Shown here: positions 1-64,000 of the stretch, piece after piece | Numbering within the stretch: position 1 is the first letter of the stretch | Layout of the letters: each line of letters opens with the position of its first letter | Origin: Felis catus | Taxonomy: Eukaryota | NCBI RefSeq assembly: GCF_018350175.1 | Contig: NC_058368.1 | Location: forward strand, 103,418,001 to 103,482,000 | DNA: 64,000 bases | Direction of reading: 5' to 3' | The notes under the pieces: model-generated | The model's input: only the letters and a program-made list of their open reading frames with translations | What the model was told of the DNA's origin: nothing | Databases searched by the model: none | Translations under genes and position numbers: made by a program

Positions 1-183
1 CCCATGTGCCACTCACAGAGTTTTTGCTTTTTATTATGTATCATTTACAGAATGTAGTGGATATCTGTCATTAATGGAGACGACCTGAATTATGAAGTCA
101 TCTATTCATTTTAATGTTTGAGAAGCTCCTCTTTTTATGAAACCTAATGGTGGCAGCCACGATCACAGAACCCCAAAACTTTA

Positions 184-1021
184 CTTATTTACTTACTCAT
201 ATACATTTATATCCAAATTAGTTACCATAGAGTGCAGTAATGATTTCAGGAGTGAAATCCAGTGATTCGTCCCCTGCAAATAACACCCAGTGCTCATCCC
301 AGCAAGTGCCCTCCTTAATGCCCATCAACCATTTAGCCCATTCCCCCACCCAGAGCCCCTCCAGCAACCCTGTTTGTTCTCTGTATTTAAGAGTCTCTTA
401 TGGTTTGTCCCCTTCCCTGTTTTTATATATATATTTTTGCTTCCCTTCCTTTATGTTCATCTGTTTTGTATCGTAAGTTCCTCATGAGTGACATTATATG
501 ATATTTGTCTTTCTCTAACTGACTAATTTGACTTAGCATAATACACTCCAGTTCCATCCACGTTGTTGCAAACAGCAAAATTTCACTCTTTTTGAAGGTT
601 GAGTAATACTCCATTGTGTGTGTGTGTGTATGTATATATATATATATATACATACACACACACCACATCTTCTTTATCCATTCATCAGTTGATGGACATT
701 TGGGCTCCTCCCATACTTTGGCTCTTGTTGGTAGTGCTGCTATAAAATATAAACATTGCGGTGCATGTGTCCCTTCGAAACAGCACACCTGTATCCTGTG
801 GATAAATGCCTAGTAGTGCAATTGCTGGGTCGTAGGGTAGTTCTATTTTTAGTTTTTTGAGGAAGGAACCTCCATACTGTTTTCCAGAGTGGCTACACCG
901 GGCTGCAATCCCACCAGCAATGAAAAAGGGTTCCTCTTTCTCCGCATCCTTGCCAACATCTTTTATTGTCTGAGTTGTTAATTTTTGCCATTCTGATAGG
1001 TGTGAGGTGGCATCTCAGAGT
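184..1021 (-). mobile_element. 5'-truncated carnivore LINE-1 (ORF2 3' end plus 3'UTR)
   Basis: The minus-strand ORF contains L1 ORF2 C-terminal motifs (PKCPSTDEWIKKMW, MEYYS, FATTWMELE). A 16-bp TSD GAACCCCAAAACTTTA lies at 168-183 and 1022-1037. There is an internal (TG)/(TA)/(CA) microsatellite at about 615-662. Confidence 0.93.
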
Positions 1022-1039
1022 GAACCCCAAAACTTTAGA

Positions 1040-1615
1040 AGACCACTTTCCCAAGTAGCTCTGCCAAGTGACTCAGAATCCACAAATCAGAGGCACACAC
1101 TTTGGCGTAGAAGCTCATACACGAACAAGTTCTCTCTGGTAGTGGGAGCTTCTCCCATGTTGGGACAGAAAGGGGGGTGGTTCCTTGATGACAAGCACAA
1201 GGTGTTAAGGGAAATATCCAGTCCTATTTCACACCAGGCCACCTGTGTGGTGTTTGAGGCATTATTTCCAAATATTTCATCTCTATTCTGGTTCTTCAGT
1301 TCCACCAAGGTTTCTAAGAGCTCCATAACATCCTTTAAGAAGACTCCTTTTCTGTTTAAAAGCTGGTTTCCTGTGGCATGTGGGTGGCTCAGTCCATTAG
1401 GCATCTGACTCTTGATTTTGGCTCAGGCCATGATCTCATGGTTCGTTAGTGAGTACAAGCCCCACGTGGATTCTCCTGGGAGAATCTCCTCTCTTTCTCT
1501 GTCTGTCCTGCTTGTGCACTCTCTCTTTCTCTCTCTCTCTCAAAAAAAAAAAATAAATAATTTTTTTTTAAAAGTTGGATTTTGCTGCTTGCATTTAAGA
1601 GCCCTGTTTGACACA
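1040..1615 (+). mobile_element. Old MaLR (MLT1-type) LTR remnant, interrupted by a SINE
   Basis: The 3' end TTGGATTTTGCTGCTTGCATTTAAGAGCCCTGTTTGACACA resembles MLT1 LTR termini. Boundaries are approximate. Confidence 0.4.
1373..1570 (+). mobile_element. Can-SINE (SINEC), internally deleted
   Basis: GGGTGGCTCAGTC head, GGCTCAGGCCATGATCTC body, (CT)n tract and A tail. Degenerate TSD TAAAAGCTGG/TAAAAGTTGG. Confidence 0.88.
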
Positions 1616-2267
1616 TACGTCTCATGTCATATACCCAAGGATATCCAACGTCAAATTCATGAGGACGCTGGATTTTTGTTATTATTTTTTATCAACTAGT
1701 CACACTGCCTGACATACTTGGGTTCTTCAGAGCTTATCGGATAAATGATTTCTTGTATTTCAGTTTCCCTTTTAATATGAGGGATAAGATATAAAGAGGG
1801 TTGGATACATATTCTTTACCTTCTAAATACGGTTTTAATTGCTTCACATGAACCTCACAGAGTTAAACAGAATTACCCTTACATAAGCCTTTTTATTGTA
1901 CCACAAAATCATATTTGGCAGAGTATCTTGGTCTCCTTGGAGAACACTATTGATATGTGTGTGTGTCTAAGAAAGAAATCTCTCCTGCATTCTTTGGTTC
2001 CCAGTGTGGAAAATCGTGAGCCACTGCTGTGTATTATCTGATGACCGTTCCTCTTTTCTTTAGCTTAGGCGCAGAGAGCTACAAATAGCGCCCAAGGAAT
2101 AGTAACCTAAGGTATAAAAAACAATAAAATAGCATCCCTGACTTGAGAGTTCAGAAGCTAAGTTTCAAGTGAGAATCATCAATGATATGAAATACATGAC
2201 ACTAACTTGCATCCAGCAATAGAATCTTCAAGTAATAAGTGCCAAGTTGGGGGCGCTCTACCTGTAA

Positions 2268-2412
2268 GCATTTGACATATATTATCTCAATTCTCACAAC
2301 AGCCACACATAGGCATTAATATGGACATTTTACTATTGAATAGAGTTTCAGAGAAGCTGAGGATCTTGCCTAAGGTTATATCATCAGAAGGTTGCTGAAC
2401 AAGGATTTGAAA
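2268..2412 (-). mobile_element. MIR SINE
   Basis: Matches the reverse-complemented MIR core (TTCTCACAACAGCC...TCAGAGAAGCTGAGGATCTTGCCTAAGGTTA...AGGATTTGAA). Confidence 0.7.
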
Positions 2413-3444
2413 AATGGATTTATTGGAATCCATTCTCCACTACCACACTGCTTCCTTCGAGGACGGTAGGTAAAACTGACATTTCTCTCACTAAAGCTCT
2501 CCCTTTCACAGACAGGGAAATAAAGCTGAGCGGGCCAGAGCCATATCCCTGTCTTAGAACAATGCCATATACACGGAAGAGAACATAATGAACGGCTTGC
2601 TGGAAGATGATTACTGTTTTTATCATTTTAGTGTTCAAATTAATTACATATGTTTACAGCTGCTATTCCTATTCAGTTGTTTCTCAAGCTCCAAGCACAG
2701 CCCTCAATCATAAGATCCTGATAAGAAAATAATTGAGTACCATAACATACCACAGTGCAAATATTACTATTTCGCAGCCATTAGACTAAACAAATTATAA
2801 GGTAATAAATATCAGAATGATGCACAGAGTAAAATTAATTACTGGGCAAATGTGACAGAAGAGGCCATGGTATTCAAAGCCAAGTGAAAAGTAAAAAGTC
2901 AGCTATGAAAGTGACTTCAAATACAAAAACCTTTAGCAAGTGGCTAGCATTGGTCAATTCAGAGCAGTCAGTTCAGAGCATCCATCAAAGCAAAACCAAC
3001 CTGAACAAGAGGAAGTGAGAGGCTGGCTGAGGACAAAAGGAACCCCTCTTTCCAGAAGTTTCCTTTATGCTTTTTACCACCCAGTCCCCCCAAAGGCAAT
3101 CATTTTCAAATCTACAGATTTGGTTTGTCTGTTCTTAGACTTCACATAAATAATTACACATTATGAATACATAATGTGTTATTTTTATCAGATACAAAAC
3201 AGACTGTATCCATCAGGCCTATCATGAGATGGATCTCACATTCTACAACTCAGAATTCCCAGAGCTTTTATGGTACTGGGAAAACCTGATTACAGCTTGA
3301 CTTCCAGCCAATAGCATGACTATCAGGGTGCCACAGAGACCCCAAGAGCATTCTGTGTTGGAACCAGAGTGTCACGTTGTCTGCAGGAGATGGCCCCTCT
3401 TGGATTTAAGCAACTGGTGACAAAATCAGAACGTGGCTCCTCAA

Positions 3445-4045
3445 AACCTAACTGCTGGGTTCAAATTCCACCTTTCTCCTCTTAGCAGACTGGCCCTGGG
3501 CAGCTGTTTTAACTTTTCTATTTGCCCCTCCAGTTCCAATCTCCATCCACTCTTTTTTACCCTGAGAAAATTGATCTTCATGCAAATGTGTGCTCTGGGT
3601 TGACACTGGGTTCAGCCAGTAGGGACTGCAGGATTGCAGAAGATAGGAAGTAAGGTCCAGGTATTTATTCTTCTAGCTCCCTACAGTAGGGTTTGCCTTA
3701 GCTGACTGGCTCTGCTGAAATCACTCTCAAGACACCTCCTCTCCCTGGGCTTCTCTCCGGTAAGAGCCCTTCTTCAGTTATTCTAGGGCCAGGATACTGC
3801 ACTATTCTTTGTGATTCCCCTACTCTCCTTTCACATTTTGCAAATACTTTAAAGCAAACAAAATTAAACTAACAGGAAATGAAAAAAAAAGAGTAAAAAA
3901 ACCCCAAATGAATAAACTCAAATTATCCCAATTTGAGTGTGCTCTCTGTGTCCAATTTCTTCATCTGAAACACTTTGGAATTCCTACTTCGCTTATGAAC
4001 GTGAAATGAGTACACATGGTGCTTAGAATAGCATCATCGGGTGGG
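3445..4045 (+). mobile_element. MIR split by an LTR33-like insertion
   Basis: CTGGGTTCAAATTCC...CCCTGGGCAG at 3455-3520 resumes as TTTCTTCATCTG...GCTTAGAATAG at about 3955-4045. Confidence 0.55.
3522..3953 (+). mobile_element. LTR33-like ERVL solo LTR
   Basis: Contains AGGTCCAGGTATTTATTC and the terminal AATAAACTCAAATTATCCCAATTTGAGTGTG, typical of LTR33. Confidence 0.65.
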
Positions 4046-4433
4046 AAGTACATGCTCACTGAGTGTTGAGGTGGAAGAAAACTGGAGAACGTCGCTCTGC
4101 TTGCACCTGCCTGACACTATTAAGGCAGACAGTCCTCCCTGCTGGCACATTACCTCAGAAGCAGAGCCACACCTTCAGTGAATAGTTCTTCTCGATACGG
4201 TAGCAAAGGGAGAATAATCTTCTCCCCAGTATGATGCTCAGTTTTGGCTACCTACGGCTAAGGTAGACCCTTACTTTCACTCTCAAGCACAGTGACTCCT
4301 TCCAAAGATACTCACTGTGCTGAATGTGACGGAGTCGGAGGACCTCACTAGGGTCAGCTGTAGGACATGTCACCAAATAGTGCTATGTCCGGTCTGGCTA
4401 CTTGCATTGACTCCAGACCATTATTCAAGCTCC

Positions 4434-4799
4434 GTATTAGTTTGCTACGGCTGCCATAATGAACTACCCAGACTGGGTGGCTTAAATAGCAGAAATGTAT
4501 TTTCTCACACCCAAGATCAAGGAGTTGACAGGTTTGGCTTCCCTGGAGGCCTCGCTCCTTGGCTTGCATAAGGCTGCCTTCTCCTCAGGCCTTCACTTGA
4601 CCTTTTCTATCTGTATGCAAACTTCCTCTTCTTATAAGGACACCAATCACATTGGATTAGTCCCTAACCTAATGGACCTAGTTCTGACTTAATTACCTTT
4701 TTAAACACCCTATCTCCAAATAGGGCCATACTCTAAGGTACTGAGGGTTTGGACTTCAACATATGAATTTGAGGGGGGCACACACAACTCAGCCCATAA
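4434..4799 (-). mobile_element. MaLR solo LTR (MLT1A/B-like)
   Basis: Starts GTATTAGTTTGCTACGGCTGCCATAA, has CTTCTTATAAGGACACCAATCACATTGGATTAG and ends CAACTCAGCCCATAA. Confidence 0.85.
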
Positions 4800-5113
4800 G
4801 CTCTCTCTCTGCCCATGGTAATTTCTACCATGTAGAAATTCTACCATGTAGTGTGGAGGGGCTATTTATTTTTGCCATCTGACCTTACTTGGGAAGATCT
4901 CAATCTATCAGGAATGTTCCAGTTATTGCTACTACTACAAAAAATAAAAGTGAAGTGAGGAAGCATGTGGTTCCCTTTTCAGCAAGTGGCTTCTCCATTC
5001 CCTACACACAGTTTTTTTGCCACCAAGCAACAAGGGCAATACGTAAAGGTCCAAGGACAACTGGTGCTTGATATTTACACAAGTAAAAGGATCACTCAAA
5101 TTCTTCTTCTTGA

Positions 5114-5286
5114 GGGGGCACCTGGGTGGCTCAGTCAATTAACCATCCACCTCTTGATTTTGGCTCAGATCACGATCTCACGGTTCATGAGATCAAGCTC
5201 CCTCTAGGGCTCTGCGCTGGGTGTCAACCTGCTTAAGATTCTCTGTCTCACGCTCCCTCTGCTCACTCTCTCTTGCTCTCTCAAAA
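5114..5286 (+). mobile_element. Can-SINE
   Basis: GGGGCACCTGGGTGGCTCAGTC head, CT-rich body and very short tail. Confidence 0.9.
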
Positions 5287-6929
5287 TCTTCTGGATTCTG
5301 GGACATCCTCCAAAACCGTGTGTGGTTGGGTGCCTCCAGGATGGAGGTAGACAGACTAGCAACTCCTGAAAAGCAACTTTTCTGTCCTCTAACTAAAACA
5401 ATGATAAATAAATAAATAGTAACAAGAAAAATACAAACAAAAAAAACCCCACAAGAAACAAAACAAACAAAAAAGCATGTAATTTCCTTTACCAGTCATC
5501 CCAGGCCACCACAATTACAAGACTGATTAAACACTGAAGCTGACTACAAATTGTAGAATTACCAACCCACTAGCTATTTTTAAACATAACAGAAAACCAT
5601 TCACCTTCAGTAGTTAACTATTGGTATGCCTGGAAGCAGGAGCCTGAACCAGATGACCTCTTGAGATGACTTTGTTGTCCAATGATGTCATGAAATTAAA
5701 TGGCTAGCAGCCTGGAGGAATACAAAGTAAGTCTAACTCTAATCCTTAGGATGACATGGCGAGAGCAGGTGCACCTGTATTAATCAGCATGTGGCAAAGA
5801 TGCTTATGCCTGCTAATGAGATGACAGTGCTGTGTTGTGCAAACTGTCAGGGTGAAGGCATCCCTGCCTGGCACCTATGCCCTTGGGCACTTGTCCAATC
5901 ACCATGCGAACAGCAGCCGCTGAGCAGGACAGGCTGTAGAGATAGAATTCATGTGCATAAAATCTCTCTCTAAGACCATTACTTCCACTCACTGACACAC
6001 TAACTCTGCTAAACACACTAACAGGGAAAATTCTGGTTCACACTGAAATAACATTAAAAAATGGGGACTTGCTTCTGTAGCCACAGAAGGGCTTCACTAT
6101 AATAGCCAAGAGAAAAAGAAATTAATGCTCATGCCATCTCTCCCCTGTGGTGTTCTATGACTTACAAAGCTTGGGCTGAGACTTTTAAAATATTGCGTAT
6201 TAAATCTTGCTGAACATTAGGAATAAAGTAATGGGAAGAGAATACTGTATTTTATATCTATGATTTCCTTTCATAGAACACTGTCTTACCATTTTAGGAA
6301 GAAAGGGCAGAATAATCCCATAATGAAACTATTTATTACACCATTCTATTTTCATAAGAACCTTGTTCTCATTGCTTCTTATATAACGAGAACTAAATAA
6401 AATGCTAGTTAAAATATATATTTTTGCTTCCATATATAAACAGATGAAACCATTCAATTCAATGAAGTAGGATGGAGCATTAACCTTAGGAGAACAAGGG
6501 TTCATGACTAAGGATTGATGGAATGATTCTGTGTTTTATCAAATCACTTAAGCCAAAATGGAGTGTAAGTTAATTGGCTATTTCAAAGCAGTGCAAAGAC
6601 AGTTTCATGGTTTAAAAAGCATCCGTTTCCATTATCATCAATGTGATAAGTATAAAGCCATTTTACATTGTTTCTACATGCTTTTATTGTATAGAAAGGG
6701 AAATGCATTATATTATGTCAAGATAGGTGGATTTTTTTCAGCATTGCTTCTTTGTGAAAATACACAACTTAGGATACATAGTCCAAAAAATTAAAAAATT
6801 AAGCACTAGAGAATCATACAGATGGAATGATGTTGCTCTACTTTCAGTGTAGAAAAAAATGTGTTCCACAATATTTGTGTTCCATAATTCTTCTCTCTTT
6901 TTGCCCCATCCTCTCCAATGCTGGGCAGA

Positions 6930-7350
6930 CATTATGCATTTATTCAAGAACAGATAGTGCCCGTTCTGTGCAAGGTTCCTGTTAGGTCATGGAGCTATTG
7001 AAGGGAATGATAGCAACAAAGTCCCTGATATTCTGGAGTTTACACATTCTTCATATTATATGAAAAAACAACTCAACAATTACTTTGATAAAATATTTTC
7101 AGGCACTACAAAGTGCAATAAAAATAAAACAGAGTAGGAGAGTCAGGGTGAAGATCCTAACACAGTGGTCAAGGGAGGTCTAAGAAGGTGACATTGGAGC
7201 TGACGTTGAATGAAATAAGGAAACAAAAAGATTTAGAAACAGCCATAGATGGAGGGAAAGCATGGAGACAGGTCTAGAGATTCCTTGCTGGATATGTCCA
7301 AGGCAGAGGAAAAAGATCAGCGAGGTGAGAGCAGAGGGAAGGGTGGCTGC
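6930..7350 (-). mobile_element. L2 LINE 3' fragment
   Basis: CATTTATTCAAG...AACAAAGTCCCTG...GAAGGTGACATTGGAGCTGA is the usual reverse-strand L2 3' pattern. Confidence 0.65.
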
Positions 7351-7374
7351 TTTTAAGAATATATACTAGTAGCT

Positions 7375-7560
7375 GAGACATGACGCTTCTGCTTACATCT
7401 TATCAGTCAGAACTTGGTCACACAGCCAAATCCAGTTGTAAAAAAAATGATGGACAACAAGGCTTTGTGGGTAGCCATGTGCCCAGCTAAAATTTGGGAT
7501 TCTATTACTAAAAAAGCAGGAACTCTGATAGTGGGCATAGGAAATACTGGTATCTGTTGT
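7375..7560 (-). mobile_element. MLT1J/K-like LTR fragment
   Basis: CTTCTGCTTACATCTTATCAGTCAGAACTTGGTCACACAGCC...CCATGTGCCCAGCTAAAA. Confidence 0.6.
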
Positions 7561-7689
7561 ATACTTCTAATTTTGTCAGGATTAGAGGTACTTTTCTTTT
7601 CTCATTATTTTTTTTTGTTTAAAGTTATTAATTTTTACAAATGAACACTAATTTCAGAGTGTTCATTAATTACAATCTGTTTCTGTTTT

Positions 7690-8250
7690 CCAAACCTATT
7701 CATTTCTGACCTTAGTACTGTTACTTTCTTCCTTTAAGTGTCCTTTGGTTTTGGTTTTATTTCAACCTGATACCTAGTCATTTCTTAATATGTTACACAG
7801 ACACTTGAGTAACTTCCTATTATTCCTTTGGAGGCAATATTGTAAGCAAATCAATGGTAACCAACTTCATTACGTTATTCTGTCCTGTGTATCCCTACTT
7901 ATTTGATCTGATCAGTTGCTTTCAGTTACTTATACTTTTTGCTGCTTTTTATTTTTCCCAGAATTTAACCAATTTCCTCCTCATCTTCAGTTGTGTCATA
8001 TCTTCTTTCAACCTCTGTATCACCTACTTTATCATTTTTAGTTCCAGAGTTATTTTTTTTCAATTTCTTTCACTTCTTGGAAATTGTTCTGTTCCTATTT
8101 ACGTGCATTAGGCATAATTGTGTTCTTACTCTGCCTTTTGAATGCCAAATTTTGATCCCCAATTTTTCTTATAACATCTTTGCTGGGTGTCCAATTATTT
8201 TTGAGCTAAGCAAGAAGCCACTTTGAGTAGCAAGCAGTGGGAGTTTCTTG
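7690..8250 (-). mobile_element. Ancient L1 (L1ME/HAL1-like) ORF1 remnant
   Basis: Strongly T-rich degenerate tract whose reverse complement reads like A-rich L1 ORF1 sequence. Confidence 0.4.
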
Positions 8251-10399
8251 CCTTCAGCAATTTTCTCACCAACAAAGATATAAATTTCTTTCTGACTAAA
8301 GACAGATATTTAGCAAGATGCTTTGGGTTTGTGTATATGTGAGTGTCTTGATTTAGCCATTACTCATCCTTCAAGCTGACCAAGATCAGTAGCCTCAGGG
8401 ATGCTTGTCACCACTTTTTCCTCCTTCTAACACCTGGGTCTCTGCTCAGCCCCAAGTTCCTTAACATTCCATATGGTTCCCCAGGTTTTAGGGAGCCTCG
8501 TACTTCTATTCCTCATACCTAAACATTGTTCTAAGCATGGGGTTGTAGGTTTAAGCTTTCAGGGTTTGCCCCCAATTTGAAGAACTCTTCATTCTGCAGA
8601 AAATCTATATAGACAGCTATCCACCCCATGTTATCTATCATACTAGTCCAACTACTAAAGTATTTTCTTCATATATTGCTGTTTGGAGTTATAAGCCGTT
8701 CTTATTTTCCTGGGAGATTGATTCACCTTTTCTATTTTTCATTCTCTTATAATTGGGTTTGGCTTCAGAAAGAAGGGTAATTGGATCAAAGATAATTGTA
8801 CACTGACATCCCAGACTGGGAGCCCTAAATATTTTTTTCTTGATGGGGATGTGTTACACTGAGTGTAAAAATGGAGAAGCCATGATTATCTATGGCAGAG
8901 GACATATATCACATCATAAGTAAAAACAGGGGCATGGTGTGCTGGAGTTTGAAAGCAAATCTTGATCTAATTTAACAAAATAATGACAAATAGTTCAACA
9001 CGAAGAAAAGACAACTCTTTTTTTCATGGGAGGAAATTCTGTACAATTGAAAATAAGGAAATTTATCATTATTATATTCCAATACCCTAAAGATCATTTA
9101 GTGACCCAGCTATTAACATACAGTCCTGCGGCAAAAATTTCACAGCTACTTAGGGCTTCCAATAAATTCAATTAAGGATAAGCAGCTGCCTTAAACTACA
9201 TTTGCATTTCATTTACATAAATCTAATGCTTTAGACAGGTCATCTGATTTTGTTTTTACTCCGATATCATTGTTATCATTTGTGATAGTAGGTCTTACCA
9301 AGGGTGAAAAGGAATACATAATCATTTTTATCTGAGCACAGAGAGATCATTTATAAGCTTTGCCCCCCATTATCATCAATGAGAATTAAAGATTTAAATA
9401 GCCATGACTAAAGTACAGATTGTATCCCTCTGTTTCTGAACTCATTATGACCTATAGAAGTGTGTGTACTGACACGACATAATTATGAGGAACAACATCA
9501 TTATAATACAAGGAACGCTAACTGGGGTGCTGCTTCTTTTATTCTTTAGCAACTCTCTCTCCAATTTCAAATGAAAAAGGTCTTGCTTCAACTAAATTAT
9601 TAATGTTGTAATAATCTGTCATTAGAATCAATAACTGCTTTATTATTCATAGTGCATATAGTGCTAAAATGGACCCTCTCTGAAATAAATTTAGTGCCTT
9701 GTCACAATACAATATGATTTTACAATATTGCTAATGTCCACAAAGCATTCAAATATAGAATATCGACATGTCAGAGATTTATGACAAATGGGAGGAGAAG
9801 ATGAATCTAGGTTAAGCTTTCATGTCACTTGACTGAGGTCAAAAAAATCAATACTATTCATAATGTATCTTTCAGGCACAGTTAAATGAAAAACCTTCAG
9901 AGCACAGACTTTTTCAATCCTTTACCTCAGCAATAGAAATATTCCAGAATTGGGATTAAAAGAGAAAATGAATGAAAACTAATTGGTAGGAAAGTAAGGC
10001 AATCACATTTTGGGAAAGTACAGTGACTCAGGAACAGGGAGCTGGATATATACCCAATGTGCTTTGCCCATTCTGTTCCTTACTTTTATCTGCAGGCATG
10101 TTTAATACTTATGAAATCTAGGAATGATGCAGGTAATATGCACACCTCTCTTCTCAACTTCAGCTTTTATGGATTTTATAACATGAAAATAGGCAGAAAC
10201 TGCTTTTTTATTTTTTTAATTTACTATTTCCTAATTCTGTCCAAGCAACATGACTTTTAGGTACACACTGACCACAGTGCTTGATACCGCTAATCATTTC
10301 CATCCCTAATAACTAGAGTAGATCAAATATCTACTTCCCCATGTCACTCAGAGGTTTAGAAACGGGCAAGTCTCCATGGCTGGTCATTGATACACAAGG

Positions 10400-10722
10400 A
10401 AAAGTCAGTTGGGAATTTTGGGGAGAAGACTCTTCCTTCTTCGAAAGAAGACCCAGAAGAAACAATGTCATTCTTCCTCCTCTAAATTTTATCTAGTGAC
10501 TTAGGGAACTGCTCCAAACATCTTGAAACTCTGAGGGAAGTCAGCTGATTTGCAAAGGATGCAGAGCAACAGATAAAAGAACCTGATTACTTCATAAAGG
10601 GTATTCAAATTAGTCGGATGATCACCTTACCTTTAAACTATTGGTATTTAAGATAAATATCCGATTTTAAGCCAGTTCGAAGCACAGTTCTATGTTATAG
10701 TCAAAAACTATTCTGACTGATG
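10400..10722 (+). mobile_element. MLT1I/J-like LTR
   Basis: GGATGCAGAGCAACAGATAAAAGAACCTG and terminal TTTAAGCCAGTT...ATTCTGACTGATGC. Confidence 0.6.
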
Positions 10723-12538
10723 CTATCACTCATCATTAGACATTAAAGATTATTGTTCATATTTTCATATTTTTCTTTGGTGTGAAGAGACTATAGTCTG
10801 TAACTTTCTCACCCATGGAATTAAAATGACTAATAAACCTGATCCCAAAAACACTGAATGCATTTTTGCTCAGAGAAATGATAGCAGTCCAGATTTATGG
10901 ATTCAACATGCACTTGGATATTTCTACAAAGCCTGTTTTTTTATTTCTGAAAGGTTTTCAAGTGTTGGGATAATTTCAAATAATTCTACTAATCGGATGG
11001 TCCAAAGCAATGGTTCTCCTTATGTACTTTCAATAAACATTCACTCACTGCATAGTAAGAAAGGCAGACACAAAATTTGACAAGTGCAGTGAAAGACATT
11101 ATCCCCAGGATATTCTGGGAACATGAAAGACAGGTACTACCTAATCTAGCCTGAAAAAAAAAAAAGGAAGTATCAGAAAAGGTTTTCTGGAAAACATTAG
11201 TCCGAGCTCAATCTGGAACAATGATCAGGGGCTTGCTAGATGAAAGGAAGATATAATGTGAGGGTATAAAGAACAGAAAAGCAAACAGACCAATATAATG
11301 GAAAGGCATGTGTGTTAGAATTATGAGTCCAGGGACTGAGGCAAGGAGTGACAAAAGATGAGGCTAAAGCAAACAGCATAATATTGTGGTTAAAAGCAAG
11401 GGTTTAAGAATCACAAGTTTCTGAATGTCAATCACTCAATCAATAACTACCAAGTTCCAATTATATATCCAGCTCTGTGATAGACATTAGTAATACAATA
11501 GCAACCTTTATTTTCATAGAGGGTACATTCTAGAGAATTGGAGTGACAAAATAAAACAAAGAGATAAAAATCTTTCTAAATAGGATGGTCAGGGTGGATC
11601 TCCTGGGGAAGGTGACAGGTTGAACTTACCAGCTCAAAGGAACACAGCTTTGCTAAGAAATGAGAAAGGCCATCTCAGAAGGCCTTGCGTGTATACCATC
11701 CAGTCACAAACCCTTCTTTCCACCAAAGGAAAACTATCTTCCAACAAGAAGGGAAATCATTTCCTTGTTTTTCTTTGTATCACCCAAGTATGGAACACAA
11801 GTACTATAGTTTAATTTTGCCCGTATTTTCTTTTCAGTTTATATAACTCAAGTTTCTTCTCATTTATTGGTTCACCCTCCATCCAATACTTTTTCTTGCA
11901 TGTATCTATCAAATAATCTTGGTCATTTAATCTGTGAAGTCACCCACCAGGAGAGAAAACGAAATTTTTATCAATCTCCTTTTGGACAGCTCTTCAGGGC
12001 ATATTATCTCCTCTTTTAGAGATTTCAGAAATAATATTCTTAGAGGACCCACTCTTAACTTCCACAAGGAAAGATTTTCCTTTAGCTTATTACCTTTTTC
12101 AGGGTGGAACGCCTTATGTGACTTACAAACCGGGTAAGAAAAATTTGCAAGAGTTGACTCAACTTCTTTCTTCCCTCTTAAGAGCAACTGATCAGGGAGA
12201 GTGTCATTTTCTATTTCTTCTGGGCATCTTCCAATAAGCAGGGGGTAGACAGTGGAGTTGGTAGAGATGTCTGCCCTCGTCCAGCCTAACTCTGACTAGA
12301 AGTTCCCGCAAATCCACATGGCTAACTTCTAGCCTGGTCCTCCATTGGGCCTCGCCTACTAACAAGAGTGGAATTTGGGCTCACTGCAATCATTAGCTTC
12401 ATTTCTAAAATTTTTCAAAGCTCTGCAAAGCACAACTGGTGGTCATTTTATCCTAAGATTCACTGTGTAAGCATGTGCAAATCATCATGAATAATAACTT
12501 ATTTAAGTAACAAGCACATTTCTAAAAAAGTGAGTTGA

Positions 12539-12661
12539 GGGATGCCTGTTGGCTCATTAAGTTGAATGTCCAACTCTTGATTTCAGCTCAGGTCATGATC
12601 CCAGGGTTGTGGGAATGAGTCCCACATCAGGCTCTGCGCTGAGCATGAAGCCTGCTTAGGG

Positions 12662-12692
<31 letters not shown>

Positions 12693-12750
12693 TGACCCTC
12701 CCCCACTCACAAGCACTCAAACTCTTTCTTAAATAATAAATAAACAAATA
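12539..12750 (+). mobile_element. Can-SINE
   Basis: CAGCTCAGGTCATGATCCCAGG body, (CT)n tract and AATAAA tail. Confidence 0.9.
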
Positions 12751-13058
12751 AGCTGAAATACAGACTCTGTAATTTGAATCATTTAATCTTTAAATGGTAT
12801 TAAGGCTGAGCATCATTTTTTTAAAGTAATCCTTTGGTGAACTTAATTATTTGTTACATTTAAGTATGTTCCATACCTTCAGTATCATCTTATCAGGTTT
12901 GTTTGCTGAAATATTTACAGAGGTTTCATAAACACAAAGTCAGATACTCAGAATAGACTCTTAAATGACAACACTGAGTTCAGGCAATGAGTATTGCATA
13001 CAAGGTTTTGGCAGGAATTCCACAGAATTTTGGAAACTTAAAATGTAGAACATTGTAC

Positions 13059-13252
13059 GGGGCACCTGGGTGGCTCAGTCGGTTAAGTGTCCAACTTTGG
13101 CTCAGGTCATGATCTCATGGTTTGTGGGTTCGAGCCCCATGTGGGGTCCTGTGCTGACAGCTCAGAGCCTGGGGCCTGCTTCAGATTTTGTCTCCATCTC
13201 TCTCTGCCCCTCCCCCACTCATGCTCTGTCTCTCAAAAATAAATGTTAAAAA
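13059..13252 (+). mobile_element. Felid Can-SINE (SINEC_Fc2-like)
   Basis: Full head and B box GGTTCGAGCCC. TSD AAAATGTAGAACA(T/G)TGTA at 13040-13057 and 13253-13270. Confidence 0.95.
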
Positions 13253-14523
13253 AAAATGTAGAACAGTGTATGGATAAGATAAACCATTAAGGTAAGATAT
13301 CTCCCACATCCACATTTCTACTTGAATGAAGAACTCTCCTGTGAGATAGATATCTCAATCTAATGTTAATGGGCAGAAAAGGGAAACATTTGGTCATTTT
13401 CCATGGTATAGTTATAAGAAGAAGCTTTATCAAAAATTTTTCAGGTATACTAAAATATGCTAAAGTTAAGCCAGAAGAGTCTCTGTAACCCCACAAAATA
13501 AATTCAGAATAAGTTTACCTTCACAGAAGTCCTATTATTACCTGCTCTTTTATTTCAGAGTTTTTAGATACTGACTTCAGAATTTTATTTCCACAAATAG
13601 TGATTTGTTTTACTTAATTTATGAGAATAAAAAAACAGAAGTTCTTTTAACTAAAAACCATTATGTCATCTATCAATTCATGACTTATCATATATAACTG
13701 TGATGAATATTGTCACTCATAAATTTATAAGTAATAAGAAGTTATTTTACTTTTAAATGTATTTATTGAAAATCTATGTTTCATAGTTGCAACGTAATCC
13801 CCTTGCTGGTAATTATAATTTAGAAAGTTCAAATCTAACTCTGTATATCATTACTTCTGCCAAAAATGCTTTGGTAAATCTTTGCTCTTTGACCTGAATA
13901 CCTATAGTTAATCTTTAGAAATCTTTAGCAGCCTCGTAGGTTAAAAGCCTAATATCTCATCTTCATTTATAGATCTACTTCTCTGTTCTTAAGTGTGACT
14001 ATTTTACTTAACAAATAAAATCCTACTCCTTTAATGAAAAAAAGGGGATCTTATTTTTTTCAGTATCATAGTTCATCTTAATAGTTAGAAAAGTGATAGT
14101 ATTAATCGTGTATCTTTATCCGAAAGAGAAAAAGGCCCTATAGATTTCTTCTATATGATTATTACAAAGTAAAAAATGAAATAGGAAGACACAAATGCAT
14201 TAGTGATTTTTCAGTGAAAAAAGCATTAGAAAGATGAGTAAAAGAGCTTTATTCAGTGCAATGCTATTTTTAGGCAACATGTCAATTGCATAACAGAAAT
14301 ATTATCACCATGTCAACCGGCTTTCAAATTGCCCCTTGACCAGATAAAATAAATGGTTTGCATGGCAACCAGGTTGCTAAGCATAATTTATACGGATTCA
14401 TAGATTCTTGGACATTTTTTAGCCAATTTGAATTAAATGTATTTTTTACTTCAATATGAAAATAAGAACTGACACATTCCTTTGAAATGTCATGAGGAAA
14501 ACTATAATGATGTCTATAGTGAT

Positions 14524-14620
14524 AGAAAGAAGAAGGGAGACAGGAGGGAGAGGGAGAGAGGGAGGGAGATGAAAGGAGAAAGAGAGAGAGAAAGAGAGAG
14601 AGAGGGGGGGGGGGGAGAGA
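14524..14620 (+). repeat. Polypurine (GA-rich) tract ending in G12
   Basis: About 97 nt of almost only A/G, with a G run at 14604-14615. Confidence 0.9.
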
Positions 14621-14699
14621 TCCTAGAGTGGATTTGAAAAGAAATAATTATGGACATTATTTTGTATACATTACTGGTGCCATGAACATGATCCTGGCA

Positions 14700-15510
14700 T
14701 TCAAACTTTTTTTCCCACTAGTAAGAATGAATTTTTCCAACAGAGAAATCAATGATTATAACTGAGAGATTTAAATACTCATCTTTCAAAAACTGATGGA
14801 ACAAGTAGATAGGAAATAGTAAATACAGAGAAGACACACAATCAATAAACTTGACCTAACTAACATTTACAGAATATTCCCTCCTAAAACAGCCAAATAC
14901 ACATTCTATTCAAATGCATAACATTTGCCAACAGAGACCATATTCTGGACCAGAAACCAAGTTGCAAGAAATTAAAAAGGATTCAAATCATACTATAAAG
15001 GAATTTAAAGTCAATAATGCATAGATTTCTGGAAAATTCCCCAGTATTTGAAAATACTCAAACAATAATAAAATAATCTATGGGTCAAATAAGAAATCAA
15101 AATGGAAATAAGATTTTCAATTCAATAAATATAAGTAAATAAATACAAAAACATAAAATATCAAAATGGAAATGTGTGGGAAGGTGCTACACCAGCACTT
15201 AGGGATAAAAGTAAAGTCCTAACTGCCTACATTAGAATAAAAAGAAAGTTTTTATGTCAATGATCTCAGCTTCAAACTTAAGAGACTTAAGAAAAGAAAG
15301 CAAATGATTCTCAAAATAAGCAGAAGGAAGCAAATAATAGAGGTCAGATCAATGAACTGGAAAACAAAAGACAACAGAGAAAATCAATGAAACCAAAAGT
15401 TGATTCATTGAGAAAACAGAACTGATAAGCTTCTTGCCAGAACAGCCTGGGAAAAGAGAGACAAGGCAAGACACCACTTATCAATATCAGAAATGAGAGA
15501 GTTGACACGA
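14700..15510 (+). mobile_element. Old L1 ORF2 fragment (endonuclease and downstream region)
   Basis: Degenerate AATCAATAAACTTGACCTAACTAACATTTACAGAA, AAATACACATTCTATTCAAATGCA and AAAATCAATGAAACCAAAAGTTGATTC follow the ORF2 motif order. Confidence 0.8.
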
Positions 15511-15539
15511 ACTGTGACTATTTAAAAACTGTTTCCTCT

Positions 15540-15800
15540 TTTCACTTAATGTGCCTTACATTTCTCTGCTCTACCCCCAAAGTCTTTTCTTCGAGACTTT
15601 ACTCCTCCAACTGTTTTTAAATTAGCCTTCATACTTTCATTTCGGCTTCCATTTTTAAAAATCAGATTTCTATGAACTAAGATTTTTTTTTCCTTTTCCT
15701 TCTTGAATATTGTTTTTGTGCTTTGATCTCTTATTTTGTACAGAAAATCGCGTTTTCTGTCTCTGCACTCCTTCACTGACAGTTTACATTCTGCAAATAT
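15540..15800 (-). mobile_element. HAL1/L1M-like ORF1 remnant
   Basis: Minus strand AAAAATGGAAGCCGAAATGAAAG...GTTGGAGGAGTAAAGT...GTAGAGCAGAG resembles old L1/HAL1 ORF1 coiled-coil DNA. Confidence 0.35.
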
Positions 15801-16847
15801 GGCTGCAGGTGTGTTTTTTCCCTTCAGTTGAAAAAAGCTTTCACCATCAGCCCACAAAAACATTCTTACTGGTTTAAATAACTGAAGGTTAATTTTGCAC
15901 TAAAGTGCCACTTACTCCGTAGTCTTTGTCTAAATTCTACAGCCAAGAGCACTCTGTTTCAGTATGCTTACTAACCTGGATCTGACCTTCAGTGTATTTG
16001 GTAATTACTCCTCAGGTTCATGGTCTGGGATTACTTATATCTCCTAACTTCACTGACAGTGGAGTCCAAGTTTCTGATTTGTGTTCACCTTGCTGTTTTT
16101 GGATAATGTTTAAGTTAGGAAATCATTCTAAAATCTATTACTTCATATATTTTAAACTATGTTTTAATAAGAAATGTATAAAGCACATTAGTATTATAAA
16201 AATAACATAGTTTGTTTATTTTGGAAGTATTAATGTAGACTTATAAAGATTTTAGAGATAAAAAAAGCTAATTGGCATTTCAAAAAAAATTTGATGATAG
16301 TATGATACACTATCACACTAATAAATACAATATAAATAGTCCTGACAGCTAATTTTGTCATATCATTCACTCCAATATGTAGTCTTAAGTAGATACATTT
16401 ATCATCCTATCAGAAAATTAACATAGGAAGGGTATGGTTGTCTTCACCCTCAACACAACCTAAAGAGAAGATAAATAAAAATTATACAGTACTATTTAAA
16501 GAATGTATAAAATTTTAGACATAAAGCTTTACTCTAGAAAGCAATTAAGAATTTTATACCTAAAATATTTACATTCTAGAAAACAACTGAGAATTTAACC
16601 ACGATCTTTATCAAATATGAGTTTGTTTTGCCATTCCTTATTTGGGGAAAGTGGGGTTAAACCCATGGGTTTTCTGGCCTGGTCAGAGAATGCACAACAA
16701 TAGACATTAGCTTTTAGAATTACATCTTTTTCTACTTCTACTTCAGCCTCAGCTAAAATATCAAACCAAACACATACTCCTGTGAGCTCCAGGAAATTCA
16801 TTATCACACATACTTTAATCATCTCAGTACATAAAAGAATGCTTTTA

Positions 16848-18525
16848 AAATTTGTATGAAACCACAAAAGACCCTGAATAACCAAAGCAATCTTGAAAAA
16901 AAAGAAAAAAGCTAGAGGCAACATGCTCCCTGATTTCAAACTATATTACAAAGGTATAGGAATCAAAATAGTATGGTATTGGCATGAAAACGGACACATA
17001 GATCAATGAATCAGAACAGAGAGCCCAGAAATAAACCCACATATATAGGGTCAATTACTTTATAACAAAAAAAGCTAAGAATATATAATGGAAAAAGATA
17101 GTCTCTTAAAAAAGGATGTTAAGAAAACTGGACAACCACTTGCAAAAGAAACGGGACCACTATCCTACACCATATACAAAACTTAACTCAAAATGGATTA
17201 AAGATGTAAAGGTAATACCTGAACCCATAACATTCCTAGAAGAAAACATAGACAGTAATCTCCTTAACATGAGTCTTGGCAATAATTTTTTTGAGCTGAC
17301 TCCAAAAACAAAGACAAAAAAAATGCAAAAATTAGTAAGTAGGACTCTATCAAACTAAAAAGCTTCTGCACAGCAAAAGAAATCATCAACAAAACGAAAA
17401 GGCAATCTACTGAATGGGAGAAAATATTTGCAAAACATACATCTAATTAGGAATTTACATCAAAAATACATAAAGAACTCATAAAACTCAATAGCAAACA
17501 AGTAATCTGATTTAAAAATGGGCAATCTTACTAGATATTTTTTTCAAAGAAGAATACAGATGGCCAACAGATATATGACAAGACGCTCGACATCGCTAAT
17601 CATGAGACAAATACAAATCAAAACCACAATGAAATATCATCTTACAATTGTTAGAATGGCTATAATCAAAACTATAAGAAATAACAAATGTTGGTGAGGA
17701 TGTGAAGAAAAATCCTCATGCACTGTTGGTGGGGATGTAAAATGGTACAACCACTATGGAAAAAAGTATGGAGGTTCCTCAAAAAGTTAAAAATAAAACT
17801 ACCTTATGATCCAGTAATTCCACTTCTGGTTAGAAAATAAAATCTACCTTACTTGAAAATATATATGTACCCCATGTTCACTGCAGCACTATTGATAATA
17901 GCCATGACACTGGAACAAACTAAGGGTTGGTCCATCAATAGATGAATGGATAAAAAAAGTGTAGTACATGTAAATAATGGGATATTATTCACCCATTAAA
18001 ATAGAATGCAATCTTGCCATGTGCAACAATGTGAATGGACTTTGAAGACATTATGCTTACTGAAAGTCAGAAAGAGAAGGATAAATACCATGTGATCTCA
18101 CTTATATGGGGAATCTAAGAGAAAACAAAACAAAACAAGCAAAGAAAACAAAACAACCCAAACTCATAAATACAGAGAACAGATAGTGGTTGCCAGAAGT
18201 GGGGATAGCATGGTGGGTGAAATGAGTGAAGGGGTCAAAAGGTACAAAATTAGTTATGAGTTATGAAATGAATAAGTTATGGAATGGAATGTGCACCACA
18301 GTGACTATAGTCGATAATAGTATATTACATAATTAAATGTCACTAAGAGAATAAATCCTAAAAATTCTCATGACAAGAAGAAAAATATTATAATATAAAT
18401 ACGTATGGTGGCAGATGTTAAGTAGACTTACTGTGGTGATCATATCAATATACATACAAGTATCAAATCATTATGTTGTATACCTGAAACTAATGTAATC
18501 TTATAGATCGACTATACCTCAATAA
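16848..18525 (+). mobile_element. 5'-truncated L1 (L1MA9/L1_Carn-like 3' end)
   Basis: ORF2 3' sequence (TPYTKLNSKWIKD) and a 3'UTR ending TATACCTCAATAAAAA. TSD AAAAGAATGCTTTTA (16833-16847) versus AAAATAATACTTTTA (18526-18540), 13 of 15 identical. Confidence 0.92.
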
Positions 18526-18849
18526 AAAATAATACTTTTAGTATCAAATCGTTTCCAAGATTAGTTTTTAAATAAAGCAGTATTTTTTCATAAAATGTTG
18601 AAACTTTTGTAGTGAATACTGTTTTATAAGTATAAATTACTTAGCCACATTCAGAAGGTCATGTCAGTTTACTATTGTAATGGAGTTGCTCTGATACTCA
18701 ACTAGAGTGCTGGATTATATTTGTTCTTTCTGTATAAATCACTAAGAATACATTCTAAAAAGTATTTTGGTTTTAAATAAATAATGTAGGCACAAGATAC
18801 AAAAGAAGGAAAAGAAAATCAGTTCAACTGAACCTCTCAGTCATTTCAT

Positions 18850-21560
18850 CTACCTTCCTAGAGACAACCCACTATTTTCAATGTCTCATAGAGGTTCCAG
18901 AGGTTATCCATGCATATAAACTATATACACACTTCCTTTTAAACACAAATGGTAAAAGCTATATATAGTCTTCTGTACATTTCCTATTTAACAATATTTT
19001 GACAATTACTCTAGAACAAACAGAAATGCCTTATAGTGCTGAACAGATGCAAAGTATTTTATTGCATGAGTGTCATTACTCATGTAATTAGTCCATTTAG
19101 ATTGTTCACTGCAATGATTTCTCATCATTTGTTAGTACTAGCATTGTTGACATTAATATTCTTCTACATTTCACACATGTATGAGTATATTTTAAAGGTA
19201 AGCTACAAGTAAAAATGGAAAAAAAGTTTATAAATTTTGATAGATATTATGAAAAGGCTTTCATAGAAATATAGAGGATATATCAAATTTGACTTGAGAC
19301 CAGTGCAAGAGTGCTTATTTACCTCAAACTCTCATCAATTTGTTTTCAAATATACTGAACTTACTTGAACTAAAAGTTGAAAACAATGTATCTCTTTTTT
19401 ATTTTTAACTTGAATGTCACTTTTCTTTTAAAAATAGAAAAATATAGTTTCCAGTGACTGCTCCTTTACCTTTCACTTACATGGGCCATACCCACCTCAA
19501 ACTCAGAGATACCCTACCAACAATATCTATGCTCTTTATTTTTCAACACCTTCACATAATCTTACACAGAAATATATACATATATATGTATATATTTCCA
19601 TACCTAAACATATGTCAGCATGTATACATATATATTTTTGTCACTGTTGTTTTATAAAATTGTGATCATACTATTTATTTGTCTGTTTTGCTTTTCTTAC
19701 CCAATTATAACTCAAAGACAAAGAGCCTAGATTTAATTTATATTTTTGCTAGCTATATAAAATGTAAATTTCTCAATCATTCCCCTAACATTTACTCTGT
19801 TTCTACATTTTAGCTTGATAATGAACAACATACAAGTTCATAAATTTTACGTAGTAAAACAATTTTATTCATTACAATTTTGTAATATATTAATTCACTT
19901 ATATTGGCATCTGTGCCTTAACTCTCTATTTTGTTTACCTGAATTACATATTCGTTTTTCTATACCACTTTTATGTCAATATCAGAGAACTTAGAAAGTA
20001 TTCTAAGTTTTGGTAAGGAAAGTCCTTCCATCTGTTCGTTTCCTATATTACTTGGCTCTTTTGGGGGTATGTATTATTTCATATATATTCTATAATTGTA
20101 TCTAGTTACCAAAATCCCTATTAAGATTCTAGTAAGAATTGTTTTAAATATATACGATAATTTTGGAAAAGTTAAATCTTACACTGTGACTTCTAATCAA
20201 AAACAGGGTTATGAAGTTCCATTTGCTCAGACCATGTTTTATGTTCAATGCACATCATAATTTTAATCAGAAAGGCCCCATGATCCTCTTATCAAATTCA
20301 TCACAATCAATTCTATATCATGGTATAATTACAGATAAAATATTTTATTTATGGTTTCTATGTTCTAATTGCAAGTAGAAACTAAGTATTAAGTTCTGTA
20401 TATTTACCTTGTAGCTAGTCACTTTATTATATTATTTGTTAATACTAAATCAAAACAAAATCAAAAACAACCTCCACAAAAATGCTTCAGTTTTGATGTG
20501 TAGCAATGTGTCATAAGGAAGTGACTTTGCCAAAGAACATATGAGCTTAGAAGTCTTTTCTTCTCTGGCTGAGTGACTGCAGCATTGCAGAAAACCTCGA
20601 TAAAACTATGAAGTAAGAAATTTGTGTGCTTCAAGCAAGTAAATTTGTAAGAGTATTTTTATACAGCAACATATAAATAACAATGATCAATTTACACTTT
20701 TAATAATTATAATTAACACTTATAATAATTATAATTATAATGTTAATTAATTATGATTAACAGACACCCATAGTGTCTACTTATGGAAATTTCCTGGTGT
20801 GTCCTTTGTGTCTTGATAAGCACACCAAAAAAGTCATTTTTTATATATTCTATGAACATTTGAGAAAATATTTTGAAGATACAGACTTCATAGTATTCCA
20901 GTTATATGTACTATGTTTATTGTATTATTAAGGTTTTCCCTATGTTTGCATATCTTTTTATCCACTTAGTTTAGTGGACTAAGGGGCTAAGTTAAAATCT
21001 GCTACTTAATATAGGTTCCTACCTTTGTTGCATTTGATTTATGATATTTCATAAAGTGCTAGTTGGTGCAAGGACATTTATAACTGAAAAGCTTTACTTT
21101 ATCTTTCTTCTTATCACTACAAGGTTTCCTTTTTCTATTTTACCGTCATTTGTTCCAACTTGCCAAATGTGTTGTCTATTTAAATGTGATTTTTATCTTT
21201 TTAAGTATTCCTAGAATGTCTTAATACATAGTCTTGCATTTATATTTCTGAGTTACTTTGAGATCAGTCTCTTATGTGTGTGTAAATGCTTTGACTATAT
21301 GTTTATGTGTATATACATGTATGTGTGTGTGTATATCTTTTCAACCAATTTTTCTTTTAACGAAAGAATTTAGCTGATTTACACTTAGTTGATATAAAAA
21401 GTAGGTTTGATCTTCCAATTATCAACTTATTATCTTATATTCTTCTCTCTTTTTTATTGTATTCAGAAACAATCTACTGATAAATGACATAATTTCTTAC
21501 GGATTCTTTGTGTATGCTTGCTCTGTAAAAGATAAACTTGGAATCAATATTTTTTTCATG
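18850..21560 (-). mobile_element. Highly decayed L1ME-type fragments
   Basis: T-rich blocks with reverse L1 motifs (AATTTTGATAGATATT, CAATCATTCCCCT, TAAGAATTGTTTTAAATATATAC). Boundaries are approximate. Confidence 0.45.
20510..20682 (+). mobile_element. MLT1 LTR 3' fragment
   Basis: AAACTATGAAGTAAGAAATTTGTGTGCTTCAAGC...TTTTTATACAGCAACATATAAATAACA. Confidence 0.5.
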
Positions 21561-21602
21561 ATTCTGACATCCACTCCTAAACTAATCAAATGTAATTCTT
21601 CT

Positions 21603-21791
21603 GGGGTGCCTGGGTGGCTCAGTCGGTTGAGCAACTGACTTTGGCTCAGGTCATGATCTCATGGTCAGGCTCTGTGCTGACAGCTCAGAGCCTGGAGCCC
21701 ACTTCTGATTCTGTGTCTCCCTCTCTCTACCCTCCCCCACTCATGCTCTGTCTCTCTGTGTCGCAGAAATAAACATTAAAAAATTTTTTTT
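21603..21791 (+). mobile_element. Felid Can-SINE lacking the B-box segment
   Basis: TSD AATGTAATTCTTCT at 21589-21602 and 21792-21805. GATCTCATGG runs directly into TCAGGCTCTGTG. Confidence 0.93.
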
Positions 21792-21861
21792 AATGTAATT
21801 CTTCTTTTACCCTGAGAGAAAATTGGATTATAAAATTCAAGCAGATTCCACAACATTTTCT

Positions 21862-22076
21862 TTTTTTTTTTTTTTCAACGTTTATTTATTTTTGGGACAG
21901 AGAGAGACAGCATGAACGGGGGAGGGGCAGAGAGAGAGGGAGACACAGAATCGGAAACAGGCTCCAGGCTCTGAGCCATCAGCCCAGAGCCCAACGCGGG
22001 GCTCGAACTCACCGACCGCGAGATGGTGACCTGGCTGAAGTCGGACGCTTAACCGACTGCGCCACCCAGGCGCCCC
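21862..22076 (-). mobile_element. Young SINEC_Fc
   Basis: CpG-rich with intact A box (TGGCGCAGTCGG) and B box (GAGTTCGAGCCC). Perfect 15-bp TSD TCCACAACATTTTCT at 21847-21861 and 22078-22092. Confidence 0.97.
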
Positions 22077-22932
22077 ATCCACAACATTTTCTAAAGGAGA
22101 AATTAATGACAATAATATAAACTCAAGAATATATAAATATAAGTACTTTCCTTTTTATAACATGTGGGTAATTCCATTTATGGAACACTAGGTTACTGAC
22201 ATTCCCAAAAAACAAGCCACCCACTCTAGATAACTTCAACTTCACAGAGAAGTAAACATATGTTTTCCTTCTTATCTCTTAGTATTTAATCAGTCTATTT
22301 CTATACCTTTTAAAACTTTCTTTGCATACTAACAATGCTCCACATTTTCAAACTCAAGGTCATCTTTATCTCCAGAAAGTTTTCCATTACTCCCCTATTT
22401 AGTCGTCAAAAGAATCTTGATTTTTAATCTATATTGATATATCTCATATGCAATTCTGTTTGTTAATTTCTTCACTGATGTAACAGATACTTTAAAAATT
22501 TTACTCCGTGCTCAGAATTGTACTACAACTTGAGGACAGCAAGATAAAACATAACATAGTTACTGGTCTTGAAGAGCTCATATCAAATAGAACTTGTTAA
22601 ATAAGTTTAACTCCATCACAAAAATCCCATTTTAAAGTGTATGTCAAATGGAAGTCAGTTAAAACATTTTATAATAACAGTTTTCTTGGCACTGCTAATA
22701 ACACTGCTTTGGTTACATTTCACATTAGAGAAAGTGGGAAGAAAATGTCAGCAAAAAATTCTTGAGTTCTTTAAGATTGAAAAAAAAACGCTGAATTTCC
22801 AATGTTTTTTTAAACAAAATCAATGAGTATTCATCTTCATTCTTCTTTTCATACCAAAAAGAATTTAAACTTTTAATCTTTTCACTGCAGCAAGAGCTCA
22901 GCCTTCTTTCAACTTCTGTAAGAGTTGCTTGA

Positions 22933-23083
22933 TGGGCACCTCAGGTCATCAGCCAACAGTTTGTTGGATCAAGCCCCATGTGGGGCTCCACGCTGACACA
23001 CAAGCCTGCTTGAGATTCTCTCTGCCCCTCTCTCATATGCACTCTGTCTCTCTCAAAATAAACCAATGGACTTAAAAAAAAAA
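22933..23083 (+). mobile_element. Can-SINE with internal 5' deletion
   Basis: GGGCACCT joins directly to CAGGTCAT. TSD AAGAGTTGCTTGA/AAAAGTTGCTTGA. Confidence 0.85.
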
Positions 23084-23253
23084 AAAAGTTGCTTGAGTGA
23101 CTGGAAGTGACAAAGACAGAAAGGCAGTACCTGTATGCATAAGAGATGACTGACATCAAAGGAGCAGTGTCACTGATGTCAATAATTCCTTTCATTTTTG
23201 CCAGGAAATTGGAAGAAAGCCATGATATACATGATAGTTCAGTCATTCATACA

Positions 23254-23384
23254 CTGGGTAACCATTCATCTAGGTTTGCCCAAATAATCTGTTAATGTCT
23301 GTTGTCCCCGCACAATTATTAGTAGTGTTCCATTTTGTTCTCAAAAGTGCCCCCATCTGGGAAACAAATTACACTGTTGCCCCA
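23254..23384 (+). mobile_element. MER94-like hAT-Blackjack MITE
   Basis: GGGTAACCAT...GGTTTGCC...CTGTTGTCCC...AATTATTAGTAG...CTCAAAAGTG...AAATTA matches my recall of MER94, about 130 bp with degenerate TIRs. Confidence 0.75.
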
Positions 23385-23999
23385 TTACTATAGGGGTATA
23401 TTAAATCTAGACTATACAGATGTGACATTCATGCAGTATGCGAACCTAAAGACTGAATAGCTTTTTAAAGAAATAATTTCTCAATCACAAAGAGAAATTC
23501 TGAAGCTCAAATCATCCACCAACTCCTAGCATTCATTTAATGAGAAGAAGATAAAAATCATGAAAATTCCAAGCCAATTACACGCTAGTCCAATTCATTC
23601 TTATCTCAGTTGGACAATCCTGGATTCCATGCAATCCAGGGATAGCCCAGATGAGAGGTGGTTAATGATGGAGATGTTCAATAGGAAAGTAAAAGTAAAA
23701 TCACTCTATTAATTAAGCCAATAATTCTAGCCATAACAAACGATATTTCAGAAGCACTCACATTTGATCCCCACCAAAGAAAAAATGACTGTTGTTGACA
23801 ATGCTGTGAAGTGGAACCTAGCCTTTTTTTTAAAAAAAATCCTAACAGTTGATACCAAGAGTGACAACCAATTCCAGGTACTACAGAATAAAGCCCAAAT
23901 CTTTAACTTGTTTCCACTGTTCTATTTAACTTTCGAATCCAATATAAACCCTCTTTTCCAGTTAGGATTCTTCACAGGCCACCCTCAAATGCCACTGCA

Positions 24000-24310
24000 T
24001 TTATCAGCTTTCACTAGGCTATGCCACATAAGGAATGATTTCAAAATCTTAGTAGCTTAAAACAACAAATGTTTATTTCTAGCTTGTTACATGTAAGCTG
24101 CAGCTTGACTGTGGCTCTTCTCTGGGCCAGGGGTCAGATAATACTATTTACCTATTTTTTCAGAGAAAAGCCAGAGATCAAACTCAACTCATTACATTTG
24201 AAATTTTTGCTCGGGTGAAACATATGTCACATATGTCATAGTCTATGAGCCAAAATAAATCATACAGGTAAGCTTAACATCAGCAGGGCAGAGAAATGTA
24301 ATCCCACCAC
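24000..24310 (-). mobile_element. MLT1I/J-like LTR
   Basis: AAAATCTTAGTAGCTTAAAACAACAAATGTTTATTTCT...AGCCAAAATAAATCATACAGG...CAGGGCAGAGAAATGTAATCCCACC. Confidence 0.6.
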
Positions 24311-24939
24311 AAGATTAAGGTAGAGGCGTATTCCACAAAAATCATAAAATGTATCACAGTAATGCTCAAACATTATTTCAGCAATTTTTTTTGCCATCCT
24401 AGTTGCTTACAAATAATGGTGTTCCTAATCATTTTATTACCAAATTCTCCCACCTTTCAATCCCACTTATGATTCTGTAAGCCTATTCCTGACGGTTTCT
24501 GTTCACCATATTTCTACTTCATCTACTCTTCTGTGCACTTATATTTATCACTTATTTTTTCATAAAACTATGGCTTGTATCATAATATTTCTTTCATGTC
24601 CTTATACCTTGTGTTAAGAACAAACACCATACCCTCTTTTGATTAACTTATGCACTATGCATTTATAAAATACAACATAAACACTTGTGGAATGAATTAT
24701 CCACTACATTTCCCCCTTTTAACTTCATTAGAGGTTCTGAAGGGTAAAAGGCCAGGTATCGAAAGTACATTCACATTCTTTCAATATTGATGTCATTTAT
24801 TTATTCAACAGACATTTACTTAAACATATACCATAATAGGTACAATCTCACATAAGAAGATACTACTACTGAGTCAACAATAGTGCTCTATCAGTGCTGA
24901 TAATCAGAGTTTGGTTTAAAATTAAAAAAAAAAAAACAT

Positions 24940-25110
24940 AGGATTTGGAGGTTTGCCTACTATACCTCTGAGAAAGTAACTTAACGTCTCTGAGTCTTAT
25001 GTATGAAATATGAGTAATGCCTACCTGTAAAGGATTATACAGTATATGTAATGTGCCTAGGACGATACTTGGCCCAAAACAGGTGCACAAAAAATAGTAG
25101 TATCCTTATT
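24940..25110 (+). mobile_element. MIR SINE
   Basis: AAGTAACTTAACGTCTCTGAGTCT...TAATGCCTACCT...TGCCTAGGACGATACTTGGC. Confidence 0.65.
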
Positions 25111-25944
25111 TCTAATACTGGTAGTAATTTCTATGAATCTTTACTCGTTCTCCATTTTATCATTTGTATAATGCTAACTGGGGCTTATATCAGCCTGCAC
25201 CTATGAAACAATATCCATTAATCCTATACAGCACAAGTACAACTTGTGCTGACAGCCTCAAATGACAGAGGTCAAGCCAAGTGAAAAAGGTTTTGTTTAC
25301 ATAAAAGCTAGTAGTGTCATTGTAAAAATAATCTCAGGAGGTAAGAATGAAGGCAAGTAATAACAGCTTAGAGAAGAACAGGAATTCACAGAATTGTATG
25401 TATAGAAAAACAGGAAAGTTATTATCAAACCTTTTAAAATAACTATTTCATTACTTTACTAAGATGGACCCTTTATCACGTGTCTTCTTGAAGAGTTTCA
25501 TGGCACCAAGAAAATAAATAATGTCTATGCAAAATGAGGGACCAAAAAAGCCTAATCTATAAATAATTATGGAAAATATATAGAAACAATGTTCACATTT
25601 ACAAACTCCTTAAGATGTGTACCTCAGCTAGCTCTGTCCACTGGGATCAATCTCTTCCTCAAAAAAAAAAATTCAATTCCTTGTAACTAACATTAGAACA
25701 CTAGAATTATCTACAAATGACAATTTACCATGTCCAACTTACGTATCTCTAAGTCCATAAGAAAGTTTTATCACTTTGTATGAATAACTGAAATATATGG
25801 GGAGAAACAGTACATCAATTGATTAATACTGCTACCACCATAAAAATATTTTTTCCTATCCTTGCCTTATCCCTAGCACCCTGCATTTCCTCTGCCTTGT
25901 CTTCACAGGCAATGAAGGAAAAGTCTGAGAGTAGTTCCCTAATA

Positions 25945-25946
<2 letters not shown>

Positions 25947-25992
<46 letters not shown>

Positions 25993-25993
25993 T
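25947..25993 (+). repeat. (TG)n microsatellite
   Basis: About 19 uninterrupted GT units followed by a degenerate tail. Confidence 0.97.
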
Positions 25994-26707
25994 TCATATT
26001 CGCAGGCTGTTATCAGAGACTCTTGGACAAAAATTATTTGGGGAAAGCCTGAGATTCAGGCATCATGTTAAAATAACATATTGTTCTCATAGAAACAGAA
26101 GTTTTTAATAAGCTATGACCAATATTCTAAATCAAGTTGTGCCAGGAATTTTGTACTCCTTCAGTAAAGGTTAAGACAGTATTACATCTGCAAAACATTT
26201 ACTTTAAAACTCTTTTCCTGTAGAAATCACGATACTTGCTTTTTATGTTTTGTAAAAGCCCAGGACTCTCTAAGTTAGTAAAAGAATTGTGATTTAATAT
26301 CACCATGATCTCACAATTTCTGCCTTGAGCAGAGAAGTCTAAAGGTAGATACCTTTCTTAAAAGGTTTTCATGATTTAATTATTCCTCATATCTTCATCC
26401 ACAACAGGTTTCTAGAGCCATGGAAACAATTTTAGAAAAGGACCATAGCCAAGTAATATGATAAAAGTCTATAACAGGTTTATAAAATAAAAGCCATTAC
26501 ACAAAGATTCGGCACCCTTTGGTGAGTGAAACTTCTTCACAGCAGCTTGAGGTTATTTATGTTGGCATATTAGTAAAAATTTCTAGGTTATATGCACAGA
26601 AATAAAAATAAGATTTAAACAAAGCGGCAAGTCATTCCAGAGAGACTAGGATTAACCCCATTTCACTAGCATATTTGTGGTGAGTAAGACACTGTGGTGT
26701 CGTACTC

Positions 26708-26747
26708 TAAAGTAAAGTAAAATAAAGTAAAGTAAAGTAATGTAAAG
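26708..26747 (+). repeat. (TAAAG)n pentanucleotide repeat
   Basis: TAAAGTAAAGTAAAATAAAGTAAAGTAAAGTAATGTAAAG. Confidence 0.85.
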
Positions 26748-26800
26748 CATGGCTAAGAAAAACTCTACTTATTTTATGATTTTTTTTCTGGCATCTTTTT

Positions 26801-27021
26801 TTTTAATTTTTTTTTCAATGTTTATTTATTTCTTGGGGGGACAGAGAGAGACAGAGCATGAACGGGGGAGGGGCAGAGAGAGAGGGAGACACAGAATCGG
26901 AAACAGGTCCAGGCTCCGAGCCATCAGCCCAGAGCCCGACGCGGGGGTCGAACTCACAGACCGCGAGATGGTGACCTGGCTGAAGTCGGAGGCTTAACCG
27001 ACTGCGCCACCCAGGCGCCCC
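26801..27021 (-). mobile_element. Young SINEC_Fc
   Basis: CpG-rich. Perfect TSD TTCTGGCATCTTTTT at 26786-26800 and 27022-27036. Confidence 0.97.
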
Positions 27022-27519
27022 TTCTGGCATCTTTTTAATTATTCAGTCCATATTAAACATCTTGAAGAAAACTGATAATAGAGTTCCAATAAGAAATTAT
27101 CATTGTTTCTGACTTTCAAAACAATAAGATAGTCCTAGAGCATCCATTGGTACAATGCTCCAATGTGTCTCTTTAATGATAGTCAATTTGACACAGAGGA
27201 GTATCATACTACTAATGCCCAAGCAAGTGTGAAAGCATTGCTAAATATTATTGCTCACCAGCCCCCATTCAGCAGTAAGGATAACAGTCCCCTATTATCG
27301 GTGGTTAAATTATGCCCATTTATTTCATCAGCTGGAAGCCTGTATTCATATAAAAATTCAAAATTAAATCCTAAAATGCCAAAAAGTTGATTGATAAGGT
27401 TAAAACTAAGTATCATAATTAACTGAAGGAAAATGTGGTAATAAGTAACTAATTACCCATATCAATGCAGGAGATTAGTCCTGAAGATGTCAGAAATTTT
27501 AGTAAAATTACTAAAATGA

Positions 27520-28330
27520 TTCTGATCTTCCAATTCCAATATGTGAAAGTGAGAGTTTTGCCCCATACCCCCAATCAATTTTCTTACATCAGCGGGGTAT
27601 CCTATAATTCAACTCAATTCTAATACTATCTGTGATGATCCCACAGGTTAAGGGCTCAATTATAAAAGACTGCCCTCCTCACACACGAAATACCAGCCAC
27701 AAGTTCATACGGTCTGGTCTACCTGTGCTTCTGACCAAATGATTATAGGCTGGAGACCCCAAAAACCCCCTTCTTGGGTTCAGTTAACTTGCTGGAGTGG
27801 CTCCAAGAACTCAGGACAACATTTTACTTATTATATCACCAGTTTATTATAAAATGACCTAACTCAGAAACAGCCAGACAGAAGAGATATATAGGTCAAG
27901 ATATGGGGAAAGAGGATGGACCCTCCATGCCCTCTCCAGGTGTACCATTTTCCCTGTACCTTCACATGTTCACCAACCCAAAAACTCTCCACAGCCTGCC
28001 CTTTCAGATTTTTATGGAGGCTGCATTACATAGGCATGACTAATTAAATCATTGGCCATTGGTAATGGGTTCAACCTCCAACTCTTCTCCCCCCTCCCAT
28101 CCACCGTCCCAGTTCAGTAAGTTGGAACTTTGAGTTGGTTTCACATGGTTTGTTTTCCTGGCAATCAGCCAACATCCTGAGGTGGCGTTCAAAAATCACC
28201 TTGTTAAGATAACAAAAGATACCTTTGCTGCTCTCATCACTTAGGAAATTCCAAAGGTTTCAGGAACTCTGTGCCAGAAATGAAGACAAACACCAAATAC
28301 TGATTTCTTATTATAAATCACAAAATCACA
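27520..28330 (-). mobile_element. MER21/CarLTR-like solo LTR
   Basis: AATTCAACTCAATTCT...GATCCCACAGGTTAAGGGCTCA...AAGACTGCCC, TTTTATGGAGGC...TAAATCATTGGCCATTGGT, ending TTATAAATCACAAAATCACA. Confidence 0.8.
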
Positions 28331-28439
28331 GTTTCTAACATCAATAGTTCTGTTTTACATCAGTTTAGGTGTTAATTAAAAGAATTTTCTTTGCCAAAAT
28401 GGATTTTATTAATATAGTTTTTATTTTATTTTTTAATAT

Positions 28440-28687
28440 AGTTTTTAAAAGTTTACTTATTTACTTTTGAGAGACAGAAAGAGAGAGAGTCGGAGAGAGG
28501 AAGATAGAGAGGGAGAGAGAGGAAAGGAGAGAGAGGGAGAGAGAGGAAGGAAGAGAGAGAATCCCAAGCAGGATCCATGCTACCAGGGCAGAGCCCAATG
28601 TGGGGCTGAAACTCACAGCCATGAGATCATGACCAGAGCTGAAATCAAGAGTCTGAAGCTTAACTGACTGAGCCACCCAGGTGCCCC
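28440..28687 (-). mobile_element. Can-SINE with expanded (GA)n tract
   Basis: GAGATCATGACC...CTGAGCCACCCAGGTGCCCC. Confidence 0.92.
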
Positions 28688-29017
28688 TAGTTTTTTTCCT
28701 TCTAATCAAATTGGCATCCCATTTCAAATCCAATGACTCAATAGAACTTATATGGACTTAGTAAAGGCAAAATTTTTCATCATTCATTCACTCAGCATAT
28801 ACTTAATGAATGCTTATATACATCATTGTATTCATTTCCTGTTGTCACTATAAAACAAATTATGACAAATTTAGCAGCTTAAAACAACAGAAATTTATTC
28901 TATTATAGTTCTGCATATCAGAAGTTCAAAATGACTCTTAAGGAATGAAAAGCAAGGTTTTAGTAGGCTGGTTTCTTCTGGAGAATCCAGAGGAGAATGT
29001 GTTTGCTGTCTCTTCCA

Positions 29018-29227
29018 TTTTTTTTTAAGTTTATTTTTGAGAGAGAGAGAAAGTGTGTGAATGAGCACACAACTGGGGGAGGGGCAGATAGAGAGAGAAG
29101 CCCAAGCAGGCTCTGCACTGTCAGCATGGACCCAGATGTGGGGCTCAAACTCACAAACCCTGAGATCATCACCTGAGGTGAAATCTAGAGTCACACGTTG
29201 AACCAACTGAGTCACCCAAGTGCCATC
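29018..29227 (-). mobile_element. Can-SINE inserted in the MLT1D LTR
   Basis: TSD GTCTCTTCCA at 29008-29017 and 29228-29237. Confidence 0.92.
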
Positions 29228-30968
29228 GTCTCTTCCACTTTTAAAGGCTACTCACATTCTGTGGCTCCTGGTACCATCACTCATATCTCTGCTTCAGTTT
29301 TCACATCATCTTCTCTACTGTAGTCAAATCGCCCTTTGTCTCCCCCTTATAAGGATAGTTGGATCAACTCATTATAGCATCAACTCAAGAACAAAATCAT
29401 CTAAAATATGTAACGATGGTCAGCTCAAAAGTCCCAGATCTCACCATCTAAATCAAGTATGGTTAAGACTCAAGCTATGACAAATTCCTGGCCAAATTCC
29501 TCCCAATCTGTGGACTTTTGTAAACAGATGACAAATTACCTGGTTCCCAAACACAATGTTTGGTAGGCATAGAATAACAGTTATAGACAATTGCATTCTA
29601 AGACAGAGAAAACAGAAGAAATAAAGGAATCAATGTTCCCAACCAATTTCAGACTTCGGATTGGAAGAACAAATATTGCTAAAATGTCTATACTATCTAA
29701 AGCAATCTACAGATTTAATGCAATAGCTATCAAGATACAACAGCATTTTTCACAGAACTAGAACAAATAATTCCAAAATTTGTATGGAACTACAGAAGAC
29801 CTCAAATAGGGGGTCTTGAAAACAAACTTGAAAAAGAAAAACAAAGCTAGAGGTATCACAATTCCAGATTTCAAGTTATACAACAAAGCTATATTAATCA
29901 AAACAGTATGGTACAGGCATTAAACAAAGACACATAGATCAATGGAAAAGTATAGAAAACACAAAAACAAACTCACAATTACCTGGTCAATCTTCAGCAA
30001 AAGAGGCAAGAATATGTAATGGGAAAACATACTCTTCAACAAATGGTGTTGGAAAAATCATCTACATGAAAAAGAATGAAACTGGATCACTTTTTCACAC
30101 CCTACACAAAAATAAACTCAAAATGGATTAAAGACTAAATGTGAGACCTGAAACCAAAGACCCTAGAAGACAGCACAGGCAGTAATTTCTCTGACATCAG
30201 CCATAGCAACACATTTCTAGCTATGTCACCTGAGGCAAAGGAAATAAAAGCAAAAATGCACTATTGGGACTACATTAAAATAAAAAGCTTTTGCACAGCA
30301 AGGGAAACAATCAACAAAACTAAAAGACAACCTACTGAATAGAAGATATTTGCAAATTATATATCCAATAAAGGGTTACTATCCAAAATACATAAAGAAC
30401 TTATACAGCTCAACACCCAAAAAACAAATAATTCAATTAAAAAACAGACAAAAGACATAAGCACACATTTCTGCAAAGAAAGACACAGATGACCAACAGA
30501 CACATGAAAAGATGCTCAACATCACTCCTTATCAGGGAAATGCAAATCCCAGCCACAATGAGATATCCCCTCACATCTGTCAGATTGGCTAACTCTAAAA
30601 CATAAGAAGCAATAAGCATTGGCAATGATGTGGAGAAAAAGGAAACTTTTTTAGCACTCTTGGTGGGAAAGTAAACTGGTACAGCCATTCTGGGAAACGG
30701 TGGAGGTGCCTCAAAAATTAAATACAGAACTATCCTTGAATCAGTAATCACACTACTGTGTATACACAAAAAATATATATATAATAAAAACACTAATTGA
30801 AAGGGATCTATGCCCTCTTAGGTTTACTTCAGCATTATTTAAAATAACCAAATTATGGAAGCAGCCCAAGTATCCATCAGTAGATAAATGAATAAAAACG
30901 AGGTGGTATATGTATACAGTGGAAAATTATTCTGCCATGAAAAAGAATGAAATCTTGAAAGAGGAGAG

Positions 30969-30979
30969 AAGATGGCGGC
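30969..30979 (+). promoter_or_regulatory. YY1 motif at the L1 5' end
   Basis: AAGATGGCGGC about 10 nt into the element, the position known for the L1 YY1 site. Confidence 0.7.
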
Positions 30980-31455
30980 ATAGGAGGACTCTGGGCTCAC
31001 CGCGTTCTGCGGATCACTTAGATTCCACCCACACCTGCCTAAATAACCCAGAAAACCACCAGAAGACTAGCAGAATGGATTCTCCGGAGACAAGCGTAGA
31101 CGAGAGGCCCATGGAAGATGGGCCCCTCCCGAAGCGGATCTCCGAAGGAAAAGCGAGCTGAGCCTGCCCCTCCTGCCCCTGTGCACCTTGCTGATCCACC
31201 CCAGCTAATACGCCAGATCCCCAGCACCAAAAGCCTGGCAGGGTGCAAGTAGCCCAGATGGGCCATGCCACCCCACAGTGAATCCCGCCCCTAGAAGAGG
31301 AGAAGAGAAGGTACACACCAGTCTGACTGTGGCCCCAACGGTGGGCTGGGGGCAGACATCGGGTCTGAATGCAGCCCCTCTTACCAACGCAAGTTATTCA
31401 AGACAGCACAGGGGAAGTGCCCCGCAGTTCCGCACCACTCCAAGGACTATCCAAA

Positions 31456-32346
31456 ATGACTAAACGGAAGAATTCCCCTCAGAAAAACCTCCAGGAAATA
31501 ACGTCAGCTAACGAACTGATCAAAAACGATTTAAACAATATAACAGAAAGTGAATTTAGAATAATGGTCATAAAATTAATCGCTGGGCTTGAAAACAGTA
31601 TAAAAGACAGCAGAGAATCTATCGCTACAGAGATCAAGGGACTAAGGAACAGCCAGGAGGAGCTAAAAAATGCTATTAATGAGCTGCAAAATAAAATGGA
31701 GATGACCACAGCTCGGATTGAAGAGGCAGAGGAGAGAATAGGTGAACTAGAAGATAAAATTATGGAAAAAGAAGAAGCTGAGAAAAAGAGAGATAAAAAA
31801 AATCCAGGAGTATGAGGGGAGAATTAGAGAACTAAGTAATGCGATAAAACGCAATAATATATGCATATTGGGATTCCAGAGGAGGAAGAGAGAGAGAAAG
31901 GTGCTGAAGGTGTACTTGAAGAAATAATAGCTGAGAATTTCCCTGATCTGGGGAAGGAAAAAGGCATTGAAATCCAAAAGGCACAGAGAACTCCCTTCAA
32001 ACCTAACTTGAATCGATCTTCTGCATGACATATCATAGTGAAACTGGCAAAATACAAGGATAAAGAGAAAATTCTGAAAGCAGCTATGGATAAACGTGCT
32101 GTAACATATAAAGGGAGACTGATAAGACTAGTGAAGGACCTCTCTACTGAAACTTGGCAGGCCAGAATGGAATGGCAGGAAATCTTCAATGTGATGAACA
32201 GAAAAAATATGCAGCCTAGAATCCTCTATCCAGCAAATCTGTCATTTAGAATAGAAGGAGAGACAAGGGTCTTCCCAAACAAACAAAAACTGAAGGAATT
32301 CATCACTAAACCAACCCTACAAGAGATCCTAAAGGGGATCCTGTGA
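31456..32346 (+). pseudogene. L1 ORF1p (RNA-binding chaperone), disrupted
   Basis: MTKRKNSPQKNLQE...coiled coil...QPRILYPANLSF...LQEILKGIL*. Frameshift in the A-run near 31800, a compensating shift near 31865, and a TGA near 32026. Confidence 0.93.
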
Positions 32347-32396
32347 GACCAAGTACCAGAGACATCACTACAAGGATGAAACCTACAGACATCACA

Positions 32397-35300
32397 ATGA
32401 CTCTGAACCCATATCTTTCTATAATAACACTGAATGTAAATGGACTAAATGTGCCAACCAAAAGACATAGGGTATCAGAATGGATAAAAAAACAAGACCC
32501 ATCTATTTGCTGTCTACAAGAGACTCATTTTAGACCTGAAGACACTCTCAGATTGAAAGTGAGGGGATGGAGAACTATTTATCATGCTACTGGAAGTCAA
32601 ATGAAAGCTGGAGTAGCCATACTTATATCAGACAAACTGGAGTTTAAATTAAAGGCTGTAACAAGAGATGAAGAAGGGCATTATATAATAATTGCAGGGT
32701 CTATCCATCAAGAATAACTAACAGTTATAAATGTCTATGCACCGAATACGGAAGCCCCCAAATATATATAAAACAATTACTCACAAACATAAGCAACCTT
32801 ATTGACAAGAATGTGGTAATTGCAGGGGACTTTAATACCCCACTTACAACAATGGATAGATCATCTAGACACATGGTCAATAAAGAAACAAGGGCCCTGA
32901 ATGATACATTGGATCAGATGGACTTGACAGATATATTTAGAACTCTGCATCCCAAAGCAACAGAATATACTTTCTTCTCCAGTGCACGTGGAACATTCTC
33001 CAAGATAGATCACATACTGGGTCACAAAACAGCCCTTCATAATACACAAGAATTGAGATCAAACCATGCATACTTTCGGACCACAATGCTATGAAGCCTG
33101 ATATCAACCACAGGAAAAAGTCTGGAAAACCTCCAAAAGCATGGAGGTTAAAGAATACCCTACTAAAGAATGAATGGGTCAACGAGGCAATTAGAGAAGA
33201 AATTAAAAAATATATGGAAACAAATGAAAATGAAAATACAACAATCCAAACTCTTTGGGATGCAGGGAAGGCAGTCCTGAGAGGAAAATACATTGCAATC
33301 CAGGCCTATCTCAAGAAACAAGAAAAATCCCAAATATAAAATCTAATAGCACACCTAAAGGAACTAGAAGCAGAACAGCAAAGACAGCCTAAACCCAGCA
33401 GAAGAAGAGAAATAATAAAGATCAGAGCAGAAATAAACAATATAGAATCTAAAAAAACCTGTAGAGCAGATCAATGAAACCAAGAGCTGGTTTTTTGAAA
33501 AAATAAACAAAATTGATAAACATCTAGCCAGGCTTCTCAAAAAGAAAAGGGAGAGGACCCAAATAGATAAAATCATGAATGAAACTGGAATTATTACAAC
33601 AAATCCCTCAGAAATACAAGCAATTATCAGGGAATACTATGAAAAATTATAGTATTTTCAAACTGAACAACCTGGAAGAAATGGACAAATTCCTAAACAC
33701 CCACACACTCCCAAAACTCAAACAGGAATAAATAGAAAGCTTGAACAGACCCATAACTAGTGAAGAAATTGAATCAGTTATCAAAAATCTCCCAACAAAT
33801 AAGAGTCCAGTACCAGATGGCTTCCCTGGGGAATTCTACCAGATGTTTAAAGCAGAGATAATACCTATCCTTCTCCAGCTGTTCCAAAAAATACAAAGGG
33901 AAGGAAAACTTCCAGATTCATTCTATGAAGCCAGTATTACTTTGATTCCTAAACCAGACAGAGACCCAGTAAAAAAAGAGAACTACAGGCCAATATCCCT
34001 GATGAATATGGATGCAAAAATTCTCAATAAGATACTAGCAAATCGAATTCAACAGCTTATAAAAAGAATTATTCACCATGATCAAGTGGGATTCATTCCT
34101 GTGATGCAGGGCTGGTTCAACATTCACAAATCAATCAACGTGATACATCACATTAATAAAAGAAAGGGTAAGAACCATAAGATCCTGTCAATCGATGCAG
34201 AAAAAGCATTTGACAAAATTCAGCATCCTTTCTTAATAAAAAGCCTCGAGAAAGTCGGGATAGAAGGAACATACTTAAACATCATAAAAGCCATTTATGA
34301 AAAGCCCACAGCTAATATCATCCTCAATGGGGAAAAACTGAGAGCTTTCTCCCTGAGATCAAGAACACGACAGGGATGTCCACTCTCACCGCTGTTGTTT
34401 AACGTAGTGTTGGAAGTTCTAGCATCAGCAGTCAGACAACAAAAGGAAATCAAAGGCATCAAAATTGGCAAAGATGAAGTCAAGCTTTGACTTTTTGCAG
34501 ATGACATGATATTATACATGGAAAATCCGACAGACTCCACCAAAAGTCTGCTAGAACTGATACAGGAATTCAGCAAAGTTGCAGGATACAAAATCAACGT
34601 ACAGAAATCAGTTGCATTCTTATACGCTAATAATGAAGCAACAGAAAGACAAATAAAGAAACTGATCCCATTCACAATTGCACCAAGAAGCATAAAATAC
34701 CTAGGAATAAATCTAACCAAAGATGTACAAGATCTGTATGCTGAAAACTATAGAAAGCTTATGAAGGAAATTGAAGAAGATATAAAGAAATGGAAAAACA
34801 TTCCGTGCTCATGGGTTGGAAGAATAAATATTGTTAAAATGTCAATACTACCCAAAGCTATCTACACATTCAATGCAATCCCAATCAAAATTGCACCAGC
34901 ATTCTTCTCGAAGCTAGAACAAGCAATCCTAAAATTCATATGGAACCACAAAAGGCCCCAAATAGCCAAAGTAATTTTGAAGAAGGAGACCAAAGCAGGA
35001 GGCATCACAATCCCAAACTTTAGCCTCTACTACAAAGCTGTAATCATCAAGACAGCATGGTATTGGCACAAAAACAGACACATAGACCAAAGGAATAGAA
35101 TAGAAACCCCAGAACTAGACCCACAAATGTATGGCCAACTCATCTTTGACAAAGCAGGAAAGAACATCTAATGGAAAAAAGACAGTCTCTTTAACAAATG
35201 GTGCTGGGAGAACTGGACAGCAACATGCAGAAGGTTGAAACTAGACCACTTTCTCACACCATTCACAAAAATAAACTCAAAATGGATAAAGGACCTGAAT

Positions 35301-36218
35301 GTGAGACAGGAAACCATCAAAACCCTAGAGGAGAAAGCAGGAAAAGACCTCTCTGACCTCAGCCGCAGCAATTTCTTACTTGACACATCCCAAAGGCAAG
35401 GGAATTAAAAGCAAAAATGAACTATTGGGACCTCATGAAGATAAAAAGCTTCTGCACAGCAAAGGAAACAATCAACAAAACTAAAAGGCAACTGACAGAA
35501 TGGGAAGAGATATTTGCAAATGACATAATGGACAAAGGGCTAGTATCCAAAATCTATAAAGAGCTCACCAAACTCCACACCCGAAAAACAAATAATCCAG
35601 TGAAGAAATGGGCAGAAAACATGAACAGACATTTCTCTAAAGAAGACATCTGGATGGCCAACAAGCACATGAAAAGATGCTCAATGTCGCTCCTCATCAG
35701 GGAAATACAATCAAAACCACACTCAGATATCACCTCACACCAGTCAGAGTGGCCAAAATGAACAAATCAGGAGACTATAGACACTGGAGAGGAGTGGAGA
35801 AACGGGAACCCTCTTGCACTGTTGGTGGGAATGCAAACTGGTGCAGCCTCTCTGGAAAACAGTGTGGAGGTTCCTCAAAAAATTAAAAATAGACCTACCC
35901 TATGACCCACCAATAGCAATGCTAGGAATTTACCCAAGGGATACAGGAGTACTGATGCATAGGGGCACTTGTACCCCAATGTTTATAGCAGCACTCTCAA
36001 CAATAGCCAAACTGTGAAAAAGCCTAAATGTCCATCAACTGATGAATGGATAAAGAATTTGTGGTTTATATACACAATGGAGTACTACGTGGCAGTGAGA
36101 AAGAATGAAATGGCCCTTTCTAGCAATGTGGATGGAACTGGAGAGTGTGATGCTAAGTGAAATAAGCCATACAGAGAAAGACAGATACCCTGTGTTTTCA
36201 TTCTTATGTGGATCGTGA
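32397..36218 (+). pseudogene. L1 ORF2p (APE endonuclease, reverse transcriptase, Cys-rich domain), disrupted
   Basis: EN motifs TLNVNGLN, CCLQETH, AGDFNTPL, SKIDHILG. RT motifs [19 protein letters not shown] and FADD (34494-34505). C-terminal [14 protein letters not shown]. Stops at 32715, 33337, 33650, 34488 and 35169, plus several frameshifts. Confidence 0.96.
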
Positions 36219-37483
36219 GAAACTTAACAGAAACTCATTGGGGAGGCGAAGGAAAAAAAAAAGAAAAAAAAAAGAGGTTAGAGTGGGAGAGAGCCAAAGC
36301 ATAAGAGACTCTTAAAAAATTGAGAACACACTGAGGGTTGATGGGGGATGGGAGGGAGAGGAGGGTAGGTGAAGGTTATTGAAGAGGGCACCTTTTGGGA
36401 TGAGCACTGGGTGCTGTATGGAAACTAATTTGACAATAAATTTCATATATTAAAAAAAAAGAATGAAATCTTGCCATTTGCAAAGACATGGATGGAGCTA
36501 GAGAGCATTACGTTAAGCAAAGTAAGTCAGAGGAAGACAATGACTTCACTCATCTGTGGAAGTGAAGAAACAAACAAACAAACAAATTAAAAAAACAAAA
36601 AAAGGAAAAGAAAAAGACAAAGAGACAAACCAAGAAACAGACTCTTAGCTATAGACAACAAACAGATGGTTACCAAAAGGGGAGGGCGGGTGGGGGGATG
36701 GGTCAAAGAGATGAAGGGGATTAAGAGCATACTTATCTTGATGAACACTGAGTAATATCTGGAACTATTAAATTACTGTATTGTATACCTGAAACTAATA
36801 CAACACTGTATGTTAACCACATGAATTAAAATTAAAAACTTAATAAAAATGAAAAATAAGTCTATAAATAAAATGAAGTGAACAACGACACCAACAAAAT
36901 CCATCTGGGCAAACTCCAATAGGTTTCAAAGCCCAAAAATAATGTATGGCTCAAGGCTTCCTCTGGGCCAAATGCTCTGCCCTTGCAGTCATCCTTCCCT
37001 TCTCCTAAATGGTAGTGCATATTCTCAGCTCAATAGTTTTATCAGCTCATTTTATGCCTGTAGAATTTTGGTAGTCTGAGAATTTTTCATTTCGTCCTAT
37101 CTGTGACCCTTTTAGTCCAGGCTAGCTGTATTTCTGCTGATGAAACAATCTCGACACCTTGGTGGGTCTCCTGTGTATACCTCAAGGATTCACTCTATTA
37201 GACAAGAGGCTTCTTCACAGATCTCTCCTGGATAATCTAATCTGTATTCCTGGCTTCTGCTGAGATGCTGAGGGGATCAATGAGTCATGCCCCTAATCCA
37301 TTTAGCACAAGCAAAACTTTGTCCAAACACACTCTTGGTCTCTCCAGAGCACAAATACCTGACAGTGAATCTTCTATTTTAGCACTTTTTGCAATCAGAT
37401 AGACCAGGAATTTCCTACATCATCAAATCATAGTTCTCTTTTGCATAACCATTTTTTCCTCAATTTCTCTCTTCCTCTCACAT

Positions 37484-37486
37484 ATT

Positions 37487-37527
<41 letters not shown>

Positions 37528-37682
37528 AGGGGGAGAGGGGCAGAGAGAAAGAGAGAATCTTAAGCAGGCTCCACACTCAGCATGAAGTCTGCCTAAGGGC
37601 TCAATCCCATGAACCCTGAGATCACGACCTGAGCCAAAATCAAGAGTCGGACGCTCAATCGACTGAGCCACCCAGGAGGCCC
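37484..37682 (-). mobile_element. Can-SINE inserted in the MaLR internal region
   Basis: TSD TCTTCCTCTCACAT at 37470-37483 and 37684-37697, with a long (GA)n tract. Confidence 0.94.
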
Positions 37683-40600
37683 ATCTTCCTCTCACATTTT
37701 ACTATGAGCAGCAGTTGGAAACTAAGCTGCACCTTCAACACTGTTGGAACTACACTCAGCTAAATATTTAAATTCATTACTTTCAAGTCCCACTTTCTGC
37801 ATAACCATAGAACATAATTCAGCTAAGCTTTCTGTCCTTATATAACAACGTTCCTCTTTCCTCCAGTTCCCACTAAGATGTTCCTCATTTCTTAAGAGCC
37901 CTCACCAGCATATGTTACTATTATTTTAATGCCATATTTCTACTAGCAATCTGCACACACACAAAAAAAAATCTAGGCTTTTTCTATTATGTTCCTCATA
38001 ATTCTTGCCCGTTCTATCCAATGCCAAATTTCAAAGTCACTTCCACATTTTTAGATATTTGTTACAGTAGCCTTCTACTTATAGGTACCAAAATCTCTGT
38101 TCGTTTCTTGTTGCTACTGTAACAAATTAACACAAACGCAGTGGCTTGAAAGAACAGAAATTTATTCTCTTCCAGTTCTCCAGGCCAGAATTCCAAAATT
38201 AATCTTATGGGGCAAAAGGTGAGGTGTCATCAGGAGTGGCTCCATCTGGGGGCTTCAGGGGAGAGCCTGTTCTTTACCTCTTCCGCTTACAGAGCTGAAT
38301 GCCATTCTTTGGCTCCTGGCCCTAACACTCTAATCTCAGCCGCTTAGTCACACTACCTACTCCTTTACAGTCAAATCTCCTCTGCATCATTCGTACGAGA
38401 ATACTTGTGATTGCATTTAGAGTTCACTTGGATAATCCAAGATGTCTCCAAGATAACCCAAGATCATCTTGCCATCTCAAGACACTTAACCATCTATCAA
38501 GTTCCTTTGCCACATAACACATTCCTACTTCCATAGGTTCCAAAGATTAAGATGTGAGTATACTCAGGGGTCATCATTCTGCCTACCACACTAAGTATTA
38601 TTCCGGAGAGAACAAGATGCCCCTGAACCTAATTAATTTTTAGACTACTATGTTTACTTTTAAACTTCTATCTCTTAAGGTTACTCAGACAAAAAAGAGT
38701 AACAAGACCAGGTTAGGCTGAGGCTGGGAGAAATAATCAGGAGGTAAACCAAACCCAGAAAGCAGACAGAAAGTATATAAATGTTCCCTGGTATAAATAT
38801 CCACATTGGTAACGAGAACCCTGAAATAGCAGGAAGCCCAAGGCTTAAGCAAGGATAGGAGTGAGAAGTTCAAGAAAAAGGAGCCAGGAACAAGAAGACC
38901 CTGAAAGTTAAGAAATTTTATCAAGCAGGCAAACTTCTCATTCTTTTCCTGCTGTGGCACATGTAAATCCTCAACCATTGGTTCAACAGCTGAAATGGAG
39001 AGTGCAAGCTTAGAAATTAAGAACAAAAACAAAAAAACTGAACTGCTTCATGCAGAAACTTCTAGAACATCAGAGATTTATTAACTTTCTTTTTGAAAAT
39101 TCTCTCAACTTACTGTATTTCTTCTCGACTCAATAATAAAATTCTAGTTCTTGCAGACTTCTAAAAGTACTACTTCCCTGATTTAATAATCTCTAAACAA
39201 GATTCTGTCTATAATTTGATAAAAATGTATAATCCTTTTCCCCATCTGTACAACCTCTATCCCTCTGCTTATGAAGGGTTTTTGAACCTTGCATTTATAT
39301 GTGATAGATTTCTATTTGAACATGAATTCTTGGCATTTTATGAGTGCTCCATCTTGGGTTTCCATATATGAATACAGATAGGCCATATTGTTTCTCAGAA
39401 CAGATACTCACTCTCTTTATGTGAACATTTAGCATCTGCCTAGTGATGAGAGTACAATCTTTATGTGTCGGCCATAAAACCTTCAAATTGATGGAAAGTA
39501 TCTGTCTATTCAAAATAGATATTTTGCTACTTATTCCCAAATCCCAAAGCACATATTCAAATAGTTTTGTAGAAAGTAACACTGTACCTCCATGGAATTT
39601 AAACTTGTAGAATTTGGGCATCATCTTATCATTCCGTATTCTATTACAACATAATTGTGTGACTCCATGAGAATTAGCCAATGTAGGGGCAGTCATTGTC
39701 TGAGTTAATAGATTACTCTCATTATTCACCACAGCTATCAATTACCACTGAGTACCATGATAACTGAATTGCTTCTAATACTGTTCTTGGGAGAGTATGA
39801 ACATTTGGGGTCGTCAGAGAACACGAACAAAAAAAGCTTCGGTGGGGGGTGAGTGTGTGCCCACGTGCATGTGTATAAATATGTTCAGAAAGACAATTCT
39901 GCAGGAATTCGTTTCTAGCATAAAAATTGATTTCAAGTAATAAAATGTAAAGTATTTCAAAAGGAAAAGCATGGCTAAATAACCTCAGGAGAGACACCAA
40001 GGTCGCACATCGTTGCTCCCCCCATCTCACTCTGATGATCACACCCAGTATCAGCACCCTGAAAACACAGGCAAGTTTAAAACTACCTCAGCCCTGGCAA
40101 GTTGCAATTTCCCCTGCACACTTTTCTTTTTTCCTTTGAACCACAGTTGACTGAACAATACATATAACCTTTCATTTTTTTTATGAAAAGCAACAGCTGG
40201 CAAATTGTTAAACTGTTTGGAAAATTCTGGCAAAGTAATGTTAGTTTAAGACAATGCTAGCTGACATAAACTTGTCGCATTAGGACAGATTAAAAAGACT
40301 AATGGAAACGTTAAGGAAAGAAATAAAGAAGGTCATTGCACCACAGTAAGATCTTGCCCTGGGCTTGGACTGTAGACAATAGATCTGAAACTGCCGCAGA
40401 CTGATGCCATTAAAAAAAGGAAAGAAGAATCCATCCAAATGGGTCCATACTAATGCATCGCCAGACCTATCATTCTGTGGCACACCAGCACATATAGCTG
40501 TAAAAGACTGAATGCAATTACTTCCTATTTTCTCCAGTCACAATTGGAAATGCCAATCTGCATAGACTGCAAAGCAAGCATAGCTTACAGCATGTTTTTC

Positions 40601-42044
40601 AATGCACTTTCATCATTTCCCTTTGAGTTAATCCCATCATTGATATAACAAATGGCTTTTTCTCATTCTTTTGAGTGTTTATATGTATATACTACCTAAC
40701 AACCACAAAACATTGAAGAATACCACTGGTATTTTGATACATAAAAACGAAAGGGATTTGTTACATTTGCTTCATGTATATTACAGACAGACTGCTTTTA
40801 CACTAAAATATAAACATATCACAACTTAATGAACGTAAGATCAATAGTAGCTTTTGGTTAACCAAGACATTTCATATAACATTAATTCCTGTGAAAACAC
40901 TGTGAATTCTTATTTACTTATTTGCCCAAATAAAACGGTTATACTCTGGAACAAAACCATGTAGAAATGACAAAAATAAAAACAAAAACAAAACTAATAT
41001 CGAACCATAAATACCAAACTCTTCAATCTGTATGTGCAGTGAATGAATCTAAATCACTATCGCTTACCAACTAAACGTCCATGCAAAATTATGTTTTGTC
41101 ATCGAGAGTAACTCCCTCTCTTCCTTGTTCTCTTTCTTGCTCCATCTGTCATGCTAAAAGTGTGTGTCTGCATGTGCACATGCATGTGTACCTCCTTTCC
41201 CCAAACCCTGATTATGTGTGTTTCATTCTGGATTTAAATTGACTCAAGTCCAGATTATCTCCTTCATGACTCTGTTTCCTGTCTTCCTGAAGGTGATCCA
41301 AGATTTGGGGAGCTTGCCATTATCATTATTTGGGGAGGAAAGATTGGATTTAACCCAGTTTCCCTCTCCTGTAATGTATTTCATGCTATCTGGACCTCTT
41401 CAGGATAAGCCAGCAATAATGCCAGATGTCCACAGTTCTGCCTTGTCCCACAGTGGCTGGTATCACAGGTCACCTTCGTCTTCCTCCAAGCAACCCATTG
41501 TTTCTCCGAGCACTTCCTCATTCCTGCCAAGGGGCTGGGGAACACAGAGTTCTGTCCGACACAGCAATCATGTCCTAACTTGGAATTTCTAAGGCTGTGC
41601 TTGAGCCCCTTCTGAATCATATTTTGCACATTCAACTGCCTACCATTGAAAGTCATGATATTAAAAACTATTTTAGAGCTACAAATTTATGAACCATGCA
41701 CTAATTATGGGACAAAACTGTGTATGTTCAAAATTAAATATGTATACTCATGCAATGTGCATGATTCTGTTTACGTGAAATATAGAAATAATTCATTCAT
41801 ACCAACGATAAAAGATTACAGAAGTTTCTAGAATAACAGAAGTAGTCTCTCACACCTCACTGCAAAACTCCTTTCCTTATGTAACCAATTACGCGTAGTT
41901 TTTATATTTTGTATGTTTATAATATTTACATACATTATTCTATAACACGTATTATTCAATATATCATTATTCTTCAGTAATAAAAGTTGGTTTCTTAAGT
42001 TAATAACTTTTATCCTCAAAATCAATATGGATCTGCCTATGATT

Positions 42045-42263
42045 ATTTATTTATTTGTTAAAAGTTTATTTACTTGAGAGAGAGAGACAGAGCATGAGCA
42101 AGGGAAGGAGAGAGAAAGAGAGAGAGAGAGAATGAATCCCAAGCAGGTTCCATGCTGCCAGCACAGAGCCCACTGTGGGCTCGAACCAACAAACCAAGAG
42201 ATCATTACTTACGCCAAAACCAAGAGTTGGACGCTTAACCAAGTGAGCCACTCAGGCAACCCC
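42045..42263 (-). mobile_element. Can-SINE
   Basis: Reverse SINE body with CCTATGATT on both flanks. Confidence 0.92.
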
Positions 42264-42299
42264 TCCCTATGATTTTTTTAAATAATGGTAACTGTTCTG

Positions 42300-42575
42300 G
42301 CATTTTCCTCTTTCTGCCAATGGCAACTTTTTTCTTCCAGTCATCTTTGATTCCTCTTTTCCTCTTAAGCTCCATATGCAACCCATCACCAAAGCATTTG
42401 GGATCAGCCTTCTAAATACAAGCAGATTCCTTCTACCTGTCTCACTGTCATCATCGTCCAAGCTACCCACCACTGTAACCGTCTCCGAATGATTCCTCTT
42501 GCCTCCTGTCTTTGCGCTGCAAATAGTCTATTTTCCACAGAGCAGACACAGTGATGTTTTTAAAATACTGCCAGG
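42300..42575 (+). mobile_element. L2 fragment
   Basis: CATCTTTGATTCCTCTTTTC...CCCATCACCAAAG...TATTTTCCACAGAGCAGACACAGTGATGTTTTTAAAAT. Confidence 0.65.
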
Positions 42576-42864
42576 TGTACATTTTTTAAAACTTAAATAT
42601 GTCAAACATTTTTAAGTAGGAAACTAAACTGTAGTTTGAGGGGAAACCATGAAAAACACAAGAAAGCAATCACTACAAAAGCCATGATAATGGTCACTTT
42701 TGCAGAATGGGAAGGATGGATGGCAGGGCTTCTATGGTGGCTGACAAAGTTTCACTTGTAGAACTGGGTTCAAGGATGTTTCCATCATAATAATTCAGTA
42801 ATATATACATTTGTTTTGTGGGGTTTTCTGTTTCTATGTTTAACTGTTTATTATTAGCTGACAT

Positions 42865-43330
42865 TATTTTTTAAGAGCAGTTTGAGATTTACAGAAAATT
42901 CAGCAGATAGTACAGAGAATTCCCAGTTCCCCTCTCTCTTTTCAGCCCAGTTTCTTCTAGTGTTAACATCTTGAGTTAGTGTGGGACATTGATTAACCAA
43001 TATTGATGGATTATTATTCATTAAGGTTCATACTGTACATTAGGGTTCACTTTGTGTTGTGCATTCTATGGGTTTTGACAAATTCATAATGTCATATGTC
43101 TGCCTTTCAGTATCATACAGAATAGTTTCACTGCCCTAAGAGTTTCCTGCACTTTACCTATTTATTCCTTCCTCCCCATTAACTCCTGATGACCACTGAC
43201 CTTTTTTACTATCTCCATAACTTTGCCCTTTTCCAAAATGTCACAACGTTAAAATCATACACTATGTAGTCTTTCCAGACTGGCTTTATTAATGTAGAAA
43301 TTTACATTTAAGTATGTTCCGTGCCTTTTT
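42865..43330 (-). mobile_element. L1MC-type 3' end
   Basis: TTTTTAAGAGCAGTTTGAGATTTACAGAAAATT...TACATTAGGGTTCACT...ATCATACAGAATAGTTTCACTGCCCTAA. Confidence 0.8.
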
Positions 43331-43920
43331 TTAGGCCTAGTACCCAATGGTACTCAATAAATGCTTCTCAGACCTATGAATAAACAAATTACTTAACAAG
43401 TGTAGAATATTCCAGGTCATAAACCATTTTGTATTTTATCGTTCTCTTACTAAGGGACACTGAGGTACATCAATTTTGCACCATTACGATTAGTACAGTA
43501 ATTCAAATGTTTGAATGAATAACCTTATCTGCAATTCCACCATTTCCTTGTGTAACAAAATAAAACACAAAAATATGAACTAATGAAATCATCACTTCTA
43601 AAAATCGTCCTCTCTCAGATCTTCCTCCCTGGGCAAAACTGTTATCTTTCCCTTCCCACTACATCTTTATTGTCTGTCTCCTGCTCGTTACTGGACACTG
43701 CATTTGAATCTGCTGTTTTGGAAGACTATGCAATATTAATGAAAATTGAGTTTTAACGTGATACCACAAATTTCACACAAGAAAATGTGTCTCAGGCTGT
43801 GGTACTGGGGAAATTCTAGTCACCAAAGTGATCACAATGGAGATGTGGCAAAGTTAAACAAGTTCACATGAGGAGAAGATGACAGTGACAACTATTATGG
43901 CATGGCAGATGTTTCAAAAT

Positions 43921-44266
43921 AATTATTTTATTTTTAAATTTTTTTTCATATTTAGTTTTGGAGGAGACAGAGACAGAGCATGAGTGGGTAGGGGCAGACA
44001 GGGAGGGAGACGGAATGTGAAGCAGGCTCCAGGCTCTGAGCTGTGACCACAGAGCCTGACACGGGGCTCGAACTCACGAGCCTATGAGATCAGGTCATTA
44101 TCTCAGAGTTCCTGAGTTCGAGTTCGCATCAGGTGAGCATAAGCCCCACATCAGCTGAGCTTGAGCCCCATTTCAGGTGAGTCTTGCTTCTCTTTCTCTC
44201 CCTCTCCTTTGCCCTGGCTCACTTGTACCTCCTCTCTCTCAAAATGAATGAAGGAATGAATGAAAG
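43921..44266. mobile_element. Two Can-SINE 3' portions fused head-to-head (minus 43921-44092, plus 44090-44266)
   Basis: A reverse SINE reads up to TGAGATCA, then a forward SINE continues from TCAGGTCATTATCTCA. Neither has a head. Confidence 0.8.
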
Positions 44267-44963
44267 AGATTAACTTAAAGTTACTAGTAACTGACCAGAT
44301 AGCTATTCTCAGATAACGAGGTTCGTCTCATATTAATCTAAGGCTGAGCTGCCTGGTTCCTGAGTTCTTATGTAGGAAATACTACCCAGCCTCCCTCCCA
44401 GTACCTTAACAGGAAAACTGAAGACTGATAGCTGACTGCATTGATCAGTTTAAAAAAACAGCGGCAATGTTTACAGTGGAAACTAATAAAAGTAGAATTA
44501 CTAACTCTAACAGTAAGAACATTATAAGTTTTGACAGATATTAACAAGTATCCCAACAAAAAGTCTTTACCAAAATACACTCTCATTGGTAGTTTATAAG
44601 AACATATTTTTTCTCCCTTGCCAAAATCTTAGATCACAAATTTTTAAATTTTTTGTTAAGGTGTCAGCAAAAAGAAAAAATCATTTTGATTTGTATTTCC
44701 TTAACAACTAGTGAAGTAGAATGTATTTTCACATTTTTTTATTCTTGTGAATCATTTCTTCATCTTGTTTTTTTGCTTCTGCTTTTTTTTTTCCCAAATG
44801 GCTTGACATTTTAAAAACTGAGTTGAATACGTAGATTTTTTAAACTTAATCCCTACCTCATACTGAGGATGCAAATATATTATTTGTCAGTCCTTAGTCT
44901 TTCAATTTTGCTAATGGCGCTTTTATTTCTTATCCTGTGAAAAATTTTAATTTCTCCATAGTA

Positions 44964-45187
44964 GGGGGGCCTGGGTGGCTCAGTCAGTTAAGCATCCAAC
45001 TTTGGCTCAGGTTGTGATCTTGAGGTTCTTGAGGTTGAGTCCTGCATCGGGCTCTGTGCTAACAGCTCAGAGCCTGGAGCCTGCTTCGGATTCTGTGTCT
45101 CCCTCTCTCTCTGCCCCTCCCTGGGTAGGGGAGGGGCTTGTGCTGTGTCTCTCTGTGTCTCAAAAGTAAGTCAACGTTAACAAAATA
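44964..45187 (+). mobile_element. Felid Can-SINE
   Basis: TSD AATTTCTCCATAGT at 44949-44962 and 45188-45201. Confidence 0.95.
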
Positions 45188-46239
45188 AATTTCTCCATAG
45201 TCAAATCTGTTAGTCTTGCATTATAACTGTTGGGCTTAGATAAAGATCCCATCCTATGTGTACACATTTTAGAACAAGATGACAAAACATTAATATCATT
45301 AGATCATTCCTCAATATTTCCCTCTACAGACTTCATAAATTTCTTTAACTCTTAAAACAATCTGAAGTTTGTGTGAGTATGCGTTTCTGTGTGAGTGTGG
45401 GTGTGTACATGGATGAAATCAATACCTAACCTATTCTCCTCCTACTTCATTTTCAATTGTCCCAATACGGGTACACCATTTTTCATTAATTGGAGATGCC
45501 ACCTTTATTGCAAATGAAATTGTTACACACATGGCCCTATTTTCTTGGATCTTCTACTTCAATGATCTGCTTTTGTGCCAATATCACACTCTTTTAACAT
45601 AAAATAAGTTTTGTAGTTTATTTTAGATACAGAATGGAAATCCCTGTCAAGTATTTTTGTTCATTTCTCTATTTTCAAAATTAAATGGTTACTCTTCATG
45701 TCTTCCTTTTCAGATGCCAACTTCCATAAAGCCCCAAAGGGATTTTCATTGAGTGTCATTAAAGTGACGGATTAAATTTTAGATGACTGGCATCTCTGCA
45801 ATGTATTTTTCTAATCAAAAATATAATATGCATTTTATTTATTCAGGTCTTCTTTTAAATTAGTCTTTTTCTAATATTCACTGACAGTGCTTTCAATATT
45901 GTGCCATCATGATATTTTCTGTAGACTTCTAGGGAGTCTTCTTCAATAACTTAATGGAAATTCTTTCTCTTTTTAGTTACTAGGAGTCAGGGAAATAACC
46001 AAGATATCACTGAGTGAATTTTGTGTTTTGTTTTCAACTTTAAAAAGGAGCTGAAACTATCTCATTTATTTAACTTTTCTTCCATTAAACTATAATCTCC
46101 ATGAGAAGAGAGGCCTTGTCATTATTAACTTTCACAATCCAGCACCAAGGACAGAGGATCTCACTAAATGGTGAATGAATGAAACCACATTTGGGGATTT
46201 ATCCAATGATTCATAAGCTACTATAAGTGTATGGTTCTC

Positions 46240-46470
46240 TGTTTTGGTGGGAACACTTTGAGTTTTAGAGGCAGATCCATTTAATTTGAACCCTGGCTCT
46301 GCCTCTTAATATCAGTGTGATTGTGGATAATTTATTATACTAAGTTTCTTCAACTGAAATTGGAGGGGATGGGACATTGAACCATTATGAGAATTAAATA
46401 AAATGATGATAAAGTTCCTAATACAGTATCAGATACATAATATACAAGAGAAAATACTATTATCATTTTT
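46240..46470 (+). mobile_element. MIR SINE
   Basis: TTTAGAGGCAGA...TTTGAACCCTGGCTCTGCCTCTTA...TTATGAGAATTAAATAAAATGAT. Confidence 0.7.
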
Positions 46471-46498
46471 CTTTCTTAATAAAGTAAAAATACCCTTA

Positions 46499-46695
46499 TT
46501 TTTTTTTAAAAAATTAATGTTTATTTAATTTGCGGGGGGGAGGGGCAGAGAGAGGGGGAGACACAGAATCCAAAGCAGGCTCCAGGCTCTGAGCTGTCAG
46601 CACACAGCCCGATGGGGGACTCAAACGCAAGAACCTTGAGATCATGACCTGAGCTGAAGTCAGACACTTAACCAACTGAGCCACCCAGGGGCCCC
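46499..46695 (-). mobile_element. Felid Can-SINE
   Basis: CAGGCTCCAGGCTCTGAGCTGTCAGC...GAGCCACCCAGGGGCCCC. Confidence 0.93.
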
Positions 46696-47668
46696 AAGAT
46701 TACCTTTTAAAATATCGGTTCAGCAATTATATATGCTATTGTTTATATACGTTATTGAAATATGTGGATGAATGTTTCATGTTTCATGACTTCTTTAATG
46801 AGCATAGCTTGTGATTTTTTTATGACTGAGTTCACGTATGTGCAGTACCACAGAAATCTCACCTTGAGTAAGTATTTTCACCAGCAACCAATACTACATG
46901 AAACTTCTCATAATCCTTCTAAGTGATACAGAATATTCAGTCCAATTCCCCAAATATTTAACATCTCTAAAAAAGGGTTTTCCCAGGCAACCATGATATG
47001 AAACTCTTCCCAAGCCCTCTATTGATGCAAAATATGCAATCCAATTCCACAATGTTAGTTTAACATCCACTCTCTGTATTGTAGGAAATAAAACATGAGT
47101 AAAATAAGACCAATGTCTTCAAAGGAATTCCATATTATGACCAGTTGATGAGAAATGGATTTCAAGTAAACATATGAGTAGGTGTATGTAATTTGCAGAT
47201 ATCATAATATTGCTTTCATACCTATTTGATGCTGAATATATGTGCAGCAAACTTACAAAAATGGAACTAGTTATTTTTAGTGCAAAACCTCCTGGAAATA
47301 AACTGAATAAAATCAAAGATTGAAAAATTTTGAGGGACTCATATATATCAAGTCAGAAATTTCAAATGAGGGATTAAAGGAAGCCCAAAGTTATCAAGCC
47401 AGGTACAAGTTAAAGCCAGATTTCCCAAATGCCAACTAATTATCTCTTTCAAATAGAACATGTGATATATGTTGAGAAGTTGCATTAATTCACTTACACA
47501 CTTCTGTTGTTTTTTAACTTTCTGGCATGGCAATTTATTTGGAAATCCCTGTATTAATACCAAAACTATGTGCTAAATATAAAGCTTTTCTTTCAATTTT
47601 GCACAATCAATCCATTCACCCACTCATCTGAAGATCTGATAAAATAACTTTTAAATTGCGTGTCTCAT

Positions 47669-47798
47669 GGGGTGCATGGGTGGCTCTGCTAAGCATCTTA
47701 CTTCACCTCAGGGCATGGTCTCGTGTTCTATGGGTTCAAGCCCTGTATCGGGCTCTGTGCTGACAGCTCAAAGCCTGGCACCTGTTTCAGATTCTGTG

Positions 47799-47840
<42 letters not shown>

Positions 47841-47907
47841 CGTCCCCTACTCATGCTCTGTCTCTGTCTCTCAAAAATAAATAAACATTAAAAAAATATT
47901 TTTTTAA
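47669..47907 (+). mobile_element. Felid Can-SINE
   Basis: TSD AAATTGCGTGT(C/T)TCAT at 47653-47668 and 47908-47923. Confidence 0.94.
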
Positions 47908-48463
47908 AAATTGCGTGTTTCATTCCCAGAAGCTAGTTATCCCCTAAGAACATATTCACTTTGAGTAATTTAGTTTTGTTAAGCTACACTGTAAAATGCT
48001 CCTATTTTCTCATTTTAAGACTTGGTGACCGATCTTTTTGTTAACTTTTTAAAAACTTGTCTCTAAGTAATACAAAGGTTTCCACTTATTAATCATTTGA
48101 AAAAAATCAGTGATTCTTCAGAACTGTTACTACAAATTTGGTTTTAAAAAGGATTTCTTGAACGGAACAAAAACAATTTTACAATATACAAGTCAGCTAT
48201 TTTTTCCAAATGGTCATGATTTATGAGATGAAATCGATGACCCAATTAAGCTAAATATAGCAAAGTCAAGACCATGTATGACCCAATCCAGTCTAGTCTA
48301 GGTTCTTTGACATGGATATTACTCCAAATAGAAAATAATTAAGTCCTAAAATCTTGGGGGGAATGAACAACAAGTTAATTTCAAATCAATTTTGAGGATC
48401 TGGCTCTTTCTTCTGTGGGGCAGGGGTTATCAGAGCTTCCCTGGTCATCTATAGGTTGATACA

Positions 48464-48860
48464 TGTGTCAGTTTAGGTCCTAAGAAGCAGCTACCAAGGG
48501 ATGTATTAGTATAACTTCCCATGAAAGAGAAATAATCAGCCACAGTGGGCTCAATACATACGAAAGGAATAAGGATGTAGAGAGAGTGTGGTGCAAGACT
48601 GTGAGACAGTAGTGCAGTTGGGAGAAAACCTCCAGCAGGTGAATGAATGATCTCTGAACAAAAGTTGCAAGGTAGAGAGTGCTGAGCAGGGATGTGTAGA
48701 GCGGTACCCACACTGTACTTTGTCACCACTGGGAATGGAGCAGGGAAGACTGGTCTCAATGCGGTGGTGGATTCAGTAGTGATGGCTGAGACTATCAGTC
48801 TACTGCTTGAGGCAGTTTTTCTTGCAAGAGATCTGAGTGGCACGCTCCAGGGCTGCCACA
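48464..48860 (-). mobile_element. LTR16-family (ERVL) solo LTR
   Basis: The minus strand begins TGTGGCAGCCCTGGAGCGTGCCACTCAGATCTC and ends CTGCTTCTTAGGACCTAAACTGACACA, giving TG...CA termini and the LTR16 5' signature. Confidence 0.75.
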
Positions 48861-49099
48861 CTATGTGGACATGGTGGCATACGATAAAACTCAGGGAAAA
48901 GGAATCTCAAACACGTTTTCTTTCTACTATTTTATCATGCTGGGTTATATTCGGAAGAAAAACAGTGTCCATAAGAATATGTCTTATATACAAGAAAAAA
49001 GTAGAGGGAACAAGTATCTGTTTTTAAACGTTGACTTCTAGTTTGTAGCCTCCTTCCAGGGGCAAGGAGAAATGTTGCTGATCCCCTCCAATCTCTCAT

Positions 49100-49625
49100 A
49101 CGAATCTTTGGCCACCTTTTTCAAATCTTCTCTCTGCTCTGCTAATGTGTGTACTTCCCAAGGTCAGATTCAAGTCTTCTGCTTATCTGTCTTCTTCTCT
49201 CCTCAGTTAACTCTCATTACATCCACATCTGTGCCCAAGTAGCTACTTCTCCAATATATTTTCTGCAGCTCCGACCTCAAGCAACAATCTCAACTACCAC
49301 CTAGGAATAGTGACTTTGATGTTTTAACATGACTTTGGCCGTGTTAAAAAAAGAAAAAACAAACAAGTAAAAAATGCATTCCTTCCTTTTTCCAGATGGC
49401 TCCCCCTTTGACTTCCTTAATGTCATCAGCTATTTTTCCCCCGAGGAAACAATGCTTGAAAGATTTGAGTCATCCTCTCCCTACAACCAGAATTATCAGG
49501 GCTTGTCAACTCCTTTTTATGGAAAAGCCTTTTAAATCCTTCATTTCTACTTACAGTACCACAGTCAACATCCTCATCATGCTAACACTGGCCTTACTCT
49601 AATAGTGTCCTGCCTTTTACCTCCC
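49100..49625 (+). mobile_element. L2 fragment
   Basis: C/T-rich degenerate L2 sequence (TTTGAGTCATCCTCTCCC...CTGGCCTTACTCTAATAG). Confidence 0.5.
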
Positions 49626-51169
49626 TCCCCAAAATAAGAAGTGTCAGAGCATCAGCTGGGGTCAGTGTCTCAAAGAAGGGGGAAAAATGGAAAAGAAATG
49701 TGAGGCTCAGAGTCTAGGCAGCATTCAGGGGGCCAGGAGTTACCCACTTATCAGGGAAAAGGGACTTGAACATCCAAGTGTGTAAAAACATCCTCTTAAC
49801 AGTGCTAGGACTGGTAAGCAGCAGGGAGAAGCAGTTTAAACCTTCTGTGAGAAAGCTGTTGCATGTTTTAATTTAATCCATGGCAACTTTGATACAAAAA
49901 CCTGCTTTTGTTCTTGTTATTCTGCTTCCACGGCTTTGAAATACAGCATGGGTTTTCGGATCACTTTGTGTGTAACCACTTCCGCCTACAAGGGGGTGCA
50001 GCTAGAAATTAAGTCTAAATTTGCAGGTACAAAACGGGCTCTAATCCTTGCTTCCAGTTAAGAGAAACAAAAGAAAATTTAAAATAGGAATCCCAACGTC
50101 CCCCAGGGAACGGTTAAAGATACTACAACACACTCTTGAGGTCACACACAGGTGACAACACTGGAACCACAGATACTCTTTTTGGATTAGGTAAAGCAGT
50201 ATTTTTCATTGACAGAAACCCAACAGGGTTGAGACAGGGTTAGAATCATAGACATAGGACTGCCGCCTAAAAGTTAACAGGTTCCAGAGTCAAGTCAAAG
50301 AAAAACAAATAGGCCCTTTCCTGGTCACATTCTTTTTCCTCTCCTCTGAGAATTCCCTTGCTTCTCCCTTAGAAGTAAATATAAGCAGGGCACAGCACAC
50401 ACACCTGTCCACACAACACAAGAAACGAGCTGAGAATGTCTCCAAGGGATAAGTTCTTAACCTGAGAGAGCAGAGTGTAAACCTTCCCTTTGCAATCTGC
50501 CTGTTCCCCATATCATACATCCTCCTCCCTCCCTGAGAAAGATGCTAGCCTTCTCAGTTCTTTGTTGTATAAAACATACCTTCAACTCAAACACTAGCGC
50601 CTTTGCGTTCACCTGGCCCTTATGCTAGAAAAAGAAGCTTGGCAAATCCGTGCCTCCAGAGACACGGCATGCCTCTCCACTCAGCCAGGTACGAACAATT
50701 ATCTCTTTCTTCTTCCTTCCAAAATTAGTGCACATCAATGTGTATTAAACATTCAGGTATTTGGCGCTAGAGGAATGATAATAGTTTAGTGTAGACAGAA
50801 GACTGTCCCCCATACTTCCATGTCTGATTGTATCAAGCTGCTAGAGTCCATATCCCCAAAAGAAATGCAACGTATGTGCTTAATTTTTCATTGCTGTAAT
50901 TTAGAAACATGTTGACAATTAGACACAGGAGTGATTTGCTCTAAGCTTTTTGTCCTGCTGTGACCTTTGGTCTACTGATGTGACTAGGATCAGAACACCT
51001 GCTCATCATTGCAACATACGTCTTTTCCTAGAACTTCTCCTGATCATCTTTACCCATCACTCTTATAACTCCTTTAAGTGATAGTAAAATGTATTCTATT
51101 TTGTCCATCATGTTAGCCGTATGTTTTCAACTATCTATCAGACTGCTATAAAACAGCTATCTCAGAGAC

Positions 51170-51387
51170 TTTTTAAAAAATATTTATTTATTTTTGAGAG
51201 AGAATGAGAGAGAATGACAGAGTGCAAGCAGGGGAGGGACAGAGAGAGGGAGACATAGAATCCAAAGCAGGCCTCGGGCCCTGAGCTGTCAGCACAGAGC
51301 ACAAGGTGGGGTTCAAACCCACGAACCGTGAGACCATGACCTGGGCCAGAGTTGGACGCTTAACCAACTGAGCCACCCAGTTGCCCC
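51170..51387 (-). mobile_element. Felid Can-SINE
   Basis: Reverse SINE ending GAGCCACCCAGTTGCCCC. Confidence 0.93.
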
Positions 51388-51399
51388 TAAAAAGTTATT

Positions 51400-51607
51400 T
51401 TTAAAAATTTTTTGTAATGTTCACCCATTTTTAAGAGGGGGGAGGGAGGGGCATAGAGAGGGAGATACAGAATCTGAAGGAGGCTCCAGGCTCCCAGCTG
51501 TCAGCTGTCAGCACAGAGCCTGATGCAGGGCTCAAACCCACAAACTGCAAGATCATGACCTGAACCAAAGTCTGACACTTAACCAACTGAGCCACCCAGG
51601 CACCCCT
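51400..51607 (-). mobile_element. Felid Can-SINE, tandem with the previous copy
   Basis: Reverse SINE ending GAGCCACCCAGGCACCCC, with an internal AGCTGTC duplication. Confidence 0.93.
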
Positions 51608-51772
51608 GAAAAGTTTTTAGAAAAATATTTTCTTTCAAATGACTCCTAATGTTTATTAACAGGCTCCATTTAAAGTAAATATAATCTTCTCTCCACAAGT
51701 ACATGAAGGAAAAGGTGAGCAAAATATATTTTTCTGATATAAAGCAAGTAGAAATGCTCAATGATAAATGCA

Positions 51773-51904
51773 GGGGTTGGTGCACCTGGGTGGCTCAGTT
51801 GGTTTAGGGACCAATTCTTGACTTTGCTTCAGGTCATGATCTCACTGTTCAAGAGATCAAGTCCTGAGTAGGGCTCTGCTTTGATAGCATGGAGCCTGCT
51901 TGGG

Positions 51905-51955
<51 letters not shown>

Positions 51956-52020
51956 CTCCCCAACTCATGTGCAAGCTCTCTCTCTCTCTCTCAAAATAAA
52001 TAAACACTTTAAAAAGAAAA
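51773..52020 (+). mobile_element. Can-SINE with long (CT)n
   Basis: CACCTGGGTGGCTCAGTTGG head, about 22 CT units and an AATAAA tail. Confidence 0.92.
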
Positions 52021-53050
52021 TAAATAGCATTTTCCTCAAGACTTCTCTCTCTTTTCTTTTATTATATCAGACAAATACTTTTACTAAGAGTTATTTTTTT
52101 TACTATTTTACAATGTTTTGTTTTGCATCTCTAAGACTGACAGAAATTCATAAAAAAATTAAAACTATACACAAAATTATGTGTTCTAAAATTAAACATA
52201 ATAAATTTTCTCACTTTATTATCACTGAAACCAAATGCATTACTTGAAAGTGATTGAAAAATATTCAACCAAATTAAATAGGCTGCTATACTATGAGCTG
52301 GTGTTAATTTCACCTCATTTATATTAATGTAAAGCAAATCATCAGAGCAGAAGTGAAAACTTAACAGCATTTGTTAGTAAATTCCACTTAATGCTCTGGC
52401 AGTGTTATAGACATATCATTAATTACACTGTGCTAGGACACAGTGCTAAATCACTTATTGGAAATCGTCTTCTTAATGTAGCCCTTAATTTTGGCCACTA
52501 TCAAAAGAATGCTTCATCTTGAAGACCTATCAAAATATTGATCTGAAACTCCAAGTCTAATTGGATATTTCACAATTATATTGTCTCAGAAAAAAATAGT
52601 TGGCAACGTTTGTCATTTCTGGACAATTAGTCTTATAAGAATAAAGAAGATAAATCTGCAGATCAATTACCTGTTGGATATCCTGAGTACTGAGTGATTA
52701 CCTGTTTTTTCAACAATTTATTTTCTCCTCAGTAAGAGCGTAAAGTTAATTCTTATGCCATGCACATGTGATCACAATTGATAAGGAATTTATGACGGCA
52801 ATCATAAATCAATTTTTGTATTCACTCTTCTCCTAAGATATATAATGAAAGAGGATAAATACATCATTTGTAACACATCTGCAGGACCAAAAGTGTAAAC
52901 AGAAGTATTGTTTAAATAAATTCATAGCATATTTGAAAATTCAAATCAACCTGATTAAAATGAACACTTACTAACTTTTTGAAGTGAATACTAAGGCTTT
53001 TCCTTATATAGAACTTTCTTCTTATGAAGAAATAGAAATATTATCTGAAC

Positions 53051-53190
53051 ACAGTAGTACTGAGATGACAAAATATAGTACTAAGTACTATAGTACTTAG
53101 ATGACAGTACAGTACAGTACTGTACAGTAGTACAGTAGTACTAAGTACTAAGTACTAAGTACTGTACAGTAGTACTAAGATGACAAAATA
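53051..53190. repeat. AGTACT palindrome patchwork between 25-bp direct repeats
   Basis: ACAGTAGTACT(G/A)AGATGACAAAATA at 53051-53075 and 53166-53190. Ten AGTACT hexamers in the block. Confidence 0.92.
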
Positions 53191-53737
53191 CTTATGTGGC
53201 AAATTTATCCTATATAGATGAGCTGATAAGGGACAGGTAGGACAGGGTACACAGAGAAATTATTGTGTTATTGGGGCTAGCTGTTCTGGCTTTGGACTAA
53301 TACAGCTGTATCTTCAGCTGATGGGAAATACCTGTGAAGAAGCTTCCAGTTTTCTTTTGTTATGTGTATACTGGGATTGAGTGTCCTTGGGGAACATCAC
53401 TGCTACTGTTTCCTCAGAGAATAAACATATGAATGTATTATCTCACAAGTAGCTTGCTTCTCTGAGTATACTGGGAGACAAAATCATGCAACCTTTCCCC
53501 ATAGCCTGTGAATTTTCTGACTGGAAAGTGATTTCCTGTTCCTGACTCTCCACTTCCATAACAAAAATACAAGCATTTTTACAGTGTTTATCCTGGGCTT
53601 GTCCTTTTAATAAGTGCAGGGACAATCCCTTAGCTGAGGTTTAGTTCACTCTAAATGAATTCCTAAACAATCAGAAATTCTTTAGTTTGCTGTTTGTAAA
53701 AGTATGAGTCAGAAGTAGGTTTGACTCCTTACAATTT

Positions 53738-53740
<3 letters not shown>

Positions 53741-53769
<29 letters not shown>
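53741..53769 (+). repeat. (CA)n microsatellite
   Basis: About 14 AC units. Confidence 0.95.
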
Positions 53770-53771
<2 letters not shown>

Positions 53772-53784
53772 CACACACCCTACA

Positions 53785-54233
53785 GGCTTTAATATATATA
53801 AATTAAACCAAAGAGAAATTTATTTCTTTCTCACACAATAGAAGTCCAATGTTTCTGAGCCCAGAGTTCCATGGAATCTCCATGGCATGCATAAGGCATC
53901 GAGTTGCCCTCCAGCTCCCGGTTGTGCCACCACTCAAGCATTACCCTATTTGCATAGTCCAAAATGGTTGCATGAGCTCCAGCTGCTACATCTGTACTCC
54001 AGGTAACAGGACAGGAGAAGAGGTGGACACATACATACACCTCTTTTTCAGGAGACATCTTAGGGACAGCTCTCTTGTTTCTCATTGTGCAGAATTTACC
54101 ACATGGTCATATTTAGATACAAGATTAGCTACAAAATGTTGTTTTAAAATGATATGTCAATTTGCCTAGTTAAAGGTAGCAATTATACTGGGGGAAAACT
54201 AACAATGAAAGTCAATAAGCTCACACTGCCACA
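53785..54233 (-). mobile_element. MLT1J/K-like LTR
   Basis: AAATTTATTTCTTTCTCACACAATAGAAGTCC...AAAATGGTTGC...GCTCCAGC...ending CTGCCACA. Confidence 0.65.
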
Positions 54234-54277
54234 ATACCAATTTTTCAAAGTTTTTCTTTTTAAAAAAATAATTTCTA

Positions 54278-54490
54278 GGGCACCTGGGTGGCTCAGTCAG
54301 TGAAGTGTTTGACTTCAGCTCAAGTCATGGTCTCATGGTTGGTGGGTTCAAGCCCCACGTCAGGCTCTGTGCTGATAGCTCACAGCTTGGAGCCTGCTTC
54401 AGATTCTGTGTCTCCCTCTCTCTCTGCCCCTTCCCCAATCTCTCATACATGCTCTCTGTCTCTCAAAAATAAATACACATTTTAAAAAAA
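54278..54490 (+). mobile_element. Felid Can-SINE
   Basis: GGGCACCTGGGTGGCTCAGTCAG head and full body. Confidence 0.94.
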
Positions 54491-55169
54491 GAACTTAACA
54501 TTTGCCACTAAGTAAGTATGCAGTTATAAGTCAAGCCTCAACCAATGTGTTTCTTCCTAAACAGTACTCGCTGCAAATCAGGAATCAGGACTGCAAGGGA
54601 CTTAAGCACACGGACTGTAGGTTGTTGTATGTATGCAATGAATACATACTAACATTTGAGTGAAGAATTAAATAGTTCAGATAATGTACGATCCAAACGA
54701 CAAAGGGTAAAAATGTCAAACCTAGAAAACATCTGGACATGAGACTGAGATTTCACATGCCACTTACTAACAAGCGATGCCATGCAAATCACCCAAACTC
54801 TGCAAGGCTCAGCTTCCTTCTTTTGCAATGGAGTCAACAAGCCAATCGACGGTAACACAGAATTGTACAATTTATCTGATGGTAATCAAGGGGTCCAAAC
54901 TTTTTGAATACACCACCGTGCTTCTAGAGGCTCAGTTATGAATCCAGGTGCCATGAATGACTGATTTTTCCTTGTTCAGCTGTCCAGTATATAATTAACT
55001 ACCAAATCCTCTGGAGCTTTACGTGCGGTATCAATTTGTCCACACTGTTCCGTCCATTTTGCTACAAGGCCAGTCTAAGACACGATCATACCGCCATATC
55101 TTATGTGGATTACCACAGAAGATTGGTCACTGCTCTCATTTCCCACAGCCTTGTTTTTCTTGGGCACAT

Positions 55170-55700
55170 TTTCCACGCACAAACCTAGTAAACACAACAC
55201 CTAATTAAAATCATTCAGTGGCTTTCCATTTCCCTTAGGGTCAAGTTCAAATACCGTAAGTTGGCTATCAAGTCCTTCATTTCCTGGGCTCGAGCAGCTT
55301 CCATTTTTGCTTCTTCTCTTCCCTAACTCACACCCTTTCATCTAGCCATAGTTAACCACTTTCAGCCTTTTCCAAAGTGTAATGCCCTCATCTACAGGCT
55401 TTGCACATGCTTTTTTCCTTACTTGAAACATCATTCCTTCTCTTTCTACCTCTCTCAACTTTTCTATCTAGCTCTTTTTTTTTTAATTCATTTATCTACT
55501 AATCATTTCCTCTGAAATCTCACCCCACTCCCAGACTCAGTGAGGTGCCCCTGCATTTATCAGTCTATTTTTTTAACCAGCTGTTTAATAACCTAATCTC
55601 TACAGACTGCAAATTCCACCAATGAATTAACCAAGTATATTCTTCATATTTAGCACAGTACTTACTTGGGATGTAATAAGAATTTATTAAATATGAACAG
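55170..55700 (+). mobile_element. L2 3' fragment
   Basis: TTAAAATCATTCAGTGGCTTTCCATT...GGCTTTGCACATGCT...TAGCACAGTACTT. Confidence 0.7.
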
Positions 55701-56614
55701 TATATATTTCAATTAATCTCAATCAACAGACATATTTTTCAGCCCTAAAATACAGAACAAAATACATGTAAAGCTGCATATAATTATAATAATAATTTTT
55801 GCATTAAACTTTAGTCTATTTATATTTTTTTATAATATAAAGATATCTTTAGATTTCTGTCATTTAAACTTCAGACGCCAGATGTCACAGATCTGAACCT
55901 GTTCCTGCTTTTCTTAAAACATAAAATATGTGGCATGTTCTGGCCTTGTTGAGCCTGGAGATCAGAAACAAAGTCTCAATTTTCCCTCTCCCATCTATAA
56001 AAGAAGGGTTTAGCTCTGGAGAACTCTGCTGATGTAACTCACAATTTTTGCTGAACCTTCTAATCATTTATCTCCAGTCAACGGGATTTCTTGAAATGTG
56101 GAACTCTAAGAATTGTGTGACTTACTTCGAAAAGGCTCTTTAGTTTTTCTCGTTAACTCTTCCTTTCATGGGAAATAAAGGAGAAAAGTGCCAGAGGGTG
56201 ATCAATGAAGTTTTTATCAAGTCTGATGATATCTATCCAATAAAAAAAATGATTCTTGTGGCAACCGTACTTAATATCATTTCACTCCATCTTTTATTTT
56301 CCTCTTCAATCACTGTATTATTTAGATAGGAAAACGCCACTAGAATGAGCCTTCCAACAGTTTTTGTTTACAACTTGGCTTTTATTAAAAAAAAGTCTTA
56401 AAAATTATTTTCCCCTTCAATATTTTAAAGATATTTTAAACGTTTCAGTGTTAGTTTCTAAAATATAATAATGCTATTAATTATACAAGAACTAAGCAAT
56501 TCATTGGACAGGTTCATTTCTCTATGGAAAGAGCTCCAGAAAATTGAAGTGAAGGTAATTCTGAAAGCACAGGTTCTTTCAATTTACAGTTTAGTCGAAA
56601 AAATAAATAGTACA

Positions 56615-57069
56615 GGGCAACTGGGTGGATCAGGTGGTTAAGCATCTGACTTCAGCTCAGGTCATAATCTTATGGTTCATGGGTTCAAGCCCCACATGAG
56701 GCTCTCTACAGTCAGCTCAGGGGATTCTGTGTCTCCCTTTCACTCTGACTTCCCCTCTTGTGCTCTCTCTCTCTCTGTGTCTCTAAAAAATAAATGAATA
56801 GGGGCGCCTGGGTGGCGCAGTCGGTTAAGCGTCCGACTTCAGTCAGGTCACGATCTCGCGGTCCGTGAGTTCCAGCCCCGCGTCAGGCTCTGGGCTGATG
56901 GCTCAGAGCCTGGAGCCTATTTCCGATTCTGTGTCTCCCTCTCTCTCTGCCCCTCCCCCGTTCATGCTCTGTCTCTCTCTGTCCCAAAAATAAAAATAAA
57001 CGTTGAAAAAAATAAAAAAATTAAAAAAAAATAAAAATAAATGAATAAACTTTAAAAAAAAAAAAGAAA
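56615..57069 (+). mobile_element. Older Can-SINE (56615-56800 plus tail 57048-57069) hosting a young SINE
   Basis: Outer degenerate TSD GAAAAAATAAATAGTACA / GAAAAAAGAAACGGTACA. Confidence 0.88.
56801..57032 (+). mobile_element. Young SINEC_Fc nested in a SINE tail
   Basis: GGGGCGCCTGGGTGGCGCAGTCGGTTAAGCGTCCG head. TSD AAAAATAAATGAATA at 56786-56800 and 57033-57047. Confidence 0.96.
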
Positions 57070-57599
57070 GAAAAAAGAAACGGTACAAACTTACAGACGT
57101 ATAGTCACACAGACATAGCAAGAGAATCATCTACACCCACTGAAAACATGAAAACACTGCCATATCCAAACAGACATCCATATTTAACCTGAATAGTATC
57201 TGAAATGGATGGAGGCGAGGAATATGTAGCTCTGTATGTTTTATTCTCTTTATAAATAAATATCTTAAATACAACAGTTACAGCTAGGAATGATAGCTTA
57301 ACTGTGACAGTCAGGGTACATAATCTAACCCCTTCTCTCTCCCTCCATCCCCACCCCACAAACACACTCACACACAGCATAGCACAGAAATATGAATTTA
57401 AGCACACACAGATAATATTCATTCCTATAGGAGGACACATGGATTTATATACAGAAAACACAAACTTCACATAAGTCCACAGATGGATGCATAATAGTTT
57501 TCTATTAGAAAACCAAATTGTAATATTTTTAAAATTGTTTGTGAGGCATATTTGTACAAAAATGGTGAAGTGAAAAGACTTATGTCGTGTTGATAGAAT

Positions 57600-58000
57600 G
57601 CCCCAACTAAAATCTAATAAAAAGTCTTTTAAGAGAATTAGAACATAATAGAGTTGGCAAAAGAAAAATAGGCTCAAATGGGCCAGAAATTAAAAGAAAT
57701 TCCTGAAGATTAGAGGTAGATACAATCGAATTGAAATAGGAGTACAAAAGACTACTAGTAGCAGTGGAAGCAATCCAAGATTGTACGTAACCAATAAAAT
57801 GAACAGAAATGGCATCTGAGGAAAATACTGAACAACTAACTGATAGAGAACTCACAGTCAGAGCCATTTGGTTGTTCTCCCTATTCTCTGTTCCCTATTC
57901 TGCTTGGCTTTGGAGAAGGCCATAGCATTCATTACCAAAAACCCAGATAGGAAAGTGACAAAATTTTGACATGCTGAGCATTTCCCAAAGGAGTTCGTGA
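57600..58000 (+). mobile_element. Possible Tigger/pogo transposase remnant
   Basis: Broken translation gives IIELAKE...EENTEQLTDREL...ALEKAIAFITKNPD, reminiscent of Tigger transposase C-termini. Confidence 0.3.
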
Positions 58001-58644
58001 ACCCCCAGAATATACTAGAAGACCAAAACCAAGAAGGAAACAATGTCAGATACAACCAATATATTTGTCTTTCAAAATTAGACAGGGGAGATCCTGTTCT
58101 TAGAAGCTATATTCACAAAGAAGCTGTGCCCACAAAGCTGTATCCACAAAGAATAGTGTAGGAGTTCTGAAAACATGTTTATATCATCCCCAAAAAGTCA
58201 CCAAACTTTCAGAAAAAATTTAAAAAAAAAACCATGAAACAAAAGCACTTAGTTAAACTTACAGAGAAATCCCCAATTGGGAAGACAAGAAAGGGTATGA
58301 AATCTATATGTGCAAAGCTAGAGAGCCCATCATAAATCTTGGAAACTAAACATCTCACAGTATTATTTTTTAAAGTAGTATGGCATGTAAGAGCACAAGA
58401 GAAATAAGCCAGGGGTAAATGAAAAACCTGGGACATTAGAAGGAGATAGTCTCTTGTAACACAAAAAAAGCAAAGGGATAGAGAGTAGGAACAGAGAAAA
58501 TTGTACGCAGACATAAAAGATAAATCCATTTGTCCTAATGAATTGAGACTTCAGAAGCCACTTAATAGGGATTCCAAAAAGAAAAAGAGAGTAAACGTAA
58601 AGAAATAATAGTAAAAAAAAAATCCCTGGTTAAATAAAATAAAG

Positions 58645-59512
58645 AAATTTATAGACTGATCCAAAAATTCATTTGAAATTATAAGGGAGTTAGAACCTTA
58701 GAAAAGGAGAGACAAGTTTGAATGATCACGCTTCCTGATTTCAAAACTTACTGCAAAGTTACACTTATCAAGACAGTGTGATACTCGCATATGAATAGGC
58801 ATATAGATCAACGGAATAGAATTAAAATTCCAGAAATAAACCTTGACATTTATGATCATTGGTTTTCATCTAGATGTCAAGACAGTTCAATGTAGAATAG
58901 TCTTTTCAGCAAATGGTGCTAGGCAGCTACATGCAAAATAATGACTACCCATTCCCATGTTACATAATGTACAAAAATTAATTCAGTGTAGATTCAAAAC
59001 CTAAAAAGAAGAGTTAAAACTATAGAACTAGCTCAACAGCACTAACAACAAAAAACACAACCAACCCAATTTAAAAATGGGCAAATGAATTGAATACACA
59101 TTACTCCAATAAGACGAATGGCCAATAAACACGTGAAAATCAAATCCACAATGAGACATCACTTCACATCCACTAAGGTGGTCATAATAAAACAAAAACA
59201 AAAACTAGAAAATAATCAGTAATATCAAGGATGTGGAGACTGGAACCCTCATGCATAGCTAGTGGGAATATAAAATGATACCCACTGAGGAAATCATCTT
59301 AACGTGTTCTCAAAACACTAAACACAGAATTATCACATGACCCAGCAATCACACTTCTAGATATATAACCCCATCCCCCAAAAGGAAAAAAGATGTTCAA
59401 AAACCTTTTACATATATGTTCACAGCAGCACTATTCACAATAGCCGAAGATAGGTACAACTCAAATGTGGACCAATGGTCGAACTGATAAACAAAATGTG
59501 GTAATACCCATA
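58645..59512 (+). mobile_element. L1MB-type ORF2 3' fragment with internal deletion
   Basis: CTGATCCAAAAATTCATTTG...CCTGATTTCAAAACTTACT...CACAGCAGCACTATTCACAATAGCC...ATAAACAAAATGTGGTA. Confidence 0.85.
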
Positions 59513-59985
59513 TGCAGAGGTTCAAGGGATTTGGAGGCTGATCTAGAAACATGACCACAAGTTGGCAGTAACACACACAAGTATTATTAGGTGATGCATT
59601 ATCGTATTTTCATGGAAGAAAAGTCCCTCACAACAGTAATCTGTCCAGAGGCTAGAGCATAGGGGTGGCTATTGATAAGGGGAGGAGGGCAAGGGAACTT
59701 CCAGGGGAGAGAGGGTTCGGGGAGGGAGCTCACAAATCCGTATGGTATCAGTAAGCAGCAGAGCAAGGAGTTTCTCTGGATCAGAGAAACATGAAGTGGG
59801 TAGCAGCGTGGGGCCCTATAATGACAAGGCCTCAGCTTATCAATGAATGTCAGCTTTCTGTGAGGTTCTGTGGAATATGCAAAGCAGGTAGCCTCTCTGT
59901 GACTAAAAATCTGCCGGTTTAGGCTACTTTAAAGATAATTAGATGTGAAAATTTGAGTATGGCTCTGGCAGATTTTGCGGCTAAT
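59513..59985 (-). mobile_element. ERVL-type LTR (MER74/MER54/LTR53-like) inserted in the L1
   Basis: Non-L1, G-rich block starting TGCAGAGGTTCAAGGGATTTGG...CATGACCACAAGTTGGCAG...TATTATTAGG. L1-like TTCAGCTGCTATAAAAAGGAAT resumes afterwards. Confidence 0.4.
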
Positions 59986-60009
59986 AGATTTCAGCTGCTA
60001 TAAAAAGGA

Positions 60010-60103
60010 ATAAAATTAAATAAATAAATAAATAAAAATAAAATAAAATAAAATAAAATAAAATAAAATAAAATAAAATAAGATACATAAGATAAAATAA
60101 AAA
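60010..60103 (+). repeat. (TAAAA)n repeat
   Basis: A run of TAAA/TAAAA units directly before a SINE. Confidence 0.9.
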
Positions 60104-60310
60104 GGGGTGCCTAGGTAGCTGAGTTGGTTAAGTGTCTGATTCTTGATACAGGCTCAGGTCATGATTTCAGGGCTTGTGAGTTGGGGATCCACATCCAGCA
60201 CTGTGCTAACAGTGTGGAGTCTGCTTGGGATTCTCTCTCTCCCTCTCTCTCTGCCCCTTCCCCACTCGCTCTCTTTCTTTCAAAAACAAATAAATAAACA
60301 TTAAAAATAT
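60104..60310 (+). mobile_element. Can-SINE
   Basis: GGGGTGCCTAGGTAGCTGAGTTGG head, CT tract and tail. Confidence 0.92.
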
Positions 60311-61724
60311 AAAAGCAAATAACCTAGGAGCCAATACAAAGAGGATATGTTTGGCTCATTTAAAAAAAAAAAAAAACAGCACAAAACTGGAGGGGCCAAG
60401 ATGGTGGAATAGCATGGAAGTATTTTTTTGTGTCTCTCATCCCTCTTGCACACCTAGAAAAGTGACTTGAGGGTTAACACAACAATCTGCACAACCTGAA
60501 CCACAGAACTCAGCAGGTATGCATCACAGAGAGGTAAACTGGGGGAGAGAAAAGCCACAGAGGGCAGGGAGCTAATTTTGCTTGCAGAGAGAGGATGGAG
60601 ACAGCGGCGGGGGGGGGGGGGGGGGGGGATATGGGAAAGCACTTCCCCCCAAAGTAGCTGGAGAGAAAAGAGTACACAAGAGACTGAACAAAAAATAGAA
60701 AAAGAAGAAAGGAGGGGGCTTAAATTCCATTAAGACTCTATAAACAGGGGGAGTGCAGAGTCTGAGACTCTGCAGCTTGATGCCTGGAGGTGCTCTAGTG
60801 GGAAGGGCAAATCTCCAGGGGCAGAGAGTAAGGTCCGATGAGTCCTCTGGCCATACAGGGAGAGGGGGTTCCCCTGATGGCAGGACATTTGGTAGAGGCT
60901 GTATGGCCTGTCCACAGACAAAGGTTCCAGAGGACCCCAGAGAAAAACCACATTCGCTGGTGCTGGAACAAGGACATTAAGTGGGAAGCCTGGTGCCAGA
61001 TGTGTGTTGTGGTTTACCACAATCCCTGAAATGCTGTTATTACATGATCACATGAACTTTTTCTGGAGCAAGCTAGCACCCAGCTGCAATTTCTGGGCAT
61101 GGACAGCAGCACAATGTCGCAAATGTTCCTGGGGGAGGGCAAGCACCCGGCCATTGCTCGGTGAGACCCTCCCCCAGAGGGCCAGAGTCACAGTCCCTCA
61201 GAAGTGAGGAGTTGGGAAACACAGATACATGTGAGATAAAACTCAGGAGGAAAGTGCCTCCTGGCAGCCTAACAGCTTGATTACAGACAGTGTAAAAGCG
61301 GGGAGTGGACATAAACTGGAGACAAAGAAGGGGTGCTTGACTGCCAGTTGGGGAGAGCAGAGTTCTGATACTATAGACTGGGTAGCCAGGTGATGTCATT
61401 CACTCCTGCTGTGTACCCACACACACGCATACACATGCCACAACAATCACTCCAGTAAGCTACACAGAGCCATCCAGTGGAGAGTGGAGCCATTATACTG
61501 AGGCCCGCCCAACCAGGCCAACTGCACTCTTCAGGAAAACCACAAGTCTCTTCACCTGCTTAGTATACAGACTATAAAGTGCTTCATAGTTTGACTTGGG
61601 GAAACCAATGTAATTTCAATTGTATTTCAGTCTGTTCACTGGACCATTTATTCATTTTTTTCTTTTTCTTTTCTCATTCTTAAATACAGAAAGAGAAAAA
61701 AATTTATTTTCATTTTCCATTTTT

Positions 61725-61756
61725 TTATTTTTTAAATATCGCTATTTATCTTTTTT

Positions 61757-61789
<33 letters not shown>

Positions 61790-61975
61790 GAGAGAGAGTG
61801 TGATGGACAGAGAATGAGCGGGGAAGGGGCAAAGAGGGAGACACAGAATCCAAAGCAGCCTCCAGGCTCTGAGCTGTGAGCACAGAGCCCAATGTGGGGC
61901 TTGAACCCATAAACTGCATAATCATGACCTGAGCTGAAGTCAGACACTCAACTGACTGAGGCACCCAGGCGCCGC
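61725..61975 (-). mobile_element. Felid Can-SINE inserted in the L1 5'UTR
   Basis: TSD ATTTTCCATTTTT at 61712-61724 and 61977-61989. Confidence 0.93.
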
Positions 61976-62288
61976 TATTTTCCATTTTTATTAAAAAGAT
62001 TTTCTTTGTTTTCTACTGTATTTTTAATTTTTTAAATTTTTTAAATTTTATTTTACTTTCATGATTTCATTTTATTCTATTTTATTGTATTTATTTTTCA
62101 AATTTTGAAATGTTTTCCTTTTTTTCTTTTGTCCTTTTTTTCTTATCATCCCTTTTTTCCTCTATCAAGTTCCTTTCAACAACCAGACCAAAACATACCT
62201 AGGTTCTAGTATATTTATTCGATTATTTTGTGTTGTTTTTAATTGTTTAATTTTTTTTTACTTTATTAATTCCTTTTCTTCCTTCAAA

Positions 62289-63151
62289 ATGACAAAATGA
62301 AGGAATTCACCCCAAAAGAAAGAACAGGAAGAAATGACAGCCAGGGACTTAACAAAGATACAAGCAAGGAGTCTGAACCAGAATTTAGAATCACGATAAT
62401 AAGAATACTAGCTGGGGTTGAAAATAGATTAGAATCCCTTTCTGTGGAGATAAAAGAAGAAAAAGCTAGGCAGGATGAAATAAAAAATGCTATAACTGAG
62501 CTGTAATCTCCAATGGATGTCACAGCGGCAAGGATGGATGAAGCAGAGCAGCAAATCAGGGATACAGAGGACAAACTGAGGGAGAACAATGAAGCAGAAA
62601 AAAAAAGAGGGAGACTGAGGCAAAAGAGCATGATTTAAGAATTAAAGAGCTCAGTGACTCATTAAAAAAAGGAATTGTAAGGGTCCCAGAAGATGAAGAG
62701 AAAGAAAAGGGGTCAGAAGGTTTATGTGAGCAAATCATAGCAGAAAACTTTCCAAACCTGAGGAAAGACACAGACATCAAAACCCAGGAAGCATAGAGAA
62801 CTCCCAGTATATTCAACAAAAAATGACCATCAACAAGGCATATTATAGTCAAATTCACAAAATACTCAAGCAAAGAAAGAATCATGAAAGCAGCAAGGGG
62901 AAAAAAAGTCCTTAACCTACAAGGGAAAACAGATCAGGTGCACAGCGTATCTATCCACAGAAACTTGGCAGGCCAGACAAGAGTAGCAGGATATACTCAG
63001 TGTGCTGAATCAGAAAAATATGTAGTCAAGAATTCTTTATCCAACAAAGATGTCTTTTAAAATAGAGAGATAAAAAGTTTCCCAGACAAAAATCAAAGGA
63101 GTTCGTAACCACTAAACCAGCCCTGAAGAAATTTTAAGGGGGAGTCTCTGA
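62289..63151 (+). pseudogene. L1 ORF1p, disrupted
   Basis: ATG ACA AAA TGA AGG AAT TCA CCC CAA AAG (MTK*RNSPQK), SEPEFRITIIRILAGVE, and multiple stops and frameshifts. Confidence 0.88.
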
Positions 63152-63263
63152 TCTCTGAGAGGAGAAAAGATGGGGAAAAAACAAACCCAAAAAGACCGAA
63201 AGTAACAAAGATAAGAAAGGACCAGAGAACAGCACCAGAAACTCCAACTCTACAGGCAACATA

Positions 63264-64000
63264 ATGGCAATAAACTCGTATCTTCCACTACTCATTCTAA
63301 ACATCAGTGGACTAAATGCTCCAATCAAAAGACATAGGGTAACAGAATAGATAAGAAAAAAGGATACATCTACATGGTGTTTACAAGAGACCCACTTTAG
63401 ACCTAAAGACACCTTCAGATTGAAATTAAGGGGATGGAGAACCATCTATCATGCTAATGGTCAACAAAAGAAAGCCAGAGTAACCATACTTGTAGCAGAC
63501 AATCTAGACTTTAAAATAAAGACTGTATCAAGAGATGAAGAAGGGCATTATATCATAATTAAGGGGTCATCCACCAAGAATATCTAACTATTGTAAACAT
63601 TTAGACTCCAAACGTGAGAGCTCCTACATATATAAATCAATCCATCACAAACACAAAGAAATTCATTGAAAATAATACCAAAATAGTAGGGGACTTCAAC
63701 ACCCCACTTACAGCAATGGATGGGTTATCTAAATAGAAAGTCAACAAGGTAACAATGGCTTTGAATAACACACTGGACTGGATGGACTTAACATATATAT
63801 TCAGAACATTTCATCCCAAAGCAGCAGAATACACATTCTTTTCCAGTACAAATGGAACATTCTCCAGAATAGATCACATACTGGGACATAAATCAGTCCT
63901 CAACAAGGACAGAAGGATCAAGATCATTCCCTATATAGTTTCAGACACCAACACTATGAAACTTGACATCAACCACAAGAAAAAATGTGGAAAGATAACA
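63264..64000 (+). pseudogene. L1 ORF2p endonuclease domain, disrupted and partial
   Basis: LNISGLNAPIKRHRV, CLQETHFR, VGDFNTPL, SRIDHILG and SDH motifs with in-frame stops. Confidence 0.92.

Follow-up and report, generated by a model that had tools for sequence, protein, structure and literature searches.

Structure of the young L1 and its insertion site

The 64-kb stretch of DNA analysed here (hereafter the window) contains a young L1 on the + strand at 30958-36455, which lies between two 18-nt repeats and interrupts the 3' part of ORF2 in an older L1 of the same orientation. The features of the locus are given below in order of position, with L001 denoting the full-length reference to which the 5'UTR was compared.

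29658..30957, + strand: older L1, 3' part of ORF2 (76% to the young L1 ORF2), which resumes after 36473
30940..30957, + strand: left TSD, 18 nt, exact repeat, with a 5'-TTTT/C nick on the bottom strand
30958..31120, + strand: 5'UTR upstream of the putative splice donor (exon 1), 163 nt, 90% to L001 over 155 columns
31120..31121, + strand: junction from which a 416-nt GT..AG segment is absent, by alignment to L001, with the same joint in contigs
31121..31455, + strand: 5'UTR downstream of the putative acceptor (exon 2), 335 nt, 10.5% substitutions relative to L001
31456..32346, + strand: ORF1, broken (stop after 119 codons, frameshifts), with PF17490 on the C-terminal piece
32376..36218 (end placed by eye), + strand: ORF2 in many pieces, with endonuclease and reverse transcriptase (PF03372, PF00078, stop map)
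36219..36455, + strand: 3'UTR, read from the sequence, with AATAAA at 36435-36440 and a short A-tail remnant
36456..36473, + strand: right TSD, 18 nt, exact repeat

L001 was obtained as the one match, in a metagenome collection, to a pattern taken from beside the junction; it is the only full-length reference used here and, at ~10% divergence, probably belongs to another subfamily. The same junction-side pattern had 0 matches in viral contigs and 0 in prokaryote genomes. A pattern from exon 2 also had 0 matches in viral contigs, and its 13 matches in prokaryote genomes, which were 19-25 nt long and had no further similarity to L1, were rejected as chance.

The TSD is an exact 18-nt repeat (30940-30957 = 36456-36473) that occurs only these two times within the 64-kb window, and the bottom-strand nick, 5'-TTTT/C, is a variant of the L1 endonuclease consensus. 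When the insertion and one repeat are removed, the empty site aligns unbroken to the end of the young L1 ORF2 (479 nt, 62%). The hallmarks of TPRT present at the locus are the 18-bp TSD, the 5'-TTTT/C variant site, AATAAA, a short A remnant and this clean empty site. At the other end of the element, the AAGATGGCGG motif lies 11 nt into the L1 starting at 30958 and ~15 nt in L001, positions close enough for the 5' end of the window L1 to be taken as complete or nearly so, and as the ORF1 ATG is at 31456, the 5'UTR is 498 nt long. The first-pass annotation of this DNA had described an L1 with its 5' end present, an 18-bp TSD and a 5'UTR of about 500 nt, a description that was borne out in each part.

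Pfam L1 domains were found in four of the six ORF1/ORF2 pieces tested, three of them above the curated cut-off. The closest named relatives of the ORF1p are from Panthera leo (95%) and Felis catus (90%), and all six of the named matches, out of 14 ORF1p matches, are felid. The element is accordingly classed, by its ORF1p, endonuclease and RT domains and by its felid ORF1p relatives, as a felid LINE-1. Since the window copy diverges from L001 by 9-10.5%, part of which is a subfamily difference, the insertion is an old one.

A 416-nt segment with intron-like ends is absent from the 5'UTR

L001 carries an L1 with a ~928-nt 5'UTR, to which the window copy aligns in two blocks (89-90%). Between the blocks, at 31120/31121, 416 nt of the L001 5'UTR are absent from the window copy, which here reads CCATGGAAGATG directly followed by GGCCCCTCCCGAAG. 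In L001 the upstream edge of the missing segment reads GGAAGAGG before the break and GTAGGAAGG after it, and the downstream edge, 416 nt away, reads CTCCCTCCTGGTGCCGCAG before and GGCCCCTCC after. The segment opens as AGG/GTAGGA and closes as CTCCCTCCTGGTGCCGCAG/GG, with a pyrimidine-rich tract and CAG. The first-pass annotation had described a full-length UTR with roughly 0.4 kb more at this point, which L001 does carry (416 nt), and had anticipated a missing piece that starts with GT and ends in a pyrimidine tract plus CAG, as proved to be the case in L001; of the acceptor sequence that it gave, the terminal CAG is correct, whilst a few other letters differ from L001.

Reading the ends of the gap, the check that had been suggested, gave GT..AG together with the signals of an acceptor: in a simple motif scan the pyrimidine fraction is 0.68 at -25..-4, and a branch-point-like CTGAC lies 20 nt upstream (its A at -20 from the acceptor). 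The donor is the tied best of the 29 GT dinucleotides in the L001 UTR, with six of nine positions agreeing with the donor consensus. Random deletions of at least 60 nt could be read as GT..AG in 1481 of 343,206 cases (0.43%), and 62 of the 343,206 also carried stricter splice features. Two bases before the junction the window copy has a T that agrees with neither flank in L001, which leaves four equally good placements of the 416-nt gap at the window locus, only one of them GT..AG.

As the missing piece has the ends of an intron, the window L1 was most likely copied from a spliced RNA, and we consider it very probably a felid SpIRE (spliced integrated retrotransposed element). This was the reading proposed in the first-pass annotation, and both the gap ends and the recurrence of the junction support it.

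The same putative donor is used in other genomic copies

The interval L001:700-1760 was used as the target for four of 24 sequencing runs, the DNA contigs X1, X9 and X10 (organisms A, B and C) and the RNA reads X22. Among the joints listed (15 of 59, and 12 of 38 with letters between the two sides) there are 22 distinct forward skips, three further rows that run backwards being excluded from this number. The long UTR is the common form in the contigs of the three organisms. The donor (L001 1544; 1543/1546 where letters lie between) forms the break in six of the 22 listed skips, and these have four downstream ends.

The 416-nt joint could have been unique to the window, a point raised for checking at the outset, and was found instead in contigs of two organisms, where it has three sequence versions. 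The window's own T form is present in X1 (organism A) at depth 28, a second version, also in X1, keeps the G at -2 and differs by one more base (depth 44, with a short side of 41-42 letters), and a third is present in X9 (depth 52). In the two versions other than that of the window the placement is unambiguous within the GG overlap. From the two differences within 10 nt we infer that the two X1 versions are likelier to be two loci than two alleles. No joint of the 416 type was among those listed for X10.

The remaining downstream ends vary in how closely they match an acceptor. A 488-nt skip in two contigs of X9 is marked CT..AC, which is GT..AG in the L1 sense, and its acceptor has a pyrimidine fraction of 0.77, on a short side of only 23 letters; the row 1051-1544 is probably the same joint. 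The downstream end of a ~388-nt skip in X10 is off a CAG by at most one base (pyrimidine fraction 0.68). That of a ~371-nt skip in X1 falls where L001 has CGG, not CAG, and its use as an acceptor would presuppose that a CpG had changed in the source element. Exact GT..AG in L001 is found for two of the four downstream ends (416 and 488), and for none of the 16 other listed skips. Two of those 16 can be slid by 4 nt to give GC..AG or CT..AC, which we regard as chance.

Under a uniform null, three further ends would share the donor with a probability of 3e-5 (within 1 nt) to 4e-4 (within 3 nt), which rises to 0.003 to 0.03 when all 70 unlisted rows are counted as misses; these values are rough because real breakpoints are not uniform. 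Joints with <95% likeness or with short sides can stem from other repeats. As the donor is used with other acceptors elsewhere, the window copy probably belongs to a small family of similar events and is not a single accident.

Alternative explanations for the missing segment

Template switching or microhomology repair gives rise to L1 insertions with internal deletions, and these resemble the window copy in lacking an internal piece within one TSD-flanked insertion, yet repeated use of one GT donor with several AG ends would not be expected of their breakpoints. At this locus AGGG is present at both ends of the missing segment, offset by one base (in the splice register the shared bases are GG, 2 nt), and the region is G-rich, as would suit an RT jump during insertion or a later double-strand-break repair via AGGG; moreover, 16 of the 22 listed joints are not GT..AG, a sign that the region is rich in ordinary deletions or artefacts of alignment. 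The lengths, however, speak for splicing: GAAGA and the C run would be separated by three bases after an AGGG-mediated deletion, with 417 nt lost, and by four after splicing, with 416 nt lost, and the window has four (TGGG). In an ungapped fit over 41 nt, 416 gives 4 mismatches, 415 gives 7 and 417 gives 8. One inserted T would rescue the 417 reading, so that the window locus taken alone sets one substitution against one insertion, but the two other versions of the joint keep the 416 register too, and the upstream break is reused with the 488-nt end, whose ends share one base only. A hairpin-assisted jump found no support, the RNA fold of the skipped part and its flanks being no better than shuffles (z -0.42), with no unusual fold to join the ends. 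Overall we hold a microhomology-mediated deletion to be very unlikely.

The window copy might alternatively be a faithful descendant of a short parent, from a replicating short-5'UTR L1 subfamily or one amplified founder deletion. The three versions of the 416 joint could share one founder, and the window copy has indels absent from L001, e.g. 7 nt near L001 1021, which leaves the subfamily of the window copy without a full-length reference here. What makes this highly improbable is that in all three DNA runs the coverage of the skipped part is comparable to that of the kept parts (summed contig depth of about 2.5e4 to 1.6e6 per bin), whilst the donor joints have depths of 28-157, close to those of single-locus contigs (40-65 in X1), although contig depth does not measure copy number, and many copies with a common junction could collapse into an unlisted short contig. 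The other acceptors would require separate events regardless, and a piece of an X10 contig (record 12, 923-1137), whose 10 gap letters equal the total of the window's indels there, includes 10 nt of the skipped part, which weakly suggests that the window copy's own subfamily has the long form. The polarity could also be reversed, with the 416 nt an insertion in the L001 lineage and the short UTR ancestral; the comparison has no outgroup, and L1 5'UTRs gain and lose blocks, with which such an insertion is consistent. Against this, one upstream end combined with four downstream ends, of which one falls 72 nt into exon 2 of the window copy, describes nested deletions, and splice signals at both ends are not expected of an insertion, leaving a reversed polarity extremely improbable.

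Proposed origin and relation to known SpIREs

If the window L1 is a SpIRE, a full-length felid L1 would have been transcribed from its 5'UTR promoter, as L1 biology in general suggests, and the spliceosome would have joined a donor ~165 nt from the start of the RNA to an acceptor ~335 nt before ORF1, taking out ~0.42 kb. Since both ORFs are untouched by the splice, the RNA could have been reverse-transcribed in cis, and would have entered the older L1 by TPRT, the step in cis being proposed by analogy with the human elements in the available text of PMC5860796. Of the 43 CpGs in the L001 5'UTR, 24 lie within the removed part; the new copy would have started without these, and would then have undergone neutral decay, with broken ORFs. 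Much promoter activity was probably lost with the removed part. We consider unlikely the combined proposition that the felid L1 5'UTR acquired its one-donor, many-acceptor layout independently and that in felids the spliced form was not a dead end, a short-UTR lineage having kept enough promoter in its first 165 nt to re-amplify. If it were true, splicing would be a route of promoter remodelling in mammalian L1 families.

To our knowledge, the felid L1 5'UTR is unrelated to the primate one. Human L1 SpIREs, according to the available parts of Larson et al. 2018 (PMC5860796), have one donor, several acceptors, TPRT hallmarks and reduced promoter activity, and make up ~2% of full-length L1PA1-6 copies; retention of the human donor is explained there by its overlap with a RUNX3 site. 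As far as those parts describe them, the intra-5'UTR elements SpIRE97/622 and SpIRE97/790 are like the window copy in being otherwise full-length L1s with a TSD and an A tail, and in having a GT..AG deletion of ~0.4-0.5 kb in the 5'UTR with the ORFs untouched. In both felid and human a donor is common to several acceptors, and the spliced copies are a minority of the full-length ones, or apparently so in the felid. The felid case differs in its host, in its splice-site sequences and in the position of the donor (~nt 165-170 vs nt 98). An L1PA2 SpIRE linked to RAP1GDS1 and rescued by a host promoter, as presented in the available part of 10.1101/2025.02.02.635956, is likewise a 5'UTR-spliced L1; unlike it, the window copy shows no sign of a borrowed promoter or of offspring, and its ORFs are broken.

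The mechanism is a known one, and the lineage is apparently new for SpIREs. A literature search of listings and the openings of abstracts returned no felid or other non-primate SpIRE. In the available text of PMC5860796 the words cat, dog and carnivore do not occur, and mouse occurs in the references only; 'SpIRE' occurs 0 times in that of a canine review (PMC13756887), and a non-primate SpIRE is absent from the available parts of PMC5860798, 10.1101/2022.02.16.480772, PMC5932605 and PMC13558583. Occurrence of the same layout in a second lineage with a different 5'UTR would make it general to the internal promoters of L1, and the felid case would provide an independent test of the trade-off between donor and RUNX3 site. 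Felid SpIREs can also be mistaken, when cat genomes are surveyed, for full-length L1s with potential activity, and such copies would record ancient germline splicing of L1 RNA.

RNA reads and further features of felid L1 5'UTRs

No joint was present among the 217 X22 RNA reads, a test with little power as the reads came from ~1% of the run and the skipped part had a depth of 0-4 for most of its length. Loose ends of 4 and 11 X22 reads were seen at L001 797 and 829, at G runs just before ORF1; we take them to resemble a template-switch adaptor, and they most likely reflect an artefact of the library and not a start site.

Several other breaks were seen along L001. A 66-nt skip at L001 908-975, which is not GT..AG and has single-locus depth in all three DNA runs, lies close to a pair of direct repeats in the UTR's 3' portion and is probably one old shared deletion. 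Further features were seen at L001 1519/1520, 1252, 1099-1118 and 1021: inside the putative intron ~12 nt present in many copies are missing from L001, so that the typical intron would be nearer 428 nt, and other loose ends indicate several felid L1 subfamilies, which differ just after the acceptor.

Within the spliced UTR of the window copy, an ATG in frame with ORF1 stands 29 codons before it (31369-31455), and there are several short upstream ORFs, one of which, at 31118 (44 codons), is created across the junction by the T. These upstream ATGs and ORFs are probably products of decay.

Other L1 sequences in the window

None of the 44 long frames outside the L1s reached the Pfam cut-off as host gene context, and Rfam gave 0. 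The L1s at the locus are nested, the older one occupying 29658-30957 and 36474-about 36860, and because the insertion was into an older L1 of the same orientation, two homologous ORF2 ends now lie ~5.16 kb apart. Another older L1, at about 60387-64000 (+), has its 5' end and a ~1.9-kb 5'UTR, within which an antisense element at about 61740-61975 is presumably a SINE. The UTR of this older L1 (60300-62400) had no blastn match to the young felid UTR; as judged from these sequences, 5'UTR replacement is visible within one window (older versus young L1). Fragments of old L1 ORF2 are also present at 502-1022 (-) and 16846-17813 (+), sharing 72-83% with the young element.
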